NCBI GenBank assembly: GCA_039808885.1
Contig: JBDHTX010000010.1
Location: 2,403 to 66,402 of the forward strand
Origin: Dongiaceae bacterium
GTDB lineage: Bacteria; Pseudomonadota; Alphaproteobacteria; Dongiales; Dongiaceae
Direction: 5' to 3'
DNA length: 64,000 bases
The position numbers and the translations under genes are program-made. Below are positions 1 to 64,000 of the stretch, one piece after another (positions within the stretch are counted from its first letter, which is position 1; the number at the start of each line of letters is the position of its first letter). The notes under the pieces are model-generated. The model saw only the letters and a list, made by a program, of their open reading frames with translations, did no database searches and was not told the DNA's origin.

Positions 1-52
1 AGCCGAATTGCGGGTGCGGCCGCAGGCTGTAGGCCGTCTTGTCGGTGGTCAT
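1..52 (-). CDS. 5' end of an unidentified gene running off the window (MTTDKTAYSLRPHPQFG...), probably part of the glycosylation locus
   Basis: ATG at 52-50 preceded by GGAGAG; frame open to the window edge; divergent from pseG. Confidence 0.4.
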   Translation of the reverse strand, partial: MTTDKTAYSLRPHPQFG

Positions 53-381
53 CGCGCTCTCCACTATGCTGGTCCGAGCCATTCTGCCGGCGCCATCTCG
101 CGGCGCGCCCCTCCCTAACATACGCCCCCACCCCTGCCAAGCCGTGGGCCGGCAAGGGTAATTTGGCTTCGACCAGCGGCCGGCACAGGCGCCGGCGCGC
201 GCAACCACTGGCAGCATAGGCGCGGCGAAGACGGTTCCAACGGGCGGAATGTCGCAGCATTCGCGGGCCGGCCAATTGTCACCCGGGTCGCATTGAACCG
301 GCCGCCTTTTACGGCTATGCCAGCCCCATCGGGCGGCCTCCCCGCCCGCCATCCGGCCCAAGGGTTCAAATCAGGGGGACC

Positions 382-1329
382 ATGCGCGCAGCCTTCGTTG
401 TCGACAGCGGCCCCGCGATCGGGCTCGGCCACCTCAGCCGCAGCCTGCTGCTGCTGGATGCGCTGACGCAGAAGGGCGTCACCTGCCGCCTCTACACCGC
501 CGACCCGGCGGCCGCCGACGCGCTGGGACGCTCCGCCGAGCCGCTGCCGGCGCCGCTCGGCAAGCTGCCGAAGACCGACCTGGTGGTGTGCGATTCCTAC
601 CGATTGAGCGAAGGCGACTTCACCGCCCTGCGCGACCGCTGCCGGCTGCTGGTTGCGCTGGACGACACCGCCGACCGGCCGCTGCCGGTCGATGTCATCA
701 TCAATCACAACCTCTATGCCGCGCAGCTGGGCTACGAGGCGCTCTCGACCGCCAAGGTCCTGGCCGGTCCGGACTACGCCTTGGTCAACGACAAGGTGAT
801 GGCGGCGGCACACCACCGCCGCAGCCATCCGCCGGAGAACGCCGTGGTCATCAGCTTCGGCGGCACCGATGACGGCGCCATCGCCGCCAAGGTCGCCGGC
901 GAATTGCTGAGCCGTTGCGACGCGCGGATCGACGTCATCGTCGCCGCCAGCCGCCAGCCCGCCGCGGCGATCCGCGATCTGGCGCAGTCTCATCCCGGCC
1001 GCGTGGTGCTGCATCACGGCGCCGATGTGCCGGCGCTGCTGTCGCATGCGCGGCTCTATCTCGGCGCCGCCGGGATGATGTCCTTCGAGGCCTTCGCCAT
1101 CGGGCTGTTCCTGGTGGTGGTGCCGATCGCCGACAACCAGCGCCCGGGCGCCGAGGCGCTGCTGCGCTATGGCCACGACATGGTGGCGGAGCTGGACCCG
1201 GAAAAGCTTGCAGAGCATGCCGCGCGGCGCTTGAAATCGCCGCCGGTGATCACCCTGGCGCCGATCGACGGCAAGGGGCCGGAGCGTCTGGCCGCGGAGC
1301 TGCTACACGAGATCGCGCAGCGCCACTAG
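382..1329 (+). CDS. pseG: PseG/SpsG-like GT-B fold UDP-sugar hydrolase (pseudaminic acid pathway)
   Basis: N-terminal DSGPAIGLGHLSRS motif, CDSY and DD motifs, GGTD, LGAAG; next to pseI. Confidence 0.7.
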   Translation: MRAAFVVDSGPAIGLGHLSRSLLLLDALTQKGVTCRLYTADPAAADALGRSAEPLPAPLGKLPKTDLVVCDSYRLSEGDFTALRDRCRLLVALDDTADRPLPVDVIINHNLYAAQLGYEALSTAKVLAGPDYALVNDKVMAAAHHRRSHPPENAVVISFGGTDDGAIAAKVAGELLSRCDARIDVIVAASRQPAAAIRDLAQSHPGRVVLHHGADVPALLSHARLYLGAAGMMSFEAFAIGLFLVVVPIADNQRPGAEALLRYGHDMVAELDPEKLAEHAARRLKSPPVITLAPIDGKGPERLAAELLHEIAQRH

Positions 1330-2408
1330 GGCTTCGCCGCCTCCGCGCGCGGATCCGGCGCCTCGACCATCGACCAGTCGAGCGGCGTGCCGCGCTTCAC
1401 GTCGCGCGTCGCCTTGCGGCCGAGCACGTCCTTCAGATGCTTGGGCGCGAGGCCCAGGCCCGGGCGGATGGAACGCACCTGCTCCGGCCCGATCACCTGC
1501 CCCGCCTTCAGGTCGGCGACGACGTAGAGCGAGCGGCGGAACTTGCGCGCGGCGCGCTCGCTTTCCGCGAGGCCGTAGAACACCTGGCCCTTGGCTTCCC
1601 AGGCCACGTTCACGTCCTGGACCAGGCGGGTCAACTCCTCCGGCTCCAGGCTGAAGGCGGAATCGACCCCGCCATCGGCGCGGCGCAGGGTCACATGCTT
1701 CTCGATCACCGCGGCGCCGAGAGCCACCGCCGCCACCGGCACCGCCGTGCCGAGCGTGTGATCGGACAGGCCGATGACCGCGTCGAACATCTGCGCCAGA
1801 TGCGGGATGGTGCTGAGGTTGCTGTCGCGCGGCGGCGTGGGATAGCCGCTGGTGCAATGGAGCAGCACGATATCCTTGGCCCCGGCGGCGCGCGCGGCGG
1901 CGACCGCCTCCGCCACCTCGCCAAGCTCGGAGGCGCCGGTCGACATGACGATGGGCTTGCCGGTCTTGGCCACCCGCTCGATCAGCGGGATGTCGCAGAG
2001 CTCCAGCGAGGCGATCTTGTAGGCTGGCGCGTCAAGCTTCTCCAGCAGGTCGACGGCGGTAAAGTCGAAGGGCGAGCTGAAAACCGCGATGCCGAGCTCC
2101 CGGCCGCGCTTGAACAGCGGCTCGTGCCACTCCCACGGCATCGCCGCCTCGGCGTAGAGGTCGTAGAGCCGCGCGCCATCCCACAACCCGCCATGGACCA
2201 TGAATTCCGGCCCGTCGTGGTCGATGGTGATGGTGTCGGCGCGATAGGATTGCAGCTTCACCGCCTGGGCGCCGGCCTGGCGCGCGGCCTCCATCACGGC
2301 GAAGGCGCGATCGAGGCTGCCATTGTGGTTGGCGGAGAGCTCGGCGATCACATAGGGCGGCTGATCGACCCCGATCTTGCGGCCGGCAATGGAGAAACTG
2401 ACGGTCAC
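1326..2408 (-). CDS. pseI: Pseudaminic acid synthase (NeuB family, C-terminal SAF domain)
   Basis: PYVIAELSANHNGS, VKLQSY, KIASLE, GLSDHT, IEKHVTL, RRSLYVV...SIRPG; GTG start at 2408 with AAGGAGG RBS, overlapping the WbqC stop. Confidence 0.9.
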   Translation of the reverse strand: MTVSFSIAGRKIGVDQPPYVIAELSANHNGSLDRAFAVMEAARQAGAQAVKLQSYRADTITIDHDGPEFMVHGGLWDGARLYDLYAEAAMPWEWHEPLFKRGRELGIAVFSSPFDFTAVDLLEKLDAPAYKIASLELCDIPLIERVAKTGKPIVMSTGASELGEVAEAVAAARAAGAKDIVLLHCTSGYPTPPRDSNLSTIPHLAQMFDAVIGLSDHTLGTAVPVAAVALGAAVIEKHVTLRRADGGVDSAFSLEPEELTRLVQDVNVAWEAKGQVFYGLAESERAARKFRRSLYVVADLKAGQVIGPEQVRSIRPGLGLAPKHLKDVLGRKATRDVKRGTPLDWSMVEAPDPRAEAAKP

Positions 2409-3145
2409 ACCGCCTCCTTCACAAGTTGGGTCGCCGCCGACGGGCGGATGCCGCTGCGGATTACCGCGCCCGCCGCCGCGACGCCGACATTGGCGACCAG
2501 GTCCAGCACGCACATATAGGGCAGGAACGCCCCGTTGACCTGCGGATAGGTCGGATGCTCGTAGCGCTGATAGAGCAGGGTCATGCCATGGGCCGCGAAT
2601 TGCGCCTCGCCGTCCGCCTCGCTCAGATAGCCGGCGGCGCCCGCCGGCGACAGATAGGTGTCGGCGCCCACCGCGCGGCAGAGGTCGACCAGGCGGTCGC
2701 GCCGGTCGGCGCTTTTCTCGGCGATGGCGGAGGAACGCAACCGCCGGCCGGCGATGCCCAGGCGTTCGGCGATGGAGGAGATCAGCGCCACGTTCAGGTC
2801 GCAGAGTTTGGCGCTGCCGCCTTGCAGAACAGGCTCGTAGATCGCCAAGGCCTCGGCGTAGTGCGGCGCCTTGCGGTAGTTCTGCTGAAACGACTTCAGA
2901 TGCTTGGCGACCCAATGCGCCCCGTCGATCTCGACATCCTTGATCGCCTGCTCGCCGCCATGCCGGATCGGCACGGTCAGCATCAGCTCCTTGCCGCTCT
3001 CGCCCTTGATGCGGTTGCGCGTCTGCCAGCTCTGCTTCGAGAGCTGCACGTCGTCAAGGAAGACGAAGACATCCGCCATGTCCATCAGCGCGAAATAGCC
3101 GATCCAGGGCAGATAGGTCGGCTGCATGATGGCGCAGACGGTCAT
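2405..3145 (-). CDS. WbqC-family protein
   Basis: Starts MTVCAIMQPTYLPWIGYF; DDVQ...WQTRNRIK; YLSPAGAAGY; YPQ...FLPYMCVLD. Confidence 0.85.
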   Translation of the reverse strand: MTVCAIMQPTYLPWIGYFALMDMADVFVFLDDVQLSKQSWQTRNRIKGESGKELMLTVPIRHGGEQAIKDVEIDGAHWVAKHLKSFQQNYRKAPHYAEALAIYEPVLQGGSAKLCDLNVALISSIAERLGIAGRRLRSSAIAEKSADRRDRLVDLCRAVGADTYLSPAGAAGYLSEADGEAQFAAHGMTLLYQRYEHPTYPQVNGAFLPYMCVLDLVANVGVAAAGAVIRSGIRPSAATQLVKEAV

Positions 3146-3153
3146 CGGCGCCG

Positions 3154-4542
3154 CTACAGCCCGCTGAAGGCGCGGCGCAGGCGCGTGGCGACGTGGAGCC
3201 GCCGCGCCGAGACCAGCGCCACCTTGCTGCCGCACAATTCGATCTTCGGACGCACCTGGATGTCGAGCAGGTGACAGAGCAGCTCCAGCCGGTTGCGCAT
3301 CTGGTTGAGGTCCAGGCTCGGCATCAGGGTGCCGCGCACGTTCTTGTCGCGCTGGGTCCACTTGTAGCCGGAGAGCGGCTTCCACTGGGTCTGCCCTTCG
3401 CTCATCGGCCGCCAGCCGCGCTTGCCGCCAAGGACTTCCAGCCCGTCGATGATCTGCTCCGCGCCCAGCTTGTCCGGCCGGTACGACATGGCGATGGCGA
3501 AGGCGGCGCGCATGTTGCCGTCGTAGCACTCGTTCGGCGCCTCGAGGATGCGCGTTGCGCGCACGATCGCCTGGTCGACGGTCTTCGCCACCGGATTGAC
3601 CCGGGCCGAGAGGTACCAGTTGTTGATGTCGAGGTCCGAGGGCACGATGCACAGCGCCGGCCGATCCAGCGCAATGGCTTCCACCCCTGTCGTGCAATTC
3701 GTGTGGATCAGCAGCCGCGAGGCGATGATCCAGGGGATCGCCGGCCCCTCGCGCACGATGTCGAGGTTCGGGATATGGCCGACCCATTCGTGCCAGCGGT
3801 CCATGCGCTCGCTCGGATGCGGGCGCAGGATGATCTTCACGTCGGGGAATTGCTGGCGCAGCCTGGGCAGGAATTCGAGCAGCGCCGCCCGGTTGGCCTC
3901 CTCCATCAGGCGGCCTTCCTCCAGGTGCTTCACCTGGCGCGGGTCGCTCAGATCGACCTTCCCCATCTTCACCAGGTTGCGGATGATCTCCTCCACGTCG
4001 CCCTTCTCGGTATTGGTGAAGCCGAGATTGGAGTTGATCAGGATGAACTCGCCGTAGCGCCGCTTGATGTCGGCGACGTCCTGGTCGTAGATCGAGCGCA
4101 GCTCCGGCCGCATCAGGTCCCAGCGTGGGTTGCAGGCCTGGGTGACATGGTCGTGGTCGAGGCCGAAATTGGCGGCGAAGGATTCCGCGTTATGGGCGCC
4201 CGACAGGAAGATGTCGTCGGTCTCCGCCACCGCCGCCGGCGAGATCCACCAGAAGTTCCGGTTCTGCACCACGAGGCCCGGCATCTCCTCGTCCACGGCC
4301 ACCACCGCATAGCCCGTCGACCGGGCCCTGTGCAGCATCTTGGCGTCGCGCACGGTCAGGGTCTTCGAGCAATAGAGACCCGGGGTCATGCGCTCGATGT
4401 TGCGCTCGATCAGCCATTTCTGGCCGAGCACCACCTCAAAGCCGCGCTCCACCGCGACCGCCGCCAGCAGCAGGCGGGAATCGAGCTCGCGCGAGGCGAT
4501 CTCCATGGGGAAGTAGATGATCTTCGCAAGTCTGGCCGTCAT
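3154..4542 (-). CDS. Surface carbohydrate biosynthesis protein (probable GT-B fold transferase)
   Basis: PMEIASRELDSRLLLA, DEE, NPRWDL, ILINSN, LRPHPSE, HTNCTTGVEA motifs; same strand as wbqC-pseI. Confidence 0.7.
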   Translation of the reverse strand: MTARLAKIIYFPMEIASRELDSRLLLAAVAVERGFEVVLGQKWLIERNIERMTPGLYCSKTLTVRDAKMLHRARSTGYAVVAVDEEMPGLVVQNRNFWWISPAAVAETDDIFLSGAHNAESFAANFGLDHDHVTQACNPRWDLMRPELRSIYDQDVADIKRRYGEFILINSNLGFTNTEKGDVEEIIRNLVKMGKVDLSDPRQVKHLEEGRLMEEANRAALLEFLPRLRQQFPDVKIILRPHPSERMDRWHEWVGHIPNLDIVREGPAIPWIIASRLLIHTNCTTGVEAIALDRPALCIVPSDLDINNWYLSARVNPVAKTVDQAIVRATRILEAPNECYDGNMRAAFAIAMSYRPDKLGAEQIIDGLEVLGGKRGWRPMSEGQTQWKPLSGYKWTQRDKNVRGTLMPSLDLNQMRNRLELLCHLLDIQVRPKIELCGSKVALVSARRLHVATRLRRAFSGL

Positions 4543-4721
4543 GCCACTTTATGTAACGGAGGCGACCGGAGCGCGCAATGCCGCTCGCGGTCGCACGCCA
4601 TGCCCTTGGTCGTTGAAATTAATGGGTTTTCCGCCGGATCAGGAGGCTTGCGGCAAGGCCTGCCGGGGCCTTATCTGTTTCCCCGCACCCAGAACACGGT
4701 TTCGAGTCGGCGGTATTCAGA

Positions 4722-6707
4722 ATGAGCGATCTTTTCGGCAATAGCGGCAAGAAGGGCGGCGATTACAGCGCCAAGGACATCGAGGTCCTCGAGGGCCTGG
4801 AGCCGGTCCGGCGCCGGCCCGGCATGTATATCGGCGGCACCGACGAGCGCGCCCTGCACCACCTGGTGGCCGAGATCCTCGACAACTCGATGGACGAGGC
4901 GGTCGCCGGCCATGCCAGCCGCATCGAGCTGGAGCTGGGCGCCGACGGTTATGTCACCGTGCGCGACAACGGCCGCGGCATCCCCATCGACCCGATGGCC
5001 AAATACGGCAACAAGCCGGCGGTCGAGGTCCTGCTCACGACGCTGCATTCCGGCGGCAAGTTCTCGGGCAAGGTCTACGACACCTCGGGCGGCCTGCACG
5101 GCGTCGGCATGTCGGTGGTGAACGCCCTCAGCGACGATTTCACCGTCGAGGTGGCGCGCGACAAAGAGCTTTATGTTCAGTCCTATAGCAAGGGAAAGCC
5201 GAAGGGAAAACTGAAGAACACCGGCAGCGTCAACCGGCGCGGCACCACCATCCGCTTCCATGCCGATCCGGAGATCTTCGGCAAGCAGGCGCATTTCCGC
5301 CCCAACCGGCTCTATCGCATGTGCCGGTCGAAGGCGTACCTGTTCCGCGGCGTCGAGATTCGCTGGTCCTGCGACCCCAGCCTGATCCAGGCGGGCGACG
5401 ACACCCCGGCGCAGGAGACCCTGCATTTCCCCGGCGGCCTGTCGGACTTCCTCGCCGCCAACATCAACGGCAAGCAGACCATCACCTCCGTGCCGTTCGA
5501 CGGCCAGGCCGAGTTCCCGGACAAGCAGGGCCGCGTCGAATGGGCCATTGCCTGGCCGGTCGATGACGAAGGCTTCCTCAATTCCTATTGCAACACGGTG
5601 CCGACGCCGGAGGGCGGCACGCACGAGGCCGGATTGCGCTCCGGCCTCGGCCGCTCGCTGCGCGCCTATGGCGAACTGGTCGGCAACCGCAAGGCGGCGC
5701 AGATCACCGCCGAAGACATCACCGGCGGCGCCATGATGCTGCTCTCGGTCTTCATTCGCGATCCGCAGTTCCAGGGCCAGACCAAGGAGAAGTTGGCGAC
5801 GGCCGAGGCCGCGCGCCTGGTCGAAAGCTCGATCAAGGACCATTTCGACCACTGGCTTTCCGGCGATCCGGGCCGCGCCAAGGATCTGCTGGAGCGGGTG
5901 ATCGAGAAGGCCGAGGAGCGGCAGCGCAAGAAGCAGGACAAGGAGCTGTCGCGCAAGACCGCGACGCGCAAGCTGCGCCTGCCCGGCAAGCTCTCGGATT
6001 GCAGCAAGACCGGCCAGGAAGGCACCGAACTGTTCCTGGTCGAGGGCGATTCCGCCGGCGGCTCCGCCAAATCGGCCCGCAACCGTGAGACCCAGGCGGT
6101 GCTGCCCCTGCGCGGCAAGATCCTCAACGTCGCCAGCGCCTCGGCCGACAAGCTGGGCGGCAACCAGGAGCTCATCGACCTGATCCAGGCCTTGGGCTGC
6201 GGCACCCGCGACAAATACGACGAGGAGCGGCTGCGCTACGAGAAGATCATCATCATGACCGACGCCGACGTGGACGGCGCCCACATCGCCTCGCTGCTGA
6301 TGACCTTCTTCTTCCGCGAGATGCCGGGGTTGATCGAGGGCGGCCACCTCTACCTCGCGCAGCCGCCGCTCTATTCACTCACCCAGGGCGCGAAAAAAAC
6401 CTATGCCCGCGACGACGCGCACAAGGACGAGCTGCTGAAGGGCGAGTTCGCCGGCCGCGGCAAGGTCGAGATCAGCCGCTTCAAGGGCCTCGGCGAGATG
6501 CCAGCGGCGGACCTCAAGAAGACCACCATGGACCCGGCGCACCGCGTGCTGTTGCGCGTGCGCATGCCGCACCGCTATGTCGAGGAGGAGCGCCAGGAGG
6601 CGCGCGAGACCTCGGACCTGGTGGAACGTCTGATGGGCCGCAAGCCCGAGCTGCGCTTCCAGTTCATCCAGGAGAACGCGCAATTCGCCCGCGACCTGGA
6701 CGTGTGA
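4722..6707 (+). CDS. parE: DNA topoisomerase IV subunit B
   Basis: EGLEPVRRRPGMYIG, LHSGGKF, VEGDSAGG, PLRGKILN, MTDADVDG, RFKGLGEM; 661 aa with no GyrB insertion. Confidence 0.93.
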   Translation: MSDLFGNSGKKGGDYSAKDIEVLEGLEPVRRRPGMYIGGTDERALHHLVAEILDNSMDEAVAGHASRIELELGADGYVTVRDNGRGIPIDPMAKYGNKPAVEVLLTTLHSGGKFSGKVYDTSGGLHGVGMSVVNALSDDFTVEVARDKELYVQSYSKGKPKGKLKNTGSVNRRGTTIRFHADPEIFGKQAHFRPNRLYRMCRSKAYLFRGVEIRWSCDPSLIQAGDDTPAQETLHFPGGLSDFLAANINGKQTITSVPFDGQAEFPDKQGRVEWAIAWPVDDEGFLNSYCNTVPTPEGGTHEAGLRSGLGRSLRAYGELVGNRKAAQITAEDITGGAMMLLSVFIRDPQFQGQTKEKLATAEAARLVESSIKDHFDHWLSGDPGRAKDLLERVIEKAEERQRKKQDKELSRKTATRKLRLPGKLSDCSKTGQEGTELFLVEGDSAGGSAKSARNRETQAVLPLRGKILNVASASADKLGGNQELIDLIQALGCGTRDKYDEERLRYEKIIIMTDADVDGAHIASLLMTFFFREMPGLIEGGHLYLAQPPLYSLTQGAKKTYARDDAHKDELLKGEFAGRGKVEISRFKGLGEMPAADLKKTTMDPAHRVLLRVRMPHRYVEEERQEARETSDLVERLMGRKPELRFQFIQENAQFARDLDV

Positions 6708-6712
6708 GGTCG

Positions 6713-7078
6713 ATGACCTACGAGCAGTACAACGCCTTCTGCAAGTCGCTGCCTGCCACGACCTATGTGATGCAATGGGGCGGCTCGCATGTGTGGAAGG
6801 TGGGCGGCAAGGTCTTCGCCATCGGCGGCTGGGACGACGGCAAGCAGGCGCACATCACCTTCAAGGTTTCGCCCATCGCCTATGAGATGCTGAAGGACAA
6901 GAAGGGCCTGCGCCCGGCACCCTATCTTGCCTCGCGCGGGATGAAATGGATCCAGCACTACGCAAAGCCCGGCCTGTCGGACAAGGATCTGAAGAGCTAC
7001 CTCAAAGTGTCCCACCGCCTCGTGGCGCTGGGGCTGTCCAAGAAGAAGCGCAAGGAACTCGGACTCGAGGAGGCTTGA
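6713..7078 (+). CDS. MmcQ/YjbR family protein
   Basis: QWGGSHVWKVGGKVFA, PAPYLA...WI, SHRLVALGLSKKKR; starts a few nt after the parE stop. Confidence 0.8.
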   Translation: MTYEQYNAFCKSLPATTYVMQWGGSHVWKVGGKVFAIGGWDDGKQAHITFKVSPIAYEMLKDKKGLRPAPYLASRGMKWIQHYAKPGLSDKDLKSYLKVSHRLVALGLSKKKRKELGLEEA

Positions 7079-7118
7079 CCGGCGCCGATCCCGAAGAAGC
7101 GCCAGCCGGCGATCGGTG

Positions 7119-7511
7119 CTACCCGCCAGCTTCGCCCATCGCCTCGGTCAGCATCAGGCGCAGCTCCGCCGTCCGCACCGGCTTCGGCAGGATTCCGAAC
7201 ATCGCCAGGTTCGCCTGTTTGCCGAGCAGAAAGGCCATTTCCCGGATGTTCGAATCGAACCCGCTCATGATGAGGATCCGAGCCTTGGTCTGGACCTTCG
7301 ACAGATACCGCAACAGCTCGATCCCGTCGGCTCCGGGCATGGTCAGGTCGAGGATGATGAGGTCAGGGTCGTCGCGGCCGACCGCCGCCCTGAAGCCCTC
7401 CCCCTCGATAAACACGTCGACGGCGTAACCCAGGGGCTCGGCGACATCGCGCACGTACTGCCCCATCGCCGGATCGTCGTCGACAATCACCAATCGTTTG
7501 GCTTTCGGCAT
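7119..7511 (-). CDS. Single-domain response regulator
   Basis: VIVDDD, LIILDLTMP (phospho-Asp), MSG, LPKP; no output domain. Confidence 0.85.
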   Translation of the reverse strand: MPKAKRLVIVDDDPAMGQYVRDVAEPLGYAVDVFIEGEGFRAAVGRDDPDLIILDLTMPGADGIELLRYLSKVQTKARILIMSGFDSNIREMAFLLGKQANLAMFGILPKPVRTAELRLMLTEAMGEAGG

Positions 7512-7540
7512 GGCGCACACCCCTTTGTCCAGCCCGCGCA

Positions 7541-10500
7541 TCAACCGATCTCTTCGGATGCAGGGCGCTGCAGAGCCGCATGCACGGCTCGCCCCAGCTC
7601 CTCCATCCGATATGGCTTGCGCAGGAGTTGCCACCTCCTGGCCTGTTGCGGAGATCGCTCAAGGGTTTCTCCCGGGAATCCCGACGCCAATAGCACCTTG
7701 ATGGCCGGTCGCCGCACAGTCACCTCCTTGGCCAGTTCATAGCCGTTCATCGCGCCGGGCATCACCACGTCCGTGAACAGCAGGTCCACCGGCCTCCCGC
7801 CACCGTCGATCGCCGCGAGCGCCGCCGCACTGCCGTCGGCCTGGATGACGTCGTAGCCGAGCATCATCAGCTGCGCGACTGACGCCTCCCGCAGGTCCTC
7901 GTTGTCCTCCACCACCAGAACGATCTCGCCATTGCCGCGGGGCACGGTCTCAGTCGACGGCCCTTCCAGCCGCGTTTCCGCGGTCAGGTGCCCACGCGGC
8001 AGATAGATCCGAACCGAAGTGCCGTGCCCAACTTCGCTGTATATCTTGACGTGCCCGCCGGACTGCTTGACGAAGCCGTAGACCATGCTGAGGCCAAGGC
8101 CGGATCCATGGCCCGGGCCCTTGGTGGTGAAGAACGGCTCGAATACCCGGGCCTGGACCTCTTTCGTCATGCCGGCCCCCACGTCCGAGACCTCAATCAT
8201 CACATAGTCGCCGGCCACCACGCCGGGATTGGCCTTGGCATAGTGCTCGTCCAGCCGCGCGTTCCCGGTCCTGATCGTCACCGTCCCGCCCTTCGGCATC
8301 GCGTCCCGGGCGTTACCCGCCAGATTGACGATGCAGCTGTCGAGCTGAGCACCGTCGACCTTCACGGTCCAGAGGTCCTGCGCCAGCTCCGTGGCGATCT
8401 TGACGTCCTTGCCCAGCGTCCGCCCCAGCAGCTTGGCTATCCCGCGAATGCGCGAATTGGCATCGACATGCTCGACGTTGAGCGGCTGACGGCGCGCAAA
8501 GGCCAGCAGGCTTTGAGTGACCTCCGCTCCGCGTAGCGCGCCAGACAGCGCCGCCTCGATCAGCTTGCGGGCCTTCGCATCCGGAATGTTGCGTTCGCGC
8601 AGGAGGTCGAGGTTGCCGATGATCACGCCGAGGTAGTTGTTGAAATCGTGCGCCATGCCTCCGGTCAGCTTGCCAATCGCCTCCATCTTCGTGGCCTGCG
8701 CCAGCTCCGCTTCCAGGAGTAGGCGGTTTGTCACGTCGCGGATCGCGGCGGCGATCATGGTTCCCGACTCCGACTGCACCGGCGCCAGGTCGATCTCGGC
8801 CGGAAACTCCGTGCCGTCCTTCCGTCGCCCCCGCAGCAACGCGCGGCTCTCCGCCATCCGGCGCCTCTGGGCCCCCGATTGATACTCCATCCGCAGCAGC
8901 TCATGAGCGTCGCGGCTCCCGAGCGGCACCAGCATCTCGATGGGTTTGCCCAGCAACTCCGACCTGGACCAGCCGAACATCTCTTCTGCCTGGCGATTTA
9001 TCAGGGCGATGCACCCCTCGCGATCCACCATGACCAGCCCGCTCGGGGCAAACTCGAACAGATCGATATACTGCCGGCGGTTCCGCTCGCGCACGATCGC
9101 CGCCGCGATCGCCACGGCGAATATCTTCAGGAGGGTTCCGACGACGGCAACGTCCCGGAATCGCCTGCGGCTCATGACTGCGACCTGGCCCAGGACTTGG
9201 CCGCCCTGATCGAACAGCGGCTCTCCGGCATAGGCCTCGATGCCCTTCTCCGCCAGGTAGCGATCCGCCGGAAACCTCTTCTGGACGCCCTCCTCGACGA
9301 CGCAGCGATGCCCCTTGAGCACCACTTCGCTCGGCGTCCCGGGAAGCATGTAGCTCTCGTTCGGATGCAAGGCGCCGTGCTGCACGACCGCAACTATGCG
9401 CGCCTCGACCGAGCGCTGCGCCTCGGCGCGGGTGATGAAGGCGTACTCCACGCTCAACAGCTCTGCCAGGCGCAAGGCGGCGCGCTCGTAGAAGGCCGCC
9501 CCCTCGAGAGAGATCAACTCGGTCGAAAGCGCCTCCATGCCGCGCTCGATCCGCTTGAACTCCGTCATGTCGGTCGAGAGGCTGCCGATTCCGATCATTC
9601 GCCCCGCATCGTCGCGCAGCGGGAATTCGACGTTGTGGATATAGCGCTCTGCTTCCTCAACGACCTCGCGCATGTCCTGGCGAACGGCATCGTTCGATTC
9701 CAGGACCTTGCGGTCGGCAGCTTCATAGATGGCGGCGATCTCGGCGGGAAAGACGTCGCGCATCGACTTGCCGATCATATCCTTCATCCTGAAACCACGA
9801 TCCTCGGCCACGTTCTTGCTGACGGCAATGAAGTTCAGATCCAAGTCCTTGAGCACGATCTCCGTCGGCGAATTCTCGAGGATGGCAAGGAGCCAGGATT
9901 CGCGCTGGCGGGCCTCCTGCTCCGCCCTGACCCGATCGGAGATGTCCTGGACGGTGCCCGACGAGCGAATGGCCTTGCCGTCCGGATCGTAGGTCGTCTG
10001 GCAGCGTTCCTCGACCCACTTCACTCTGCCGTCCGGCATCCGCAGCCGATGGGTGATCTGATAGGGGGTCCGGTTCTCGACCGATGTCGTATAGGCGGCA
10101 TTCACAGCGGCGCGATCCTCCGGGTGAATCGCGCTGAGAAAGGCCTCGTAGGAGGCGCCGAAGCGCTCCTTGTCGATCTCGAAAACCTGAAAAATCTCGT
10201 CCGACCACCACAGGGCGCCGCTCGCCAGGTCAAGCTCCCAGTTCCCGACCTTGGCCAGGCTCTGCGCCTGGCGCAGGCGCAGCTCGCTTTCCAGCAGCAC
10301 CTTGTCGGCGGCGCGAATATTGGTGACGTCGAAAGCCACGCCGACCGTTCGCACCGCGCGCGGCGCGCCATCGAGGTCCTCAAAGAACGTCTGCGACTTG
10401 CTGGCCAGCCAGCGGATCGCTCCGTCACGCCGCACGATCCGATGCTCGACGTCGTAGCGTCCGTCGCCGGCGGGATCGTGTGCCCGCTTCACGGCTTCGA

Positions 10501-11986
10501 AGACCGCCGCCTTGTCGTCCGGATGGAGGCAGTCGATGAACCGCTGCAGCGTCACCTCTTCCTCGGCGCCCCAACCGTAGATCCTTCGCTGCTCCGGCGA
10601 CCAGTAGACCGTCTCCGCGATCTGGTCGTGATCGAAGACACCAATACCGGCAACCGCGACCGCATCACGCAACAGCTCCCGACTGCTGCGAATCTCCCGC
10701 TCCGTCTCTCTTCGTGCCGTGATGTCCCGGACGATCCCCCAGCTGCCTATTTCCGAGCCGTCCGGCCCGCGCCGCAGGAAGGCGCGGATCTCGATCGGAA
10801 AGACGGTGCCATCCTTGCGCCGGTACTCCTTCTCATAGATGTCCGTGTATCCGCGGGTGAGGAGCTGCTCTTCGACGATCCGCTGCTCCATCTCATGCCA
10901 GCGCGGTGGTGTCAGGTCGCGGTAGGTCAGCTGGCGCAACTCGTCCTTCGTATACCTCAGCATCTGCTGATAGGCCGAGTTGCACTCGATGATGCGACCG
11001 TCCATGTCCAGGACCGAGAAGGCATCGCGCATGCTCTCATAGAGACCGCGGTAGAGTTCCTCGCTCTGCAGCAACTGTTTCTCGGCCAGCTTGCGGTCGG
11101 TCTCGTCCCGACATATGCCCTCGATCGCGATCAGTTTGCCGGATGCGTCGTGCAAAGCCGTATTCGACTGTACGATCCAGCGGGATTTCCCGCGCGCGTC
11201 GATGATCTCGTATTCGTAGCGCGGCCGAACCACGCCGTCCTGGAGCTCCGCCCAGGCCTGCTCAAAGAACTGCCGCGAGTTGGGGTGGATCACGCGTGCG
11301 ATATGCAAGGGGTCGGCCAGGAGCGTCTCGGCCGAAATGCCGACCACGCGCTCGGCCGAGGGACTTACGTAGTCATACCGGCCGTCCGGAATGCTCATCC
11401 TGAACAGCATTTCATCCAGTCCCTCGATGAGGGCCCGGTATTTGGCCTCATTCTGGCGCAGCAGCTCCTCGCCCCGCCGCGCCTCGGTAACGTCGTGCCC
11501 GACGGCCAGCAGGGACGTCACCTTGCCGTCCGTATCGCGGATCACGCTGTCCGACCATTCGATGAGGCGTTCCTCGCCACTGCGCAGGACGATCGCGTTC
11601 ACGTTGCCGCGCGTCGGCGCGCCACCAACCGCGGCCCTGAACAGCGCTGAGACGCGGGGACGCTCACGGTCCGGGATGAAAATACTGAACCAATCCTTGC
11701 CCCGGATCTCGTCCAGCCGGTAGCCGGTCAGATTCTCAAAAAACGGATTTGCCCGCTCAATGGCCCCGTCCGGCGCCAGCAAGAGGATGATCGCCGGAGC
11801 GGAATCGAGCAGCTGCTCGACCAATGCATGGTCGTACCGGAGGCGGATGAGGTCGGGATGGCCCAGCTCTATGCCGGCGGAACCCCGCTCGGCGCCGCTA
11901 CCGCGGCCGCGGCGCCAAGCCAGGACTGACAGCCCCGCCGCCAAGAGCACGAAGCCGACGACATAGAGAAGGTAGGTGATGTCCAG
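7541..11986 (-). CDS. Hybrid sensor histidine kinase: TM, six PAS, GAF, PAS, HisKA, HATPase, REC (start uncertain; ORF open to 12199)
   Basis: Repeated PAS/PAC ends (GHDVT, CRDET, VRDIT, AFDVT, VQDIS, STDMT, IRDVT); MAHDFNN H-box; NLAGNARDA; FEPFFTTK; GLGL; LLFTDVVMP. Confidence 0.9.
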   Translation of the reverse strand: MDITYLLYVVGFVLLAAGLSVLAWRRGRGSGAERGSAGIELGHPDLIRLRYDHALVEQLLDSAPAIILLLAPDGAIERANPFFENLTGYRLDEIRGKDWFSIFIPDRERPRVSALFRAAVGGAPTRGNVNAIVLRSGEERLIEWSDSVIRDTDGKVTSLLAVGHDVTEARRGEELLRQNEAKYRALIEGLDEMLFRMSIPDGRYDYVSPSAERVVGISAETLLADPLHIARVIHPNSRQFFEQAWAELQDGVVRPRYEYEIIDARGKSRWIVQSNTALHDASGKLIAIEGICRDETDRKLAEKQLLQSEELYRGLYESMRDAFSVLDMDGRIIECNSAYQQMLRYTKDELRQLTYRDLTPPRWHEMEQRIVEEQLLTRGYTDIYEKEYRRKDGTVFPIEIRAFLRRGPDGSEIGSWGIVRDITARRETEREIRSSRELLRDAVAVAGIGVFDHDQIAETVYWSPEQRRIYGWGAEEEVTLQRFIDCLHPDDKAAVFEAVKRAHDPAGDGRYDVEHRIVRRDGAIRWLASKSQTFFEDLDGAPRAVRTVGVAFDVTNIRAADKVLLESELRLRQAQSLAKVGNWELDLASGALWWSDEIFQVFEIDKERFGASYEAFLSAIHPEDRAAVNAAYTTSVENRTPYQITHRLRMPDGRVKWVEERCQTTYDPDGKAIRSSGTVQDISDRVRAEQEARQRESWLLAILENSPTEIVLKDLDLNFIAVSKNVAEDRGFRMKDMIGKSMRDVFPAEIAAIYEAADRKVLESNDAVRQDMREVVEEAERYIHNVEFPLRDDAGRMIGIGSLSTDMTEFKRIERGMEALSTELISLEGAAFYERAALRLAELLSVEYAFITRAEAQRSVEARIVAVVQHGALHPNESYMLPGTPSEVVLKGHRCVVEEGVQKRFPADRYLAEKGIEAYAGEPLFDQGGQVLGQVAVMSRRRFRDVAVVGTLLKIFAVAIAAAIVRERNRRQYIDLFEFAPSGLVMVDREGCIALINRQAEEMFGWSRSELLGKPIEMLVPLGSRDAHELLRMEYQSGAQRRRMAESRALLRGRRKDGTEFPAEIDLAPVQSESGTMIAAAIRDVTNRLLLEAELAQATKMEAIGKLTGGMAHDFNNYLGVIIGNLDLLRERNIPDAKARKLIEAALSGALRGAEVTQSLLAFARRQPLNVEHVDANSRIRGIAKLLGRTLGKDVKIATELAQDLWTVKVDGAQLDSCIVNLAGNARDAMPKGGTVTIRTGNARLDEHYAKANPGVVAGDYVMIEVSDVGAGMTKEVQARVFEPFFTTKGPGHGSGLGLSMVYGFVKQSGGHVKIYSEVGHGTSVRIYLPRGHLTAETRLEGPSTETVPRGNGEIVLVVEDNEDLREASVAQLMMLGYDVIQADGSAAALAAIDGGGRPVDLLFTDVVMPGAMNGYELAKEVTVRRPAIKVLLASGFPGETLERSPQQARRWQLLRKPYRMEELGRAVHAALQRPASEEIG

Positions 11987-12322
11987 TCCCCGCCTGCGGT
12001 TGCAATCAGGATCGGCATCATACGGCGTGGGATGTGTGCCGCCCCTTGGCAGGCGGCTCTGACCCGGACGGAATGAGAAGAAACCCAAAATGGCCGGACT
12101 AAGAACGCATCCTTGACCCCAAGAAACCCGCGGCCGATGCCAACAACCTCCGCCGAACGCGCCACTGCCGCCATTAAGTGCAGCCCTGACCGAATTCACA
12201 AGCTAACCAGAAGAACTACTGAACATGGGTTCTTTGCAGAATGGCGTCCTATTCTGGTCTCAGGGACTGCCAGCAACCCAAGCGGCCCCGGCAAGGAGAC
12301 TTGCTAGAACGCCAGCGCGGCG

Positions 12323-12367
12323 AAGACGAAACCGCCGCACCGTCGCGCGGGGCGACGATGCGGCGGC
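12323..12367 (-). terminator. Intrinsic terminator after the DUF1127 gene
   Basis: Stem GCCGCCGCATCGTCGC/GCGACGGTGCGGCGGT followed by TTTCGTCTT on the minus strand. Confidence 0.6.
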
Positions 12368-12373
12368 GCTGAG

Positions 12374-12595
12374 TCAGGCCCGAGAGGGCGGGTTTCGCCG
12401 TTCCGGCCACAGAACGGCCTTGGAGATGCCGATGTCCTGGCACAGGTGGTCGCTGAGCACCCGACGCTGGTGCCGCGCGCGATGACGGTGCCACCACTCC
12501 TGCAATGCGGAAGCAAGCCGGCTGGGCCAGTGACGCGGCGACGCCGTCGCGACGCGACGGGGCGCCGCGGCGACGCCGCTTCCGAACGCCATCAT
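12374..12595 (-). CDS. DUF1127 (YjiS-like) small protein
   Basis: WWHRHRARHQRRVLSDHLCQDIGIS resembles the DUF1127 pattern W..R...R..L..L.D..L.DIG. Confidence 0.6.
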   Translation of the reverse strand: MMAFGSGVAAAPRRVATASPRHWPSRLASALQEWWHRHRARHQRRVLSDHLCQDIGISKAVLWPERRNPPSRA

Positions 12596-12608
12596 GACGG
12601 CGCCCGCT

Positions 12609-13520
12609 CTAAGAGAAGCTCGGCGCCAACTCCGCCAGCCTCTTTTCCGCACCCGGCGCGATGGTCCGGATCGTATCCAGGAAGTTGGCGTGGCTCATGC
12701 CGGAGCCGATGAAGGTCCAGCGCTGGGCCTGGTGCTGTTCCTGCAGGAAGATCCCCTGCTCCGCCTCGCCGAGGACGCGGCGGGTAGCCCGTGCGAGCGT
12801 CTGCATGTCGAACTTCGCCTGTTGCGCCAGGCAGGCGTCGAACGTGCCGCCCAACGCCAGGTAGCCCTCGATGGCCGCGGCGATGCTCTCCGGCGAGCGC
12901 TCCCTGGCCAGTTCCAGCACCATCAGCGTGTCCAGCTTCGCGTGCTGCGCCTCTTCCATCCAATGGTGCTTCAGCAGGCTCTTGAACAGCGGATCGAGGA
13001 GCGAGTCATCCTTGACGCTGTCGAGATAGTGCCGCTGCGTCATCCATTCGATTTGCAGGATCAGCAGGGCGACCGAGAGCGGATCCTGTGCCAGCACCGC
13101 GGCGGCGATGTCCTGCGGCGGGCCGATGAGGTCGCAGGGCGTCGCGAAGCCGGCGTCGAAAGCCTCGGCAAAACGCTTGAAGAGATGGATGTGCTTGGCC
13201 TCCTCGCCGGCGAACTGCAGGTAGGCCCGGGTGCGCAGATCATCCTGGGCCAGGTGCTGCCGGACATGGTCCAGGACGAAGGGCAGGATGAACTCCTCCA
13301 CCAGCCCGAACATGTAGAGGTAGCCGCGCCCGCGGATCTGGTTCAGCACGCGCTTCTCCTCGCCGTCGAGGAAGCGCAACTGGTTGGTGCGCGCCAGCGA
13401 TTCCGGCAGGAAATTGCGCTTGAACTCGAGCCGATGCGCGCCGCCGATGATGTCATCGACTTGCCAATTCACCTTCTGCGACGCCTGCAAGGTGGCGCCG
13501 AACTCATAGTGCTGGTGCAT
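12609..13520 (-). CDS. Ferritin-like diiron oxygenase, AurF/CmlI-like ligand pattern
   Basis: VEE, EEAKH, QIE, HHWMEEAQH (H-x3-E-x2-H). Confidence 0.75.
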   Translation of the reverse strand: MHQHYEFGATLQASQKVNWQVDDIIGGAHRLEFKRNFLPESLARTNQLRFLDGEEKRVLNQIRGRGYLYMFGLVEEFILPFVLDHVRQHLAQDDLRTRAYLQFAGEEAKHIHLFKRFAEAFDAGFATPCDLIGPPQDIAAAVLAQDPLSVALLILQIEWMTQRHYLDSVKDDSLLDPLFKSLLKHHWMEEAQHAKLDTLMVLELARERSPESIAAAIEGYLALGGTFDACLAQQAKFDMQTLARATRRVLGEAEQGIFLQEQHQAQRWTFIGSGMSHANFLDTIRTIAPGAEKRLAELAPSFS

Positions 13521-13699
13521 CTGAGGTCTCTCCCTGGCTGTTTGCGACCGACGGGTCTTCTCCCGCGGAAGTGGCGGGAACCTAGAGAGATCACGGCCTG
13601 GAATCTTGCAGACCGGCTGGCGAACTCGTGCAGATAATTGTATATTTGGTCAAACCCTCGCCAAAATCTGTGTTTAGTCAGGCATGCAGGAGTGAAAGC

Positions 13700-14905
13700 A
13701 TGCAAGAAAGCTGTGTTAACTTTGGTGACTGCACCGTTGATCTGGCGGCCTTCGAGGTGCGCAGGGCCGGAGAAAAGCGACCAGTCGAGCCGCAAGTATT
13801 TGATCTGCTGGCATTTTTGGTCCAGAACCCCGATCGGCTCGTCACCAAGGACGAGCTCATCGCCGAGGTCTGGCATGGGCGGATCGTATCCGATGCGACG
13901 CTCGCGAGCAGGCTGCGGGCGGCGCGCTGCGCCATCGGCGATGACGGCGAGCAGCAGAAGCTGATCCGCACCGTGCATGGCCGCGGCGTGCGTTTCATCG
14001 GCAGGCCGGCCGGAAATCTCGTCCCGCTCGCCCCGCCCGCCGCGCCGCTCAAGCAGGATATCCGCTTCTGCAACGCGCCCGATGGCGTGCGCCTCGCCTA
14101 TGCCACGGTCGGCAACGGCCCACCCCTGGTGAAGCCGGCAAACTGGCTGACCCACCTTGAATACGAGCTGACCAGCCCTGTCTGGCGCCACTGGATCGCC
14201 GGGTTGTCGCGCGATCACACCCTGATCCGCTACGACAAGCGCGCCAACGGCCTGTCCGACTGGAACGTCGACAACCTCACCTTCGATGCCATGGTGCGGG
14301 ATCTCGAGACCGTCGTGGACGCGGCCGGGCTTGAGCGATTCCCGCTCTTCTGCCTCTCCCAGGGCTGCGCGATTGCCGCCGCTTATGCCGTGCGCAACCC
14401 GGAACGGGTGACCCGCATGGTGCTCTATGGCGGCTATTCCCGCGGCTGGAACAAGCGTGGCAACGGCAACCATGCGGCGCAACGCGAAGCGCTGGGCACA
14501 TTGATTGAGCATGGCTGGGGTCAGGACAACCCGGTGTTCCGGCAGATCTTCACCAGCATGTTCCTGCCCGAGGGCAATGCCGAACATCAGCAATGGTTCA
14601 ACGAGATGCAGCGTGCCGCCGCGTCGCCCGCGAACGCCGCCCGCATCCACCGCGCCGTCGGCGACCTGGACGTGCGGCACCTTCTGCCACAGGTCAAGGT
14701 TCCGGTCCTGGTCCTGCACGCGCGCAACGACGAGGTAGTTCCTTTCGAGGAGGGACGCATCCTGGCCAGCGAGATTCCCGGCGCGCGCTTCGTGCCGCTC
14801 GACAGCCGCAACCACGTGCTGCTGGAGAACGAACCCGCCTGGCCGCGCCTGCTGGAGGAAACGCGGGCGTTCCTGGCCGAGGGCGATGCTAGGGAGCGCG
14901 CGTAG
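13700..14905 (+). CDS. Winged-helix (CadC/OmpR-type) DNA-binding domain fused to an alpha/beta hydrolase
   Basis: VEPQVFDLL...LVTKDELIAEVW...LIRTVHGRG; hydrolase triad motifs LSQG, NDEVVP, SRNH. Confidence 0.85.
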   Translation: MQESCVNFGDCTVDLAAFEVRRAGEKRPVEPQVFDLLAFLVQNPDRLVTKDELIAEVWHGRIVSDATLASRLRAARCAIGDDGEQQKLIRTVHGRGVRFIGRPAGNLVPLAPPAAPLKQDIRFCNAPDGVRLAYATVGNGPPLVKPANWLTHLEYELTSPVWRHWIAGLSRDHTLIRYDKRANGLSDWNVDNLTFDAMVRDLETVVDAAGLERFPLFCLSQGCAIAAAYAVRNPERVTRMVLYGGYSRGWNKRGNGNHAAQREALGTLIEHGWGQDNPVFRQIFTSMFLPEGNAEHQQWFNEMQRAAASPANAARIHRAVGDLDVRHLLPQVKVPVLVLHARNDEVVPFEEGRILASEIPGARFVPLDSRNHVLLENEPAWPRLLEETRAFLAEGDARERA

Positions 14906-15425
14906 CCAGCGTCGAGAGATAGTGCTCCTGGCTGAAGGTCTCGATCGACCCGGGCCGCGCGGCGCGCACCGCGCGCATGGCCTCGCGCGGGCCGAGGCCG
15001 TATTTCATCAGAATGAGGGAAGCGACGGTTCCGGTGCGTCCCAGGCCGGCATAGCAGTGCAGGAACAGGCGTTCGCCTTGCCGGAAGCCGGCGTCCAGGC
15101 GGGGCCACAGATCGACCCAGGCAGTCTCGAAGCGGTGATCGGGCGGCTCCAGATTGGGAATCGGTAGATGCAGCCAGGCGACACCGAGCGCCGTCAGTTC
15201 GCTTTGCAGCAGGCTGGCGGGGGCGCCGACATAGGCGAGCTCATCCTCTTCCATCAGGGTCACGACCAGATGCGGCTTCCAGGCGGCGATCCGTTTCAGA
15301 TCGGCGCTGAGGCTTCCGCGGCGCGGCACCACGGCCATCGGCGTCAGGCGGTGGCCGGGGCAGCAGCCAAGGCCCAGCGTGCCGCCCTTGGGGAGGGAAA
15401 GCTCGTTGAAGCTGTAATCGAGCAT
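14889..15425 (-). CDS. Dual-specificity/CDKN3-like protein phosphatase
   Basis: HCYAGLGRT (CX5R) P-loop; RAARPGSIET. Confidence 0.8.
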   Translation of the reverse strand: MLDYSFNELSLPKGGTLGLGCCPGHRLTPMAVVPRRGSLSADLKRIAAWKPHLVVTLMEEDELAYVGAPASLLQSELTALGVAWLHLPIPNLEPPDHRFETAWVDLWPRLDAGFRQGERLFLHCYAGLGRTGTVASLILMKYGLGPREAMRAVRAARPGSIETFSQEHYLSTLATRAP

Positions 15426-15472
15426 GCCGCCATCATAGCGGGATCGTCGCCCCGGGGGAATCCGGGCGGCGC

Positions 15473-15509
15473 AAAGAAAAGCCCCGGCCGGAAGCTTTCC
15501 GGCCAGGGC
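15473..15509 (-). terminator. Intrinsic terminator of the pyrimidine ABC operon
   Basis: GC-rich hairpin around GGCCGGAA/TTCCGGCC followed by TTTTCTTT on the minus strand. Confidence 0.6.
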
Positions 15510-15561
15510 CTGAGGTGGATGAGAGGTGAAATGCGACGGAGCCGCCCGGCTCCGCCCGCGC

Positions 15562-16572
15562 TTACATCGCCATCGCCTTCTCGATGACTTCGTGGGTCCA
15601 GGCGCCTTCCGGCTTCTTGGTGATGACCGGGTCGGAGCCGCCACCCATCAGGGTCTCGATGGTGCGGTCATAGGCCGCCTCGTCGAGATAGCCGGTGCCC
15701 TTCGGATTGGTGCCGACCAGCTTGGCGATCTCGCCCATCATGCGCTTCTGGTGCTTCTCGGTCTGGGCGCCGGTCTCGTCATTGTCCAGCGTGATCATCG
15801 CCGCCTCGTCCGGATTGGCGACCGCATAGTCCCAGCCCTTCATCGACGCCTTCAGGAAGCGGGCGAGCTTGTCCACCATCGCCGGGTCCTTCAGCGTGTT
15901 CTCCAGCGTGTAGAGGCCGTCCTCGAGGGTGGCCACACCCTGGTCCTCGTATTTGAAGGTGGTGAGGTCCTCCGGCTTCATGCCGGCGTCGATCACCTGC
16001 CAGTACTCGTTGTAGGTCATGGTCGAGATGCAGTCAGCCTGCTTCTGCAGCAGCGGGTCGACGTTGAAGCCCTGCTTCAGCACCTTCACGCCGCCCTTGG
16101 AGCCGTCGGTCTTCAGGCCGAGCTTGTTCATCCAGTTGAGGAACGGATACTCGTTGCCGCCGAACCAGACGCCGAGCGTGTGGTCGGCGAACTTGTCCGG
16201 CGAGGTCACGCCGCTGTCGTTGCGGCAGGTCAGCATCATGCCCGATTTCTGGAACACCTGGGCGATGTTGACCAGCGGCACGCCCTTTTCGCGCGTCGCC
16301 ATCGCCGAGGGCATCCAATCCACCACCACGTCGGCGCCGCCGCCGGCGATCACCTGGCTGGGGTTGATGTCGGGGCCGCCCGGCTTGATCGTCACGTCGA
16401 GGCCGACCTCGTCGTAGAAGCCCTTGTCCTTCGCCACGAAATAGCCGGCGAACTGCGCCTGCGTCACCCACTTCAACTGCAGGGTCAGCTTGTCCGCCGC
16501 TTCGGCCGCGTTGGCGAGGAGCGCCAGCAATGCCGCCCCCGCGATCGCGCCCGTCCAAGTCTTAGCCGTCAT
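15562..16572 (-). CDS. ABC transporter substrate-binding protein, NMT1/THI5-like (pyrimidine uptake)
   Basis: Signal peptide; LQLKWVTQAQFAGYFVAKDKGFY; STMTYNEY; lies in the pyd cluster. Confidence 0.88.
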   Translation of the reverse strand: MTAKTWTGAIAGAALLALLANAAEAADKLTLQLKWVTQAQFAGYFVAKDKGFYDEVGLDVTIKPGGPDINPSQVIAGGGADVVVDWMPSAMATREKGVPLVNIAQVFQKSGMMLTCRNDSGVTSPDKFADHTLGVWFGGNEYPFLNWMNKLGLKTDGSKGGVKVLKQGFNVDPLLQKQADCISTMTYNEYWQVIDAGMKPEDLTTFKYEDQGVATLEDGLYTLENTLKDPAMVDKLARFLKASMKGWDYAVANPDEAAMITLDNDETGAQTEKHQKRMMGEIAKLVGTNPKGTGYLDEAAYDRTIETLMGGGSDPVITKKPEGAWTHEVIEKAMAM

Positions 16573-16594
16573 ATATGCCTCCTTGTTTGTCGTT

Positions 16595-17716
16595 TCATCG
16601 GCTTCGGTAGGATGGATGCCAGAACGTGAAACTGCGCTCCAGGACCGCCAGCATCCCGTAAGAGGCGGACCCGACCAGTGCGGCGACCGCGATGGTCGCC
16701 CACACCACGTCCACGTTCATGATCTGGCTTTGCGTGCTGATGCGGAAGCCCATGCCGGAGGTGCCGGAGCCGAAGAACTCCGCCACGATGCCGCCGATCA
16801 GCGCCAGGGTCGAGTTGATCTTGAGTGCATTGAAGACGAAAGGCAGCGCCGCCGGCAGGCGCAGCGCAAAGAGCGTCTGCCAATAGCTGGCGCCGTAGGA
16901 GCGCATCAGGTCGAGCTGCATGCGGTCGGCGGTGTTGAGCCCGGTCAACGCGTTCACCAGCATGGGGAAGAAGATCATGAAGACGATGACCGCGGTCTTC
17001 GACTCCCAGCCGAAGCCGAACCAGATCACCATGATCGGGGCGACGCCGATGATGGGCACGGCGCTCACCAGATTGCCGAGCGGCAGCAGGCCGCGCTGCA
17101 GGAACGGCACCCGGTCGACCAGAAGGGCCGTCCCCAGGCCCAGCAGATTGCCCAGGAAGAAGCCGGCAAGCACCGCCTTCAGGAAAGTCTGGCGGAAGTC
17201 GTCGGCCAGGGTCGCCGCCTCGCGTCCCAGGGCGTCGAGGATCTCGGTCGGCGCCGGCAGCAGGACGCGCGGCACGGCGAAGCCGACGACGCCGGACTGC
17301 CAGAGATAGACCAGTGCCACTCCAAACAACGCGGGGACCACCAGGGCGTAGATGCGGCTGCCGGGCAGCGCCGAGATATGCTGCATCACCGTCCAGGCGA
17401 AGAGCAGCACGCCGACGACGGTGAACCAGAATCCGGGCGCCGACAAACCCATGGACAGCTCAGCCGTCGGCAGGATGGCTGGACCGATGCCGGCGATCAC
17501 CACGGCGATTGGGCTGAGCCAAGCCCAGATCTCCCCCTTGGCCAGATGGCGCAGCCAGCGTTCGCCGGCGATCACCGCGGCGATACCGAAGGCGACGAAG
17601 ATCGCGGCGACGGGGAACTGCGACCAGTAGGCGTAGTCCTCCTCATAATAGCCGATCGGCAGAGCAAGGCCGGCCGCCATCAGGGCGGCGCTGATCCAGG
17701 CGAGCAGCGGGCTCAT
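16595..17716 (-). CDS. ABC transporter permease with an extended N-terminal membrane region
   Basis: SsuC/TauC-type core (VPIIGVAP, LRLPAALP, IVAEFFG); ATG overlaps the upstream stop. Confidence 0.85.
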   Translation of the reverse strand: MSPLLAWISAALMAAGLALPIGYYEEDYAYWSQFPVAAIFVAFGIAAVIAGERWLRHLAKGEIWAWLSPIAVVIAGIGPAILPTAELSMGLSAPGFWFTVVGVLLFAWTVMQHISALPGSRIYALVVPALFGVALVYLWQSGVVGFAVPRVLLPAPTEILDALGREAATLADDFRQTFLKAVLAGFFLGNLLGLGTALLVDRVPFLQRGLLPLGNLVSAVPIIGVAPIMVIWFGFGWESKTAVIVFMIFFPMLVNALTGLNTADRMQLDLMRSYGASYWQTLFALRLPAALPFVFNALKINSTLALIGGIVAEFFGSGTSGMGFRISTQSQIMNVDVVWATIAVAALVGSASYGMLAVLERSFTFWHPSYRSR

Positions 17717-18612
17717 GCGTGCCCTCCCGCCTGAGTGCCCGCGCGCCGCTGGGTCACCCATTCGATCCCGGCGATGACATAGACCAGAAGCATGCCGAGG
17801 ATCGCCGCCATGAACAGGGCCGACCAGATCTGCACAATCTGCCCATAATAGGAGCCGCTGAGCAGCCGGGCGCCGAGGCCGGCGCCGCCCACCGGCAGCT
17901 CGCCGACGATGGCGCCGACCAGGGAGATGGCGATGGCGACCTTCAGGCTGGCGAACAGGAACGGCACCGAGGCCGGCACCCGCAGCTTCCAGAAGATCTG
18001 CAGCTGATTGGCGTTGTAGGTGCGCATCAGGTCCATCTGCAGCGGATCGGGCGAGCGCAGCCCCTTCACCATGCCGATGGTGACCGGAAAGAAGCAAAGA
18101 TAGGCCGAGATCAGCGCCTTGGGGATCAACCCGGTCACACCGACATTGCCCAGCACCACGATGATCATCGGCGCGATGGCGAGGATGGGCACGGTCTGCG
18201 AGGCGATGATCCAGGGCATCAGCGAGCGGTCCAGGGTGCGGACATGGACGATGCCCGCCGCCAGCACGATGCCAAGGATGGCGCCGAACAGGAAGCCCAA
18301 CAGCGTCGCCGAAGCGGTCACGCCCGCGTGATAGACCAGGGATCGCTTGCTTGTGATCTTCAGCCCGACGGTGGAGTTCCACAGATCGCTGGCGATCTGG
18401 TTCGGCGCCGGCAGCACCGGCCGCTCCATGCTCCAGGTGCCCTGGACCAGTTCGCCGAACGAATAGCCGGGATTGGCCTCCGCCAGCTGCTCCGAGACGC
18501 GCGTGTAGTTGAGGGCAATCGCCAGCAGGTACCAGAGCGCGACGATCACCGCGACCACGGTGAGGACGGGGAGCACATATCCCTTGGGCGAAAGCCAATC
18601 CCTCACTGACAT
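17713..18612 (-). CDS. ABC transporter permease
   Basis: SQTVPILAIAP, LRVPASVPFLFASLK, IVGELP. Confidence 0.88.
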   Translation of the reverse strand: MSVRDWLSPKGYVLPVLTVVAVIVALWYLLAIALNYTRVSEQLAEANPGYSFGELVQGTWSMERPVLPAPNQIASDLWNSTVGLKITSKRSLVYHAGVTASATLLGFLFGAILGIVLAAGIVHVRTLDRSLMPWIIASQTVPILAIAPMIIVVLGNVGVTGLIPKALISAYLCFFPVTIGMVKGLRSPDPLQMDLMRTYNANQLQIFWKLRVPASVPFLFASLKVAIAISLVGAIVGELPVGGAGLGARLLSGSYYGQIVQIWSALFMAAILGMLLVYVIAGIEWVTQRRAGTQAGGHA

Positions 18613-18617
18613 TTCTC

Positions 18618-18837
18618 CCCCTTCCCCCCAAAGCCGACGAATGTTGGCATTCGCCGACGGGGCGGGGGAAGGCAGCGGAGCCTTAGCGAACGCAGTGAGC
18701 TTAGGCGCAGCCGGATGGGGGGTAGCGCGCTTCCGGGCGCGCCATCGCGATAGCGATGCTGCGTGAAGATTCTTCGCGGAGAAACCCGGCGCTGCAACAC
18801 CCCCCATCCCCACCTTCCCCCGCAAGGGGGGAAGGGG
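18618..18837. repeat. REP/MITE-like palindromic element with 12-bp terminal inverted repeats
   Basis: CCCCTTCCCCCC (18618-18629) and GGGGGGAAGGGG (18826-18837); internal hairpins CCTTCCCCCGCAAGGGGGGAAGG and GGATGGGGGGT/ACCCCCCATCC. Confidence 0.7.
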
Positions 18838-18867
18838 TCCACCGATTCTGCAGCTGGCCACGACACG

Positions 18868-19722
18868 TCAGTCATACGAATGCCCGGCCTTCAATCCCAT
18901 GCGGACGCGATGCGCGAGTTCGAGCGCCGCCGGCGTTTCCCGCGTGTCGAGGGTTCGCTTCGCCGGGAGCGTGCTGTCGATCACGTCGATGATGCGGCCG
19001 GGCCGGGCGCTCATCACCACGATCTTGGTCGAGAGCAGCACCGCCTCGTCGATCGAATGGGTGACGAAGATGACGGTCTTGCGGGTCTTCTCCCAGATCT
19101 GCAGCAGCTCCTCGTTCATGCGGTCGCGGGTGATCTCGTCCAGCGCGCCGAAGGGCTCGTCCATCAGCAGCAATTGCGGCTCAAAGGACAGCGCGCGGGC
19201 GATGGAGACGCGCTGCTGCATGCCGCCGGAGAGCTGCCACGGGAACTTCTTCTCGAAGCCCTTGAGGCCGACCAGCTCCAGGTAGCGGCGGGCCTTGGCC
19301 TCGCGCTCCTCCTTCGAGACGCCCATGATCTCATGCGGCAGCTCGACATTGCGCAGGACATTGCGCCAGGGATAGAGCGCGGAGGACTGGAAGATATAGC
19401 CATAGGCGCGCTTCAGCCGCGCTTCGCGCGGGCTGACGCCGTTGACCGTGACACTGCCCTCGGTCGGCTGCTCCAGATCCGCGACGATGCGCATCAAGGT
19501 GGTCTTGCCGCAGCCGGACGGGCCGATCAGCGAGACGAACTCGCCGGCGCGAACCTGCAGGTCGATGTTGCTGAGCGCGAAGACCGGCGCGTCGGCGGTC
19601 TGGAACGTCAGGCTCAGATTCTGGATGTCGATGATGGTGTCGGAGGCGGCGGGCTTGTTCGCAGCGCCCTTGCCGCGGCCCTTGGGCAGATCGACCACCT
19701 TGGCGGTCGGCTCAGAGGGCAT
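18868..19722 (-). CDS. ABC transporter ATP-binding protein (SsuB/TauB type)
   Basis: GPSGCGKT, LSGGMQQR, LLMDEPFGALD, VTHS. Confidence 0.92.
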   Translation of the reverse strand: MPSEPTAKVVDLPKGRGKGAANKPAASDTIIDIQNLSLTFQTADAPVFALSNIDLQVRAGEFVSLIGPSGCGKTTLMRIVADLEQPTEGSVTVNGVSPREARLKRAYGYIFQSSALYPWRNVLRNVELPHEIMGVSKEEREAKARRYLELVGLKGFEKKFPWQLSGGMQQRVSIARALSFEPQLLLMDEPFGALDEITRDRMNEELLQIWEKTRKTVIFVTHSIDEAVLLSTKIVVMSARPGRIIDVIDSTLPAKRTLDTRETPAALELAHRVRMGLKAGHSYD

Positions 19723-20950
19723 TGGCGCGCTCCACCATGGCGCGGAGCAGCACGTCGCAGCCGGCGCCGCAATCCTCCTTGGTCGCGTTCTCCACCTCGT
19801 TGTGGCTGATGCCGTCCTCGCAGGGGATGAACACCATGCCGGTCGGCGCCACGCGGTTCATGTAGCAGGCGTCGTGGCCGGCGCCGCTGATGATCGGCAT
19901 GGAGGCGTAGCCGAGTTCCTCCGCGCCCGCTTTGACCGCGGCGACACAGGAGGTGTCGAACTTCACCGGCGGGGAATACCAGATCTCCTTGAAGTCGAGC
20001 TGCAGGCCGTTCTTCTTCGCCGCCTCCTCGCAGGCGGCCTTCGCCTCCGCCGCCATCTTGCTGAGGATCTTGTCCTCGGGATGGCGCAGGTCAATGGTGA
20101 AGAACACCTTGCCCGGGATGGTGTTGCGCGAATTGGGGCTGGACTGGATCAGGCCGACGGTGGCGCAGGCGAAGGGCTGATTGGAATGGCCGATATTGTT
20201 GACGGCGGTCACGACATGGGCGGCGCCGACCAGCGCGTCCTTGCGGACCTTCATCGGCGTTGGCCCGGCATGGGCCTCCTGCCCCGTCATGGTCACTTCG
20301 AACCAGCGCTGGCCTTGCGCGCCCTGGACCACGCCGATGGTCTTCTTCTCCACTTCGAGGATCGGGCCCTGCTCGATATGGGTCTCGAAAAAGGCGAAGA
20401 TCTCGCGGCCGCCGACCTGCTCCGGCCCGTCATAGCCGATGCGCTTCAGCTCCTGGCCCATGGTCTTGCCGTCGAGATCGGCGCGGCTGAGACCGTAATC
20501 GAGATCGAACACGCCGGCGAAGACGCCGGAGGCGACCATCGCGGGGGCGAAGCGCGAGCCCTCCTCGTTGGTCCACACCGCGACCTCCACGGGCCGCGCG
20601 GTCTCGTAGTTGAAGTCGTTCAGGGTGCGGACGACTTCCAGCCCGGCCATGATGCCGTAGATGCCGTCGAACTTGCCCCCGGTCGGCTGGCTGTCGATAT
20701 GGCTGCCGGTCATCACCGGCGGCAGCGAGTTGTCCTTGCCTGGGCGGCGGGCGAAGATGTTGCCCATCTTGTCGACCTTGATGGTGCAGCCGGCCTCCTT
20801 CGCCCATTGGCAGAACAGGTCGCGGGCCTGCTTGTCGAGGTCGGTGAGGGCCAGGCGGCAGACGCCGCCCTTTTCCGTGGCGCCGATCTTGGCCATTTCC
20901 ATCAGGCTGTCCCACAGGCGATCGGCATTGATGCGTAGATTGGTCGCCAC
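19712..20950 (-). CDS. pydC: Beta-ureidopropionase / N-carbamoyl-amino acid amidohydrolase (M20 family)
   Basis: GSHIDSQPTGGKFDG, NEEG, HIEQGP, SGAGHDA; GTG start. Confidence 0.85.
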   Translation of the reverse strand: MATNLRINADRLWDSLMEMAKIGATEKGGVCRLALTDLDKQARDLFCQWAKEAGCTIKVDKMGNIFARRPGKDNSLPPVMTGSHIDSQPTGGKFDGIYGIMAGLEVVRTLNDFNYETARPVEVAVWTNEEGSRFAPAMVASGVFAGVFDLDYGLSRADLDGKTMGQELKRIGYDGPEQVGGREIFAFFETHIEQGPILEVEKKTIGVVQGAQGQRWFEVTMTGQEAHAGPTPMKVRKDALVGAAHVVTAVNNIGHSNQPFACATVGLIQSSPNSRNTIPGKVFFTIDLRHPEDKILSKMAAEAKAACEEAAKKNGLQLDFKEIWYSPPVKFDTSCVAAVKAGAEELGYASMPIISGAGHDACYMNRVAPTGMVFIPCEDGISHNEVENATKEDCGAGCDVLLRAMVERANAL

Positions 20951-21046
20951 GATGAACCTCCCAGAAGATCAGCAGCCTAGACGCAGAGATTTAGCAGCGC
21001 GGGCTTGGAGTCGCCGGCATTTATTTTGTCGCAATCTTCGCGCTTT

Positions 21047-21062
21047 CTGACCAAACGGTCAA
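21047..21062. promoter_or_regulatory. RutR/PydR operator upstream of pydC
   Basis: CTGACCAAACGGTCAA, 2 mismatches to TTGACCAnnTGGTCAA. Confidence 0.75.
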
Positions 21063-21082
21063 GCATCCGGCCTGCCGCTTTT

Positions 21083-22363
21083 CTAGCGTGAAGCGCCCAG
21101 AAAATCGGCACTTTCCGGCCGTCCGGGCAGCCTCAGCCGCGTCGTCTGTGCCGGCGTTTCGGCGATGACCTTGCCGCGCCGCAGGACCAGGAGTCGGGTG
21201 GCGCGGACGCGGATCGCCTCGACCGGATCCGCCGCCTGCAGGACCACCAGATCGGCATTGCAGCCGGGGGCCAGACCGTAGCCGTCGAGTTGCAGGATAC
21301 GGGCGGGATTCTCCGTCACCGCGGCGAAGCAGGCGCGCATCGCGTCCTGGCCGGTCATCTGCGCCACATGGAGGCCCATATGGGCGACCTCCAGCATGTC
21401 GCCCGAGCCCAGGCCGTACCAGGGGTCCATCACGCAGTCATGGCCGAAGGCGACGGTGAGGCCGGCCGCCATCAGCTCGGGAACGCGGGTCATGCCGCGG
21501 CGCTTCGGATAGGTGTCGTGGCGGCCCTGGATGGTGATGTTGATCAGCGGATTGGCGATGGCGTTGAGCCGCGCTTCCGCCATCAACGGGATCAACTTGC
21601 TGACATAGTAGTTGTCCATGGAATGCATGGAGGTGAGGTGCGAGCCGGTCACGCGTCCCTGAAGGCCGAGCCGCTGCGTCTCGTAGGCAAGCGTCTCCAC
21701 ATGGCGCGACAGCGGGTCGTCGGTCTCGTCGCAATGCATGTCGACCAGCAGGCCGCGCTCCGCCGCGATTTCGCACAGCGCGCGGACCGAGGCGGCGCCG
21801 TCGGCCATGGTGCGCTCGAAATGCGGGATGCCGCCGACCACGTCGACGCCGCGGTCGAGCGCCGCCTTCAGCAGATCCATCGCCCCCGGCGAGCGGAAGA
21901 CGCCGTCCTGCGGGAACGCGACCAGCTGCAGGTCGAGATACGGCTTGACCCTCTTCTTCACCTCGAGCAGCGCGTCAACCGCCAGCAGGCGCGGATCGCA
22001 GATATCGACATGGGAGCGGATCGCCAGCAGTCCCTTGGCCACCGCCCAGTCGCAATAGGCGAGCGCCCGGTTGGCGATGGCCTCTTGCGTGAGCAATGGC
22101 TTCAACTCGCCCCACAGCGCGATGCCTTCCAGCAGCGTGCCGGACTGGTTGAGGCGCGGCAGGCCGAGGGACAGGGTCGCGTCCATGTGGAAATGCGCGT
22201 CGACGAAAGGCGGCGTCACCAGCCGGCCCTTGGCGTCGATCTCCTGCCCCGCCTGGGCCTTCAGCCCCGGCTCGACCGCCGCGATCTTGCCGCCGGCGAT
22301 GCCGATATCGATGCCCTTGCGGCCGTCCGGCAGGTTGGCTCCGCGGAGGATGACGTCGAGCAT
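21083..22363 (-). CDS. codA: Cytosine deaminase-type amidohydrolase
   Basis: DAHFHMD, HCDETDDP, GSH, FGHDCVMDPWY (bacterial CodA metal ligands). Confidence 0.8.
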   Translation of the reverse strand: MLDVILRGANLPDGRKGIDIGIAGGKIAAVEPGLKAQAGQEIDAKGRLVTPPFVDAHFHMDATLSLGLPRLNQSGTLLEGIALWGELKPLLTQEAIANRALAYCDWAVAKGLLAIRSHVDICDPRLLAVDALLEVKKRVKPYLDLQLVAFPQDGVFRSPGAMDLLKAALDRGVDVVGGIPHFERTMADGAASVRALCEIAAERGLLVDMHCDETDDPLSRHVETLAYETQRLGLQGRVTGSHLTSMHSMDNYYVSKLIPLMAEARLNAIANPLINITIQGRHDTYPKRRGMTRVPELMAAGLTVAFGHDCVMDPWYGLGSGDMLEVAHMGLHVAQMTGQDAMRACFAAVTENPARILQLDGYGLAPGCNADLVVLQAADPVEAIRVRATRLLVLRRGKVIAETPAQTTRLRLPGRPESADFLGASR

Positions 22364-22364
22364 C

Positions 22365-23306
22365 TCAGCGCTCTCCCTTGCGATAGGCGATCATCAGCGC
22401 GCGCGGATAGCCGGCGCGGCGCGACATGACGATGAGCGCCAGGATGGACAGGATATAGGGCAGCATCAGGAATACCTGGTAGGGCACATAGGCGCCGGCC
22501 AGCTGCTGCAGGCGCAACTGATAGGCGTCGAAGGCGGCGAACAGGATGGCGCCGAGCAGCGCCTTGCCGGGGCGCCACGAACCGAAGACGACGAGCGCGA
22601 TGCAGATCCAGCCGCGGCCGTTCACCATGTCGAAATAGAAGGAGTTGAAGGCCGACATGGTGAGAAAGGCGCCGCCCAGGGCCATGAAGGCGCTGCCCAC
22701 GGCCACCGCGCCCATGCGCAGCAGCGTCACGTCGATGCCCTGGGCCTCCACCGCCGCCGGGTTCTCGCCCACCGTGCGCACCGCCAACCCGATCGGCGTG
22801 CGGTAGAGCACATAGGCGACCAGCGCCACGGCCAGGAACGCCAGATAGGTCAGCGGCGTCTGGCGGAACAGGGCCTCGCCAAAGAAGGGAATCTGCGACA
22901 GCCCCGGAATGTCGAACGGCGCGAAGGGCTCGATCTTCGGCGGCGAGGTCACTTCCGGGAACGCCAGGCGGTAGGCGTAGTAGGTCAACGACGTCGCCAG
23001 CAGGGTGATGCCGATGCCGGTCACATGCTGCGACAGGCCGAGCGGCACGGTCATGAAGCCGTGCAGCAGGCCGAAAGCCGCGCCCGCCAGCGCGGCGATG
23101 GCAAGGCCGGTCCACAGGTCCGCACCGTGATAGACGGCGACCCAGCCGGCGAAGGCGCCGACGGTCATGATGCCTTCGATGCCGAGATTGAGCACCCCTG
23201 CCCGCTCGCAGATCAGTTCGCCCAGGGTGGCGAAGATCAGGGGCGAGGCGATGCGGATGGCGGCCGCCCACAGGCTCGTGGTGAACAGGATCTCGATCGC
23301 CTCCAT
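22365..23306 (-). CDS. Nucleoside/nucleobase ABC permease (CUT2/BMP type)
   Basis: CERAGVLNLGIEG, GENP, GRGWICIALVVFG, MLPY. Confidence 0.88.
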   Translation of the reverse strand: MEAIEILFTTSLWAAAIRIASPLIFATLGELICERAGVLNLGIEGIMTVGAFAGWVAVYHGADLWTGLAIAALAGAAFGLLHGFMTVPLGLSQHVTGIGITLLATSLTYYAYRLAFPEVTSPPKIEPFAPFDIPGLSQIPFFGEALFRQTPLTYLAFLAVALVAYVLYRTPIGLAVRTVGENPAAVEAQGIDVTLLRMGAVAVGSAFMALGGAFLTMSAFNSFYFDMVNGRGWICIALVVFGSWRPGKALLGAILFAAFDAYQLRLQQLAGAYVPYQVFLMLPYILSILALIVMSRRAGYPRALMIAYRKGER

Positions 23307-23310
23307 CGCG

Positions 23311-24360
23311 TCAGCCCCGCCGCAGCCGGAAACGGGTGAACAGCATGCCGGCGACCATGGTCAGCAGGGCCGTCGCCACCATCACATTGGCGATGTAGTT
23401 GGGCACGCCGACGCTGCGGCTCATGGCATCGGCGCCGACGAACATGGCGGCGACGAAGATCGCGGCGGCGATGACGCCCAGCGGATGCAGGGCCGCCAGC
23501 ATGGCCACGACGATGCCGGTGTAGCCGAAGCCCGGCGACAGATCGAGGGTCAGATTCCCTTTCAGCCCCGCCACCTCGCTGACCCCGGCGAGGGCCGCCA
23601 GGCCGCCCGAGAGCAAGGCGGTCTTGGCCATCACCCAGTTGACGGGAATGCCGGCGAAACGCGCCGCGCGGGCGTTGAAGCCAACCGCGCGCATCTCGTA
23701 GCCCAAGGTGGTGCGGACATTGACGAACCACACCGCGCAGGCCGCCAGGATGGCGACGACGAAGCCCCAATGCAGACGCTTGCCCTGCACCAGCTTCGGC
23801 CAGACCGCTTCGGCGATGACCTTCTTCGACTGCGGCCAGCCAAGGCCCATCGGATCCTTCAGCGGGCCGTCGAGCAGCAGGCTGACCAGCAGCACGATGA
23901 TGAAGTTCAGCAGCAAGGTGGTGACCACCTCGTCCACGCCGAAGCGCGTCTTGAGCAAGGTCGGGCCGAGCAGCAGCAGCGCGCCGGTCAGCGCCGCGAC
24001 AAACGCGATCAAGGGCAGCAGGACCGGCGCCGGCAACGGCAGCATCCCGGTGCCGAGCACCACGCAGACGATGGCGCCGGCATAGAGCTGCGCCTCGCCG
24101 CCGATGTTCCACAGCCGGGCGCGGAAGGCGACGGCGGCGGCGAGGCCGGTGAAGATCAAGGGCGTGGCGCGGGTCAGGGTCTCGAGGAAGGCGAATTGCG
24201 TCCCCAAGGCCCCCTTGATCACCGCGGCGAAGACGGCGAAGGGCGACGCCCCGCCGAGGAGCACCAGCAGGGCGGCGACAACGAAACTAGCGGCGATGGC
24301 GGCGAGCGGCGCCGCCAGCTTCAACGTCAGCGAAGCCTCCGCGCGGGGCTCAAGCCGCAT
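23311..24360 (-). CDS. Nucleoside/nucleobase ABC permease
   Basis: WNIGGEAQ, VDEVVTTLLLNF, GYEMRAVG, GFGYTGIVVAML. Confidence 0.88.
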   Translation of the reverse strand: MRLEPRAEASLTLKLAAPLAAIAASFVVAALLVLLGGASPFAVFAAVIKGALGTQFAFLETLTRATPLIFTGLAAAVAFRARLWNIGGEAQLYAGAIVCVVLGTGMLPLPAPVLLPLIAFVAALTGALLLLGPTLLKTRFGVDEVVTTLLLNFIIVLLVSLLLDGPLKDPMGLGWPQSKKVIAEAVWPKLVQGKRLHWGFVVAILAACAVWFVNVRTTLGYEMRAVGFNARAARFAGIPVNWVMAKTALLSGGLAALAGVSEVAGLKGNLTLDLSPGFGYTGIVVAMLAALHPLGVIAAAIFVAAMFVGADAMSRSVGVPNYIANVMVATALLTMVAGMLFTRFRLRRG

Positions 24361-25912
24361 GGCCCGCCCCCTCCCCCGCAAAGCCCTGGCCGGCCATCAT
24401 CAGGCCGAGTTCGCGGATCTCGACCCGGCCACGCGCCAGGCTGGGCGAGACCTGGCCGCGGTACATGACGACGACACGGTCGGCCAAGGCGAGCAGTTCA
24501 TCGAGATCCTCGGAGATCAGCAGGATGCCGGCGCCGCCCTGACGCGCGGCCAGGAGCTGCCGATGCACGTAGGAGACGGCGCCGATGTCGAGCCCGCGGC
24601 TGGGCTGGTTGGCGAGGATGATGCGCGGCCCCTGCGCCATCTCGCGGCCCAGAATCAGCTTCTGCATGTTGCCGCCGGAGAGCAGCCGCGTGATCGCCTG
24701 CGGGCCGGGGCAGCGCACGTCGTAATCGGCGATGATGCGGGTGGCGAAGTCCCGCGCCGCCTTCCAGTCGATGAGGCCCCGGCGCGAAAAGGGCGGCTCG
24801 CCGTAGCGGGCGGAGATCAGGTTCTCCTCCAGCGTGAGGTCGGCGATCAGGCCCTGGGCGTGGCGGTCCTCAGGGATTCGGCCGATGCCGTAGGCGACCA
24901 TGCGGCCCGGGTCGAAATAGTGAATCTCCTGGCCGAACAGCGCCACTTTTCCGGCGGCGGGCTCGACCATGCCGCTCACCAGATCGGCCAGGACCGACTG
25001 GCCGTTGCCGGAGACGCCGGCGATGCCGAGGATCTCCCCGCCATGCAGCGTCAGCGTGGCGTCCCGAAGCTGCGCGCGGCCGGATTTCGCGTCCCGCACG
25101 GTGACACCGGCAAGCTCCAGCACCGCGCCGCCCAGGGGCACCGGATCGACCTTGGGCTCGGGCACGACGCGGCCGACCATCAGCTCCGCCAGTTCGTGCC
25201 GGTCGGTCGCCGACGTGATCCGTTCCGCCACCAGCCTGCCCTGGCGCAGCACCAGGACCCGGTCGCTCGCCGCCATCACCTCATGCAGCTTGTGCGAGAT
25301 GAAGATGACGGCAAGGCCGCGGCTGACCAGCTTGTACAGGGTGGCAAACAGCGCCTCGCTTTCCTGCGGCGTCAGGACGGCGGTCGGCTCGTCGAGGATC
25401 AGGATGCGCGCGTCGCGATAGAGCGCCTTCAGGATCTCCACCCGCTGGCGCTCGCCGACCGAGAGCTCGGCAATCCGGGCGTCCGGACGAATCGCGAGAC
25501 CGAAGGCTTCCGAGAGCTCCGCCAGCTTTCGCCGTCCCTCGGCGCGGCGCGAGGCGGCACGCCACAGCGCCTCGGTGCCCAGCATGACGTTGTCGAGCAC
25601 GGTCAGGTTGTCGGCCAGGGTGAAATGCTGGTGCACCATGCCGATGCCGCGTTCGAGCGCGGCGCGCGGCGACCCCGGCGGCAGGGCCTCGCCGAAGGCA
25701 TTGATCGATCCCTCATCGGCCACGTAGTGACCGAACAGGATGTTCATCAGCGTGGTCTTGCCCGCGCCATTCTCGCCCAGCAGGGCCAGCACCTCGCCAC
25801 GATGCAGATCGAAGGTGATCCCATCATTGGCGAGGAACGGACCGAAGCGCTTGGTAATGCCGGTGAGCCGGAGGACGACCTCCCCCGGCTCTGTCCCAGC
25901 CATGGCTGGCAT
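24350..25912 (-). CDS. Two-domain ABC ATP-binding protein (CUT2 type)
   Basis: GENGAGKT, LSVGERQRVEI, LDEPT; second domain LSGGNMQK, LISEDLDE; start at 25912 or 25903. Confidence 0.9.
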   Translation of the reverse strand: MPAMAGTEPGEVVLRLTGITKRFGPFLANDGITFDLHRGEVLALLGENGAGKTTLMNILFGHYVADEGSINAFGEALPPGSPRAALERGIGMVHQHFTLADNLTVLDNVMLGTEALWRAASRRAEGRRKLAELSEAFGLAIRPDARIAELSVGERQRVEILKALYRDARILILDEPTAVLTPQESEALFATLYKLVSRGLAVIFISHKLHEVMAASDRVLVLRQGRLVAERITSATDRHELAELMVGRVVPEPKVDPVPLGGAVLELAGVTVRDAKSGRAQLRDATLTLHGGEILGIAGVSGNGQSVLADLVSGMVEPAAGKVALFGQEIHYFDPGRMVAYGIGRIPEDRHAQGLIADLTLEENLISARYGEPPFSRRGLIDWKAARDFATRIIADYDVRCPGPQAITRLLSGGNMQKLILGREMAQGPRIILANQPSRGLDIGAVSYVHRQLLAARQGGAGILLISEDLDELLALADRVVVMYRGQVSPSLARGRVEIRELGLMMAGQGFAGEGAGHAA

Positions 25913-25925
25913 CGATGCGACGCCG

Positions 25926-26933
25926 TCAGCTCGATTTCGGCTCGTTGTCGTCGATGGCGACCGAGAAGCTGCCGTCCTTGATCGCCTTTTCCTTCTCGGC
26001 AACCTTGGCGACCACGTCGGCCGGCACCTTGCCCTCGAAGGTGCCGAGCGGCGAGAGCGAGCAGCCGCCGGCCTTCATGAAGGAATAGACGCCGTAATCC
26101 TCGACCTTGAAGGCGCCCGCCTTCACCGCGGCGATGGCGGCATCCAAGGTCGGCTCGAAATGCCAGAGCGCCGAGGCGACCACCGTGTCCGGGTAATCCG
26201 CCTGGGTGTCGATGACGTTGCCGATGGCGAGCACGCCGCGCTCCTTGGCCGCGTCGGAGACGCCGAAGCGCTCGGCATACATCAGATCGGCTCCGGCATC
26301 GATCTGGGCGAAGGCCGTCTCCTTGGCCTTCGGCGGATCGAACCAGGAGCCGATGAAGGCGACCTGGAACTTGGTGTCGGGTGCCGTCTCCTTCACGCCG
26401 GCCATGAAGGCGTTCATCAGCCGGTTGACCTCCGGGATCGGATAGCCGCCGACCATGCCGATGTTCTTCTTCTTGGTCATGGCGCCGGCAACGATTCCGG
26501 TCAGATACGAGGCGTCCTGAATGTAGTTGTCGAAGACCGCAAAGTTTGGCACCGCGGCATCCGGCTTGAAGCTGGAGCCGATCAGGAAGGCGCGGTCCGG
26601 ATAGTCCTTGGCCACCGCGCGGGCGGCGTCTTCCACCGCAAAGGCCTCGCCGACGATCAGCTGATGCCCCGCCTCGCAATACTCGCGCATCACGCGCTCG
26701 TAGTCGGTGTTCGAGACCTTTTCCGAGAAGGTGTATTCGATGTCGCCGCGCTCCTGGGCCGCCGTCGCGGCCTTGTGGATCCGGCTGACCCACTGCTGTT
26801 CCACCGGCACAGTGTAGATTGCCGCGGTCTTGATCTTGTCCGCCGCCCAGGCGCGCCGGCCCATGCCGCCGAACGCCGAAAGAGCCGCCGCCCCGCCCGT
26901 CGCGAGCAGGACATTACGACGAGAAAACGTCAT
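25926..26933 (-). CDS. BMP-family substrate-binding protein with a Tat signal
   Basis: MTFSRRNVLL twin-arginine motif; GMVGGYPIPEV, GSWFDP, GNVID. Confidence 0.87.
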   Translation of the reverse strand: MTFSRRNVLLATGGAAALSAFGGMGRRAWAADKIKTAAIYTVPVEQQWVSRIHKAATAAQERGDIEYTFSEKVSNTDYERVMREYCEAGHQLIVGEAFAVEDAARAVAKDYPDRAFLIGSSFKPDAAVPNFAVFDNYIQDASYLTGIVAGAMTKKKNIGMVGGYPIPEVNRLMNAFMAGVKETAPDTKFQVAFIGSWFDPPKAKETAFAQIDAGADLMYAERFGVSDAAKERGVLAIGNVIDTQADYPDTVVASALWHFEPTLDAAIAAVKAGAFKVEDYGVYSFMKAGGCSLSPLGTFEGKVPADVVAKVAEKEKAIKDGSFSVAIDDNEPKSS

Positions 26934-27003
26934 CTCCAGTCCCCCTTATCAGCCTGTTTTGGCCCTTTCCGGGCCGTTTCCCTGATCCTGCGCGAACTCT
27001 ACC

Positions 27004-28278
27004 CTATTCCGCCGCCTTGCGCATCGGGTTGCGGGGGTCTTGCGTCCAGTTGAGATACGGCTTTCCGGTGTCGACCGCGACCATGGAGATGCAGTCCGGC
27101 ACCGGGCAGACGTGGCTGCACAGGTTGCAGCCGACGCATTCGGCGTCGATCACTTCGTAGCGCCGCTTGCCGTCGACGCGCTGGGCGGCGATCGCCTGAT
27201 GCGAGGTGTCCTCGCAGGCGATGTGGCAGAGACCGCACTTGATGCACTTGTCCTGGTCGATCCTGGCGATGGATTTGTAGTTGATGTTGAGGAACTGCCA
27301 GTCGGTGACGTTGGGCACCGCCTTGCCGCGGAAGTCCTCGATGGTCTTGTAGCCCTTGCCGTCCATCCAGTTGGACAGGCCGGAGATCATGTCGTCGACG
27401 ATGCGGAAGCCATAATGCATCGCCGCGGTGCAGACCTGGACCGTGCCGGCGGAGAGCGAGATGAACTCCGCCGCGTCGCGCCAGTTGGCGATGCCGCCGA
27501 TGGCCGAGATCGGCAGGCCGAAGGTGTCCTTGTCGCGGGCGATGTCGGCGACCATGTGCATGGCGATCGGCTTCACCGCCGGGCCGCAATAGCCGCCATG
27601 GGTGCCCTTGCCGTCCACGGTCGGCGTCGGCGCCATGATGTCGAGGTCGATCGACGTGATGGAGTTGATGGTGTTGATCAGCGACACCGCATCCGCCCCG
27701 CCCTCCTTCGCCGCGCGGGCCGGCTTGCGGATGTCGGTGATGTTGGGCGTCAGCTTCACGATCACCGGCATCCGCGTGTGCTGCTTGCACCATCTGGCGA
27801 CCATGCCGACATATTCGGGCACCTGGCCGACGGCGGAGCCCATGCCGCGCTCCGACATGCCGTGCGGGCAGCCGAAATTGAGCTCGATCCCGTCGGCGCC
27901 GGTCTCCTCGACCAGCGGCAGGATGCCCTTCCAGGCCTCCTCGGTGCAGGGCACCATCAGCGAAACCACGACCGCACGGCCGGGCCAGTCGCGCTTCACC
28001 TGCTTGATCTCGCGCAGGTTCACGTCCAGCGGCCGGTCGGTGATCAGCTCGATGTTGTTGAAGCCGATCATGCGCTGGTCGGCGGAATGCAGCGCGCCGT
28101 AGCGCGAGCTCACGTTCACCACCGGCGGATCCTCGCCGAGCGTCTTCCACACCACCCCGCCCCAGCCCGCCTTGAAGGCGCGCACCACGTTGTAGGCCTT
28201 GTCGGTCGGCGGCGCGGAGGCGAGCCAGAACGGATTGGGCGACTTGATGCCGATGAAGTTGCTGCGAAGGTCGGCCAT
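27004..28278 (-). CDS. preA: Dihydropyrimidine dehydrogenase subunit B
   Basis: NPFWLASAPPT, VVWKT, NNIELI, ELNFGCPHG, VKLTPN; two C-terminal 4Fe-4S motifs. Confidence 0.93.
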   Translation of the reverse strand: MADLRSNFIGIKSPNPFWLASAPPTDKAYNVVRAFKAGWGGVVWKTLGEDPPVVNVSSRYGALHSADQRMIGFNNIELITDRPLDVNLREIKQVKRDWPGRAVVVSLMVPCTEEAWKGILPLVEETGADGIELNFGCPHGMSERGMGSAVGQVPEYVGMVARWCKQHTRMPVIVKLTPNITDIRKPARAAKEGGADAVSLINTINSITSIDLDIMAPTPTVDGKGTHGGYCGPAVKPIAMHMVADIARDKDTFGLPISAIGGIANWRDAAEFISLSAGTVQVCTAAMHYGFRIVDDMISGLSNWMDGKGYKTIEDFRGKAVPNVTDWQFLNINYKSIARIDQDKCIKCGLCHIACEDTSHQAIAAQRVDGKRRYEVIDAECVGCNLCSHVCPVPDCISMVAVDTGKPYLNWTQDPRNPMRKAAE

Positions 28279-28332
28279 CTCTGCTCTCCATCTCCCGCCG
28301 GACGTCTCACAGACGCCGGCATCCAACTCGAT

Positions 28333-28415
28333 CGTCACCCCGGGCTCGACCCGGGGCCCACCCATCCGCCTGCGTCAAGCCCATCCATGGATCCCGGGTC
28401 AAGCCCGGGATGACG
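28333..28415. repeat. REP-like palindrome, CGTCAT...GGATCCA family (copy A)
   Basis: 28-bp imperfect inverted arms CGTCACCCCGGGCTCGACCCGGGGCCCA and TGGATCCCGGGTCAAGCCCGGGATGACG; each arm is itself a hairpin. Confidence 0.8.
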
Positions 28416-28441
28416 GGCAGAGAAGCGGCGCGATCCCGCTC

Positions 28442-29809
28442 CTACCTTCCGCCGCGCAGATAGCGGTCGATGGACCTGGCGGCGATCTTGCCGTCCTCGA
28501 CGCTCTGCACGGTCAAATCGATGCCGCTGGCGATGCAGTCGCCGCCGGCCCAGACGTTGGCGAGCGACGTCTTGCGCTCCTCGTTCACGGCGATCTTGCC
28601 ACCATGGAGATCGAGGGATTCGCGCGCCTTGCCGTTGACCGGGTCCTTGACCAGCTTCTGGCCGATCGCCTTGAACACCTGATCGCAGAGGATGGAGAAG
28701 GTTTCGCCGGTGCCGACCAGCTGGCCGCGGTCGTCCAGGGCCGTGCGCTCGAACTCGACTTCCTTGACCGCGCCGTTATGGCCGAGGAGGCGCAGGGGCC
28801 GTGCCCAATGCTTCAGCTTCACGCCATTGACCTGGGCGAATTCCTGCTCGTGCCAGGTGGCGCTCATATGCTCGGGGCCGCGGCGATAGACCAGGGTCAC
28901 GTCCTCGGCGCCCAGGCGCTTGGTCTGCACCGAGATGTCGATCGCGGTGTTGCCCCCGCCGATGACGACGATCCTGCGGCCGACCTTCAGCTTCGACTTG
29001 TCGGCCGTCTGGCGCAAATTGGCGATATAGGCAACGGCGTCCTCGACGCCGCTCAGCTTGTCCTCGCCCTCCAGCCCCAGTGCATTGACGCCGGCGAGGC
29101 CGAAGCCGAGGAACACGGCATCGAAATCCTTGCGCAGCTGGTCGAGGGTCACGTCGCGGCCGAGCGCCTGGCCGGTCTTCACCGAGATGCCGCCGATGGA
29201 CAGGATGAACTGCACCTCCGCCTGGGCGAAGTCGTTCACGGTCTTGTAGGCGGCGATGCCGTATTCGTTGAGACCGCCGAGCTTTGGCCTGGCCTCGAAG
29301 ATCGTCACGTCATGCCCCTGCACCGCGAGCGCGTGGGCGCAGGACAAGCCCGCCGGCCCACCGCCGATGACGGCGACGCGCTTGCCGGTCGGCTTCTGAC
29401 GGCTGAATGGCCGGTGATTGCTCTGCAGCAGGTGGTCGACGGCGAAGCGTTGCAGCATGCCGATATTGACCGGCTTGTCCTCCGAGGTGTTGCGGACGCA
29501 TTTGTCCTCGCACAGGATCTCGGTCGGGCAAACCCTGGCGCACATGCCGCCAAGAATGTTCGCCTCGAGAATCTCCTGCGCGGCGCCCAGCGTGTTGCCG
29601 GTGTTCACCATGCGGATGAAGTTGGGGATGTCGATCGAGGTCGGGCAGGCCTCGACGCACGGGGCGTCGTGGCAGAAATAGCAGCGGCTGCTTTCGATCA
29701 GCGCCTTCTTGCGGTCGAGGGGCGGCTTGATGTCCTCGAAATTCGCCGCGACCTCTTCCGGCCGCAGGCGGCCGGCGGCGATGTCCGGCGTTGCCGATTG
29801 CGTCATCAA
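28442..29809 (-). CDS. preT: Dihydropyrimidine dehydrogenase subunit A
   Basis: CYFCHDAPCVEACP, CARVCP, GGGPAG, GGGNTAID, GGDC. Confidence 0.9.
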   Translation of the reverse strand: MMTQSATPDIAAGRLRPEEVAANFEDIKPPLDRKKALIESSRCYFCHDAPCVEACPTSIDIPNFIRMVNTGNTLGAAQEILEANILGGMCARVCPTEILCEDKCVRNTSEDKPVNIGMLQRFAVDHLLQSNHRPFSRQKPTGKRVAVIGGGPAGLSCAHALAVQGHDVTIFEARPKLGGLNEYGIAAYKTVNDFAQAEVQFILSIGGISVKTGQALGRDVTLDQLRKDFDAVFLGFGLAGVNALGLEGEDKLSGVEDAVAYIANLRQTADKSKLKVGRRIVVIGGGNTAIDISVQTKRLGAEDVTLVYRRGPEHMSATWHEQEFAQVNGVKLKHWARPLRLLGHNGAVKEVEFERTALDDRGQLVGTGETFSILCDQVFKAIGQKLVKDPVNGKARESLDLHGGKIAVNEERKTSLANVWAGGDCIASGIDLTVQSVEDGKIAARSIDRYLRGGR

Positions 29810-29910
29810 CCCCTCCCAAAGGTCGCTGCCACAAATTCCCGGCTTGGGCCACGCACCTCGGTGCGCGCCTGACCGTCACTGGCATGTTGTTGCGCGGATT
29901 GTGGGGAAGT

Positions 29911-29950
29911 TTGACCAATTGATCAAGAATATTTTTGACCAATCGGACAA
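29911..29950. promoter_or_regulatory. Two RutR/PydR operators in the divergent preT/rutR region
   Basis: TTGACCAATTGATCAA (29911-29926) and TTGACCAATCGGACAA (29935-29950). Confidence 0.85.
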
Positions 29951-30036
29951 GTTTTTTCTTTGCTTCCCCCGCCGCTGCGGGTCCAATAAGACACGTTCGC
30001 AAATGGAGATCAGAGGCATTGGCAAGTAACGATCCG

Positions 30037-30681
30037 ATGGAGGCCGAACCCGGCGGCGGCGTGCGCCAGCGCAGCCGCGCCAGCATCGAGCGACGCATCC
30101 TCGAGGCCGCCGAATCGGTCTTTGCCGAAGCGGGATTCAACGGCGCCACGACGGCGGAGATCGCCCGGCGCGCCGGTATCCCGAAGGCGAACCTGCACTA
30201 TTATTTCAAGACCAAGGAAGAACTCTATCAGCAGGTCCTGACCGGGATCATCAACACCTGGCTGCACACTGCCGACGAGATCACCGCGGATGCCGACCCG
30301 GCGCGCGCGCTCGCCCATTACATCACCGCCAAGATCGAACTGGCCCGCACGCAGCCGATCCCGTCCCGCGTTTTCGCCAACGAGATCATTCACGGCGCGC
30401 CGCATCTGGGCAGCTATCTCGGCACCGAGCTGCGCAGCTGGGTCGATGCCAAGGCAAAGGTGATCAAGGGCTGGATCGCCGCCGGGAAGATGCGCGACGT
30501 CGATCCCCGGCATCTGCTGTTCATGATCTGGGCCAGCACCCAGACCTATGCCGACTTCGCCTCGCAGATTTCCGCCGTGCTTGGCCGCGATCAGCTATCG
30601 CCGCCGGAGTACAAATCCGTCGCGCGGCAGGCGACGGAAATCATCCTGCGCGGCTGCGGACTGACGCCGCCCGGCGCCTGA
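30037..30681 (+). CDS. rutR: TetR-family pyrimidine regulator RutR/PydR
   Basis: HTH ILEAAESVFAEAGFNG...NLHYYFKTKEELY; SRVFANEII, IWASTQTYADF; divergent from preT. Confidence 0.85.
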   Translation: MEAEPGGGVRQRSRASIERRILEAAESVFAEAGFNGATTAEIARRAGIPKANLHYYFKTKEELYQQVLTGIINTWLHTADEITADADPARALAHYITAKIELARTQPIPSRVFANEIIHGAPHLGSYLGTELRSWVDAKAKVIKGWIAAGKMRDVDPRHLLFMIWASTQTYADFASQISAVLGRDQLSPPEYKSVARQATEIILRGCGLTPPGA

Positions 30682-30758
30682 AACAGGCGCCATCGGCTAC
30701 GCGCGGAATCCGGCCTCTTCCCGCCACGGCTCTGAAACGGCGGCGCCGCGACGCGGCG

Positions 30759-30896
30759 TCAGGCGCGCTTGCTCTCTGCGGCAGCTGCTTCGCTGGCAAC
30801 CTCGCTCGCCACATCGATGAAATGCGCGAGCTCGCCCTTCTGCATCTGGCGCGCCATCTTGCCCAGACGCCGCAATTCCTTGCGAATATAGTCCAT
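30759..30896 (-). CDS. Small hypothetical helical protein (45 aa; ORF open to 31013)
   Basis: MDYIRKELRRLGKMARQMQKGELAHFIDVASEVA resembles a small alphaproteobacterial YI..EL..LA....LA.F..MA pattern (recollection). Confidence 0.45.
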   Translation of the reverse strand: MDYIRKELRRLGKMARQMQKGELAHFIDVASEVASEAAAAESKRA

Positions 30897-31417
30897 GCTT
30901 TGCGCCGCTTCAGGCGCCGTGGCGCGCGCAGTTGCGCCCTGCCGATGACCGTTCACTGCGCCGGTTGCGTTGACAGCCCCATGCAACACTTGCCCCTCCT
31001 GGTCGTAAGACACCCCAACGATTGCGAACCTGCCGTGCCGGCCAGCGGCAAACGCGGAGCGGCCACAAGCAGGCGCGCCCGGTCAAATACGAATGCAGGC
31101 CGACGACACAAACCGGTCGGAGCAGTGCTGCTGGCAATTGACGCGGAGGCCTATCCCGACCCGGTCCGAAAACGAGGCGCCCCCGCCCCTCAGTCATGTC
31201 CCCGACGCAAACAGCGGCGCAAGAAAACTAGCCACCATTTCCTAAATCTCGTCAGGTTCCTAGGACCAAGTCAAGATTGATCAGCAAGAGACCTCCTTGA
31301 AGTTGCATGTGCAATACTTTGGCGCGGATTCACATAATTGGACCGCAGCGTCTCATAGCACCGCATTATTTCCGCCGATGCCCTTCAGGGGTCCAAGGCG
31401 CGGGCACAGCGCCCCGC

Positions 31418-31447
31418 AAACAAAAGCGGCCGGCAATGCCGGCCGCT
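31418..31447 (-). terminator. Intrinsic terminator after dihydropyrimidinase
   Basis: AGCGGCCGGCA/TGCCGGCCGCT stem followed by TTTTGTTT on the minus strand. Confidence 0.65.
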
Positions 31448-31480
31448 GCGAGGGAGAGGAAACGAGGACGATCGATGTGA

Positions 31481-32968
<1,488 letters not shown>

Positions 32969-32981
32969 TCAACCCCAAGAG

Positions 32982-32997
32982 TTGTCCAATTGGTCAA
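32982..32997. promoter_or_regulatory. RutR/PydR operator upstream of dihydropyrimidinase
   Basis: TTGTCCAATTGGTCAA, 1 mismatch to consensus. Confidence 0.8.
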
Positions 32998-33094
32998 ACT
33001 CTATCGCAGAGGACCGCGTCGCGCCAATCACTTTGAACCCGGCACGCGATGCCGACGTCCCCGCGACGCCGGCCGGCATGACCTGGCCGGAAGC

Positions 33095-33124
33095 AAAAAA
33101 GGCAGGCCCCTTGGAGCCTGCCTT
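33095..33124 (-). terminator. Intrinsic terminator with no protein gene immediately upstream
   Basis: AAGGCAGGC/GCCTGCCTT stem followed by a T run on the minus strand. Confidence 0.75.
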
Positions 33125-33260
33125 CACTGCTGATCTTTAAAGTCCGGATCGCTCTTGGGGCGACCTCTGGTACCCATCATCCCAGAACTTGGACCGTGGC
33201 CTGCGCCATCTTGGACTTCTGCCGAGGCGTGATTCCTCAGCGGGTTGGAAAACTATCTCA
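33095..33260 (-). ncRNA. Candidate small RNA or tRNA-His trailer (5' end unknown)
   Basis: No convincing CDS; several hairpins; four CCAAG copies; ends in the terminator above. Confidence 0.3.
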
Positions 33261-33425
33261 GGACCATGACGGAGTCACGCGGAAACTTCATGCCTGCCCT
33301 GCAGCATCGGAATGCGGAAAGACAGGCAAAACCCCTGCAGTGGCGCCACGCAATGGGGCCACGCAAACCTTTGGTTTTCTCGGGGAAATCAGCAGCCGGC
33401 GAACGGACCGCCAGCGCCGGGCGGC

Positions 33426-33503
33426 TGGGGCGAGTGACGGGACTTGAACCCGCAGCCCCCAGATCCACAATCTGGTGCTCTAACCAATTGAGCTACACCC
33501 GCC
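33426..33503 (-). tRNA. tRNA-His(GTG) with encoded G-1 and CCA
   Basis: Acceptor stem GCGGGTG/CACTCGC, D-arm GCTC...GAGC, anticodon loop TTGTGGA, T-arm GCGGG-TTCAAGT-CCCGT, discriminator C, CCA. Confidence 0.96.
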
Positions 33504-33692
33504 GCCGCGCGGGCGGTCTAAACCAGCCCGGCGGCGGGGTCAAGAGCGGCCGGCCAATGCCCCTCCCGCGCGTGTCGTCATTCCGCAAAATCCTGTCGGG
33601 GAATGCGACCTGCGACCCCGGCCGACTCACTAAAATCCGCGGCCGAAACGCCCGGTCGGTTCCGGGACCCCGGCTAGAGAGAGGATACCAAC

Positions 33693-34880
33693 ATGCTGCA
33701 GCTCGCCAGCGGAATGAGCCGCCTCGGCACCGAATCCGCCTTCGAGGTCCTGGCCCGCGCCAAGGCGCTGGAGGCCCAGGGCAAGTCGATCATCAGCCTG
33801 TCGATCGGCCAGCCCGACTTCCAGACCCCCGCCCATATCGTCGAGGCGGCGATCAAGGCGCTGAAGGACGGCCATCATGGCTACACCCCGGCCAACGGCA
33901 TCCCGCAGGTGCGCGAGGCGGTGGCCGCCGACCTGCACCGCCGCCATGGCGTCAACGTCGACCCGGGCAACGTGCTGATCGTGCCGGGCGGCAAGGTCAC
34001 CATGTTCTTCGCCATCTCGATGTTCGGCGAGGCCGGCGCCGAGATCATCTATCCGAACCCGGGTTTCCCGATCTACGAGAGCGCCATCAAGTTCGTCGGC
34101 GCCACCCCGGTGCCGCTGCCGCTGCTGGAAGAGAACGGCTTCGGCTTCAAGGCGGAGGATGTGCTCTCGCGCATCACGCCGAAGACAAGGCTCATCATTG
34201 TCAACTCGCCCGCCAACCCGACCGGCGGCATCTGCGTCAAGGCGGAGATCGACAAGCTGGTCGCCGGCCTCGCCAAGCACCCGAACGTCGCCATCATGTC
34301 GGACGAGATCTATTCCGAGATGCTCTATGACGGCAACGTGCACACCAGCCTGCTGAAATACCCGGAGATCGCCGATCGGCTGATCGTGCTCGACGGCTGG
34401 TCGAAGACCTACGCGATGACCGGCTGGCGCATGGGCTATTCGGTATGGCCCAAGTCGCTGATCGACCACGCCACGCGGCTTTGCATCAACGTGCATTCCT
34501 GCGTCAACGCCGCCGCCCAGTGGGCCGGCATCGCCGCCCTGCAGGGCCCGCGCGGCGAAATCGACAAGATGATGAAGGCGTTCGACGAGCGCCGGAAGTT
34601 CGTGGTGGCGGAGCTGAACAAGCTGCCCGGCGTGTCCTGCATCACGCCGCTCGGCGCCTTCTACGCCTTCCCCAACATCAAGGGGACCGGCCTGAAGTCG
34701 AAGCAGATGGAAGTGGGCCTGCTGGACGAGGCGGGCGTCGCCTCGATCGCCGGCACCAGTTTCGGTTCCTATGGCGAGGGCTACCTGCGCATCTCCTACG
34801 CCAACAGCCTGGACAACATCGCCGAGGCGATCCGGCGCATGGGCGGCTTCCTGGAGAAGCGGCGCAAGGCGGCGGAATAA
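33693..34880 (+). CDS. Class I PLP-dependent aminotransferase (aspartate aminotransferase-like)
   Basis: SIGQPDF, NSPANPTG, SDEIY, DGWSKTYAMTGWRMG. Confidence 0.92.
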   Translation: MLQLASGMSRLGTESAFEVLARAKALEAQGKSIISLSIGQPDFQTPAHIVEAAIKALKDGHHGYTPANGIPQVREAVAADLHRRHGVNVDPGNVLIVPGGKVTMFFAISMFGEAGAEIIYPNPGFPIYESAIKFVGATPVPLPLLEENGFGFKAEDVLSRITPKTRLIIVNSPANPTGGICVKAEIDKLVAGLAKHPNVAIMSDEIYSEMLYDGNVHTSLLKYPEIADRLIVLDGWSKTYAMTGWRMGYSVWPKSLIDHATRLCINVHSCVNAAAQWAGIAALQGPRGEIDKMMKAFDERRKFVVAELNKLPGVSCITPLGAFYAFPNIKGTGLKSKQMEVGLLDEAGVASIAGTSFGSYGEGYLRISYANSLDNIAEAIRRMGGFLEKRRKAAE

Positions 34881-34904
34881 ACCCGCCGCCCTTGCCGGTG
34901 AAGA

Positions 34905-35216
34905 TCAGGGCTGCGGCGCCGACGTGCCGCAGCCCGTTTCATTTGCGGCGGCATCCTCAGGCGCGGGCGGCAAAGACTCGGTCCAGCCGAGATCGAAGCC
35001 TGGATCCTGTTCGTCGTCCGCATCGTTGAAGGTGAGCGGATCCCCCGCCGGGATCGCCGGCGGCACCGTGGCCACGGTCGCGATCTCCGCACATCCGAAA
35101 TCGGCCGGTAAAGTGATGGCGGCCTGCTGCTGCAGGTCCGGGGCCGCTTCGCGCGGGTGGCCTGACAGGCCCAGGAACAGGGCGGCGAAAGCGAGGGTCG
35201 GATTGATTGCATCCAT
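34905..35216 (-). CDS. Hypothetical protein, possibly exported, acidic and Pro-rich
   Basis: GGAGG RBS upstream of ATG; hydrophobic N-terminus LAFAALFLGLSG. Confidence 0.45.
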   Translation of the reverse strand: MDAINPTLAFAALFLGLSGHPREAAPDLQQQAAITLPADFGCAEIATVATVPPAIPAGDPLTFNDADDEQDPGFDLGWTESLPPAPEDAAANETGCGTSAPQP

Positions 35217-35532
35217 GGCCGCGGCGCCTCCTTCGAGCGCATATCCCCCGCTCGATCAAATGCGCCCTCGTCCGTTCAAACGCCAGTGACGAATTGTCGC
35301 CTAAGCTCCTGAATTGCCGCCGTTTCCCAAATGAAGCGGTTTTATCATGGTAATGTCACCGACGCGCCCAAAGACAGGCTGGATTTGAGCCAATAGCCGC
35401 GGCGGCGGGCGACCTTTTCCTTGGCCCTTTGCGCCGCGCCCACGCTCAGGTCGGCCACGCGCGCATCGCTGGCCGCCTTCAAATCTGCGACCTGCGCCTG
35501 GTCCGCAGTGGCGCGATTGATCGCAGCGCTGA

Positions 35533-36108
<576 letters not shown>

Positions 36109-36208
36109 CCCAACAGACACGGCCGCGATCGAACGGCCGCCCCGCATCGGCGCTACGACCGATTCAACGTTTCAACAACAATCCAACCGCTGAGATCAGG
36201 AAGGTATC

Positions 36209-37618
36209 ATGTCGCACGTCAAGAAAGTGCTGGAACTCATCAAGAAGGAAGAGATCCAGTATGTCGATTTCCGCTTCACCGACCCGCAGGGCCAGTGGCA
36301 GCACCTGGCGCATCACGTCTCGACCATCGATGAGGACTTCCTCACCGAGGGCCTGATGTTCGACGGCTCGTCCATCGCCGGCTGGAAGGCGATCAACGAA
36401 TCCGACATGACGCTGCTGCCGGATTGCTCGACCGCGGTCATGGACCCCTTCTCCGCCCAGAAGCTGCTGGTCATCTTCTGCGACGTGCTGGAGCCGCTGA
36501 CCGGCCAGAACTACGGCCGCGACCCGCGCTCGATCGCCAAGAAGGCGGAAGCCTATGTGAAGAGCTCGGGCATCGGCGACACCGCGTTCTTCGGCCCCGA
36601 AGCCGAGTTCTTCGTGTTCGACGACGTGCGCTACGACGTCAAGATGAACCAGACTTTCGTCTACCTCGATTCCGAGGAAGGCCCCTATGTCTCGGGCAAG
36701 AAGTTCGAGGAAGGCAACCACGGCCACCGCATGAAGGTTAAGGGCGGCTATTTCCCGGTCGCCCCGCTGGATTCCGGCGGCGACCTGCGCTCCGAGATGC
36801 TGTCGACCCTGCACGCCATGGGCGTCGAGGTCGAGAAGCACCACCACGAAGTGGCGCCGAGCCAGCACGAGCTGGGCGTGAAGTTCGGCACCCTGGTGCA
36901 GTGCGCCGACGCCATGATCAAGTACAAGTATGTGGTGAAGAACGTCGCCCACGCCTACGGCAAGACGGCGACCTTCATGCCGAAGCCGATCAAGGGCGAC
37001 AACGGCTCGGGCATGCACGTGCACCAGTCGATCTGGAAGAACGGCCAGCCGCTCTTCGCCGGGAACGGCTATGCCGACCTGTCGGAGATGGCGCTCTACT
37101 ACATCGGCGGCATCATCAAGCACGCCAAGGCCATCAACGCCTTCACCAACCCGACGACCAACAGCTACAAGCGCCTGATCCCGGGCTTCGAAGCGCCGGT
37201 GCTGCTGGCCTATTCTTCGCGCAACCGCTCGGCCTCCTGCCGCATCCCGTATGTGGCGAGCCCGAAGGGCAAGCGCGTCGAGGTCCGCTTCCCGGATCCG
37301 CTGGCCAATCCCTATCTCGCCTTCTCGGCGATGCTGATGGCCGGCCTGGACGGCATCCAGAACAAGATCCATCCGGGCGACCCGATGGACAAGAACCTCT
37401 ACGACCTGCCGCCGGAGGAGCTGTCCAACGTCCCGACCGTCTGCGGCTCGCTGCGCGAGGCGCTGCAGTCGCTGCAGGCCGACCACTCGTTCCTGCTGAA
37501 GGGCGACGTGTTCAACAAGGACTTCATCGACTCCTATCTCGAGCTGAAGTGGGAAGAGGTCTACGCCCTCGAGCACACGCCGCACCCGATCGAGTACCAG
37601 ATGTACTATTCCGGCTGA
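36209..37618 (+). CDS. glnA: Glutamine synthetase type I
   Basis: [20 protein letters not shown]...[16 protein letters not shown], adenylylation site [12 protein letters not shown]. Confidence 0.97.
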
Positions 37619-37646
37619 TCGCCGGCCTGCGACACCGGCGTTCCGA

Positions 37647-37686
37647 GCGCCCGCCCGAAGCGACCCTTCGGGCGGGCGTTCTTTTT
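37647..37686 (+). terminator. Intrinsic terminator after glnA
   Basis: GCGCCCGCCCGAAG/CTTCGGGCGGGCGT stem followed by a T run. Confidence 0.85.
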
Positions 37687-37736
37687 ATCCGGCGCGCGTC
37701 GGGCTAGTGTGGCCTCCCAATCGCTGGAAGGCCGCC

Positions 37737-38876
37737 ATGAAGAACACCCAATCCCAAGACACCCTTTGCGCCCAGGCCCTGGGCTGGATCGAGCCGAAGA
37801 CCAAGGCGCTGGTCCAGCCGGTCCATCTCGCCACCACCTTCGAGCGCGACCCGGACAACGAATACAGCAGCGGCTATTCCTACATTCGCAACGAGAACCC
37901 GAGCTGGGACCAGGCCGAGCAGCTGCTGACCCGGCTGGAGGGCGGCGCCGCCTCGCTGCTGTTCTCCTCCGGCATGGCGGCGGCCACGTCGCCGTTCCTG
38001 GCGCTGAAGCCGGGCGACCACGTCATCGCCCCGGAGGTGATGTATTGGGGCCTGCGCAACTGGCTGGTCGGGATCGGCCGGAATTGGGGTCTCGGCGTCG
38101 ATTTCGTCGACATGACCGATCCGGCGCAGGTCCGCGCGGCGATCCAGCCCGGCAAGACCCGCATCGTGTGGGCCGAAACGCCGTCGAACCCCATGTGGCA
38201 GGTCTTCGACATCGCCGCCCTGGCGGAGATCGCCCATGCGGCGGGCGCCCTGCTGGCGGTGGATTCGACCGTGGCGACACCGGTGCAGACCCGGCCGATC
38301 GACCTCGGCGCCGACCTGGTGATGCATGCGGCCACCAAATACCTGAACGGCCATTCCGATGTCCTGGCCGGGACCCTGACCAGCGCGCGGGACGACGCAT
38401 ACTGGCAGCGCATCCACGCGGTGCGGACCAGCGGCGGCGCGGTCCTGGGCAGCTTCGAGGCCTGGCTGCTGCTGCGCGGCATGCGCACCCTGCCCCTGCG
38501 GGTCCGGCAGGCCAGCGCCAATGCCCTGTTCCTGGCCGAACGCCTGGAGCGCCACCCGCGCGTCGCCGCGGTGCTCTATCCCGGCCTGCCAAGCCATCCG
38601 CAGCACGCCGTTGCGCAGCGGCAGATGCAGGGCGGCTTCGGCGGCATGCTGTCGATCCGCGTCAAGGGCGGCGAAGCGGCGGCCATCGCCTGCGCCGCCA
38701 AGGTCCGGCTGTGGAAGCGGGCCACCTCGCTCGGCGGGGTCGAGAGCCTGATCGAGCACCGCGCCTCGATCGAAGGCGCCGGCTCGCCGGTGCCGAAGGA
38801 CCTGCTGCGGCTGTCGACCGGAATCGAGGATGCCACGGAATTGCTGGCCGACCTGGCCCAGGCGCTCGAACCTTGA
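37737..38876 (+). CDS. Cystathionine gamma-synthase-family PLP enzyme
   Basis: YIRNENP, FSSGMAA, ETPSNP, VDST, HAATKYLNGHSD, SLGGVESL, LRLSTGIED. Confidence 0.88.
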   Translation: MKNTQSQDTLCAQALGWIEPKTKALVQPVHLATTFERDPDNEYSSGYSYIRNENPSWDQAEQLLTRLEGGAASLLFSSGMAAATSPFLALKPGDHVIAPEVMYWGLRNWLVGIGRNWGLGVDFVDMTDPAQVRAAIQPGKTRIVWAETPSNPMWQVFDIAALAEIAHAAGALLAVDSTVATPVQTRPIDLGADLVMHAATKYLNGHSDVLAGTLTSARDDAYWQRIHAVRTSGGAVLGSFEAWLLLRGMRTLPLRVRQASANALFLAERLERHPRVAAVLYPGLPSHPQHAVAQRQMQGGFGGMLSIRVKGGEAAAIACAAKVRLWKRATSLGGVESLIEHRASIEGAGSPVPKDLLRLSTGIEDATELLADLAQALEP

Positions 38877-38938
38877 CCTGACGCGCCGCCACGCCGCGTG
38901 CTTCACGGCATCGGTCGGCGGGGCTGAGTCTATGCTCC

Positions 38939-39676
38939 GTGCGCTATGTCCTCGCCTTTCTCGCGGCTGTCTGGCTGGTGCAGATCCCAGGTATCGCGCC
39001 GGCGGATGAAATTCGTACCGACGTCAACATCGTCACCGGCCTCGATGTTTCCGGCTCGATCGAGGCCAAGGAGACGCAGATCCAGATCGACGGCCTGGCG
39101 ATGGCGATCCGCTCGCCGGAAGTCATCGCCGCGATCCGCAGCGGCCGGCACGGCCGGGTCGGCTTCGCCGTCTTCGTCTGGGCCAACGGCAATCTTCCGG
39201 TCTTTGCCGAATGGCGCCAGATTGCATCGGCGGAGGATGCGCTGGCACTCTCAGAGGAGCTTTCCCTGCGTCTGCATGCGATCTTGGAATCGACGGCTGC
39301 GCTGAAACTCGGCGAACTCACGGACCTCTCCGGCGCCATTGCCTTCGGCGGCGCCATGCTCCTGGCGGCGCCCTATCCCACCGACCACGCGATCCTCAAC
39401 ATCATGGGCAATGGCCTGGACAACGTCGCGGAAGGACCGGAGCGGGCGCGCAATATCCTGGTTGCCCAGGGCGTCACCATCAATGGCGTGGTGATCGGCC
39501 ACGACAGAGGCGTCATCGGGTATTTCCGCCGCAACGTCATCGGCGGCCCGGCGGCCTTCGTGCTTCCGGCCGGCGAGCCGCAGACGCTGGTCGACGTGTT
39601 CAAGCGCAAATTCGTGACGGAGATCGTCTGGAATGCCGGGCGAGCCGAAGACGGCGCAGCTCAGCCGTTGCGGTAG
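38939..39676 (+). CDS. DUF1194 / vWA-like exported protein
   Basis: Signal peptide; MIDAS-like DVSGS; YFRRNVIGGP..FV. Confidence 0.75.
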   Translation: MRYVLAFLAAVWLVQIPGIAPADEIRTDVNIVTGLDVSGSIEAKETQIQIDGLAMAIRSPEVIAAIRSGRHGRVGFAVFVWANGNLPVFAEWRQIASAEDALALSEELSLRLHAILESTAALKLGELTDLSGAIAFGGAMLLAAPYPTDHAILNIMGNGLDNVAEGPERARNILVAQGVTINGVVIGHDRGVIGYFRRNVIGGPAAFVLPAGEPQTLVDVFKRKFVTEIVWNAGRAEDGAAQPLR

Positions 39677-40194
39677 CTTGCCGCCATCTCGCAGTAATGC
39701 TGGGCGGAATAGACGAAGTATTTGAGTTCCGCCTCGCTCAAGCTGCGCATCAGCTTGGCCGGGCTGCCGGCCCACAGCTCGCCCCGCTTCACCCGCTTGC
39801 CGGGCGTCACCAGGGCGCCGGCGGCGACCATGGCGCCGGTCTCCACCACCACGCCGTCCATGACGCAGGCCTTCATGCCGACGAAACAGCCGTCTTCGAG
39901 CGTGCAGGCGTGGATCAGCGCCATGTGGCCGATGGTGATGTCGGAGCCGATGGTGGTCTTGGTGCCGGCCGCCCCGGCACGCTCGTGATTGACGTGGATG
40001 ATGGTGCCGTCCTGGATGTTGGTGCGCTCGCCGACGCGGATGGAATTGCCGTCGCCGCGCAGCACGCAGCCGTACCAGACGGAGCTCTCGGCGCCGATCT
40101 GCACGTCGCCGATCACCACCGCCGTCTCGGCGATGAAGACACTGGGCGCGATGACCGGCATCACGCCATGATGCGGGCGAACCAGGCCGCTCAT
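39661..40194 (-). CDS. Gamma-carbonic anhydrase family (YrdA-like) protein
   Basis: Hexapeptide repeats; VLRGDGN, NIQDG..IH, IGHMALIHAC. Confidence 0.9.
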   Translation of the reverse strand: MSGLVRPHHGVMPVIAPSVFIAETAVVIGDVQIGAESSVWYGCVLRGDGNSIRVGERTNIQDGTIIHVNHERAGAAGTKTTIGSDITIGHMALIHACTLEDGCFVGMKACVMDGVVVETGAMVAAGALVTPGKRVKRGELWAGSPAKLMRSLSEAELKYFVYSAQHYCEMAASYRNG

Positions 40195-41237
40195 GGAAAC
40201 AGCGGCAATTGCTCGAGCGCCGTCTCCTCGGCGAAGCCGGCCATGACGTTCATGTTCTGCACCGCCTGGCCGGAGGCGCCCTTCACCAGGTTGTCCTCCA
40301 CCGCCATCAGGATGGCGCGGCCGGGCACCCGGTCGGCATGGACCGACATGATGACGAAATTGCTGCCGCGCACATGCCGCGTCGCCGGCGCCGCACCGTT
40401 GGGCAGCACCTTCACGAAATACTCATCCCGGTAGCGGTCGGCGAGCGCCGCGCGCAGCTTGTCGACCGTCGCCCCCGCCGCCAGCTTCACGTAGATGGTG
40501 GCGAGGATGCCGCGGCTCATCGGCATCAGGTGCGGGGTGAAGTTGACGATGATGGGCTTGCCGGCGGCCGCGCTCAGCCCCTGCTCGATCTCGGGCGCAT
40601 GGCGATGGCTGGCGACGCCATAGGCGTGGATGCCCTCGGTCACCTCGGAATAGAGGCTGCCCTGCTTGGCATCGCGCCCGGCGCCGGTGACGCCCGACTT
40701 GGCGTCGATGATGATGTCGTCGGCGACGATCAGCCCGGCCTTGATCAGCGGGATCAGCGGCAGCTGCGCCGCGGTCGGATAGCAGCCCGGATTGGCTACC
40801 AGCCGCGCCCTACGCACGGCGTCGCGGTTGAGCTCGGTCAGGCCGTAGACGGCCTCCTTCTGCAACTCGGGCGCCAGGTGCGCGTGGCCGTACCAGGTGG
40901 CATAGGCGTCGAGGTCGGTCAGCCGGAAGTCGGCCGAGAGGTCGACGACGCGCAGATGCGCCGGCAGCTTGGCGACGACCTCCTGGGTCAGGCCGTGCGG
41001 CAGGCAGCAGAAGACGAAATCAACGCCCGTCCAGTCGACCTCGTCGATCTTGGTCAGGGTCGGCAGGTCGGCCAGCACCAGCTGCGGGAAGACCTCGGAA
41101 GCAGGCTTGCCGGCCTGGCGGTCGGCGGTGAGCGCCACGATCCGGACATGCGGATGGCGCGACAGCAGGCGCACGAGCTCGGCTCCGGTATAGCCGCTGG
41201 CACCCAGGATCGCGATTCTCAGCTTGTTGCTCGCCAT
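40191..41237 (-). CDS. argC: N-acetyl-gamma-glutamyl-phosphate reductase
   Basis: ILGASGYTG, DLSADFR, ANPGCYPT, SGVTGAGR, DNLVKGASGQAVQNMN. Confidence 0.96.
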   Translation of the reverse strand: MASNKLRIAILGASGYTGAELVRLLSRHPHVRIVALTADRQAGKPASEVFPQLVLADLPTLTKIDEVDWTGVDFVFCCLPHGLTQEVVAKLPAHLRVVDLSADFRLTDLDAYATWYGHAHLAPELQKEAVYGLTELNRDAVRRARLVANPGCYPTAAQLPLIPLIKAGLIVADDIIIDAKSGVTGAGRDAKQGSLYSEVTEGIHAYGVASHRHAPEIEQGLSAAAGKPIIVNFTPHLMPMSRGILATIYVKLAAGATVDKLRAALADRYRDEYFVKVLPNGAAPATRHVRGSNFVIMSVHADRVPGRAILMAVEDNLVKGASGQAVQNMNVMAGFAEETALEQLPLFP

Positions 41238-41417
41238 GTCCGACCTCGAATTGGACCAGTCCCACGGGGGACTCCGGCGGGAGTGCTAGCGAAACCGGGG
41301 GCTGTGGACAAGTGAAAACACTGTACCGGCCGCCCGGGATTCCGGCCCGCCTGGACCAAGTTGCGCCCTCATCCGCCAGGCCTTACCGTCCCTTCCCGAC
41401 ACAATGCGGGAAGAAAC

Positions 41418-41972
41418 ATGGGATTGCTCATCTTCGGCCTGGCGCTGTTCGTAGGCGCCCATCTGCTGCCAAGCAGCCAGGCGCTGCGCGGCGCGCTGGT
41501 CGCCCGGCTGGGCCAGAACGGCTACAAGGCGCTGTTTTCGATCGCCTCGGGCGCGGGCCTGGTCCTGACCGTGATCGGTTACGGCCGGGCGCCGGGGGAG
41601 CAGATCTTCCAGCCCTCCGAAACCGCGCGGGCGCTGCTGCCCGTGGCCATGGCGCTGGCCTTCGTCCTGGTGGCGACGGCCTACGCGCCGGGCCGGCTGC
41701 GCCGCCTGTTGCGACACCCCATGCTGGCCGGCGTGCTGATCTGGTCGGGGCTGCACTTCCTGGCCAATGGCGACCTGGCCGGCAACATCCTGTTCGGCAC
41801 CTTCGCGGCCTGGAGCGCCTTTGCCATCCTGTCGGCGACGCGGCGCGGCCAGAAGATCGGCGGCCCGCAGACTCGCGCCGGGGCCGATATCATCGCGGTC
41901 GTCCTCGGCTTGGCCGCTTTCGCCGCCATACTCTATTTGCATGAAACCCTGTTCGGCGTGTCGCCCTTCTAG
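41418..41972 (+). CDS. NnrU-family membrane protein
   Basis: GLALFVGAHL, LLRHPML, LHFLANGD; several TM helices. Confidence 0.8.
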   Translation: MGLLIFGLALFVGAHLLPSSQALRGALVARLGQNGYKALFSIASGAGLVLTVIGYGRAPGEQIFQPSETARALLPVAMALAFVLVATAYAPGRLRRLLRHPMLAGVLIWSGLHFLANGDLAGNILFGTFAAWSAFAILSATRRGQKIGGPQTRAGADIIAVVLGLAAFAAILYLHETLFGVSPF

Positions 41973-41999
41973 GGCTTCGCACGCGGGCTAGTTGGCCCG

Positions 42000-43190
42000 C
42001 TAGCTGGTCTGCCGACGCGCGGCGTGGTCCGCCAGCGCCTGGGCGAAGACATCGTGCGGCCAATTCTCCGCCAGCGCGCGCCGCATGAGTTGCGCCTGAG
42101 TTTCCGGCGCCAGCCCGCCGATGGGCGGATCTCTGTCGAGGTTGGTCGGGAACGAGTAACCCTCGGCGCAGGCGGCGACCGCGTTGGCGCATTCCGCCGC
42201 CCCAAGCGCGCCGGACGCGCGCAGCTCCAGCAAGGCTGGATAGAGCGCCGCGCACATGCGCACGCGGTCAACGCTCTCCATGGCCCGGCCATAGGCCGAG
42301 GAAACCTGCAGCAAATTCGCCATCCGCCGGACATGCGTCGTGCGGTTGCTGCCGGCGGCGTGGAACAGGGCCGGATTGAAGAACACCGCGTCGCCCTTGG
42401 CCAGCGGCAGCTGGATGTGGTGCCGGGCGAAATAGTCGATGAAATCCGGCCGGCGCCAGGCGATATAGCCCGGCTCGTAGAGCTGGGAATACGGCAGATA
42501 CAGCGTCGGCCCGCTTTCCACCGGCATGTCGCAATGAGCGACCGCACCCTGCAGCGTCAGCACCGGCGACAGCCGATGCGCGTGAGCGGGAAAGCGAACC
42601 AGCTCGTCCGCCGCCTGGAATCCCATGTGGTAGTCGCGATGCGGCGACTGCGCCGCGCCGCCGGGATTTACCACGTTGACCTGCGAGGTGATCTGGTAGT
42701 GCGGGCCGAGCCAGGCCTCGCTGACCAGCGCGATCACTTCGTTGGCGTAGTAGCGCGCGAAACCCAAGGGGTCGCGCAGGCACTCCTTCTCCAATGCGTT
42801 CCAGACGCGGTCATTGGCGCCCGGCTTGGCGAAATGGTCGCCGGCATTGACGTTCGACGCGCGCTGCTCGGCGATCATCGCCTCGAAGGCGGCGGTCGCG
42901 CCGTCCACCACGGCGGGATCGGCGAAGGCGCGCTGGAAAATCAGGATGCCGGGGCCGCTCATCATCAGGTCGGCCCATTCCGTCATCAGGGCGCGGCGGC
43001 CGTTTTCGTCCCTGGCGATCCGGCGCACGTCGTCGCCGTCATAGACCGGCACGTTCTGCTGCACACCCCTGGCGTAGGGAAAGGCGGCGGCATCGGTCTC
43101 GCGCTCGACCAGCCGTCGAAAATCCTCGAGACGGCAATCTGCCTCACTCAACCAGATGGCGCGGCGGTTCGAGGCTGAATCCATGGGCAA
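42000..43190 (-). CDS. Phytanoyl-CoA dioxygenase (PhyH)-family Fe(II)/2OG oxygenase
   Basis: QSPHRDYH (HxD), SGPT..LPYS, FFNPALFHAAG. Confidence 0.8.
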   Translation of the reverse strand: MPMDSASNRRAIWLSEADCRLEDFRRLVERETDAAAFPYARGVQQNVPVYDGDDVRRIARDENGRRALMTEWADLMMSGPGILIFQRAFADPAVVDGATAAFEAMIAEQRASNVNAGDHFAKPGANDRVWNALEKECLRDPLGFARYYANEVIALVSEAWLGPHYQITSQVNVVNPGGAAQSPHRDYHMGFQAADELVRFPAHAHRLSPVLTLQGAVAHCDMPVESGPTLYLPYSQLYEPGYIAWRRPDFIDYFARHHIQLPLAKGDAVFFNPALFHAAGSNRTTHVRRMANLLQVSSAYGRAMESVDRVRMCAALYPALLELRASGALGAAECANAVAACAEGYSFPTNLDRDPPIGGLAPETQAQLMRRALAENWPHDVFAQALADHAARRQTS

Positions 43191-43281
43191 TGCCAGTGTT
43201 TGCTGGGAAGATGGCGGGTACTATAGGGCCTGACCTCGGCACCGTCGATGCGATGCGCGGCCGTTCTTCCTTTCCCGCCGG

Positions 43282-43315
43282 AAACGACAAAGGCCGGGAC
43301 TTGCGTCCCGGCCTT
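43282..43315 (-). terminator. Probable terminator after rpsI
   Basis: AAGGCCGGGAC/GTCCCGGCCTT stem followed by a T-rich tail on the minus strand. Confidence 0.6.
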
Positions 43316-43341
43316 CGCCAACTCGTCGCTCTGGAAGCGGC

Positions 43342-43836
43342 TTAGCGCTTCGAGAACTGGAAGGAACGACGCGCCTTGGCGCGGCCGTACTTCTTGCGCT
43401 CGACGGTGCGGCTGTCGCGGGTCAGGAAGCCGCCCTGCTTCAGCGCCGACCGCAGGTCGGGCTCGAACAGGGTCAGCGCGCGGCTGATGCCGTGGCGCAC
43501 GGCGCCCGCCTGGCCGGAGAGGCCGCCGCCGACCACGGTGCAGACGACGTCGAACTGGCCGGCCCGGTTCACGATCGAAAACGGCTGGTTGATCATCATG
43601 CGCAGCACCGGACGGGCGAAATAGACCGTGATGTCGCGATCGTTGACGGTGACCTTGCCGCTGCCCGGCTTGATCCAGACGCGGGCGATGGCGTCTTTGC
43701 GGCGGCCGGTCGCGTAGGAGCGGCCCTGCGCGTCGACCTTGCGCTCGCGCTTCGGCGCGGCGACGGGCGCGGCAGCGGCCTTCGTGGCGCCGCCCAGGTC
43801 CTTCAGATCGGTCAGGCGCTGAGGTTCGTTGGCCAT
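43342..43836 (-). CDS. rpsI: 30S ribosomal protein S9
   Basis: [39 protein letters not shown]. Confidence 0.98.
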
Positions 43837-43837
43837 G

Positions 43838-44302
43838 TTACGCGCTCCGCTTGTTCTTCGGGTTCATCGCGCCGACATCCAGCACTTCGGGCTGCTGGGC
43901 GGCATGGGTGTGCTCGGCGCCGGCGAAGACGCGCAGGTTCTTCATCTGCTGGCGGCCCAGGGGACCGCGCGGCACCATGCGCTCGACCGCCTTCACGATG
44001 GCGCGCTCGGGGAACTTGCCGCCGAGCTGCTTGCCCATGGTGATTTCCTTGACGCCGCCCGGATGGCCGGTGTGCCAGTGGAACAGCTTGTCCTGCAGCT
44101 TGTTGCCGGTGACCTTCACCTTGGCGGCATTGATGATGATCACGTTGTCGCCGCAATCCATGTGCGGGGTGAAGGTGGTCTTGTGCTTGCCGCGCAGGCG
44201 GTTCGCCACGATCGAGGCCAGGCGACCCAGGACGACGCCATCGGCGTCGATCAGGATCCACTTCTTGACCACCTCGCTCGGCTTGGCGGAATAGGTCTTC
44301 AT
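43838..44302 (-). CDS. rplM: 50S ribosomal protein L13
   Basis: [30 protein letters not shown]. Confidence 0.98.
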
Positions 44303-44360
44303 GGTGTTTGCTCCTCTAGGCCGGTCGGGCGCCAGGGCGCCGATCCGGCAATCGGCGGTT

Positions 44361-44389
44361 CGTATAGAGGAGCAATCGCAAGGCGTCAA
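44361..44389 (-). promoter_or_regulatory. sigma70 promoter of rplM-rpsI
   Basis: TTGACG-N17-TATACG on the minus strand. Confidence 0.7.
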
Positions 44390-44510
44390 CGGGAAGTATT
44401 CTCGTATTTTCAATAACATAGAATTTCGGTATTATGATACCACAAAGACTTAGCGCGATAAACTCGACAATTCTCCGCCCTTTGGCAAATATAGATCGCG
44501 ATGGACGGCC

Positions 44511-45380
44511 ATGCTGCCCGACCCTGACTACGACCTGATTTCCGCCGACGAGCTGAACCGGCAGATGATGCCGCGCGTCGCGGTGCCGGACCACGAGCGC
44601 TGGCTGACCGGGGATCTGGCCCGCGGCGAGAAGCTGCGCCGCACCCTGCCCGGCCGCTATGACCAGCGCTACGGCCCCGGCCCCCGGCAGATCGCCGACC
44701 TGTTTCCGGCTCCGGAAGGCGGGCCGAAGGCGCCGATCGTGCTGTTCATCCACGGCGGTTTCTGGCGCGCCCTGTCCAAGGACTACGTGCGCCACGTCGC
44801 GGTGCCGCTGACGGAAGCCGGCATCGCGGCGGTCCTGCCAAGCTATGACCTCTGCCCCCAGGTGCCCCTCGCCACCGTGGTCGACCAGGCGCGACAGGCC
44901 CTGCTCTGGACCCGCGCCCAGGCGGCGCAGCTGAACGGCGATCCCGATCGCATCTTCGTCGCGGGCAATTCCGCCGGCGCGCATCTGGCGGCGATGCTGC
45001 TGGCCGAGGACTGGTCGGCCCACGGCCTCTCGCGCGCGCCCATCGCCGGCGCCATCCTGGTCACCGGCATCTACGACTTGCGCCCGGTGCGCGGCATCCA
45101 GGTGAACGAGGATACGCGCCTGTCGCCGGAGGATGCGGTCTCGCTCAGCCCGCAATTCCTGCCGGTCCGCAATCCGGTCCCCACCCTGGTCGCCGTCGGC
45201 GGCGACGAGCCGCCGCTGTGGGTCGAGCAGTCGCGGCGCTATGCCGCCAAGCTGCGCCAGGCCGGCGCGCCGACCGAGCTGATGATCCTGCCGGGGCTCA
45301 ATCACTTCTCGATCACCGCGTCGCTCGGCGATGCCGCGGAGCCGCTCGCCGCCGCGATGTTGCGGCAGGTGCGCCCATGA
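44511..45380 (+). CDS. Alpha/beta hydrolase (kynurenine formamidase/esterase-like)
   Basis: FIHGGFW, GNSAG nucleophile elbow, GLNHF. Confidence 0.82.
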   Translation: MLPDPDYDLISADELNRQMMPRVAVPDHERWLTGDLARGEKLRRTLPGRYDQRYGPGPRQIADLFPAPEGGPKAPIVLFIHGGFWRALSKDYVRHVAVPLTEAGIAAVLPSYDLCPQVPLATVVDQARQALLWTRAQAAQLNGDPDRIFVAGNSAGAHLAAMLLAEDWSAHGLSRAPIAGAILVTGIYDLRPVRGIQVNEDTRLSPEDAVSLSPQFLPVRNPVPTLVAVGGDEPPLWVEQSRRYAAKLRQAGAPTELMILPGLNHFSITASLGDAAEPLAAAMLRQVRP

Positions 45381-46177
45381 TCCCGATGACCGCCGCGCCG
45401 CAACCCCTCTACGACAAGATCGGCGCCACCTATGACGCCACACGCCACGCCGAGCCGGCGATCGTCGATTTGCTGGTCGAGCTGCTGGGCCTGCGACCGC
45501 AGGCCCGCGTGCTCGACATCGGCTGCGGCACCGGCAACTACACCACGGCCTTGCACCAGCGTGATCTGCGCCTGATCGGGCTCGACCGGTCCGGGCTGAT
45601 GTTGCGGACGGCGCGCGCCAAGGCGGACAGCCTGCCGCTGATCGGCGCCGACGCCTCGGCCCTGCCCTTCGCCAACCGCAGTTTCGACGGCGCCATCTGC
45701 ACCCTGGCCATCCACCACTTCGACGACCTGGAGGCGACCTTCGCCGAAGCGGCGCGCGTGCTGAACCGGGGCAAGCTGGTGATCCTGACCGCCTTGCCCG
45801 AGCAGATCATGCGCTACTGGCTGCGCGCCTATTTCCCGCGCATGATGGAGCGCTCTGCCGACCAGATGCCGGATTGGAGCACCATCGAAATCTCGCTCCG
45901 CCATGCCGGGTTCCGCACCTGGTCGCAGCGCCTCTATTGGATGCCGGAACAGCCGCAGGATTTGTTCCTTTACAGCGGCAAGCACCAACCCCATCTTTAT
46001 CTCGACGAGCGCGTGCGCGCCAATATCTCGGCCTTCGCCAACCTGGCGGATGAGGACGAGATCGGCATCGGGCTGGACCGCCTGAAGCGCGATCTGGCGC
46101 AGAACCGCTTCGAGCAGACGACCTCGGAATACGAGGACGTCGGCGGCGATTATCTTTTCATCGCGGCGCAGGTGTGA
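45377..46177 (+). CDS. Class I SAM-dependent methyltransferase
   Basis: VLDIGCGTGNY, GLDRS, LPF..RSFDG; ATGA overlap with the upstream gene. Confidence 0.85.
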   Translation: MIPMTAAPQPLYDKIGATYDATRHAEPAIVDLLVELLGLRPQARVLDIGCGTGNYTTALHQRDLRLIGLDRSGLMLRTARAKADSLPLIGADASALPFANRSFDGAICTLAIHHFDDLEATFAEAARVLNRGKLVILTALPEQIMRYWLRAYFPRMMERSADQMPDWSTIEISLRHAGFRTWSQRLYWMPEQPQDLFLYSGKHQPHLYLDERVRANISAFANLADEDEIGIGLDRLKRDLAQNRFEQTTSEYEDVGGDYLFIAAQV

Positions 46178-46196
46178 TGCCGCGCAGGAGGCGAGC

Positions 46197-46985
46197 ATGA
46201 CCATCCCCAACGATCTGGTGCTGCGGCAGGACGAAGGTGGCGGCATCGTGCGCTTGACGCTGAACCGGCCGGACGCGCGCAACGCGCTATCGCTGGAAAT
46301 GATGCGGCAGTTCATGGCGCATCTGGAATCGATGGCGCAGGACGACAAGGCCCGCGTCGTCATCCTGTCCGGCAATGGCCCCGCCTTCTGCGCCGGGCAC
46401 GACCTGAAGGAGCTGCGCGCCGATCCGACGCCGGCCTTCTACTCCAAGGTGTTCGCCCTGGTCACGCGCATCATGCTCGCCTTGACGGAGATGCCGCGGC
46501 CGGTGATCGCCGAGGTGCACGGCATCGCCACGGCGGCAGGCTGCCAGCTGGTCGCCACCGCCGACCTGGCGATCGCCGCCGCCGACGCGCGCTTCGCCAC
46601 GCCGGGCGTGAACATCGGCCTGTTCTGCTCGACGCCGATGGTCGCGCTGAGCCGCTCCGTCGCCAGCAAGCATGCGATGGAGATGCTGCTGACCGGCGAC
46701 ATGATCGACGCCCAGGAAGCGGCGCGCATCGGCCTCGTCAACCGCGTGGTGCCGCCGTCGGAGGTCGCCGCCGCCACCATGGCGCTGGCCAAGAAGATCG
46801 CCAGCAAGTCGATCTATACGATGAAAACCGGCAAGGGCGCCTTCTATCGGCAGCGCGAGATGGATCTCAAGCACGCCTATGACTACGCGGCCCATGTGAT
46901 GACCGAGAACATGCAGGCGCTGGATGCGGCAGAAGGCATTGACGCCTTCCTGCAGAAGCGCCATCCGGCCTGGCAGGATTGCTGA
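46197..46985 (+). CDS. Enoyl-CoA hydratase/isomerase family protein
   Basis: LNRP..RNAL, FCAGHDL, ATAAGCQL, GLFCSTP. Confidence 0.9.
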   Translation: MTIPNDLVLRQDEGGGIVRLTLNRPDARNALSLEMMRQFMAHLESMAQDDKARVVILSGNGPAFCAGHDLKELRADPTPAFYSKVFALVTRIMLALTEMPRPVIAEVHGIATAAGCQLVATADLAIAAADARFATPGVNIGLFCSTPMVALSRSVASKHAMEMLLTGDMIDAQEAARIGLVNRVVPPSEVAAATMALAKKIASKSIYTMKTGKGAFYRQREMDLKHAYDYAAHVMTENMQALDAAEGIDAFLQKRHPAWQDC

Positions 46986-47081
46986 GACTCCCGCGGCGCG
47001 GAGCGAATTGCGCGCGACTCGCGGAGGCTTCTAGACTTCATCCGATGCTTCGGCGCATCGGTTTGAGTCCGGAATCCTGCC

Positions 47082-47561
47082 ATGAGCCAACGCTATCCGC
47101 GCTGGACCAATCTCGAGTTCCTCGAGTTCTGCCATCCGCGCATCCGCGCGATCTATGACTATTGGAACGAGAAGCGCGGCGATCGCAAGATGCCGAGCCG
47201 CACCGATATCGACCCGCTGGAGATGCCGAGCTATCTGCCCGGCATCGTCATGGTCGACGTCGGATACGAACCGTTCTCCCTCACCTACCGGTTGGTGGGG
47301 ACCCGCGAGGCCGAGGCGCGCGGCGCCGACCCGACCGGCAAGAGCGTGTTCGAGGCCTGGGACGGCCGCTCCGAGGACGATGTCATCGAGAACTACCGCC
47401 AGGTGATCGCCCGGAAGGTGCCGCTCTATGACGGCGACCGCACCCTCGACCCCGAGCGCGACTGGCTCGAGGCCGGAACCGTCTTCCTGCCGTTGTCCGA
47501 CGACGGCGAGACGGTGAACAAGGTCCTCATCTACACCGAGTACCGCGACCGGCGTTCGTGA
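47082..47561 (+). CDS. Stand-alone PAS-fold protein (PAS_5 type)
   Basis: IYDYWNEKRG...PSRTDIDP, YRLVGT, FLPLSDDG. Confidence 0.75.
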   Translation: MSQRYPRWTNLEFLEFCHPRIRAIYDYWNEKRGDRKMPSRTDIDPLEMPSYLPGIVMVDVGYEPFSLTYRLVGTREAEARGADPTGKSVFEAWDGRSEDDVIENYRQVIARKVPLYDGDRTLDPERDWLEAGTVFLPLSDDGETVNKVLIYTEYRDRRS

Positions 47562-47594
47562 GCGCGGCCGCCATCCCGAGCGCGGTCGACTGCT

Positions 47595-48776
47595 TCAGCG
47601 CGTCAGGTTCTTCAGCGGATCGACGGCCTTGGTCCCCTGCCGCAATTCGAAATGCAGCTGTGGCGTGTCGACATTGCCGGTGCTGCCCACGCGGGCGATG
47701 ATCTGGCCCTGCTTGACCTTGTCGCCCTTCTTCACCAGCAGCGCCGAGTTGTGCGCATAAGCGGTCACCCACCCATCGGCATGGCGCAGCAGCACCATGT
47801 TGCCGAAGCCGCGCAATTCGTTGCCGGCGTACGCAACCGTGCCTGCGGCGGAGGCCAAGACCGGCGCGCCGGCGGGCGCCGCGATGTTGATGCCGTCGTT
47901 GCGCTGATTGTCCTTGGTCGGGCCGAACTTGCCGATGACCTTGCCATCAACCGGCCAGATGAAGGCGCTGTTGGGCTTCACGTCGGGCAGCGGATCGCCT
48001 TTCGACGCCGGCGGAACCGCAGCCGGCGCCGGGGCCGGCTCGATCGACGCGGTCTGCGGCGCAGGTTGGGACGCAGGCGCGGGAGGAGTCTGGGGCGCAG
48101 CTTGGGGCGTGGGCGCCGGCTGCAAAGGTGGCAGCGACGACGCGGTAACACCGCCGCCGAGGTCCTGCGGCGCCGAATTGGTGGCGGGGGCGGTCGGTTG
48201 CGCGCCGATCACCGCCGGCTGGCCGCTCGCTTGCGGCAGCGGCTGCGGGGCGGACGGGGTGGGCGCGCTGGGCACGAAAGGCTTCGCTTGCGGCGCCGCG
48301 GCCGTCTGGGACGCAGGCTGTGGCGCATCGGCGCCCGAGGGCAGCACCAGCGTCTGGCCAACCTGCAAGGTATAGGGCGCCCGCAGGTTGTTGAGCTGGA
48401 TCAGCGCGCTGATCGAAACACCCTGGCGCGCGGCGATGCCGGAGACGGTGTCGCCCTTCTGCACCACGTAGTCGCCACGCGGCTGCAGCGAGAGGCGCTG
48501 GCCCGGCTGCAGCGCATAAGGCGGCGTCAGGCGATTGAGATCGATCAGCGTGCGGATCGGCGTGTTGGTGCGTTCCGACACCACCGCCACGGTATCGCCG
48601 GGTGCCACCACGTATTGGCCGCCGACAATCTCGCCGAAGGCCTGGTCGGAGGCGACCACTGGACCCGGCGCCGGCGGCGGCGCGAAAAGGCCGCCCGGCT
48701 GCTGGCAACCGGCCACCGTCAGCAACGTCAGCGCCAGGCCGAGGCGCCACGCCCAGTATGGAACCCGTGCGCTCAC
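47595..48776 (-). CDS. nlpD: LysM x2 + M23 peptidase lipoprotein (NlpD/LppB-like)
   Basis: Lipobox VAGC; two LysM repeats; Pro/Ala linker; FIWPVDG, NDGINIAAP, YAH, HFELR. Confidence 0.88.
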   Translation of the reverse strand: MSARVPYWAWRLGLALTLLTVAGCQQPGGLFAPPPAPGPVVASDQAFGEIVGGQYVVAPGDTVAVVSERTNTPIRTLIDLNRLTPPYALQPGQRLSLQPRGDYVVQKGDTVSGIAARQGVSISALIQLNNLRAPYTLQVGQTLVLPSGADAPQPASQTAAAPQAKPFVPSAPTPSAPQPLPQASGQPAVIGAQPTAPATNSAPQDLGGGVTASSLPPLQPAPTPQAAPQTPPAPASQPAPQTASIEPAPAPAAVPPASKGDPLPDVKPNSAFIWPVDGKVIGKFGPTKDNQRNDGINIAAPAGAPVLASAAGTVAYAGNELRGFGNMVLLRHADGWVTAYAHNSALLVKKGDKVKQGQIIARVGSTGNVDTPQLHFELRQGTKAVDPLKNLTR

Positions 48777-49447
48777 GCGCCCTGCACCGTGCGCTGCGGC
48801 CGCAGGTCGTCTTCCGGCAGGGCACCGCCCACCAGGGGCACGAAGCGCACCTCGGTCAGCACCTCCTGCCGAACGCCCTCGGGGGTCTTCGTCAGGCGCA
48901 GCAACACCTGGTCGCCGCGCTCGGCGCCGACCGGCACCACCATGATGCCGCCCTCGGCCAGTTGGTCCAGCAGCGCCTGCGGCACGCCGTCGGCGGCGGC
49001 AGTCACGATGATGCGCTCGAAAGGCGCCTGTTCCTTCCAGCCCTTGGAGCCGTCGGCGACCTTCGAGGTGATGTTGTGGATGCGCAAGACGCGGAACCGC
49101 GCCTCCGCCTCCTTCAGCAGCGAGGCGAAACGCTCGATGGTGTACACGCGCCGGGCGAGCCGCGCGAGCACCGCCGCCTGATAGCCGGAGCCGGTGCCGA
49201 TCTCGAGCACTTTGTGGGATTTTTCCACCTGCAGCGCCTCGGTCATCAGCGCCACGATCTGCGGCTGGCTGATGGTCTGGCCCTGGGCGATGGGCAGGGC
49301 CTGGTCCTCATAGGCCTGGTCGTGGAAATGCGGCAGCACGAAGGCCTCGCGCGGGATCAGTTCGAGCGCCGCCAGAACCCGCGTGTCGGTGATGCCGGCG
49401 CGGCGCAGGCTCATGATCAGGCGGATCTTGCGCGCGTGCAGGCTCAT
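48773..49447 (-). CDS. pcm: Protein-L-isoaspartate O-methyltransferase
   Basis: QTISQP, VLEIGTGSGYQAA, PFERIIVTAA, VRFVPL. Confidence 0.95.
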   Translation of the reverse strand: MSLHARKIRLIMSLRRAGITDTRVLAALELIPREAFVLPHFHDQAYEDQALPIAQGQTISQPQIVALMTEALQVEKSHKVLEIGTGSGYQAAVLARLARRVYTIERFASLLKEAEARFRVLRIHNITSKVADGSKGWKEQAPFERIIVTAAADGVPQALLDQLAEGGIMVVPVGAERGDQVLLRLTKTPEGVRQEVLTEVRFVPLVGGALPEDDLRPQRTVQGA

Positions 49448-50256
49448 CGCCGCGCGGCCTTTCGCGCCCGCTTCGGCTTGCCGAACAGGCCGGCAATCCT
49501 CTGCAGCGTCACGCCATGAGTCAGGTCGCAATGCAGCGGCGTCACCGAGACCATGCGGTCGAGGACCGCACCGAGATCCGTCTCATGCTCGAGCGGATCG
49601 TCGGTCGGGAAGTCGCCGATCCACAGCATGTCGCGGCCCGCCGGGTCCTTCATCCGGGTGATGTGGGTATGCTCCACGCGGCGACCCTGCGGGGCCACCT
49701 TGACGCCGGTGACCTCGCCCGGCTGCACCGGCGGGAAGTTCACGTTCATCAGCACACCCTTCGGCCAGGCCACCGCGTAGAGCTTGCGGATGATGCCGGG
49801 CGCGAAGGCTTCCGCCGTCTTCCACGGCAGGTAGTCGCCCTTGCGCACCTGGCTGAAGGCGATGGACGGGATGCCGAGCAAGGCGGCCTCGCGGGCCGCG
49901 GCGACGGTGCCGGAATAGATGATGTCCTCGCCCAGATTGGCGCCGCGGTTGACGCCGGAGAGAACCAGGTCCGGCGCCTTGTCGGTCATGATGTGCTTCA
50001 CCGCCATCAGGACGCTGTCCGACGGCGTGCCGCCCACGGCATAGCGCCGGCGCCCGACCTTGTGCAGGGCCAGCGAACGCCGCAGCGTCAGGCCGTGGCT
50101 GGCGCCGCTCTGTTCCGCCTCGGGCGCCACCACCCAGACATCGTCGGAGAGCGAGCGGGCGACCCGCTCCAGCAGTTTCAGTCCCGGGGCGTGGATGCCG
50201 TCATCGTTGGAAACCAGGATGCGGGCTTTGGACAGCTTCGGTAAGGCGTCAGCCAT
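49444..50256 (-). CDS. surE: 5'/3'-nucleotidase SurE
   Basis: [37 protein letters not shown]. Confidence 0.95.
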
Positions 50257-51529
50257 TTGGATTGGTGATCTTTTCCAGGCCATTCATGTACGGGCGCAGG
50301 GCGGCGGGAATGGCGATCGACCCGTCCGGCTGCTGATAGTTCTCCAGGATTGCGACCAGAGTGCGGCCGACCGCCAGGCCCGACCCGTTCAGGGTATGGA
50401 CGAAGCGCGTGGCCTTGTCCCCCGGCTTGCGGCAGCGCGCCTTCATCCGGCGGGCCTGGAACTCGCCGCAATTGGAGCAGCTGGAAATCTCGCGATAGGC
50501 GTTCTGGCCCGGCAGCCAGACTTCGATGTCGTAGGTCTTCTGCGCCGAGAAACCCATGTCTCCTGTACACAGGGTGATTACGCGGTATGGCAATGCCAGC
50601 CGCTTCAGCACCTCCTCGGCGCAGGCCGTCATCCGCTTGTGTTCCTCATCCGAATGGTCGGGATGGGCGATGGAGACCAGCTCGACCTTGAGGAACTGAT
50701 GCTGGCGGATCATGCCGCGCGTGTCCTTGCCGGAGGCGCCGGCCTCGGAACGGAAGCAGGGCGTCAGCGCGGTGAAGCGCTGGGGCAAGGCGGCCTCGTC
50801 GATGATCGTATCCGCGGCCAGGTTGGTGAGCGGCACTTCGGAGGTCGGGATCAGCCACAGGCCCTGGGTGGTGACGAACTGGTCCTCGGCGAATTTCGGC
50901 AGCTGGCCGGTGCCGTAGAGCGCCTGGTCGCGCACCAGGAAAGGCGGCGCCACCTCGGTATAGCCATTCTCGGTCGTATGCAGGTCGAGCATGAACTGCG
51001 CCAAGGCGCGCTCAAGCCGCGCCAGGGCACCCTTCAGGACGACGAAGCGCGCGCCGGACAGCTTGGCGGCGTCCTCGAAGCTCATCAGGCCGAGCGCCTC
51101 GCCCAGTTCGAAATGCTGCTTCGGCGTGAAGGCGAAATTGGGCTTGCCGCCGATCACCCGCTCCTCGCGGTTGCTCTTTTCGTCCAGACCCTCGGGCACG
51201 TCGGCGGCGGGCAGGTTCGGCTGGCTGGCGACCAGGGATTCCAGCGCCTCGGCCAGTTCCTTCTCCTCGGATTCCGCCGCCGCCATCTTGTCCTTCAGGC
51301 CGGCCACCTCGGCCATGACCGGACCCGCATCCTGGCCCTTGGACTTCAGCTGGCCGATCTGCTTGGAGAGGTCGTTGCGCCTGGCCTGCATCTCCTGCCA
51401 GGCGGTCTGCATGGCGCGGCGCTTGGCGTCGAGGGCGATGATCTCGGACGACAGCGGCGGCAGGCCGCGCCGGGCGCGGCCCTGGTCGAAGGCCTCGGGA
51501 TTGTCGCGAATCCACTTCACGTCGAACAT
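50249..51529 (-). CDS. serS: Seryl-tRNA synthetase
   Basis: [43 protein letters not shown]. Confidence 0.97.
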
Positions 51530-51651
51530 TGCGGGCGCCGCCAAAACGAGTGTTAACAACGCTTTGGGTTATAGGCAGGAGAGCCGAGTCCGTAAAGCGG
51601 ACAACGGTCGCGGCGTGAGTCTGGATCGTACCCTATTGCAGCCCACTCGAT

Positions 51652-51786
51652 CGTCATCCCGGGCTTGCCCATTCTTGATACAAGAGGGGGATCCACTTGA
51701 CCGCGGCACCGACGGTGCCAGCAAACCACCGGCCCTTGCCGCGGCATGGTGGATCCCGGCGCTCGCTGCGCTCGGCCGGGATGACG
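51652..51786. repeat. REP-like palindrome, CGTCAT...GGATCCA family (copy B)
   Basis: CGTCATCCCGGGC...GGGATCCA and TGGATCCCGG...GCCGGGATGACG; preceded by ACTCGAT, as copy A is. Confidence 0.7.
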
Positions 51787-51960
51787 TGCGATTATTGTTG
51801 AAAATCAGAGTCTTGAAAATTGCGGCTAATGAACGTCATCGTCCTGCCCGCCCCAAATGTCAGCCTTGCAGGCCAAGCGCTTGCGTCCATTCGGCTTTCG
51901 CGTTAGGACCGCGCCAGATCGGGGCGGCGGATGGCCGCCCTTCCCTGTTTCAGAGATTGC

Positions 51961-53292
51961 ATGAAGACGAGCCCCAACAAGAGCGTACCCAAGGTCGGCA
52001 TCGTCAGCCTCGGCTGTCCGAAGGCGCTGGTGGATTCCGAGCGGATCCTCACCAAGCTGCGATCCGAAGGCTATGTCGTCTCCGACACCTATGACGGCGC
52101 CGACGTCGTCATCGTGAACACCTGCGGCTTCCTCAACAGCGCCAAGCAGGAATCGCTCGACGCGATCGGCGAGGCGCTGAAGGAAAACGGCAAGGTCATC
52201 GTTACCGGCTGCATGGGCGGCAACGAGCAGGCGATCCGGTCGGTGCATCCGGGCGTGCTGTCGGTCACCGGCCCGCAGCAATACGAATCCGTCGTCGCCG
52301 CCGTGCATCAGGCGGTGCCGCCGAAGCACGATCCCTATGTCGACCTGGTGCCGCCGCAGGGCCTGCGCCTGACGCCGCGGCACTACGCTTATCTTAAAAT
52401 TTCAGAGGGCTGCAACAATCGCTGCACCTTCTGCATCATCCCCAGCTTGCGCGGTGACCTGGTCAGCCGCCCGGCGCGCGACGTGCTGGTCGAGGCCGAG
52501 AACCTCGCCAAGGCGGGCGTGAAGGAACTGCTGGTGATCTCGCAGGACACCAGCGCCTATGGCGTCGACATCAAGTATGCCGAGAGCCTGTGGCGCGGCG
52601 ACCTGGTCAAGGCGCGGATGACGGAGCTGTGCCAGGCGCTCTCCCAACTCGGGATCTGGGTGCGCCTGCACTACGTCTATCCCTATCCGCATGTCGACGA
52701 GGTCATCCCGCTGATGGCGGAGGGCAAGATCCTTCCCTATCTCGACATCCCGTTCCAGCATGCCTCGCCCCGCGTGCTGAAGGCCATGCGCCGGCCGGCC
52801 AACCAGGAGAAGGTCCTGGGCCGCATCGCCAAGTGGCGCGACATCTGCCCCGACCTCACCATCCGTTCGACCTTCATCGTCGGCTTCCCCGGCGAGACCG
52901 AGGCCGAGTTCGACGAGATGCTGGACTGGCTCTACGAGGCCAAGCTCGACCGCGTCGGCTGCTTCAAATACGAGCCGGTCGAGGGTGCTGCGGCGAACTC
53001 CCTCGGCGAGCTGGTCGACGAGGACGAGAAGCAGGACCGCTACGACCGCTTCATGGAAGCCCAGCGCCAGATCAGCGAGGAGCGCATGGCGGCCAAGATC
53101 GGCCGCACCGTGCCGGTGCTGATCGACGAGGTGGACGAGGACGGCGCCACCGGCCGCTCACCCGCCGACGCGCCCGAGATCGACGGCAACGTCTATCTGG
53201 ACGGCGAGACCGGCCTGAAGCCCGGCGACATCGTCAAGGTCGAGATCGACGAGACCGACGAATACGATCTCTGGGGCACCGTCGTCCGTTAA
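51961..53292 (+). CDS. rimO: Ribosomal protein S12 methylthiotransferase
   Basis: [17 protein letters not shown], radical [12 protein letters not shown]-terminal TRAM domain. Confidence 0.96.
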
Positions 53293-53323
53293 GGACGCAG
53301 CTTCCCTTTCACCTGCAAGAGTC

Positions 53324-53422
53324 CGTCATCCCAGGGCTTGGCTCTGGGATCCACGAGTTTGCCTGCTACACGATTTTGCCCATTCAAACACGTGGATGGC
53401 ATGGCCAAGCCATGCCATGACG
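53324..53422. repeat. REP-like palindrome, CGTCAT...GGATCCA family (copy C)
   Basis: CGTCATCCCAGGGCTTGGCTCTGGGATCCACG and CGTGGATGGCATGGCCAAGCCATGCCATGACG. Confidence 0.75.
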
Positions 53423-53448
53423 ACTGAGTGCATGTTTAGGGTGGAGGC

Positions 53449-54285
53449 TCAGCGCGAGGTCAGCGCCGCATAGACTTCCATCAGGCGCTTGGTCACCGGG
53501 CCGATTGGCATTTCCCTGCCATCGAGACGGCGTAGCGGCACCACTTCGAGCAGCGAATTGCTGACGAACGCCTCGCCCGCCTCCCGCAGCATTTCGCGGC
53601 TCACGATCCCCTCTTCCGCCGGGATCGCCAGATCGGCGCAAAGCCGCAGGACCACGTGACGGGTGATGCCGGGCAAGGCGCCCTCTTCGATCGCCGGCGT
53701 CAGCAGGCGGCCATCCACCACGGCGAACAGATTACTGCGCGCGCCGCAGGCGACGCGCCCCTTGCCGTTCAGCAGCAGCGCCTCGTCGCCGTCCTGCCGC
53801 GCCGCCTGGCGCAAGGCCAGGATGTTGTCGAGATAGCTCAGGGTCTTCAGCCGCGCGGTCAGCGAGCCCTCGTTGCGGCAGACGCCGCTGGCGGTCACCG
53901 CGATGAAGCCATCCTGCGCGGGCTGCGGATGATAGGCGGCCGCGGTGATCATCAGGTTGGGCCGCGGATCCTCCGGCGGCAGCAACCCCCGCTGGCCGGG
54001 GCCGCGGGTCAGCGTGATGCGCATGGCCGCATCGGTTCGGTCAAGCTGGTTGGCCGCCAGGGTCTCCAGCGCCGCGCTGGCGATCGCCGGCGAATCCTCC
54101 GGCAGCGGAATGCCGAGCTCTGCGGCACCCGCGGCCAGGCGCTGCAGGTGATCCTCGAACTTGAACACATGGCCGCGATAGGCGCGCAGCGTCTCGAACA
54201 GCCCATCCGCCAGGAGCAGGCCGCGATCCGCCGGGTCGATATGCGCCTGGTCGCGGGTGACCAGGCGGCCGTTCAGCCAGATCAT
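53449..54285 (-). CDS. pabC: Class IV PLP enzyme, probable aminodeoxychorismate lyase
   Basis: DRGLLLADGLFET, KTLSY, LPGITR; coupled to pabB. Confidence 0.8.
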   Translation of the reverse strand: MIWLNGRLVTRDQAHIDPADRGLLLADGLFETLRAYRGHVFKFEDHLQRLAAGAAELGIPLPEDSPAIASAALETLAANQLDRTDAAMRITLTRGPGQRGLLPPEDPRPNLMITAAAYHPQPAQDGFIAVTASGVCRNEGSLTARLKTLSYLDNILALRQAARQDGDEALLLNGKGRVACGARSNLFAVVDGRLLTPAIEEGALPGITRHVVLRLCADLAIPAEEGIVSREMLREAGEAFVSNSLLEVVPLRRLDGREMPIGPVTKRLMEVYAALTSR

Positions 54286-55715
54286 GCCGCCGAGCCTTGC
54301 GCCGGGTGGCCGGCGGCCCCCTGGGCCAGCACCTCGATCAGGGCCTTGGCCTTGGCCAGGCTTTCCTCGTATTCCGCCTGCGGATCGGAATCGGCGACGA
54401 TGCCGCCGCCGACCTGGAAGGTGAGCTCGTTGCCCTGGATGCAATAGGTGCGGATGACGATGTTGCTGTCCATCCCGCCATCGGCGCTGAGATAGCCGAT
54501 GGCGCCGCAATAGGGCCCGCGCGCGGTCGGCTCCAGCTCCGCGATGATCTCCATGGCGCGGATTTTCGGAGCGCCGGTCACCGAGCCGCCGGGGAAGCAG
54601 GCCCGCAGCAGGTCGACGGCGTCGCGCCCGGGTCCGAGCCGGCCCGTCACCACCGAGACCAGATGATGCACGGTGGCATAGCTCTCCAGGCCGAACAGCA
54701 CCGGCGCCTTGACCGAGCCGATCTCGCAGACGCGGCTGATGTCATTGCGCAGCAGATCGACGATCATCAGATTCTCGGCGCGATCCTTGACGCTCTCCAG
54801 CAACTCGGCGGCAAGCGCGGAATCCTCGGCCGGAGTCCGGCCGCGCGGCCGCGTGCCCTTGATTGGCCGCGTCTCGACATTGCCATCCGCCAGCCTGAGG
54901 AAGCGCTCGGGCGACGAGGACAGGATCGCGGTGTCGCCGAAATCGAGATAGGCGGCGAAGGTCGCCGGATTGCGCGTGCGCAGCGCCTGATAAAGCGCCA
55001 GGCGGTCGCAACCCGCCGGCAATCTGGCGCGAAAGCGCTGGGTGATGTTGGCCTGGTAGATGTCGCCGGCCTCGATGTAGTCGATGGTCCGCCTGACCGC
55101 GGCTTTGAATTGCTCCCGGCTCAGGTCGGGTTTCGCGTCGATGCTCCAGGTGGCGGCGGGCGTCGCGCGCCGGGCCCGCAGCAGCCGTTCGCGCGCCCAG
55201 GCGATGCGCGCCGCCGCGCGATCCCGGCGGGCGGCCGCCGTGGTCTCCGGGAATCCGCTGGCCAGCAGCCAGGCACGACCGGTCACATGATCGACGGCGA
55301 GGACCAGGTCATAGACGCCAAGCATGAGATCCGGGAAATCGATGTCATGCCGGGCATGCGCCGGCACCCGCTCCACGCAATGGCGCAGCCCATAGCCGAA
55401 ATAGCCGGCGAGGCCGGTCTGGAACGGCGGCAGGTCGGCGCCGGGCTCGACGGCATAGCGCCGCGACAGTTCCGCCGCCGCGGCAAAAGGATCGTCGCCG
55501 AAATCGGCGCCGTTCAGCCGCACCCGGCCATTGGCGGCCTCCAGCCGCGCGAAGGGATCGATGCCGAGAAAGGAGTAGCGGCCGAGCTCCGCGTGGCGCA
55601 GGGCGCTGTCGAACAGCGCCAAGCCCGGGCGGTCGGCGAAGGCGCGACACCAGTCCACGGGGCAATCGGGCAGTTCCTCGGGCGCCAGCTCGGCGGCGGT
55701 CAGGGCGGACTTCAT
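54282..55715 (-). CDS. pabB: Aminodeoxychorismate synthase component I
   Basis: GDIYQAN, SSSPERF, PIKGTRPR, KDRAENLMIVDLLRND, SVTGAPKIRAM, YCGAIG. Confidence 0.92.
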   Translation of the reverse strand: MKSALTAAELAPEELPDCPVDWCRAFADRPGLALFDSALRHAELGRYSFLGIDPFARLEAANGRVRLNGADFGDDPFAAAAELSRRYAVEPGADLPPFQTGLAGYFGYGLRHCVERVPAHARHDIDFPDLMLGVYDLVLAVDHVTGRAWLLASGFPETTAAARRDRAAARIAWARERLLRARRATPAATWSIDAKPDLSREQFKAAVRRTIDYIEAGDIYQANITQRFRARLPAGCDRLALYQALRTRNPATFAAYLDFGDTAILSSSPERFLRLADGNVETRPIKGTRPRGRTPAEDSALAAELLESVKDRAENLMIVDLLRNDISRVCEIGSVKAPVLFGLESYATVHHLVSVVTGRLGPGRDAVDLLRACFPGGSVTGAPKIRAMEIIAELEPTARGPYCGAIGYLSADGGMDSNIVIRTYCIQGNELTFQVGGGIVADSDPQAEYEESLAKAKALIEVLAQGAAGHPAQGSAA

Positions 55716-55768
55716 GGCTCCGAAGCTAGCATGGGCCACCCGGCCAGTCATTCCGGGAGCGGCGGGAT

Positions 55769-57268
55769 TCAGCCCTCCGGTGTCGCTGGCCGGCCAGTGG
55801 CCGCCTGCTCATCCACCCCACGCACCAGGGCCTCGCCCAGCGCGTTCTTGACGATCAGGTCGATCTGGCGAACGACCTGCAGCGCCTCCTTCAAGCGGTT
55901 CTGCTCCAGGTCCAGCAACCGGCGCACTTCCACCTGCGACGTGGCCGGCAGGCCGTTGCCGAGGTCGGCCAACTGCTGATCCAGGATCAAACCCAGGATC
56001 ATCTCATGGGCATCTAGCAGGCAGGCCAGATCGTCCTCGCCCAGGATCCCCGCTTCCATGGCGGCGCGCCAGCGCTCGCGCGAGGATCGCGCCCGGCAGC
56101 CCAGCCGCAGGGCCAGCACCCGCGCACCGGCAACGATCGGAAACAAGCCGCCGACCTTGAGGTCGATGCGGCCCTTCTGGGTCTTGAAGCGGCCGAACCA
56201 GCCGAGCGCGTCCTTCTTCTCCGAGATCGCCTTGGCCATCAGGTTGAGGAACAGGCGCGCCGTGCGGGCGCGCATCGAGACGTCGTTCAGGGCCTCGGCC
56301 AGCGCGCCGTCGCCGCCCGCGGCGGTGAAATCATAGAAGATGTCGGCATTGAGGATCGCACGCGGCTCCGGCCGCTCGAACCAGATGGAGATGCTTTCCT
56401 GCCAGCCGGCCAGGTTGTGGCGCAGGTTGCGTTTCGACGCCATGACTCCGCCGCGGCAGAATGCCAGCCCAGCCTGGTTCAGCACGTGCGCCACGCGCTC
56501 GCCGAATTCCTGGAACCAGGGGTAGTCGTCCTCGGCGCCGCCGTGGATCAAGGAGTTGTCCTGGTCGGCGGAAAGCAGGCTCTCGCCCCGCCCCGCCGAG
56601 CCGAGCACGAGCAGGCACCACGAGGCCGGAGCCTCTCCGCGACGCTCCGCTTGCATGGACGCCGATGCCAGTTCGCCCGCGCGCGCGGTCATGTCCCGGA
56701 TGACACCGGAAATCACCGCGGCGACCTGGTATGCCGGAACGCCCTCGGCGCGCAGCGACCGCCCCAGTTCGGGCAGCCGCCCATATGCCGCCTTCAGGCC
56801 CCGCCAATCGGTCGCCTCGGCGACCATGTCGGCGATGCCGAGAGCAACCATTGCGCGCTGGCGCAGCACCGACCGCGCGTCCAGCAGGCCGGCATAGCGG
56901 CCGTCGGGCGCAACAGCCGCGAGATGACGGAACCCAAGACGGCTCATCCGCGCGATCGCCACGTAGAGAAGGGCATCGGCCCGCACCGTCGCGACCGGCG
57001 TGCTCATGATCGCGGTGATCGGCGCGGTCATCGGGGCGCCGCCGGCGGTGACCTTGCACAGCACGTCGCGCTCGGTGACGATTCCGATCGGACGGCCGTC
57101 GCCATCGAGGACAATTGTCGCGCTGGCCGGTCCGTGGACCAGCGCCTCCACGGCCGCCGCGACGCTGGCGCCGGGTTCCAGCGTGCGCGCCACGGGGTTC
57201 ATCAGCTCGCCGACCCGATGCTGGAACGGGAACGGGTCAACGCGCGTCACGGGAGCCGTCTCGGTCAT
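55769..57268 (-). CDS. CBS-pair + DUF294 nucleotidyltransferase + DUF294_C protein
   Basis: Two CBS domains (GIVTERD; RHLAAV); LGSAGRGE...DQDN nucleotidyltransferase motif; IDLKVGGLFP; no cNMP-binding domain. Confidence 0.88.
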   Translation of the reverse strand: MTETAPVTRVDPFPFQHRVGELMNPVARTLEPGASVAAAVEALVHGPASATIVLDGDGRPIGIVTERDVLCKVTAGGAPMTAPITAIMSTPVATVRADALLYVAIARMSRLGFRHLAAVAPDGRYAGLLDARSVLRQRAMVALGIADMVAEATDWRGLKAAYGRLPELGRSLRAEGVPAYQVAAVISGVIRDMTARAGELASASMQAERRGEAPASWCLLVLGSAGRGESLLSADQDNSLIHGGAEDDYPWFQEFGERVAHVLNQAGLAFCRGGVMASKRNLRHNLAGWQESISIWFERPEPRAILNADIFYDFTAAGGDGALAEALNDVSMRARTARLFLNLMAKAISEKKDALGWFGRFKTQKGRIDLKVGGLFPIVAGARVLALRLGCRARSSRERWRAAMEAGILGEDDLACLLDAHEMILGLILDQQLADLGNGLPATSQVEVRRLLDLEQNRLKEALQVVRQIDLIVKNALGEALVRGVDEQAATGRPATPEG

Positions 57269-58602
57269 GACGCGCCAATTCCCCGCACCCTGCCGCCCGC
57301 GCGGGCCAGGCGCTTGGCCGCCTCGGCCTGCAGCGCCTGCGCGCCCGCCAGGGTCGCGACCCCGCGCCCGACCAGGATCGGCACCAGGCGGGAATAGATC
57401 TCCGCCGTGGTGAGCGCGTCGCCCAGCGCGGAATGACGCCCGATCACCGGCACGTCGAAGGCGATTGCGAGGTCGTCCAGCAACAGCGATTTCGCCTCCG
57501 GAAACAGCGCGGCATAGAGCAGCATGACATCCAGGCTCGGTCCTGGCGACCAGTCGCGCCCGCATCGCCGCATCTCGCCTTGCAGCATCCGCAAATCGAA
57601 ATCGGTGTGGAAACCGATCAGGGCCAATCCGCTCGCCGCCGCCGCAACCTGCTCGGCGACGGCGGCAAAGGGCGGCGCGCCGGTGACCATGCTGTTCGAG
57701 ATGCCGTGAATGGCGATCGTGCGATTGGGGATGCTGCGGCCGGGATTGACCAGCAGGTTGAGCGTGGAAGACCGGTAGAGCCGCTCACCGTGCAGCCGGA
57801 TCGCGCCGATCGAGATGACCCGGTCGATGCGGGGATTCAAGCCAGTGGTCTCGGTATCGACAGCAAGCGCCGAGAGCTCCGAGAGGGCCGTTCCCGGCCC
57901 GGGCGTCACCGGCACGGGCGGGCGGTCGTGCAGCGACAGATCATGCTCGCCGCGCAAGGTTGCCGCCTCGGCCGCCGGATACCGCAGCAGCGCGCTGCCC
58001 TCCTGGCCGATCACCGTGACCGTCGCCGGGAAGGAGTCGGACCATATGGTGAAGAGCTCCGTATCCACCGGCCGTCCCGCGGCGCGGGCCCGGTGGATGG
58101 CCTCACCCAGGGATTGCCGCGACAGGGTTTCGAACACGCTCTTGCCGATGACCCGCTCGGCGTCGCCGAACAGCGGCCGGCCCGCCGTGTTCACCAGGCT
58201 GATCAGACCTTCCTGGGTCAGCACGGCGATGCCGTCCGGCAGCGCGTTCAGCACCTCTTCCAGGCGGCGGTACACCGTCGATTGCTGGTCCGTGCGCAGG
58301 CCGATCATGTCGATGATGGCGAGTTGGACGCGGTCCACGGCGTCGGCGTCGGGCGCGACGTCGCGGCGCGCCAGGTCCTGCTGCCCGGCCACCAGGTTGA
58401 CCCAGCCCCGCAGGGCCTCGACCCGCAGTTCCAGCTGCCGCCCTTTGCGGAGCAGCAGCAGGCCGCCGCCGCCAGCGAGGACCGCGAGGCACGCGGTCAC
58501 CAGATGCGCCGCCAGGCCCGGCGGCGCGGCGTCAAACCAGACCATGGCGGCCAACCCGCCGGCACCGAGGATTACCGCTCCAAGACCGAATTCCGTGCGC
58601 AT
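57265..58602 (-). CDS. Membrane-anchored 2TM-PAS-DEDDh (DnaQ-like) 3'-5' exonuclease-fold protein
   Basis: Two hydrophobic helices; PAS LNALPDGIAVL; VDTETTGL, HTDFD, HSALGDA. Confidence 0.85.
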   Translation of the reverse strand: MRTEFGLGAVILGAGGLAAMVWFDAAPPGLAAHLVTACLAVLAGGGGLLLLRKGRQLELRVEALRGWVNLVAGQQDLARRDVAPDADAVDRVQLAIIDMIGLRTDQQSTVYRRLEEVLNALPDGIAVLTQEGLISLVNTAGRPLFGDAERVIGKSVFETLSRQSLGEAIHRARAAGRPVDTELFTIWSDSFPATVTVIGQEGSALLRYPAAEAATLRGEHDLSLHDRPPVPVTPGPGTALSELSALAVDTETTGLNPRIDRVISIGAIRLHGERLYRSSTLNLLVNPGRSIPNRTIAIHGISNSMVTGAPPFAAVAEQVAAAASGLALIGFHTDFDLRMLQGEMRRCGRDWSPGPSLDVMLLYAALFPEAKSLLLDDLAIAFDVPVIGRHSALGDALTTAEIYSRLVPILVGRGVATLAGAQALQAEAAKRLARAGGRVRGIGAS

Positions 58603-58700
58603 TCACCCTGCCCCGCCGGCGCCCACAGGAGCCCTTCGACCAGCTTCACAGCTTAAGGCTAGCCCTCCGGCAAGGGAATTCCATTGCCCAGAATGCCGCG

Positions 58701-58726
58701 CCGGGACCTTGCCCGGGACCTTGCCC
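58701..58726. repeat. Exact 12-bp tandem duplication in a divergent promoter region
   Basis: CCGGGACCTTGC twice (58701-58724). Confidence 0.8.
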
Positions 58727-58839
58727 AAGACCCGCCCGGCCCGTCGGTCTTTGCTGTTGCCAGCCATTTCGAAGGGTTGAATGATGCCCTGACGGGCGCG
58801 CCGAAGCGCGAATCCGGTGCGGCAGGGCAAGGTCCGGCG

Positions 58840-61419
58840 ATGGCGGTTTCTCAGGTCGAATCACGCGAACAGGGCTGGAGCGACGCCCTTCAGCCGGCGG
58901 CGTTGCGGCAGGCGGTCCTGATCGCCGGCGGCTATTTCCTGTGCTTCTGGATCGGCTATTCCTTTGCCGCCGACCACAACATTTCCGTGGTCTGGCCGCC
59001 CAGCGGCTTCGCCCTGGCGATGGTCTACCGGTTCGGCGTCCGCGCCGTCGCCCCCATCTGGATCGCCGATGCGCTGGCGCAACTGATCTTGATCGGCGCG
59101 CCGTTCCTGCCCTCGGTCCTGCTTCCCGCCCGCGCCGTCGCCGAACCGCTGATCGCCGTCCTTCTGCTGCGCCTCGTCGGCTTCGACCAGCGGCTGCGGC
59201 GGCCGCGCGACATCGCCGCCATGGTCCTGGTGGGAGCGCCGATCAGCACGCTGCTCAATGCGCTGGCCACGCTCTACATTTCCTGCGTGCAAGGCGCCGT
59301 CCCATGGGCGGATTACTGGCATCACGTCCTGATCTATTGGGCCGGCAACGCCGGGGGCATCCTCACGCTGGCGCCGGGCCTGCTCATCATCTTCGATCGC
59401 GATGCCGCCTCGGGCAACGTGCAACACTGGATCGAGGCCCTGGCCTTGTGCCTGCTGGCCTCCTTCGTGCTGCAGATCCCGCTGATGCTGCCGGACGTGC
59501 CGGAAGGTCCGACCGCGGTCTATTTCATCTTCCCGATGGTGGCGTGGATTGCGATGCGGGTGCCGCGACGCGTCGCCGTCACGGTGACGCTCGGAATCTC
59601 GGCAGCGATCCTGCTGACGCTCCAGCTCGCCGCCGACCATCCGCTGGGCGGGCTGTCGCTGATGGACGCGCCGGTCGGCATCCAGAGCTTCATCGCCTGC
59701 CTCAACCTGACCTGCCTGCTGCTGGCGGCGCTCAACCTGGAAAAGACCGAGATCGCCGCCCGGCTGCGCGAGAACGAGCAATTCCTCCGCCTTGCCATCC
59801 TGGGCAGCAATGACGGCATCTGGGACTGGCACCCGCGGGAACAGAGACTCTGGCTGTCGCCGCGCTGGAAGGCTCAGCTCGGCTATGGGCCCGATGAACT
59901 GCCGGATACGCCCGCCACCTGGTCGGCCCTGGTCCACCCGGAGGATCGTGAGCGGGTCGCCCAGCGGTTCAGCGACTTCCTGGAGGACCGCAGCGAATCC
60001 TTCGAGCAGGTCCAGCGCTTCCGGCACAAGCTGGGCCATGACGTCCACATCCTGACCCGCGGCATCAAGATGATCGCGGATGACGGCACGGTCATCCGCG
60101 TCGTCGGCGTGCATACCGACGTGACCGAACTGGTCAACGTGCAGGACGAGTTGCGCCACCAGGCGGCCTCGCTCGCCAGCCTTGCCCGCGGCCTGGAGGA
60201 GCAGCGGCGCGCGGCCGACGCGGCCAGCGCCGCCAAGTCACAGTTCCTCGCCACCATGAGCCACGAGATCCGCACGCCGATGAACGGCATCATCGGCATG
60301 CTGTCGCTGATGCTGGATTCGCCGCTGGACCGGGAACAGCGCCGCTGGACCACCAGCGCGCTCGATTCTGCCGAGACCCTGCTCACCATCATCAACGACA
60401 TCCTCGACCTGTCCAAGCTCGACGCCGGCAAGACCGAGGTGGAGTCGCTCGATTTCGACGCCACCGCGCTGATCGACGGTGTCGTCGCGCTGCTGCAGGT
60501 CCGCGCCAACGCCAAGGGCATCGCGCTGCACACGCAGATCGCCGACAACATGCCGGCGCGGCTGCGCTCCGATCCCACGCGGCTGCGCCAGATCCTGTTC
60601 AACCTCGTCGGCAACGCTGTCAAGTTCACCAAGACCGGCGGCGTGCTGGTGCGCGCCGCGGTCGAATCCGTCCACGACGACACCTGCGAACTGCGCGTCG
60701 AGGTCGTCGACACCGGCATCGGCGTTGCTCCCGACCAGCTGCCCAATCTGTTCGAGCCGTTTCACCAGGCCGAGACCGGCATGACGCGACGCTACGGCGG
60801 CACCGGGCTCGGCCTCGCCATCGTGCGCCGCCTGATTCACCTGCTGGGCGGCAGCGTCACCGTGCGCAGCGAGATCGGCATCGGCAGCACCTTCACGATC
60901 CTGCTGCCCTGCCTGATCGCCGTCGCATCCCGCGGCCCGGCGCGGGACGTCGGCACCGGGCCGCTGCCGCGGCACGCCAAGGAGACCCGCATCCTGATCG
61001 CCGAGGACAATGCCATCAACCGCGAGCTGGCAACCCAGATGCTGGCGCGGCTCGGCCTGACGGGGACCACCGTCAACAACGGTCGGGAAGCCGTTGCCGC
61101 CGCGTCCGCAGGCCTTTTCGACATTATCCTGATGGACATTCAGATGCCGGAGATGGACGGCCTGGCGGCCGCCGCCGCAATCCGCAAGCTGCCCGGCCTC
61201 CTGGGCCGGGTGCCGATCGTCGCGGTCACCGCGAATGCCATGGTCGGCGACCGGGAACGTTACCTGGCGGCCGGATTCGACGACTACCTGGCGAAGCCGC
61301 TGCGTCTCGAGCAGCTCTCCGAGATCATCCTGCGTTGGACCGGAGAGCTGCCGCCATCCCGGTCGACGGGTACCGGCCGTGATGGCGACGCCGTCCCGAC
61401 CGATTCCGGAGAGCGGTGA
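58840..61419 (+). CDS. Hybrid histidine kinase MASE1-PAS-HisKA-HATPase-REC (start uncertain)
   Basis: MASE1-like N-terminus VVWPPSG; [11 protein letters not shown]; [11 protein letters not shown]; [10 protein letters not shown]; GGTGLGL; ILMDIQMP; no HPt. Confidence 0.9.
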
Positions 61420-61422
61420 CCG

Positions 61423-62940
61423 ATGCCGACAGCGTCGATGCGTCTGCGGGTCGGGCTGATCGTGGCCCTGGTTTCATTGTCGCTGGCCATCGCCTTCGTG
61501 GCGCAGAAATTGCACGCGGGTTCGGCCGATGCGGGTGCCGGTTCGGGCAGCTGGTACGTCGCCCTGGTGCTGATGCTGGTCAGCCTCGCGGTCCTCGGGT
61601 ACCTGCTTCTGGCCCTTGCGCGCGACAAGGCGGGCGAGAGCGCCGCCGCAAGAAACGAAGCCGCGCAAGCTTTGCTGGAGACCGCCGCCGCGACCGCGCC
61701 CAAGCCCGTGGACCTGCGCCCGAGCTATTCCGTCCTGCCGTCGCCCGAGGCCGGCCACCTGGTGGCGACCGGCGCCCTGATCCGCCGGTTGTGCCACGAG
61801 CTCAACAACGCGCTTGGACCGATCCAGGGCTTTGCGGAGCTGCTTGGCAACGATCAGCGGATCGGCGAGGCGCAGCGGCGGCAAGTGACCAAGATCGGCG
61901 AGGCGACGGCCGCCGCCCAGAGCGCGGTCCAGGACTTCGCCGCCGCGTTGACCTGGTCCAAGGACCACGCCACGGCGGTGAATCTGGGCGCGATGACGCG
62001 CGCCGCCGCCGCCGCCGCCCAGGCAGCGATCGGCCGGCCCATCGCGGTGACGCTGCCGCCCGGCCGGGACATCCAGATCACCGCGACCGAGGTGGAGACC
62101 GGGCAGGCGATCCTGCACCTGTGCGCGGCGCTTACACCGCTCATCGCCGAGCGCGACGTACGGCTGGAGATCGCGGTCGATTCGGCAGTCGGCGCGGCCC
62201 GCTCGAGTTTGGGCGACGGCGCCGCCTCCGGGCAGCGATTGCAGATCTGGTCCGACCCGTTCGATCCTGAGCACGCCAGGGTCCAGCTCGGCCTGCTGCA
62301 GAGCAGCTGGCGCTACGGCCGGGTCCAGCTCACCTGTGTCGGCCACGGCTGGTCACGTGACCTGGCGAGCCGGCTGTTCGTCGCCGACCTCACGGAAGAG
62401 CACCATCCGAGCTGCCTTTCGATGACCGTGCTCGGCGGGTTGATGCTGGATCTGGGCGGCGTGGTCATGATCGACACCTGTCCGCTGCGACAGCTGACGG
62501 TCACCCTGCTGTGGCCGGCGCGCATCCCCTCGGAGGTCGCCGCCCCGCTGGAGACCGACACCACGGAGGACGATCTCGACGCGCTCATCATCCACGCAGC
62601 CGAGCCGGCGGCGGAAGAGCTGTCGCGGCGGCTGGGTGGCTTCGGCTTGAGGGTGGCTTCCACCACCAGCCCGGAAGCCGGGCTAGACCTCATCGCCGAA
62701 ATGGGGGCGCGGTGCCGCGCCATCCTGCTCGGCGATACGCCGGACGCCGCATTGCTGGAAAAGATCCTCGCCATCCGACCGAGCGCCGTGGTCCTCACCC
62801 TGGAGGCCGAGCCCGGCACGACGCTGGAGGGCCAGGAAGCCTGGCAGATAGATCCCGATCGGGAGGCTCTGGGCCGCCTCGCGGCCCGCCTGCGCCGTGG
62901 CGGCACGCTTCCTCCCGAAGGCTGGGACGCCGCTAGCTGA
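61423..62940 (+). CDS. Membrane-anchored pseudo-histidine kinase / putative phosphotransferase with a degenerate receiver
   Basis: Two TM helices; H-box RRLCHELNNALGPIQGFAELL; N, G1 and G2 boxes degenerate; receiver lacks the acidic pair and the Lys. Confidence 0.7.
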   Translation: MPTASMRLRVGLIVALVSLSLAIAFVAQKLHAGSADAGAGSGSWYVALVLMLVSLAVLGYLLLALARDKAGESAAARNEAAQALLETAAATAPKPVDLRPSYSVLPSPEAGHLVATGALIRRLCHELNNALGPIQGFAELLGNDQRIGEAQRRQVTKIGEATAAAQSAVQDFAAALTWSKDHATAVNLGAMTRAAAAAAQAAIGRPIAVTLPPGRDIQITATEVETGQAILHLCAALTPLIAERDVRLEIAVDSAVGAARSSLGDGAASGQRLQIWSDPFDPEHARVQLGLLQSSWRYGRVQLTCVGHGWSRDLASRLFVADLTEEHHPSCLSMTVLGGLMLDLGGVVMIDTCPLRQLTVTLLWPARIPSEVAAPLETDTTEDDLDALIIHAAEPAAEELSRRLGGFGLRVASTTSPEAGLDLIAEMGARCRAILLGDTPDAALLEKILAIRPSAVVLTLEAEPGTTLEGQEAWQIDPDREALGRLAARLRRGGTLPPEGWDAAS

Positions 62941-63559
62941 ACTGCCCCAATTGCGCCAGTCGAACCGCGATCTGGGTGCGGTTCTTGGTCTCCAGCTTGC
63001 GACACAGGTTGCGCACGTGCAGCTTGACGGTGACCTCCTGCAGCTCGAGCGCGCGGGCGATTTCCTTGTTGGAAGCGCCCTTTACCAGCATGGCGGCCAC
63101 TTCGAGCTCGCGCGGCGTCAGGAATTCCGACCCGATGATCTTGAGCCCCTCGGGCGCCGCCCCTGGACGGAGCAGATCCGTCGGGGCGTAGGTCTCCCCG
63201 GCCGCCAGCTGACGGATCGCGGCGATCAGCTTGCTGCCAGAGAGCGTCTTGGGAATGAAGCCGCGGGCGCCAGCCGCCAGGGCCGACATCGCGTGCGACT
63301 TCGAGACCATGCCGGTGATGATCGCGACGGCCGAGCCCGGACAATGCGCGACCATCCGTTTCAGGCCCTCGAGGCCGTTCATCCCGGGCATATTGAGATC
63401 CAGCAAAGTCACGTCGTAGCAGCCATTGGCCAGAACCATTGCCCAGGCGTCTTCGAAATTCCGTGCCGTCTCGACACTGGATTCGGGCGCGTGACGCTCA
63501 ATCATGGCCTTGAACCCGTCACACACCAACTCGTGATCGTCCGCCAGAAGAATTCGCAC
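62933..63559 (-). CDS. NarL/LuxR-family response regulator
   Basis: ILLADDH, LLDLNMP, GFIPK, LTPRELEV...SNKEIA...TVKLHV; GTG start. Confidence 0.92.
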   Translation of the reverse strand: MRILLADDHELVCDGFKAMIERHAPESSVETARNFEDAWAMVLANGCYDVTLLDLNMPGMNGLEGLKRMVAHCPGSAVAIITGMVSKSHAMSALAAGARGFIPKTLSGSKLIAAIRQLAAGETYAPTDLLRPGAAPEGLKIIGSEFLTPRELEVAAMLVKGASNKEIARALELQEVTVKLHVRNLCRKLETKNRTQIAVRLAQLGQFS

Positions 63560-63662
63560 CCAGCCGCCCCAGCACTGTTGCGCGTGGATTTTCGGGACAC
63601 TACGTCCAAAAAGCGGTTGTGGAAAGATCAAAGGGTGGGTCCAGAGGACTACCCCATCCGGG

Positions 63663-64000
63663 CTAGAATCCCCGGAGGGGCAGGTCCGGCCCCCGGCGCA
63701 GCCAGTTGTCGGCGGGATAGCGGCACGCGCCATCGACCACGTGCAGCGTATAGGCATGCCGCGATCGGTCCGACAGGTTGGCGCCGGAGAAATGCGGCAG
63801 CAGGCCGTGGATCACCACGAGGGATCCGCGCCTCGCCTCCAGGGCGACTCGCGGGCCGTCCGACCAGGGCGTGGCATCCAGGCGTTCCGTCACCAGCCGG
63901 CCGTCGCGGCGCAGGAAGCGCGTCTTCATCGGCTGCTTGTGCGCCCCCGGCAGGCAGATCATGGCGCCGTTTTCCAGCGTCGCATCCTCCACCGCGAACC
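63663..64000 (-). CDS. 3' part of a second PhyH-family dioxygenase (truncated by the window edge)
   Basis: FAVEDATLENGAM...PGAH; IHGLLPHFSGANLS...RHAYTLH. Confidence 0.8.
   Translation of the reverse strand, partial: FAVEDATLENGAMICLPGAHKQPMKTRFLRRDGRLVTERLDATPWSDGPRVALEARRGSLVVIHGLLPHFSGANLSDRSRHAYTLHVVDGACRYPADNWLRRGPDLPLRGF

Follow-up and report, generated by a model that had tools for sequence, protein, structure and literature searches.

A DUF294 nucleotidyltransferase–DnaQ-like exonuclease gene pair in a Dongiaceae genome: a known two-enzyme module with a plausible writer/eraser role

Two overlapping genes in the stretch of Dongiaceae DNA analysed here (64,000 nucleotides, hereafter the window) encode a membrane-anchored PAS-DEDDh exonuclease and a CBS–DUF294 nucleotidyltransferase (Table 1). 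That they form one functional unit is supported by their proximity in 54 of 56 genera, by single-protein fusions of the two, by a conserved ATGA overlap, and by their joint presence or absence within the genus. The pair represents, in its alphaproteobacterial "medium" form, the module composed of COG2905/DUF294 and a DnaQ-like exonuclease, which was already known and to which it adds no new architecture. What is specific to the window is the trimmed form of the exonuclease, a host genome without a detectable SSF transporter, and the appearance or absence of both genes together at a fixed site of the genus. Taken as a whole, the analysis makes a writer/eraser reading of the pair plausible; in its full form, that of a sensor-gated module in which the nucleotidyltransferase would write NMP on a target protein and the exonuclease would erase it, we give this reading a probability of about one in three (0.35).

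The two genes and their products

Table 1. Positions of the gene pair and of its domains in the window.
Feature	Positions	Strand	Basis and remarks
Membrane-anchored PAS-DEDDh exonuclease gene	57265..58602	-	445 aa; ORF and translation, Pfam RNase_T and PAS
Two-helix membrane hairpin (aa ~5-52)	58447..58590	-	hydropathy windows 5-25 and 30-52; AF2
Cytoplasmic PAS domain (aa ~112-208)	57979..58269	-	Pfam; hhalign; AF2 strands 124-137 and 194-208
DnaQ-like DEDDh exonuclease domain (aa ~241-410)	57373..57882	-	D249, E251, D336, H390, D395
ATGA stop/start overlap	57265..57268	-	exonuclease stop over DUF294 start; conserved in genus-mates
CBS-DUF294-DUF294_C nucleotidyltransferase gene	55769..57268	-	499 aa; ORF, Pfam, AF2 model
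CBS pair (aa 19-140)	56849..57214	-	Pfam; first CBS with G-h-h-T-x-x-D ribose-binding motif
Pol-beta-type nucleotidyltransferase core (aa 164-302)	56363..56779	-	GSAGRGE 223-229, DQD 235-237
DUF294_C helical substrate-binding domain (aa 339-473)	55850..56254	-	Pfam

The exonuclease combines an RNase_T domain (aa 247-403, E 4.9e-26 by Pfam) with a PAS domain (aa 113-182) that scores 29.2 bits against a cut-off of 22.6 (E 9.6e-7). In the AF2 model, its N-terminal segments form a helical hairpin (helices H2-25 and H28-72), whose loop is just a few residues long and, thus, leaves the protein without a periplasmic sensor domain. The PAS domain, modelled with low confidence in its C-terminal half, is also recovered when compared with the PAS region of the long-form exonuclease family described below (hhalign probability 86%, E 4.8e-6). 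These results agree with an earlier sequence-only reading of the window, which had assigned two transmembrane helices and a PAS domain to the nuclease and had regarded this as a sensor layout distinct from that of Pol III epsilon; moreover, the host genome holds two other RNase_T genes, either of which could act as dnaQ. The catalytic residues that the same reading had called intact are all present, in the motifs DTE (249-251), FD (335-336), and HSALGD (390-395), and these columns are invariant across an alignment of 37 exonuclease sequences. The Asn of the Exo II motif is substituted in the window (FHTDFD), at a position that varies within the genus while the Asp is retained. As modelled (pLDDT ~97 across the domain), the exonuclease domain adopts the canonical two-metal DEDDh fold of the epsilon/PolC/DinG kind, the top Foldseek matches being the DinG exonuclease domain, PolC, and E. 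coli epsilon, the last of which is ~26% identical to it.

The partner contains, according to Pfam, two CBS domains, a DUF294 domain (E 4.6e-34), and a DUF294_C domain (E 7.9e-35), the latter belonging to a KNTase_C/HEPN-related clan and lacking an RNase motif (PMC3710099 Table 1). The cNMP_binding domain (PF00027) gave no Pfam match in this protein, which, together with the CBS pair, is as the sequence-only reading had described; this domain is found in 20 of 46 DUF294 homologues and, thus, is optional in the family. The GSxGRxE...DQD motif proved to be intact as well, with G223, S224, R227, E229, D235, Q236, and D237 invariant in the 46 homologues; D313, equally invariant, is probably the third catalytic carboxylate. 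Within the ribose-binding motif of the first CBS domain, T65 is invariant and D68 is kept in at least 90% of the homologues. The AF2 model (mean pLDDT 92.1, pTM 0.79) has as its best Foldseek matches outside the CBS region two GlnE structures (1v4a, E 4.5e-9; 3k7d, E 5.6e-9) and DrrA (6yx5, E 9e-7), which is in keeping with the proposed kinship of DUF294 with GlnD and GlnE, and some members of the family also touch the Pfam models GlnD_UR_UTase and GlnE. Neither a nucleic-acid polymerase nor a cGAS/DncV- or OAS-like fold is among the best 50 matches, a set crowded by CBS domains, below which nucleic-acid nucleotidyltransferases could rank. In terms of its predicted structure, the enzyme therefore has the architecture of the protein AMPylases GlnE and DrrA, placed behind a CBS pair of the type that binds adenosyl ligands. 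A sequence search of the PDB for a solved DUF294 structure returned CBS matches only, and a whole-word literature search for DUF294 returned incidental mentions only.

The four nucleotides shared by the two genes read TCAT on the plus strand, that is, ATGA on the minus strand, which bears out the overlap noted previously. The same 4-nt overlap occurs in three genus-mates, and it translationally couples the exonuclease and DUF294 genes. Compared with the closest relative, both genes show a dN/dS of 0.13-0.14, which indicates that they evolve under purifying selection, and their dN values are similar.

Distribution, inheritance, and genomic setting

Of the 301 Pseudomonadota genomes that were sampled, 97 contain a DUF294 match. 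The neighbourhood survey suggested by the sequence-only reading, anchored on DUF294, placed an exonuclease gene within 7 kb in 54 of the 56 genera, while a survey anchored on the exonuclease found DUF294 within 6 kb at 52 of 80 loci; at these 80 loci, the partner exonucleases are 35-45% identical to the exonuclease domain of the window. Moreover, single ORFs that join exonuclease, CBS, and DUF294 exist in seven genomes (as established by Pfam in four of them). About 38 of 54 partner exonucleases are bare domains of ~230 aa devoid of a sensor module. An SSS (ActP-type) transporter gene lies near the pair at 38 of 56 loci and acs at 16 of 56, so that the association with acetate permease and acs genes that the sequence-only reading had named for such pairs holds in general. 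It does not hold in the host genome, where the acs genes lie on other contigs than the pair, and where neither an SSF transporter (PF00474), nor DUF4212 (PF13937), nor a c4-type transporter was found in an assembly that is 96% complete.

Within the genus, six genomes have intact pairs, five show clean absences of both genes at the identical site, and one keeps a decaying copy in which the exonuclease alone is degraded. This site is fixed, between pabB and a gene for a MASE1 kinase; in the five pair-less genus-mates, pabB directly faces the MASE1 kinase gene at a distance of ~200-260 bp. The pair has apparently been lost at least three times independently. The co-inheritance that the sequence-only reading presupposed is therefore observed as a cassette that is present or absent at one site. 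The possibility that the pair is functionally linked with pabB/pabC or with the divergent MASE1-PAS-HK-REC relay was considered and rejected, because the five pair-less genus-mates share an identical backbone, and this makes the pabB/MASE1 neighbourhood incidental. Between positions 53000 and 59500, the search for RNA elements, promoters, and terminators gave nothing usable, and no terminator was found between DUF294 and pabB.

Comparison with related systems

The same two families stand side by side in P. putida KT2440, where PP_0354 (CBS-DUF294-DUF294_C) lies beside the DnaQ-like DEDDh exonuclease PP_0353 and both the nucleotidyltransferase motif and the DEDDh residues are intact; further pairs of this kind are PA3233/PA3232 of P. 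aeruginosa and the COG2905/RNase T genes Sama_1525 and Psest_0349. Whereas in Pseudomonas DUF294 precedes a bare soluble exonuclease of ~230 aa and carries a cNMP-binding domain, in the window the exonuclease comes first and bears a membrane hairpin and a PAS domain, and DUF294 has no cNMP-binding domain. The settings differ too, since the Pseudomonas operon is a target of MxtR/ErdR (CrbS/R) near actP, acs or glcB, while no SSF, DUF4212 or linked acs gene was found for the window pair. MxtR/ErdR directly controls PP_0354/PP_0353, whose phenotypes on pyruvate and propionate are mild (PMC9927547; 10.64898/2026.09.07.749794), and COG2905/RNase T genes are cofit with a DUF4212/SSS transporter (Price et al., 10.1101/072470). 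The mild phenotypes of P. putida deletions, together with the repeated loss in the genus, indicate that the function of the module is dispensable; the cassette of the genus, with its intermediate of exonuclease-only decay, is direct evidence of both co-inheritance and dispensability.

Long-form sensor exonucleases of ~700-730 aa, with the order TM-HAMP-PAS-DHp/CA-like-DEDDh, have DUF294 partners in Burkholderiales, Rhodocyclales, Desulfuromonadales, and other groups. They form one clade with the window exonuclease (44% identity), with which they share the two-TM hairpin, an equally placed PAS domain, and the DUF294 partner. However, the window protein lacks their histidine-kinase-like DHp/CA block of ~250 aa, which falls in a gap of the alignment so that only PAS and exonuclease align; in the long form, this block matches VicK/CovS (4i5s, E 1e-21) and ThkA (3a0r). 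Judged by these alignments, the window exonuclease is a trimmed version of the kinase-like sensor exonuclease, and its TM-PAS layout, far from being peculiar to it, is a shortened variant of a common one. At three surveyed loci, genes for a single-domain receiver and a 920-aa kinase adjoin the pair, and these are absent from the window. A pseudo-kinase gene of the window (61423-62940) was examined as a split-off kinase-like block and rejected, given that neither BLASTP nor hhalign (probability 0.7%) detected similarity.

GlnD and GlnE are bifunctional enzymes that both add and remove their modification. With them and with DrrA/SidM, the window DUF294 protein shares a layout in which a helical substrate-binding domain comes after the Pol-beta nucleotidyltransferase core. 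According to Pfam, it lacks the second nucleotidyltransferase domain of GlnE as well as the HD and ACT domains of GlnD, and has an N-terminal CBS pair instead. While GlnE and GlnD combine addition and removal, the putative remover of DUF294 would be a separate DEDDh enzyme. The Pfam DUF294 model also matches in E. coli, in a protein that we take to be GlnD. As for the exonuclease, it has the fold and the five DEDDh residues in common with Pol III epsilon, the PolC exonuclease domain, and that of S. aureus DinG (rmsd 1.5-1.6 A, 25-27% identity). Unlike these, it carries a PAS domain behind a membrane hairpin and is paired with a nucleotidyltransferase, not with a polymerase or a helicase; its Exo II Asn is unconserved in the genus. 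Its layout also departs from the soluble ~240 aa of epsilon, and its scores fall far below the equivalog cut-offs for dnaQ (74 bits against 222.7 for dnaQ_proteo of NCBIfam; 71.8 against 196 for PRK05711).

A candidate mechanism and its rivals

DrrA transfers NMP to a target protein, as GlnE and GlnD do, and MntA likewise adds NMP units to a protein target. By analogy with GlnE, GlnD, and DrrA, the nucleotidyltransferase of the pair would attach NMP, singly or as a few units, to a hydroxyl group of its target protein, and the exonuclease would hydrolyse the O-P bond, whose geometry would be as at the 3' end of a nucleic acid, freeing 5'-NMP. Writing would be gated by the CBS pair according to the energy or adenylate state, erasing by the membrane/PAS module, and the output would be regulatory, affecting SSS-type monocarboxylate uptake elsewhere. 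The cofitness data and the MxtR/ErdR control described above speak for such a regulatory role. The target in the host genus is probably something other than an SSF transporter, because the module is under purifying selection in genomes without a detectable one. The more specific claim that the "exonuclease" is a de-nucleotidylylase erasing the mono- or oligo-NMP marks set by its GlnE-like partner is one that we hold to be rather doubtful. Removal of a nucleotide from a protein is not known for any DEDDh enzyme, which counts against an eraser, as does the fact that the nearest relatives of the exonuclease, by sequence and by fold, are the DNA-acting PolC, epsilon, and DinG.

Editing of nucleic-acid 3' ends, in which the nucleotidyltransferase would add untemplated nucleotides to a specific RNA (mRNA, sRNA, or tRNA-like) and the exonuclease would trim them so as to set the stability or activity of this RNA, is possible, if on the unlikely side. 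It fits an exonuclease of the DnaQ/RNase T superfamily (3'-5') with an intact active site, and both poly(A) polymerases and CCA-adding enzymes belong to the Pol-beta nucleotidyltransferases, a polymerase fused to a 3'-exonuclease being a familiar layout. The authors of the P. putida study have also speculated that PP_0353 degrades mRNA (PMC9927547). However, the structures nearest to the nucleotidyltransferase are those of the AMPylases GlnE and DrrA, not of RNA nucleotidyltransferases, neither protein has an RNA-binding domain according to Pfam, and no Rfam family reaches its gathering score between 53000 and 59500, where WsnRNA46 stays sub-threshold (E 0.02, 27.9 bits vs 65.3). The two enzymes could also be coupled without being opposed, one of them regulating the other, for instance if the nucleotidyltransferase nucleotidylylated the exonuclease or its PAS/kinase-like module; the exonuclease would then be the real output, degrading a specific nucleic acid. 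Near-obligate pairing and the fusions speak for such an arrangement, as do the many partner exonucleases that carry a whole kinase-like scaffold beside a single-domain receiver, which suggests a regulated output, and the MntA-type enzymes of the same clan, which modify their own partner protein. We consider it improbable, since most partner exonucleases have no sensor module, and a conserved Tyr/Ser/Thr acceptor site was not found here.

A small-molecule signal, in the form of an (oligo)nucleotide, linear or cyclic, that the nucleotidyltransferase would synthesise and the exonuclease degrade, as Orn and NrnC do with pGpG, is decidedly improbable. Genes for a synthase and its degrader are commonly co-encoded, both enzymes of the pair have sensor domains, and dinucleotides are degraded by the DEDDh enzymes Orn and NrnC, NanoRNase C being a weak PDB match of the exonuclease; against this, synthesis of free oligonucleotides is not known for GlnE/DrrA-like nucleotidyltransferases, cGAS/DncV- or OAS-like proteins are missing from the best 50 folds, and no conserved effector or receptor gene was seen beside the pair at the surveyed loci. 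Finally, a mere neighbourhood of unrelated genes, with the exonuclease in DNA repair or proofreading and DUF294 apart from it, or a role in anti-phage defence, is strongly disfavoured and has only a slight chance of being right. The resemblance of the exonuclease domain to E. coli epsilon would suit the former and its PADLOC matches the latter, but pairing across genera, natural fusions, and joint loss speak against unrelatedness, as do the two other RNase_T genes of the genome, and a membrane anchor with a PAS domain is ill-suited to a replisome subunit. Defence was rejected, given that the PADLOC matches of the exonuclease are generic DEDDh ones only (Cas-associated DEDDh and PDC-S48), no PADLOC model matches DUF294, and the pair typically lies among transporter and acs genes and not in defence islands.

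DUF294 and its exonuclease are among the commoner two-enzyme signalling modules of bacteria without a known reaction. If the writer/eraser reading were true, the pair would constitute a widespread AMPylation/UMPylation switch, with a match in about one third of the sampled Pseudomonadota, gated by the adenylate state through CBS and by a membrane/PAS signal, and with such a de-nucleotidylylase a DnaQ-fold enzyme would be seen for the first time to act on a linkage between protein and nucleotide. The SSF-free genus would then show that the switch has a target other than the monocarboxylate transporter itself. Owing to the trimmed TM-PAS form of the exonuclease and the lack of a cNMP domain in the nucleotidyltransferase, both proteins are compact (soluble parts of ~385 and 499 aa) and lend themselves to biochemical work.

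Two intact enzymes with sensor modules

The window carries the two genes as the sequence-only reading had described them: the ATGA overlap is present at bases 57265-57268, the ORF, the Pfam matches and the alignment confirm a DEDDh nuclease with all its residues, two transmembrane (TM) helices and a PAS domain, and its partner combines a CBS pair with the nucleotidyltransferase motif, while a Pfam scan of the latter found no cNMP-binding domain.

Features of the pair and of the adjoining kinase genes (aa, residues of the respective protein)
Feature	Position	Strand	Remarks
Exonuclease gene	57265-58602	minus	ORF, 445 aa; first (upstream) gene of the pair
Two hydrophobic segments, exonuclease protein	~aa 5-25, 30-52		few residues between them
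PAS domain, exonuclease protein	aa 113-182		Pfam PF00989, 29.2 bits vs cut-off 22.6
RNase_T/DnaQ-type exonuclease domain	aa 247-403		Pfam, E 4.9e-26
Stop/start overlap ATGA	57265-57268	minus	plus strand TCAT; exonuclease TGA overlaps DUF294 ATG
DUF294 gene	55769-57268	minus	ORF, 499 aa; downstream gene of the pair
CBS pair, DUF294 protein			Pfam
DUF294 domain	aa 164-302		Pfam
DUF294_C domain	aa 339-473		Pfam
MASE1-PAS-HisKA-HATPase-REC hybrid kinase gene	58684-61419	plus
Membrane-anchored HisKA-only protein gene	61423-62940	plus
Further ORF after the HisKA-only gene	62897-64000	plus	no Pfam match

The DEDDh set of the exonuclease (D249, E251, D336, H390 and D395) is complete and corresponds to invariant columns in a 37-sequence alignment. 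Its structural model shows a hairpin of helices and a long helix, together with a PAS domain modelled with partial confidence and an exonuclease domain modelled with very high confidence (pLDDT ~97); the latter superposes at 1.5-1.6 Å with S. aureus DinG, PolC and E. coli epsilon. Since the genome carries two other RNase_T genes, the protein would be dispensable as a replicative proofreader. At least 90% of partner exonucleases have HNxxFD as their Exo II motif; in the genus, the Asn of this motif (window 57598-57612, aa 331-335) is changed to give FH, HH or CH, with the catalytic Asp retained.

In the nucleotidyltransferase, whose nearest relative in public data is a Dongiaceae MAG protein (92% identity over the whole length), residues G223, S224, R227, E229, D235, Q236, D237 and D313 are invariant in 46 homologues. 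A sequence search of the PDB turned up no DUF294 protein of solved structure. The AlphaFold2 model is confident (mean pLDDT 92.1, pTM 0.79), and its best Foldseek matches in the PDB outside the CBS region are the N-terminal (1v4a, E 4.5e-9) and C-terminal (3k7d, E 5.6e-9) domains of E. coli GlnE, followed by Legionella DrrA with Rab8a (6yx5, E 9e-7), all of them protein AMPylases; the remaining top matches are CBS pairs, several AMP- or ATP-bound. DUF294_C falls within KNTase_C, a HEPN-related clan, and is devoid of the RNase motif (PMC3710099).

Joint inheritance of the two genes

Co-inheritance of both genes, on which the sequence-only reading depended, was borne out by a neighbourhood survey of DUF294 and DEDDh pairs as well as by joint presence and absence in the genus. 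A search of public genomes with the exonuclease yielded 80 loci, 52 of them with a DUF294 gene at most 6 kb away. In the reverse test, a DUF294 profile built from 46 homologues had matches in 97 of the 301 genomes sampled evenly across the phylum, and one locus from each of 56 genera was scanned with HMMs made in this analysis; a DEDDh exonuclease gene, nearly always directly adjoining, lay within 7 kb of DUF294 in 54 genera, and one of the two other loci stops at a contig edge 1.1 kb past DUF294. Moreover, both enzymes are encoded by one uninterrupted ORF in seven genomes, in the order exonuclease-CBS-DUF294-DUF294_C, as confirmed by Pfam for loci L039, L065, L067 and L071 and by HMM scan for L171, L173 and L178. 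Purifying selection acts on both window genes, which change at similar rates (dN/dS 0.14 and 0.13, dN 0.043 and 0.038, relative to the nearest relative).

The fusion ORFs span ~710-770 aa (L071:5791-8094, L039:5950-8166, L065:1304-3448, L067:217-2424) and are spread over several lineages of Alphaproteobacteria (Allomesorhizobium, Rhodobacteraceae, Hyphomicrobiales, Anderseniella). In Magnetospirillum sp. SS-4 (L003:5563-10622), a single DUF294 gene is located between an upstream exonuclease gene of the short TM-PAS form (496 aa) and a downstream one of the long kinase-like form (705 aa).

Among the genus-mates compared, the pair lies at the site and between the flanks seen in the window in five genomes (G006, G002, G011, G012 and G009), and both genes are missing from an identical backbone in G005, G010, G013, G003 and G008, where pabB directly faces the MASE1 kinase gene across ~200-260 bp; no exonuclease-only genome was seen among them. 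G001 retains an intact DUF294 gene downstream of an exonuclease remnant with an internal deletion (L119:7470-7860); the deletion removes the PAS domain along with most of the exonuclease domain, so that the TM region runs straight into the final ~40 codons. Either gene decay in progress or an error of MAG assembly could account for this remnant. In a genus tree built from the flanking proteins MiaB, PabB and MASE1 kinase, genomes with and without the pair interleave: G012, which has it, groups with the empty-site G005 (support 83/99), and G011 groups with the empty-site G010 (81/89), both then joining G013 (90/99). Read most simply, the pair was cleanly lost as a whole on several independent occasions, the number of events being provisional because support is moderate and most genomes are MAGs. 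It is firm that the two genes are passed on and lost together, and also that neither the MASE1 relay nor pabBC is functionally tied to them.

Possible function of the pair

An intact nucleotidyltransferase of the GlnE/DrrA class and an intact DEDDh hydrolase, each with a sensor module, form a near-obligate and sometimes fused pair. The two enzymes would act oppositely on one substrate, in line with the writer and eraser proposed in the sequence-only reading, and this substrate is tentatively a protein-linked mono- or oligo-nucleotide mark (probability about 0.35). Such a mark is favoured because the nearest nucleotidyltransferase structures are all protein AMPylases, because GlnD and GlnE, which are bifunctional, themselves add and remove their modification, and because hydrolysis of a Tyr/Ser/Thr-O-P-5'-nucleoside frees 5'-NMP, as DEDDh enzymes do at a 3' end. 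Tailing of RNA 3' ends by the nucleotidyltransferase and their trimming by the exonuclease is a rather unlikely but competitive alternative. It is doubtful that one enzyme regulates the other, the exonuclease being the output, and still more so that a nucleotide messenger is made by one and degraded by the other; unrelated functions, or phage defence, are highly improbable.

The literature treats the pair only as an uncharacterised module, and no biochemical assay of any module member was found there. In P. putida, the operon of PP_0354 (cNMP-CBS-nucleotidyltransferase) and PP_0353 (exonuclease) is under direct MxtR/ErdR control, and deleting these genes does not affect growth on acetate (PMC9927547; 10.64898/2026.09.07.749794). 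Deletion of PP_0353 impaired growth on pyruvate in a 2022 paper (PMC9927547), and PP_0353 and PP_0354 deletions caused moderate inhibition on pyruvate and propionate in a 2026 preprint, which suggests a protein modification akin to PII uridylylation (10.64898/2026.09.07.749794). The window pair is another member of this known module rather than a system of a new kind; what it adds is modest, namely a context free of SSF, a natural presence/absence polymorphism and a compact architecture.

Sensor layouts and genomic surroundings

The exonucleases of the 54 loci with a partner fall into four classes: bare soluble domains of ~230 aa, as in Pseudomonas (most loci), window-like proteins of ~470-530 aa with two TM helices (6), long forms of ~700-730 aa with two TM helices (7) and fusions with DUF294 (3). 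Along its first ~485 positions, a profile built from 45 long-form proteins aligns with entire histidine kinases (VicK/CovS 4i5s, E 1e-21; ThkA 3a0r, E 2.9e-15) and, therefore, the long form can be read as TM-HAMP-PAS-DHp/CA-like-exonuclease. The consensus of its phospho-acceptor region, LTExxR, suggests that the kinase-like part may be a non-phosphorylatable scaffold. The N-terminal part of the window protein aligns with the PAS region of this profile (hhalign probability 86%, E 4.8e-6) but, unlike the long forms, lacks the DHp/CA block in a joint alignment; judged by sequence, its sensor layout is the common long-form one in trimmed form.

Long-form genes typically stand in a cassette after genes for a 920-aa kinase and a 124-aa receiver, together with genes for DUF294 and an SSS transporter and, in many cases, acs (Pfam). 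In the kinase (L006:1251-4019; homologues, e.g., L124:3183-5930), the N-terminal ~650 aa have no Pfam match; the window's genome has a 46%-identical copy of this region (G000:C43:5234-7087) as part of a 1274-aa frame, on a different contig from the pair.

The acetate permease/acs neighbourhood mentioned in the sequence-only reading holds generally, as an ActP-like SSS transporter gene was found within 7 kb of the pair in 38 of the 56 loci, one per genus, and acetyl-CoA synthetase in 16, along with the 920-aa kinase type in 10 and a small receiver in 12. Price et al. reported that the COG2905 (RNase T domain protein) genes Sama_1525 and Psest_0349 are cofit with a DUF4212/SSS transporter, and speculated that such genes are required for its expression (10.1101/072470); in P. 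aeruginosa, PA3232-PA3235 are co-induced with actP (PMC9765439). Other Dongiaceae genera retain this general gene context (L124-L126, L128, L129, L131-L134). However, it does not hold in the window's genome, whose 96%-complete assembly gave no match to the SSF family, DUF4212 or the cassette-type transporter, and whose acs genes are on contigs other than the pair's. G006 (95% complete) and G009 (100% complete) also have the pair and no SSF match. The existence of the pair in SSF-free genomes argues that the transporter protein is not its direct target. In G002, a second DUF294 copy (39% identical) adjoins an SSF transporter gene (G002:C246:1009-5907) and, thus, the genus has transporter-linked and transporter-free versions of the module.

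The window pair sits between pabB-pabC and the divergent MASE1-PAS-HK-REC hybrid kinase gene. Since the gap between the DUF294 stop and the beginning of the pabB ORF is only 17 bp (55752-55768) and a search revealed no terminator-like site between the two genes, transcription from the promoter of the pair may continue into pabB-pabC in pair-carrying genomes. A weak Rfam match to WsnRNA46 between miaB and pabC (53305-53440, plus strand; 27.9 bits vs gathering score 65.3, E 0.02) is probably due to chance. The three-gene MASE1 kinase cluster is kept in all genus-mates examined with a long enough contig, whether the pair is present or not.

Follow-up and report, generated by a model that had tools for sequence, protein, structure and literature searches.

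The window analysed is a stretch of 64,000 nucleotides from the genome of a Dongiaceae bacterium. Towards its end lie three adjoining genes, coding for a hybrid sensor kinase (58684-61419, plus strand), a degenerate kinase-like protein that is here called the pseudo-kinase (61423-62940, plus strand), and a LuxR-type response regulator (62933-63559, minus strand). The hybrid kinase has the domain organization MASE1-PAS-HisKA-HATPase_c-REC according to Pfam and is BarA/TorS/LuxQ-like according to NCBIfam. Its TGA stop codon (61417-61419) is followed by ccg and then by the ATG of the pseudo-kinase gene at 61423, which agrees with the 3-nt distance reported in the preliminary description of this DNA. 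At every locus compared, the pseudo-kinase start is located 3 nt past the kinase stop or overlaps it. Given this short gap and a GGAG sequence situated about 11 nt 5' of the ATG, the pseudo-kinase gene is predicted to be translationally coupled to the hybrid kinase gene. A promoter and terminator scan of positions 58300-64000 yielded no operon-relevant signals above shuffled expectation.

The regulator is a protein of 208 aa with a GTG start, constituted by a receiver and a GerE/LuxR helix-turn-helix, and is presumed to be the terminal acceptor. The DD pair, D54, T and K of its receiver are intact. It had been described as a downstream LuxR regulator with an intact Asp. The Asp is indeed present, but the gene is not a downstream member of the operon: the two genes converge, and the regulator frame runs 8 nt into the end of the pseudo-kinase gene.

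The pseudo-kinase gene is an open frame coding for 505 aa, and all its features given below are on the plus strand. From the N-terminus, two transmembrane helices and a disordered linker lead into a DHp domain, which is followed by a degenerate CA domain and, at the C-terminal end, by a pseudo-receiver of CheY fold. The membrane anchor that had been proposed corresponds to a hairpin of two N-terminal hydrophobic helices in the AF2 secondary structure (residues ~6-32 and 43-66; 61438-61620). According to the AF2 model and the alignment, the loop of this hairpin is short, varies in length among relatives through indels, and contains no sensor domain. Residues 71-105 (61633-61737) form a poorly conserved tether that is predicted to be disordered (pLDDT <50 for residues 71-103). 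The DHp helical hairpin comes next (residues 106-180; 61738-61962), as delimited by Pfam, the alignment and AF2, with modelled helices at residues 108-141 and 149-177. It carries the H box CHELNN, within the stretch RRLCHELNN. His125, which presumably carries the phosphoryl group, is encoded by CAC at 61795-61797, exactly where it had been placed. HELNN conforms to the HisKA-type H-(E/D)-x-x-(T/N) box, and PDB kinases align across it. H boxes of the HELNN type, as in FixL-FixJ, pair with GerE-type regulators. The sole Pfam match in the pseudo-kinase is HisKA (residues 118-171, E 6.7e-5), which is sub-threshold (23.3 bits versus a cut-off of 26.9). Pfam gave no match to HATPase_c, Response_reg, HPTransfase or Hpt, and for HATPase_c this holds even at E up to 1.

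The conservation of His125 among orthologues had been proposed as a check on the earlier interpretation. In the alignment of 39 homologues, which reaches down to 44% identity, neither H125 nor N129 ever changes and E126 hardly does; H125 is also present in P0090, a member of the family sharing only 31% identity. R152 and R153, on DHp helix 2, are invariant as well, and the helix-1 face beneath His125 is likewise conserved.

The comparison of the pseudo-kinase with its active relatives, aligned motif by motif, bears out two more statements of the preliminary description, namely that the ATP-binding boxes are wrecked and that the C-terminal receiver lacks both the acidic pair and the Lys. The degenerate CA domain, of Bergerat fold, spans residues 181-368 (61963-62526) as judged from the alignment and fold matches. 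In the N box (QAILHLCAAL, residues 228-237), NLxxNA has become HLCAA (H232, A236), the Mg-binding Asn being Ala236. In the G1 box (VGHGW, residues 306-310), DxGxG has become xxGHGW; the adenine-binding Asp is lost and its position is variable, and the two G1 glycines remain. F319 of the F box is retained and the rest of DPFFTTK is gone, as is the G2 box or lid (GxGLGL) in every member. The GG of the last box is still present. WSDP, RYGR, GHGW and DT.P are invariant in the pseudo-CA domain of the aligned homologues. The structural neighbours of the model include kinase DHp-CA structures, ChpT (4fmt, 4qpj), RetS, DivL and ShkA.

The CA domain is followed by a predicted disordered linker (pLDDT <50 for residues 371-381) bearing the motif A-A-P-L-E (residues 373-377; 62539-62553). 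A374, P375, L376 and E377 are invariant, and the motif may be a docking peptide. The pseudo-receiver (residues ~383-495; 62569-62907) is collinear with the receivers of active relatives, and its fold is apparent in the AF2 model of residues 368-505 alone, with Foldseek matches to the CckA REC (TMt 0.76), Spo0F and HP1043. With respect to active relatives, the DD pair is replaced by H-x and the Lys is lost. The phospho-Asp column contains G436 here and G, A or Q in the family; D437 is one residue off this column and is E, K or Q in relatives. Helix 1 of the pseudo-receiver (E..AE.LSRRL) and the stretch GLRVASTT are nearly invariant. Within the protein, conservation is highest in this helix, the pseudo-CA domain (WSDP, RYGR, GHGW) and the AAPLE motif.

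The pseudo-kinase has 88 full-length homologues (44-90% identity), is single-copy and shows conserved synteny. Its dN/dS is 0.14-0.17 in close pairs, the only ones quoted since distant pairs are unreliable owing to dS saturation in this GC-rich genome; in three close pairs, values for the pseudo-CA domain and the pseudo-receiver are 0.10-0.13 and 0.12-0.14, respectively. Throughout the family, the N, G1 and G2 boxes are missing, and the receiver has lost its acidic pair as well as the Asp and the Lys. Thus, orthologues with the same pattern of degeneration, whose existence had been left as a further check, are found and are under purifying selection, and these comparisons indicate that the pseudo-kinase is a real, conserved gene. 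It was found in one Dongia-like genus and in a few metagenomic lineages. The synteny check suggested earlier gave the following result: kinase, pseudo-kinase and regulator (the latter with 77-100% identity) are adjacent in 13 of 13 genomes of the genus, and a fourteenth, complete genome has none of the three. This arrangement of three genes recurs around P0090, the distant member.

With respect to its origin, sequence comparison places the pseudo-kinase among the descendants of CckA/VirA/FixL-type hybrid kinases. These HisKA-HATPase_c-REC proteins (PRK13557, PRK13837) are its closest outside sequence relatives, with about 25% identity over residues 110-460, and the best partial NCBIfam matches are to VirA-like and PRK13557 kinases. 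They are collinear with the pseudo-kinase in the DHp, the CA (including an SDP-containing insertion) and the receiver. However, the N, G1, F and G2 boxes and the receiver DD, D, T and K are all present in these kinases, whereas the pseudo-kinase family keeps only the F-box Phe and glycines. The pseudo-kinase is not a recent duplicate of the upstream kinase: BLASTP detects no significant similarity between them and their HisKA subtypes differ.

Kinship with ChpT, suggested previously on the basis of a "ChpT-like histidine box", was not supported. There is no PF10090 match in the pseudo-kinase at E up to 1, hhalign against the ChpT of the same genome gave a probability of 1.5%, and the nearest relatives are hybrid kinases. 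The real ChpT lies elsewhere (C51:3661-4029) and is the sole PF10090 match in the genome. ChpT combines a DHp His with a Bergerat-fold domain unable to bind ATP, and takes phosphate from the receiver of a hybrid kinase to deliver it to a terminal regulator (PMC3433190). Although the pseudo-kinase shares with it the DHp hairpin with a conserved His and the Bergerat-fold domain (4fmt, TMt 0.60), ChpT is a soluble, two-domain protein of about 210-250 aa, while the pseudo-kinase has three further parts, namely its membrane hairpin, tether and pseudo-receiver, and its H box is of the ordinary HisKA HExxN type, unlike that of ChpT. A DivL-like protein, the other option raised, fits poorly. In DivL, the phospho-His is replaced by Tyr and function is independent of phosphotransfer, whereas His125 is invariant here.

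The architecture had not been recognized as described, but the relay logic does have precedents in PhyT (PMC5898713), ChpT (PMC3433190), Spo0B and RcsD. PhyT (formerly PhyP) of Sphingomonas melonis accepts phosphate from a receiver, SdrG, on its His and hands it to a regulator, and has a negative role too (PMC5898713). Both PhyT and the pseudo-kinase are alphaproteobacterial, membrane-anchored and endowed with a degenerate ATPase domain. However, the PhyT DHp is of the HWE/HisKA_2 type with an HRxxN motif (PMC5898713), PhyT has no pseudo-receiver and serves the PhyR-NepR-EcfG stress pathway, while the pseudo-kinase has a HisKA-type H box (HELNN), lacks a sensor loop and is accompanied by a GerE-type regulator. 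The enterobacterial RcsC-RcsD-RcsB system (PMC3762810) is also alike: it comprises an HPt-less hybrid kinase, a membrane-anchored pseudo-kinase with a relay His and a LuxR/FixJ-type regulator. RcsD relays through a canonical C-terminal HPt and its kinase-like core has no His, whereas the pseudo-kinase keeps the DHp His, has no HPt match and ends in a CheY-like domain. Spo0B, from Bacillus sporulation, works as a dimer between two receivers, and this phosphotransferase combines a helical hairpin with an alpha/beta domain derived from a kinase (PMC3433190, PMC5898713), but it is soluble, lacks a receiver-like domain and has no detectable sequence relationship to the pseudo-kinase.

In the partner kinase, the receiver retains E-D, D, T and K, with the phospho-Asp at about residue 818 (numbered from the TTG at 58684). 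Beyond this receiver the protein continues for no more than about 29 residues, without an Hpt; the previous reading of an intact REC without HPt is in agreement with Pfam and with these residues. An out-of-genus relative of the kinase carries a canonical HGLKG Hpt at its C-terminus (Pfam E 2e-9). The clade B kinases of the genus and that of the P0090 module have a homologous tail with Arg in place of His (hhalign 96.8%; PDB HPt 7c1i, E 0.0024), and in the clade of the window the tail is deleted. This stepwise decay and final loss of the kinase's own HPt tail gives comparative support to the relay idea. However, kinases of a sister genus (g9) have a His-less HPt-like tail and no pseudo-kinase, so that the loss of the HPt His does not by itself demand a pseudo-kinase, and a strict argument from HPt loss to pseudo-kinase requirement is weakened. 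No orthologue of the regulator was found beside the Hpt-bearing out-of-genus kinases, the best candidate, in genome G041, being a regulator that shares 46% identity and lies at a distance of about 350 kb.

We would give roughly even chances to the pseudo-kinase being a dimeric, membrane-tethered histidine phosphotransferase, perhaps also a phosphatase. Read from the sequences, it probably passes phosphate from the adjoining sensor kinase to the adjoining LuxR-type regulator, and the existence of degenerate kinases that act as phosphotransferases, such as ChpT and the membrane-anchored PhyT, counts in favour of this shuttle. In the scheme that we infer, including dimerisation, every phosphotransfer step and the roles of both pseudo-domains, a CckA/VirA/FixL-type hybrid kinase would have lost ATP binding and receiver phosphorylation to become the pseudo-kinase. 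The MASE1 hybrid kinase would autophosphorylate and hand the phosphate on to the Asp of its own receiver; after docking on the pseudo-kinase's DHp bundle, this receiver would phosphorylate His125, which would donate to Asp54 of the convergent LuxR/FixJ-type regulator. With the kinase off, the DHp would probably drain phosphate from the regulator, as in the bifunctional PhyT, since the +4 Asn is kept. The hairpin and the floppy tether would only hold the pseudo-kinase at the membrane beside its kinase, and the pseudo-CA and the pseudo-receiver would have been kept for the surfaces that they offer to docking or regulation. Counting against the shuttle, the genome also has a free-standing Hpt protein of 170 aa and an Hpt-REC protein, which could serve orphan hybrid kinases, and the loss of ATP motifs from the sequence need not mean that nucleotide is not bound. 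Across 16 loci, no usable covariation emerged between the DHp and its two candidate receiver partners, since there is hardly any variation in the DHp face or in helix 1 of either receiver.

The +4 Asn also lends itself to a different explanation, in which the protein is a dedicated phosphatase or phosphate sink, a negative regulator acting on the regulator or on the kinase receiver and performing no forward transfer. N129 is invariant, and the equivalent Thr/Asn of HisKA kinases is specifically required for phosphatase activity (PMC3510030); kinase activity is implausible with the ATP motifs lost, and PhyT too was at first interpreted as a phosphatase (PMC5898713). Nevertheless, we regard this explanation as unlikely. 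The phospho-accepting His is dispensable for a pure phosphatase, but H125 never varies and E126, which is linked to kinase and transfer functions, hardly does, and how the regulator gets phosphorylated, given an HPt-less kinase, is left unanswered.

The conservation of the pseudo-CA domain, pseudo-receiver helix 1 and AAPLE exceeds the needs of a simple shuttle, which hints at an additional or different function. One that would account for it is that of an allosteric pseudo-kinase or scaffold, in the style of RetS, DivL or ShkA, that modulates signalling by binding the kinase or regulator, or by sensing a ligand with one of its pseudo-domains, and carries no phosphate. The presence of the RetS, DivL and ShkA cores among the structural neighbours points in the same direction, and pseudo-receivers can sense ligands: ShkA binds c-di-GMP (PMC7010744, PMC6969517). 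Without phosphoryl chemistry, however, the invariance of the H-box His, acidic residue and Asn is hard to account for, the membrane loop offers no sensor domain, and DHp heterodimers are less likely with a partner kinase of another HisKA subtype and no detectable similarity. A purely allosteric role is thus, in our estimation, about one chance among five.

It is very improbable that the pseudo-kinase is still an autokinase, with an unorthodox nucleotide site or another phosphodonor. The +1 acidic residue of HisKA proteins is linked to autokinase activity (PMC3510030) and is kept as E126, and two G1 glycines, the F-box Phe and the last-box GG remain. However, the Mg-binding Asn, the adenine-binding Asp and the G2 lid are absent and no HATPase_c match is obtained. 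Finally, loss of catalytic motifs in a single sequence resembles decay, but a decaying pseudogene or a mis-called ORF is refuted, and has a negligible probability, in view of the 88 full-length homologues with the same substitutions in all, the dN/dS of about 0.15 in close pairs and the single-copy, syntenic occurrence.

Degenerate histidine kinases are common in genomes, where they are usually annotated as "hypothetical" or "histidine kinase". To our knowledge, few have been shown to be phosphotransferases, namely Spo0B, ChpT and PhyT. If the shuttle reading is true, the pseudo-kinase would be a phosphotransferase that arose independently, from the different lineage of a HisKA hybrid kinase, and whose domains are arranged in a new way. 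Comparison within this system would also show with unusual clarity how an HPt domain becomes redundant and is then lost. A more ambitious proposal, which we put forward tentatively and consider somewhat doubtful, is that an undescribed class of dimeric phosphotransferases (transmembrane hairpin, DHp, pseudo-CA, pseudo-receiver) took over the job of the MASE1 kinase's HPt, that living relatives display the stages from canonical HPt to Arg-for-His tail to deletion, and that the invariant surfaces and AAPLE provide private docking that insulates the relay from other HPt/ChpT routes. The system is of limited reach, having been found in one genus and a few metagenomic lineages. It is simple, consisting of three proteins, and its relatives include culturable ones such as Dongia deserti, which makes it suited to questions on how relay specificity is rewired and why pseudo-CA and pseudo-receiver domains are kept.

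The pseudo-kinase gene (61423-62940, plus strand) is an open frame of 505 residues that begins, as the preliminary description had stated, 3 nt past the stop codon of the MASE1 hybrid kinase gene (58684-61419, plus strand), with only ccg between the TGA (61417-61419) and its ATG; a GGAG sequence lies about 11 nt 5′ of this ATG. The histidine box was likewise found in place, His125 being encoded by CAC (61795-61797) within RRLCHELNN. The kinase has the Pfam domains MASE1-PAS-HisKA-HATPase_c-Response_reg and no Pfam match to Hpt, and its receiver, followed by about 29 residues, retains the E-D pair, Asp, Thr and Lys, in agreement with the intact receiver and missing HPt reported earlier. The LuxR-type regulator (62933-63559; GTG start, 208 residues, REC and GerE) does have an intact Asp (D54, together with DD, T and K), but it is not a downstream gene, since it lies on the minus strand, convergent with the pseudo-kinase gene and overlapping it by 8 nt.

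The AlphaFold2 model of the pseudo-kinase (mean pLDDT 75.9) begins with two N-terminal helices (residues 6-32 and 43-66 onward), whose short connecting loop varies in length among relatives, and a tether (71-103) that is poorly conserved and modelled with low confidence. Next come a helical hairpin (108-141 and 149-177), an alpha/beta domain (188-366) and, after a linker of low confidence (371-381), a (beta-alpha)5-like domain (385-492). The N-terminus looks like an anchor and not an input domain, because the membrane loop is too short to act as a sensor and no continuous signalling helix runs through the tether. The linker, predicted to be disordered, carries an A-A-P-L-E motif (373-377; 62539-62553) in which A374, P375, L376 and E377 are invariant; such a conserved short linear motif in such a linker suggests a candidate docking peptide for some partner.

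In Foldseek comparisons with the PDB, the core falls among histidine-kinase DHp-CA structures, including LvrB, KinB, ZraS, CckA, HK853, RetS and DivL. ChpT, a phosphotransferase, is among the hits as well (4fmt, TMt 0.60; 4qpj). The C-terminal domain modelled by itself (pLDDT 74) matches receivers such as HP1043, PhoP, PmrA, Spo0F and that of CckA (TMt 0.76). Alignment of the family with seven active relatives, with which HMM alignments to ZraS and KinB agree, bears out the loss of the ATP-binding boxes: NLxxNA is replaced by HLCAA (H232; Ala236 in place of the Mg-binding Asn), DxGxG by xxGHGW without the Asp, only Phe (F319) remains of DPFFTTK, and the GxGLGL lid is lost. The C-terminal receiver is as degenerate as had been noted, with H-x for the acidic DD pair, G/A/Q at the phospho-Asp column and no Lys.

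No curated family of Pfam or NCBIfam covers this protein. In Pfam, the HisKA match over residues 118-171 scores 23.3 bits (E 6.7e-5), short of the 26.9 cut-off, and HATPase_c, Response_reg, Hpt and HPTransfase do not match; NCBIfam matches, to VirA-like (PRK13837) and PRK13557 kinases, are partial and far under cut-off. The proposed ChpT-like nature of the histidine box did not hold as kinship, the protein lying outside the ChpT family: the RLCH likeness is generic H-box context, PF10090 does not match, profile comparison with the genome's ChpT gives 1.5% probability, and the true ChpT is encoded on a different contig (C51:3661-4029). Nor is the pseudo-kinase a duplicate of the neighbouring kinase, which is BarA/TorS/LuxQ-like by NCBIfam, as BLASTP found no significant similarity. 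The H box HELNN and the best partial matches point by sequence to the CckA/VirA/FixL group. This group includes natural partners of FixJ/GerE-type regulators.

A search of 5.8 billion proteins recovered 88 homologues, nearly all full length (44-90% identity), the few named ones being Dongiaceae or Dongia deserti. When 1.84 billion cluster representatives were searched exhaustively, no more than nine clusters reached E 1e-30 or better, the next matches being ordinary HisKA-HATPase_c-REC hybrid kinases (about 25% identity over residues 110-460). All 39 sequences of an alignment have H125 and N129, and E126 is nearly invariant. The same invariance or near-invariance holds for GQAILHLCAA; for WSDP, RYGR, GHGW and DT.P in the middle, pseudo-CA domain; and, towards the C-terminus, for AAPLE, LDAL, E..AE.LSRRL, GLRVASTT and EMG..C. 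The motif losses are common to the family, and this conservation, with a dN/dS of 0.14-0.17 (Nei-Gojobori, three close pairs; middle domain 0.10-0.13, C-terminal domain 0.12-0.14), rules out a decaying pseudogene.

Of 83 genomes from the GTDB family, 13 carry a single copy of the gene, the window's genome among them; all 13 belong to one genus with 14 genomes, and the remaining 16 genera have none. Nor was it found in a class-wide sample of 400 genomes. The family of proteins is taxonomically narrow, and its comparative record is clean. The regulator orthologue adjoins it in 13/13 module-bearing genomes (77-100% identity), as does the MASE1 kinase orthologue wherever the contig permits, and the complete genome G058 of the same genus lacks all three genes. 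P0090, the sole distant member (31% identity), is equally degenerate, retains the His and lies in the same way between a kinase gene and a convergent REC-GerE regulator gene. Three metagenomic relatives share the window's gene order, MASE1 hybrid kinase, pseudo-kinase, convergent REC-GerE regulator and PhyH gene, with CBS-DUF294 and RNase_T genes before the kinase, oriented away.

The nearest MASE1 kinases outside the genus (37-40% identity, about 1000-1050 residues) bear a C-terminal extension, which in genome G041 is an Hpt of canonical type, with HGLKG and a Pfam match above cut-off (E 2e-9). A homologous tail of about 125 residues is present in one clade (ten loci) of the pseudo-kinase genus and in the P0090 module. 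A profile pooling these tails with those of a sister genus matches the G041 Hpt tail (96.8% probability, E 2.8e-10), its best PDB match being the HPt domain 7c1i (E 0.0024). In the ten-locus clade and P0090, Arg occupies the canonical His column and a nearby His is unconserved; in the window's clade (five loci) the tail is wholly gone. Thus, judged by sequence, every pseudo-kinase accompanies a kinase without a usable HPt histidine. This argument is qualified by the sister genus, whose kinases (L032, L034, L037, L038; last ~130 residues) have HPt-like tails with E/Q/D at the His column and neither pseudo-kinase nor adjacent regulator. HPt-less hybrid kinases could also be served by a stand-alone 170-residue Hpt protein or a 261-residue Hpt-REC protein of the window's genome (L007:1027-1812, minus strand; L008:1342-1854, plus strand).

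In the reading with the best support, to which we give about even weight, the pseudo-kinase is a membrane-tethered dimeric phosphotransferase in a four-step relay. The phosphoryl group, placed on the kinase His, would pass to the kinase receiver Asp, then to His125 and finally to Asp54 of the regulator. Each transfer is inferred; the architecture, conservation pattern, linkage and HPt decay series are observed. In kinases of the HisKA type, kinase activity requires the acidic residue at +1 and phosphatase activity the Thr/Asn at +4 (PMC3510030); the pseudo-kinase retains both, so a combined shuttle-and-phosphatase role like that of PhyT is plausible. Such logic is already known. ChpT is a degenerate-kinase phosphotransferase with an atypical Bergerat fold that does not bind ATP (PMC3433190), PhyT is a membrane-anchored, bifunctional one (PMC5898713), Spo0B is a further precedent, and RcsC-RcsD-RcsB is alike at the pathway level. 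The pseudo-kinase originates from a kinase lineage other than that of these examples, and literature searches found no account of its combination of TM hairpin, HisKA-type DHp with His, pseudo-CA and pseudo-receiver.

Two other roles are each rather improbable. One is that of a phosphatase only, or of a phosphate sink. The other, an allosteric or scaffold role, draws support from the extreme conservation of the pseudo-CA, pseudo-receiver helix 1 and AAPLE motif, and from ShkA-type pseudo-receivers, which sense ligands. Residual autokinase activity is far less probable than either.

Elsewhere in the genome, in the region C51:3207-4029 (L006/L009), the ChpT (PF10090) gene lies directly 5′, on the same strand, of a 1043-residue frame holding an Hpt domain, a pairing of which we know no description. 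Within the window, CBS-DUF294 nucleotidyltransferase and RNase_T-family exonuclease genes (55769-58602, minus strand) diverge from the MASE1 kinase gene, a position retained in loci L001, L003 and L004, with a weak PAS match in the L003 exonuclease. A PhyH dioxygenase gene and a cluster resembling one for nucleoside catabolism precede the regulator on the same strand (window 63663-64000, minus strand; L001 9191-15482; L003; L004). The cluster has phosphopentomutase-like, thymidine phosphorylase, DeoC, purine nucleoside phosphorylase, cytidine deaminase and ABC permease genes and may be a target of the signalling module or its context.

Follow-up and report, generated by a model that had tools for sequence, protein, structure and literature searches.

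The window analysed here, the whole 64,000-nucleotide stretch of a Dongiaceae contig, contains a block of three signalling genes: a hybrid sensor kinase, a membrane-anchored protein with the remains of a histidine kinase, which we call the pseudo-kinase (P0001), and a response regulator. These genes, their domains and the flanking gene are as follows.

58684 to 61419, plus strand: hybrid sensor kinase (Pfam, NCBIfam)
about 58915 to 59736, plus strand: MASE1 domain of the kinase (Pfam)
about 59785 to 60123, plus strand: PAS domain of the kinase (Pfam)
60232 to 60429, plus strand: HisKA domain of the kinase (Pfam)
60571 to 60909, plus strand: HATPase_c domain of the kinase (Pfam)
60991 to 61329, plus strand: receiver of the kinase, with phospho-Asp D818 (Pfam)
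61423 to 62940, plus strand: pseudo-kinase gene P0001, 505 aa (open frame, orthologues, dN/dS)
61438 to 61635, plus strand: membrane anchor of the pseudo-kinase, TM1 residues 6-32 and TM2 residues 43-71 (Kyte-Doolittle, AF2 helices)
61636 to 61743, plus strand: variable linker from membrane to DHp, residues 72-107 (pLDDT below 50, low conservation)
61744 to 61950, plus strand: DHp helical hairpin with H box LCHELNN, residues 108-176 (Pfam HisKA, AF2, conservation)
61960 to 62526, plus strand: pseudo-CA domain of Bergerat fold, residues 180-368 (VIA, motif mapping, conservation)
62527 to 62574, plus strand: acidic linker, residues 369-384 (conservation, predicted disordered)
62575 to 62907, plus strand: pseudo-receiver, residues 385-495 (VIA, alignments, column counts)
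62933 to 63559, minus strand: NarL/GacA-type response regulator, receiver plus GerE/LuxR HTH, 208 aa (Pfam, NCBIfam)
63663 to 64000, minus strand: PhyH-family dioxygenase, 3' part (domain match, syntenic in relatives)

The pseudo-kinase frame is uninterrupted over its 505 aa. Its ATG at 61423 stands 3 nt past the stop of the upstream kinase (TGA, 61417-61419), just where the original prediction had placed it, and GGAGAG lies 8 nt 5' of this start. In relatives the two frames overlap by 4 nt (ATGA) instead of leaving a 3-nt gap, and the pseudo-kinase is predicted to be translationally coupled to the kinase gene in every genome seen. The start of the kinase itself is uncertain: its ORF opens with TTG at 58684, and the alignment with orthologues begins only at about residue 20-55. 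The plus-strand ORF 57433-58656 was rejected as a gene; it is the shadow of a minus-strand PAS-exonuclease gene, has no Pfam match and is less conserved. No domain match was found for the plus-strand ORF 62897-64000 either.

The regulator starts with GTG at 63559 and retains D7/D8, D54, T82 and K104. It and the pseudo-kinase gene converge, their 3' ends overlapping by 8 nt, and the PhyH-family gene lies 103 nt 5' of the regulator on the minus strand. The regulator had been described beforehand as a downstream LuxR regulator with an intact Asp; D54 is indeed intact, but the gene is on the minus strand, convergent, and not a member of the operon.

Over its full length, the upstream kinase is most like the TorS, BarA and LuxQ-type unorthodox kinases (Pfam/NCBIfam). 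All the residues expected of a working receiver (E774/D775, D818, T and K) are present, and the catalytic residues are intact in 15/15 orthologues. No Hpt domain was detected in the window kinase, which has just 22 residues beyond its receiver, so that the claim of an intact receiver and no HPt holds here. Nine same-genus relatives carry an HPt-fold tail on the kinase, which is deleted in the window and in three relatives. Pfam Hpt matches eight of the nine tails with 15-30 bits, only one of them above the 24.6 cut-off. Nearly all of the top 14 Foldseek matches of the tail AF2 model (pLDDT 80) are HPt domains, with TM of 0.51-0.78 (mostly about 0.6-0.78) and E-values of merely 0.02-0.14. A profile search with the tail found no HPt among PDB sequences, and hhalign of the tails against the genome's stand-alone HPt was insignificant (probability 0.2%, His aligned to His with a 3-residue gap); because neither gave anything significant, the identity of the tail as an HPt rests on Pfam and fold. 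Its best-aligned His column holds H in six sequences, N in one, R in two and A in two, and the LKG is missing. There is no other conserved His column in the kinase tails, and the tail of the lineage of P0094, the most distant relative found, has zero His. Since the tail His is not conserved, or the tail is deleted, the kinase, by these alignments, provides no universal second His.

The beta4 motif of the kinase receiver is ...VTANA..., and receivers with a ...TANA... motif go with HPt-partnered hybrid kinases. The genome encodes two canonical stand-alone HPt proteins (HxLKG motifs) plus ChpT, so nothing compels the kinase to work through the pseudo-kinase. In a comparison that left out one locus (L023), the H box of the pseudo-kinase showed no co-variation with the kinase tail, being identical beside every kind of tail.

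The pseudo-kinase is anchored by two TM helices, as had been proposed together with its conserved His box. Kyte-Doolittle peaks are centred near residues 17 and 55, matching the AF2 helices 6-32 and 43-71, with Arg/Lys at both cytoplasmic ends. Because the loop between TM1 and TM2 has only about 10 residues, the periplasmic side is too short to hold a sensor domain. The linker that follows (residues 72-107) has pLDDT below 50, is the least conserved segment (majority fraction 0.39) and contains no HAMP-like element.

The DHp is the segment with the highest conservation, with AF2 helices at 108-142 and 149-176. Pfam HisKA matches residues 118-171 with 23.3 bits, just below the 26.9 cut-off, and it is the sole match of the protein at E<=0.1: no HATPase_c, Response_reg, Hpt or PF10090 was detected. 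The codon of H125 is CAC at 61795-61797, inside RRLCHELNNALG, where it had been located within the histidine box HELNN. Loss of this residue among orthologues had been named in advance as a finding that would speak against a role for it; H125 and N129 are instead present in 83/83 orthologues and in the relative P0094, at 28% identity, and E126 in 78/83.

The pseudo-CA domain matches the CA domains of LvrB, CckA and DivL with VIA Z of 14-15, and motif losses were mapped by alignment to the nearest intact hybrid kinases. The ATP-binding boxes had been called wrecked, and the sequences cited, QAILHLCAAL (residues 228-237) and VGHGW (residues 306-310), are there. In the N box, N..N has become H232..A236, with A236 in place of Asn. 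The G1 box DxGxG reads C305-V-G307-H-G309-W310: the glycines stay and the Asp is gone (position 305 is C/F). Only F319 is left of FDPFFTTK in the F box, and the G2 box GxGLG is absent. The Asn, the G1 Asp, the F box and the G2 box are lost in 83/83 family members, and the Bergerat fold keeps G307, G309 and G346. Across the 83 orthologues, 30 columns of this domain are invariant, among which are the family-specific H232, W276-S-D-P279, R297-Y-G299, G307-H-G-W310 and D351-T-x-P354. The acidic linker is strongly conserved as well (P375-L-E, D379, D383 and L385-D386 are invariant or nearly so).

The C-terminal part of the structure model has a (beta-alpha)5 receiver fold, and residues 383-498 match receivers with VIA Z of 13.2-13.5 (rmsd 2.3-2.6 Å over 108-109 residues). 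The alignments agree with the claim that the acidic pair and the Lys are missing. The DD pair corresponds to H391/A392 (position 391 is D in 12/83), the phospho-Asp position is G437 (G/A in the family), and the Lys is replaced by Arg (R492). The window's D438 aligns one past the phospho-Asp position and is Q in 60/83. Between beta3 and alpha3, the loop is shorter by 4 residues. This domain is predicted to be a receiver fold without a phosphorylation pocket.

The protein could be taken for a decaying, functionless remnant, given that only one of the four signature sets of a kinase and receiver has survived. We found 83 orthologues, the most divergent at 44% identity, as well as P0094, and the frame is open in all of them; the "stops inside" in two genomes (G002, G003) come from alignments that overrun the natural stop, and the annotated orthologues are intact. 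A shared degeneration pattern had been named beforehand as the mark of something other than a pseudogene. Because the 83 orthologues and the relative at 28% identity all have the same pattern, the gene is not a pseudogene. Across the 83 family sequences, 55 columns are invariant. Against the closest orthologue (L013) dN/dS is 0.16, with 0.11-0.18 by domain (0.11 for the pseudo-CA and 0.12 for the pseudo-receiver); these values come from L013 only, as L014 and L015 were set aside because their saturated dS (0.7-0.8) is unreliable. Every domain, including the "wrecked" ones, is by this measure under purifying selection, and the remnant reading is, on the sequence evidence, effectively refuted. 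The family occurs only in a single alphaproteobacterial lineage of soil and freshwater. Its members are annotated as "hypothetical protein" or "signal transduction histidine kinase."

As for descent, a whole-genome search with PF10090 finds the real ChpT (on C51, 70 bits) and not the pseudo-kinase locus. By hhalign, the family matches the genome's own ChpT with a probability of 1.3% (E 0.039), against 98% (E 1.4e-13, 334 columns) for the ordinary hybrid kinase P0127. The nearest sequences outside the family are PAS-HisKA-HATPase-REC kinases, the top Foldseek match of the model is full-length ShkA (DHp-CA-REC), and the DHp-CA of CckA matches it with a VIA Z of 14.9. ChpT is not among the 50 matches listed by Foldseek or by VIA, but real kinases take up both lists and its absence there says nothing about descent. 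By sequence and fold, the protein is an independently degenerated CckA/PRK13557-type hybrid kinase. The label "ChpT-like" thus fails with regard to descent (no PF10090, hhalign 1.3%) and stands for the design, a DHp His with a CA-like domain lacking ATP boxes. "DivL-like" had to be dropped: the His is invariant here, and DivL has Tyr at this position.

The synteny of the three-gene block in relatives, which the original prediction had singled out for inspection, is retained wherever the pseudo-kinase occurs. The arrangement of kinase, pseudo-kinase and convergent regulator is found in 12/12 gene-bearing genomes of the same genus (Dongia) and on the P0094 contigs. In a genome of another genus (G020), the orthologous MASE1 kinase stands beside trpE, without pseudo-kinase and regulator. 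A search for the pseudo-kinase and the regulator in five genomes (G009, G014, G015, G017, G020) found neither in any of them. Because it co-occurs with the regulator and is absent where the kinase is alone, the pseudo-kinase appears bridge-like: its distribution follows that of the regulator, and its gene is coupled to that of the kinase. This co-occurrence, together with a kinase tail that is His-less or deleted in many lineages, strengthens the idea of a relay.

The pseudo-kinase probably passes or drains phosphate between the hybrid kinase and the NarL-type regulator. Our leading reading, which we hold tentatively, is an ATP-independent His relay from the kinase receiver through H125 to the regulator. 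The protein would be a dimeric, membrane-tethered former hybrid kinase with a working DHp, no ATP binding and a receiver of its own that cannot be phosphorylated. We infer all of the phosphotransfer steps, beside the observed anatomy, conservation, descent, synteny and co-occurrence. The MASE1-PAS kinase would autophosphorylate and then pass the phosphoryl group to D818 in its own receiver. From there, it would move to H125 by reverse Asp-to-His transfer, as in ChpT, Spo0B and PhyT, and onward from H125 to D54 of the convergently encoded regulator. The TM helices and the floppy linker would merely keep the protein by the membrane kinase, and the pseudo-CA, acidic linker and pseudo-receiver would be docking or gating surfaces and not catalysts. 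Like most H-E-x-x-N DHp proteins, it is probably reversible and would also drain the regulator, the net direction being set by the state of the kinase.

Several points count against this relay. The stand-alone HxLKG HPt proteins could serve the kinase. A FATGUY-like motif has been tied to receivers working with DHp-type phosphotransferases (PMC9981736), and the kinase receiver appears by its VTANA beta4 motif not to be of this type. Six same-genus kinases still have a tail His, and the classical route may persist there. The regulator is on the opposite strand after the PhyH gene, not in the same operon. Moreover, the H-E-x-x-N box is equally required by transmitter phosphatases (PMC5992135), and by this analogy the box of the pseudo-kinase would fit such an activity equally well. 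A complex prediction with two copies of residues 105-372 and the regulator receiver gave no answer (score 0.24, mark 0.34) and counts neither for nor against the relay. The DHp surface has too little variation among orthologues for a comparison of specificity residues or co-evolution.

The main rival, which we consider rather unlikely, is that the pseudo-kinase carries no forward phosphate and is a RetS-like attenuator or dedicated transmitter phosphatase acting on the kinase receiver, the regulator or both. It may block the kinase by core-to-core contact, and the regulator would be phosphorylated by the kinase directly or via an HPt (tail His or stand-alone). RetS is the precedent (PMC5992135): the kinase here is BarA/TorS-like and the regulator NarL/GacA-like, RetS kinase cores are among the fold matches, N129 is invariant, the genome has canonical HPt proteins, and the kinase receiver looks HPt-partnered by its TANA motif. 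However, the pseudo-kinase phyletically follows the regulator and not the kinase, it has no sensor domain for control, and the phosphate sink of RetS is impossible in it because its pseudo-receiver has no Asp. In HisKA kinases, the His is needed for transfer and is often dispensable for phosphatase activity; the strict invariance of H125 fits transfer.

Less probable still is a non-catalytic scaffold or allosteric partner that binds the kinase, holds the unphosphorylated regulator at the membrane, or does both, with no phosphate passing via H125. It would be DivL-like in role only, its His kept for structure or recognition. The family-specific invariants in the pseudo-CA, acidic linker and pseudo-receiver suggest binding surfaces, the tether lacks a sensor, and PhyT sequesters PhyR at the membrane (PMC5898713). 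A pure scaffold has no need of the full H-E-x-x-N box, which is kept here down to 28% identity; DivL lost its His. We regard as very improbable an autokinase with non-canonical ATP binding, or a substrate phosphorylated in trans by the CA of the neighbouring kinase in a heterodimer. Although the Bergerat fold with G307, G309 and G346 is retained and translational coupling favours a mixed complex, none of the 83 sequences has the Asn that binds Mg, the Asp that binds adenine, the F box or the G2 lid, and the DHp domains of the kinase and the pseudo-kinase belong to different HisKA subtypes.

If the relay through H125 is correct, its second His may have changed carrier within one genus. It is possible, though doubtful, that a DHp module replaced an HPt, giving a new Dongiaceae-restricted family of His-phosphotransferases with a built-in pseudo-receiver for docking or gating. 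An ancestral ...REC-HPt kinase would have ceded the H2 role to a separate, tethered pseudo-kinase that stems from another, CckA-like hybrid kinase. The HPt of the kinase would then have become redundant, and its stages of decay would be His kept, His replaced and, as in the window, domain deleted.

Pseudo-kinases that keep only the DHp His are a small known class (ChpT, Spo0B, PhyT and partly RetS), each of independent origin, and annotation pipelines deal badly with them. The present family is new, though as a device it belongs to a known kind and to no new signalling category; it would be the fourth to arise independently, and its layout of TM anchor, DHp, pseudo-CA and pseudo-receiver is new. 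The clean three-gene module, with its natural series of kinases with and without an HPt-like tail, is convenient for studying phosphorelay rewiring and the role of conserved "dead" CA and receiver domains. Module replacement, if true, would be a natural example of an HPt-to-DHp swap.

The original prediction did not recognise this architecture as described, yet PhyT, RcsD, RetS, Spo0B and ChpT are functional precedents, and the pseudo-kinase is recognised as one class of His phosphotransferase (PMC9981736). By sequence and fold, the closest relatives are ShkA and the CckA-type (PRK13557-like, HDFNN-box) hybrid kinases, which, unlike the pseudo-kinase, are true ATP-dependent kinases with working receivers. 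ChpT and Spo0B share with it a DHp hairpin with a phospho-His and a CA-like domain incapable of ATP binding. They are soluble and relay from the receiver of a hybrid kinase (or a single-domain receiver) to a terminal regulator. The H boxes of the genome's ChpT (KLCHDVISPIG) and of the pseudo-kinase (RLCHELNNALG) are alike, but the pseudo-kinase is membrane-anchored, twice the length and fitted with a pseudo-receiver, and there is no family-level homology.

RetS of Pseudomonas aeruginosa has a degenerate HATPase without G boxes and keeps HExxT; its transmitter-phosphatase activity is directed at the receiver of GacS, a BarA-type kinase whose regulator GacA is NarL-type (PMC5992135). It shares with our protein the loss of the G boxes, the retained HExx(T/N) box and the types of kinase and regulator, and structures of the RetS kinase core turn up among the fold matches of the model. 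Neither the large periplasmic sensor of RetS nor its phosphorylatable receiver (D858), which acts there as a phosphate sink, is found here, and the RetS gene is uncoupled from gacS, whereas the pseudo-kinase gene is coupled to that of its kinase. The RcsC-RcsD-RcsB system has the same cast of an HPt-less hybrid kinase, an inner-membrane pseudo-kinase with the second His and a NarL/FixJ-type regulator (PMC13614576). RcsD has lost the His of its kinase-like domain, carries the second His in a C-terminal HPt and has a large periplasmic domain (PMC13614576). The pseudo-kinase has it the other way round: the DHp His is kept, there is no HPt, and the C-terminus has a receiver fold.

PhyT of Sphingomonas melonis is a membrane-anchored degenerate kinase whose His relays phosphate from SdrG to PhyR (PMC5898713). 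PhyT (PhyP), a protein of the general stress response, and the pseudo-kinase have in common the membrane anchor, the degenerate ATPase and the conserved DHp His (PMC5898713). PhyT has an HRxxN (HWE/HisKA_2-type) box, a putative periplasmic sensor and no pseudo-receiver, and belongs to the phyR locus; in contrast, the pseudo-kinase combines a HELNN box of the HisKA type with a loop of about 10 residues and a C-terminal pseudo-receiver, and its partners would be a MASE1 kinase and a NarL-type regulator. Unrelated by descent, PhyT would be the best functional analogue of the mechanism proposed here.

The kinase, pseudo-kinase and regulator genes, and the parts of the pseudo-kinase P0001 (AF2 model, mean pLDDT 78), are laid out as follows.

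Features of the locus
58684-61419, + strand: hybrid kinase MASE1-PAS-HisKA-HATPase_c-receiver, only 22 residues past receiver
61423-62940, + strand: P0001, open for 505 codons
61795-61797, + strand: CAC codon of His125 (H125)
P0001 residues 108-176: helical hairpin
P0001 residues 180-368: alpha/beta domain (pseudo-CA)
P0001 residues 369-384 (62527-62574, + strand): short conserved acidic linker
P0001 residues 385-495: (beta-alpha)5 domain (pseudo-receiver)
62933-63559, - strand: NarL/MctR/GacA-like regulator, convergent with the P0001 gene

As originally predicted, P0001 starts 3 nt past the kinase stop (TGA 61417-61419, ATG 61423), and the kinase has an intact receiver and no HPt; a GGAGAG precedes the P0001 ATG within the last kinase codons. 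The "downstream LuxR regulator" of that prediction does have all its receiver residues intact, but it is convergent, on the minus strand. The P0001 gene and the regulator gene share 8 nt at their 3' ends (62933-62940), with no space for separate terminators; tight convergence was also seen in relatives and on the contig of locus L030.

Hydrophobic stretches of P0001 are centred at residues 17 and 55 (predicted helices 6-32 and 43-71). Because Arg/Lys flank the cytoplasmic end of both and the outside loop has only ~10 residues, the protein is anchored but has no sensor domain. Conservation is lowest in residues 72-107 (model pLDDT <50), so the membrane part is not rigidly coupled to the remainder. 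The acidic linker (P-L-E-x-D-x-x-E-D-x-L-D), though predicted disordered, is among the best-conserved stretches and looks like a docking motif.

Alignment to the nearest intact kinases confirmed a retained His box, wrecked ATP boxes and a dead receiver.

Motifs in intact kinases and in P0001
H box: IAHDFNN; LCHELNN
N box: N..N; H232..A236
G1 box: DxGxG; C305-V-G307-H-G309-W310
F box: FDPFFTTK; F319 sole remainder
G2 box: GxGLG; absent
Receiver acidic pair: DD; H391/A392
Receiver phospho-Asp: D; G437
Receiver beta3-alpha3 loop: full length; shorter by four residues
Receiver Lys: K; Arg

D438 aligns one residue past the phospho-Asp position, in a column that is Q in 60/83 sequences. Across the 83 full-length orthologues (identity down to 44%), H125, N129, G307, G309, W310 and F319 are invariant, and E126 is present in 78. 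The same pattern of loss and retention extends to P0094, which at 28% identity is the most distant member. Against the closest orthologue (dS 0.34), dN/dS is 0.16 overall, 0.18 in the DHp, 0.11 in the pseudo-CA and 0.12 in the linker plus pseudo-receiver, so the degenerate domains are under selection; they bear invariant motifs of their own (W276-S-D-P, R297-Y-G, D351-T-x-P, P375-L-E). That P0001 is a remnant, the pseudogene case raised originally, is thus hardly conceivable.

Pfam gave only HisKA for P0001, at 23.3 bits (cut-off 26.9), and NCBIfam weak matches to PRK13557 and VirA-like hybrid kinases. The top Foldseek match of the model was full-length ShkA (DHp-CA-REC), then the kinase cores of ZraS, KinB, CckA, GacS, RetS and LvrB; VIA gave Z 14-15 to the CA domains of LvrB, CckA and DivL, and ~13.3 to receiver domains for residues 383-498. 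In an exhaustive profile search (1.84 billion representatives), only 12 clusters, several of them fragments, scored <1e-30, beyond which scores jump to ordinary PAS-HisKA-HATPase-REC kinases at ~1e-20. With hhalign, the family alignment matched one such kinase with 98% probability over 334 columns, versus 1.3% for the ChpT of the same genome (contig C51; PF10090, 70 bits). The proposed kinship with ChpT is therefore ruled out, and P0001 is a CckA/PRK13557-type hybrid kinase that degenerated independently. It belongs to none of the named pseudo-kinase families tested; orthologue names place its family in Dongia/Dongiaceae, Rhodospirillales.

The order trpE(-) … kinase(+) pseudo-kinase(+) regulator(-) PhyH(-) was kept in 12/12 same-genus genomes with the P0001 gene, close relatives whose counts are not independent. 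The P0094 contigs carry the same three genes, with kinase and pseudo-kinase overlapping by 4 nt. In G009, a complete genome of the same genus, none of the three was found with the queries used. In G020, from another genus, an orthologous MASE1 kinase (45% identity) stands beside trpE and the gene after it is unrelated; the queries used detected no pseudo-kinase and no regulator. Pseudo-kinase and regulator thus occur together, and translational coupling ties the pseudo-kinase to the kinase. At the G020 locus (C1:146000-160000), the kinase has 1051 aa and an HPt-like tail, and a D-serine-dehydratase-like gene replaces the other two.

Between trpE and the kinase, the window has two further minus-strand genes (55769-58602), one for a CBS-DUF294 putative nucleotidyltransferase and one for a PAS-RNase T-type exonuclease. 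About half of the relatives share the pair (L013, L015, L018, L019, L023) and the others lack it, so the spot carries an indel; ORF 57433-58656 (+) merely shadows the exonuclease gene. On the minus strand, the regulator is preceded by a PhyH-family dioxygenase gene and, ahead of that and just past the window end (C10:66000-78000), by genes for nucleoside catabolism (cytidine deaminase, PNP/UDP phosphorylase, DeoC aldolase, phosphopentomutase-like metalloenzyme); these are possible co-transcripts or targets.

Overall, the kinase resembles TorS, BarA and LuxQ-type unorthodox kinases. In nine same-genus relatives (L016-L024, e.g. L017:7130-7519) it is 110-130 residues longer at the C-terminus, a tail absent in the window (61351-61419) and in the three closest relatives (L013, L014, L015). 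Pfam Hpt matches 8/9 tails, only one above the gathering score. The tail model (pLDDT 80) is a bundle, and HPt domains make up nearly all of its top structural matches, including those of a Shewanella kinase, HptB, ZmHP2 and ArcB (TM scores 0.51-0.78, most ~0.6-0.78, E only 0.02-0.14). In the column best aligned to the HPt His, six genomes have H, one has N and two have R, whereas A stands there in G020 and in the P0094-lineage kinase, whose tail contains zero histidines; the tails have no other conserved His column and miss the usual LKG. The receiver residues E-D, D818, T and K are retained in 15/15 orthologues. The kinase thus has an always live receiver and no dependable second histidine. 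Unlike the tail, the neighbouring pseudo-kinase always supplies one, and Dongia may preserve stages by which the H2 role moved from HPt domain to DHp pseudo-kinase.

The most economical reading, which we favour tentatively, makes H125 the second histidine of a phosphorelay. The kinase His would pass phosphoryl to D818, from which it would reach H125 and then the regulator's D54. The TM helices would hold P0001 beside the kinase, and its dead CA, linker and pseudo-receiver may be docking or gating surfaces. Such a design is accepted for pseudo-kinases generally (PMC9981736) and demonstrated for the membrane-anchored PhyT (PMC5898713). A relay through H125 is not necessary, however, because the genome encodes two canonical HPt proteins as well as CheA and ChpT, six relatives have the tail His, and the kinase receiver has VTANA at beta4, where a receiver linked to DHp-type partners would have a FATGUY-like motif (PMC9981736). 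The HPt proteins, of 170 aa (HDLKGQGSSFG; L033:2261-2773, +) and 261 aa (HPt plus receiver-like domain, HNLKGLGGSFG; L034:2021-2806, -; partial Response_reg match), are alternative partners for the HPt-less hybrid kinases. At C51:417-4527 (minus strand), the gene for ChpT (H box KLCHDVISPIG) is immediately followed by one that encodes a CheA-receiver fusion.

The strongest rival, ranked second and rather unlikely, is a phosphatase or attenuator like RetS. RetS, too, combines a HATPase lacking the G boxes with an HExxT box, and it removes phosphate from the receiver of a BarA-type kinase upstream of a NarL-type regulator (PMC5992135). This reading ranks behind the H125 relay because P0001 lacks the sensor domain and sink receiver of RetS and its distribution follows the regulator, not the kinase. 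We consider a non-catalytic scaffold improbable, H125 being invariant, and a residual kinase or trans-substrate very improbable, given the wrecked ATP boxes.

In the literature searched, we found no description of a TM anchor, DHp-His, pseudo-CA and pseudo-receiver together, coupled to a hybrid kinase and facing a NarL-type regulator. P0001 is a new family within a known class of device, with no new principle: functionally it is nearest to PhyT, ChpT/Spo0B, RetS and RcsD, and by descent to CckA/ShkA-type hybrid kinases.
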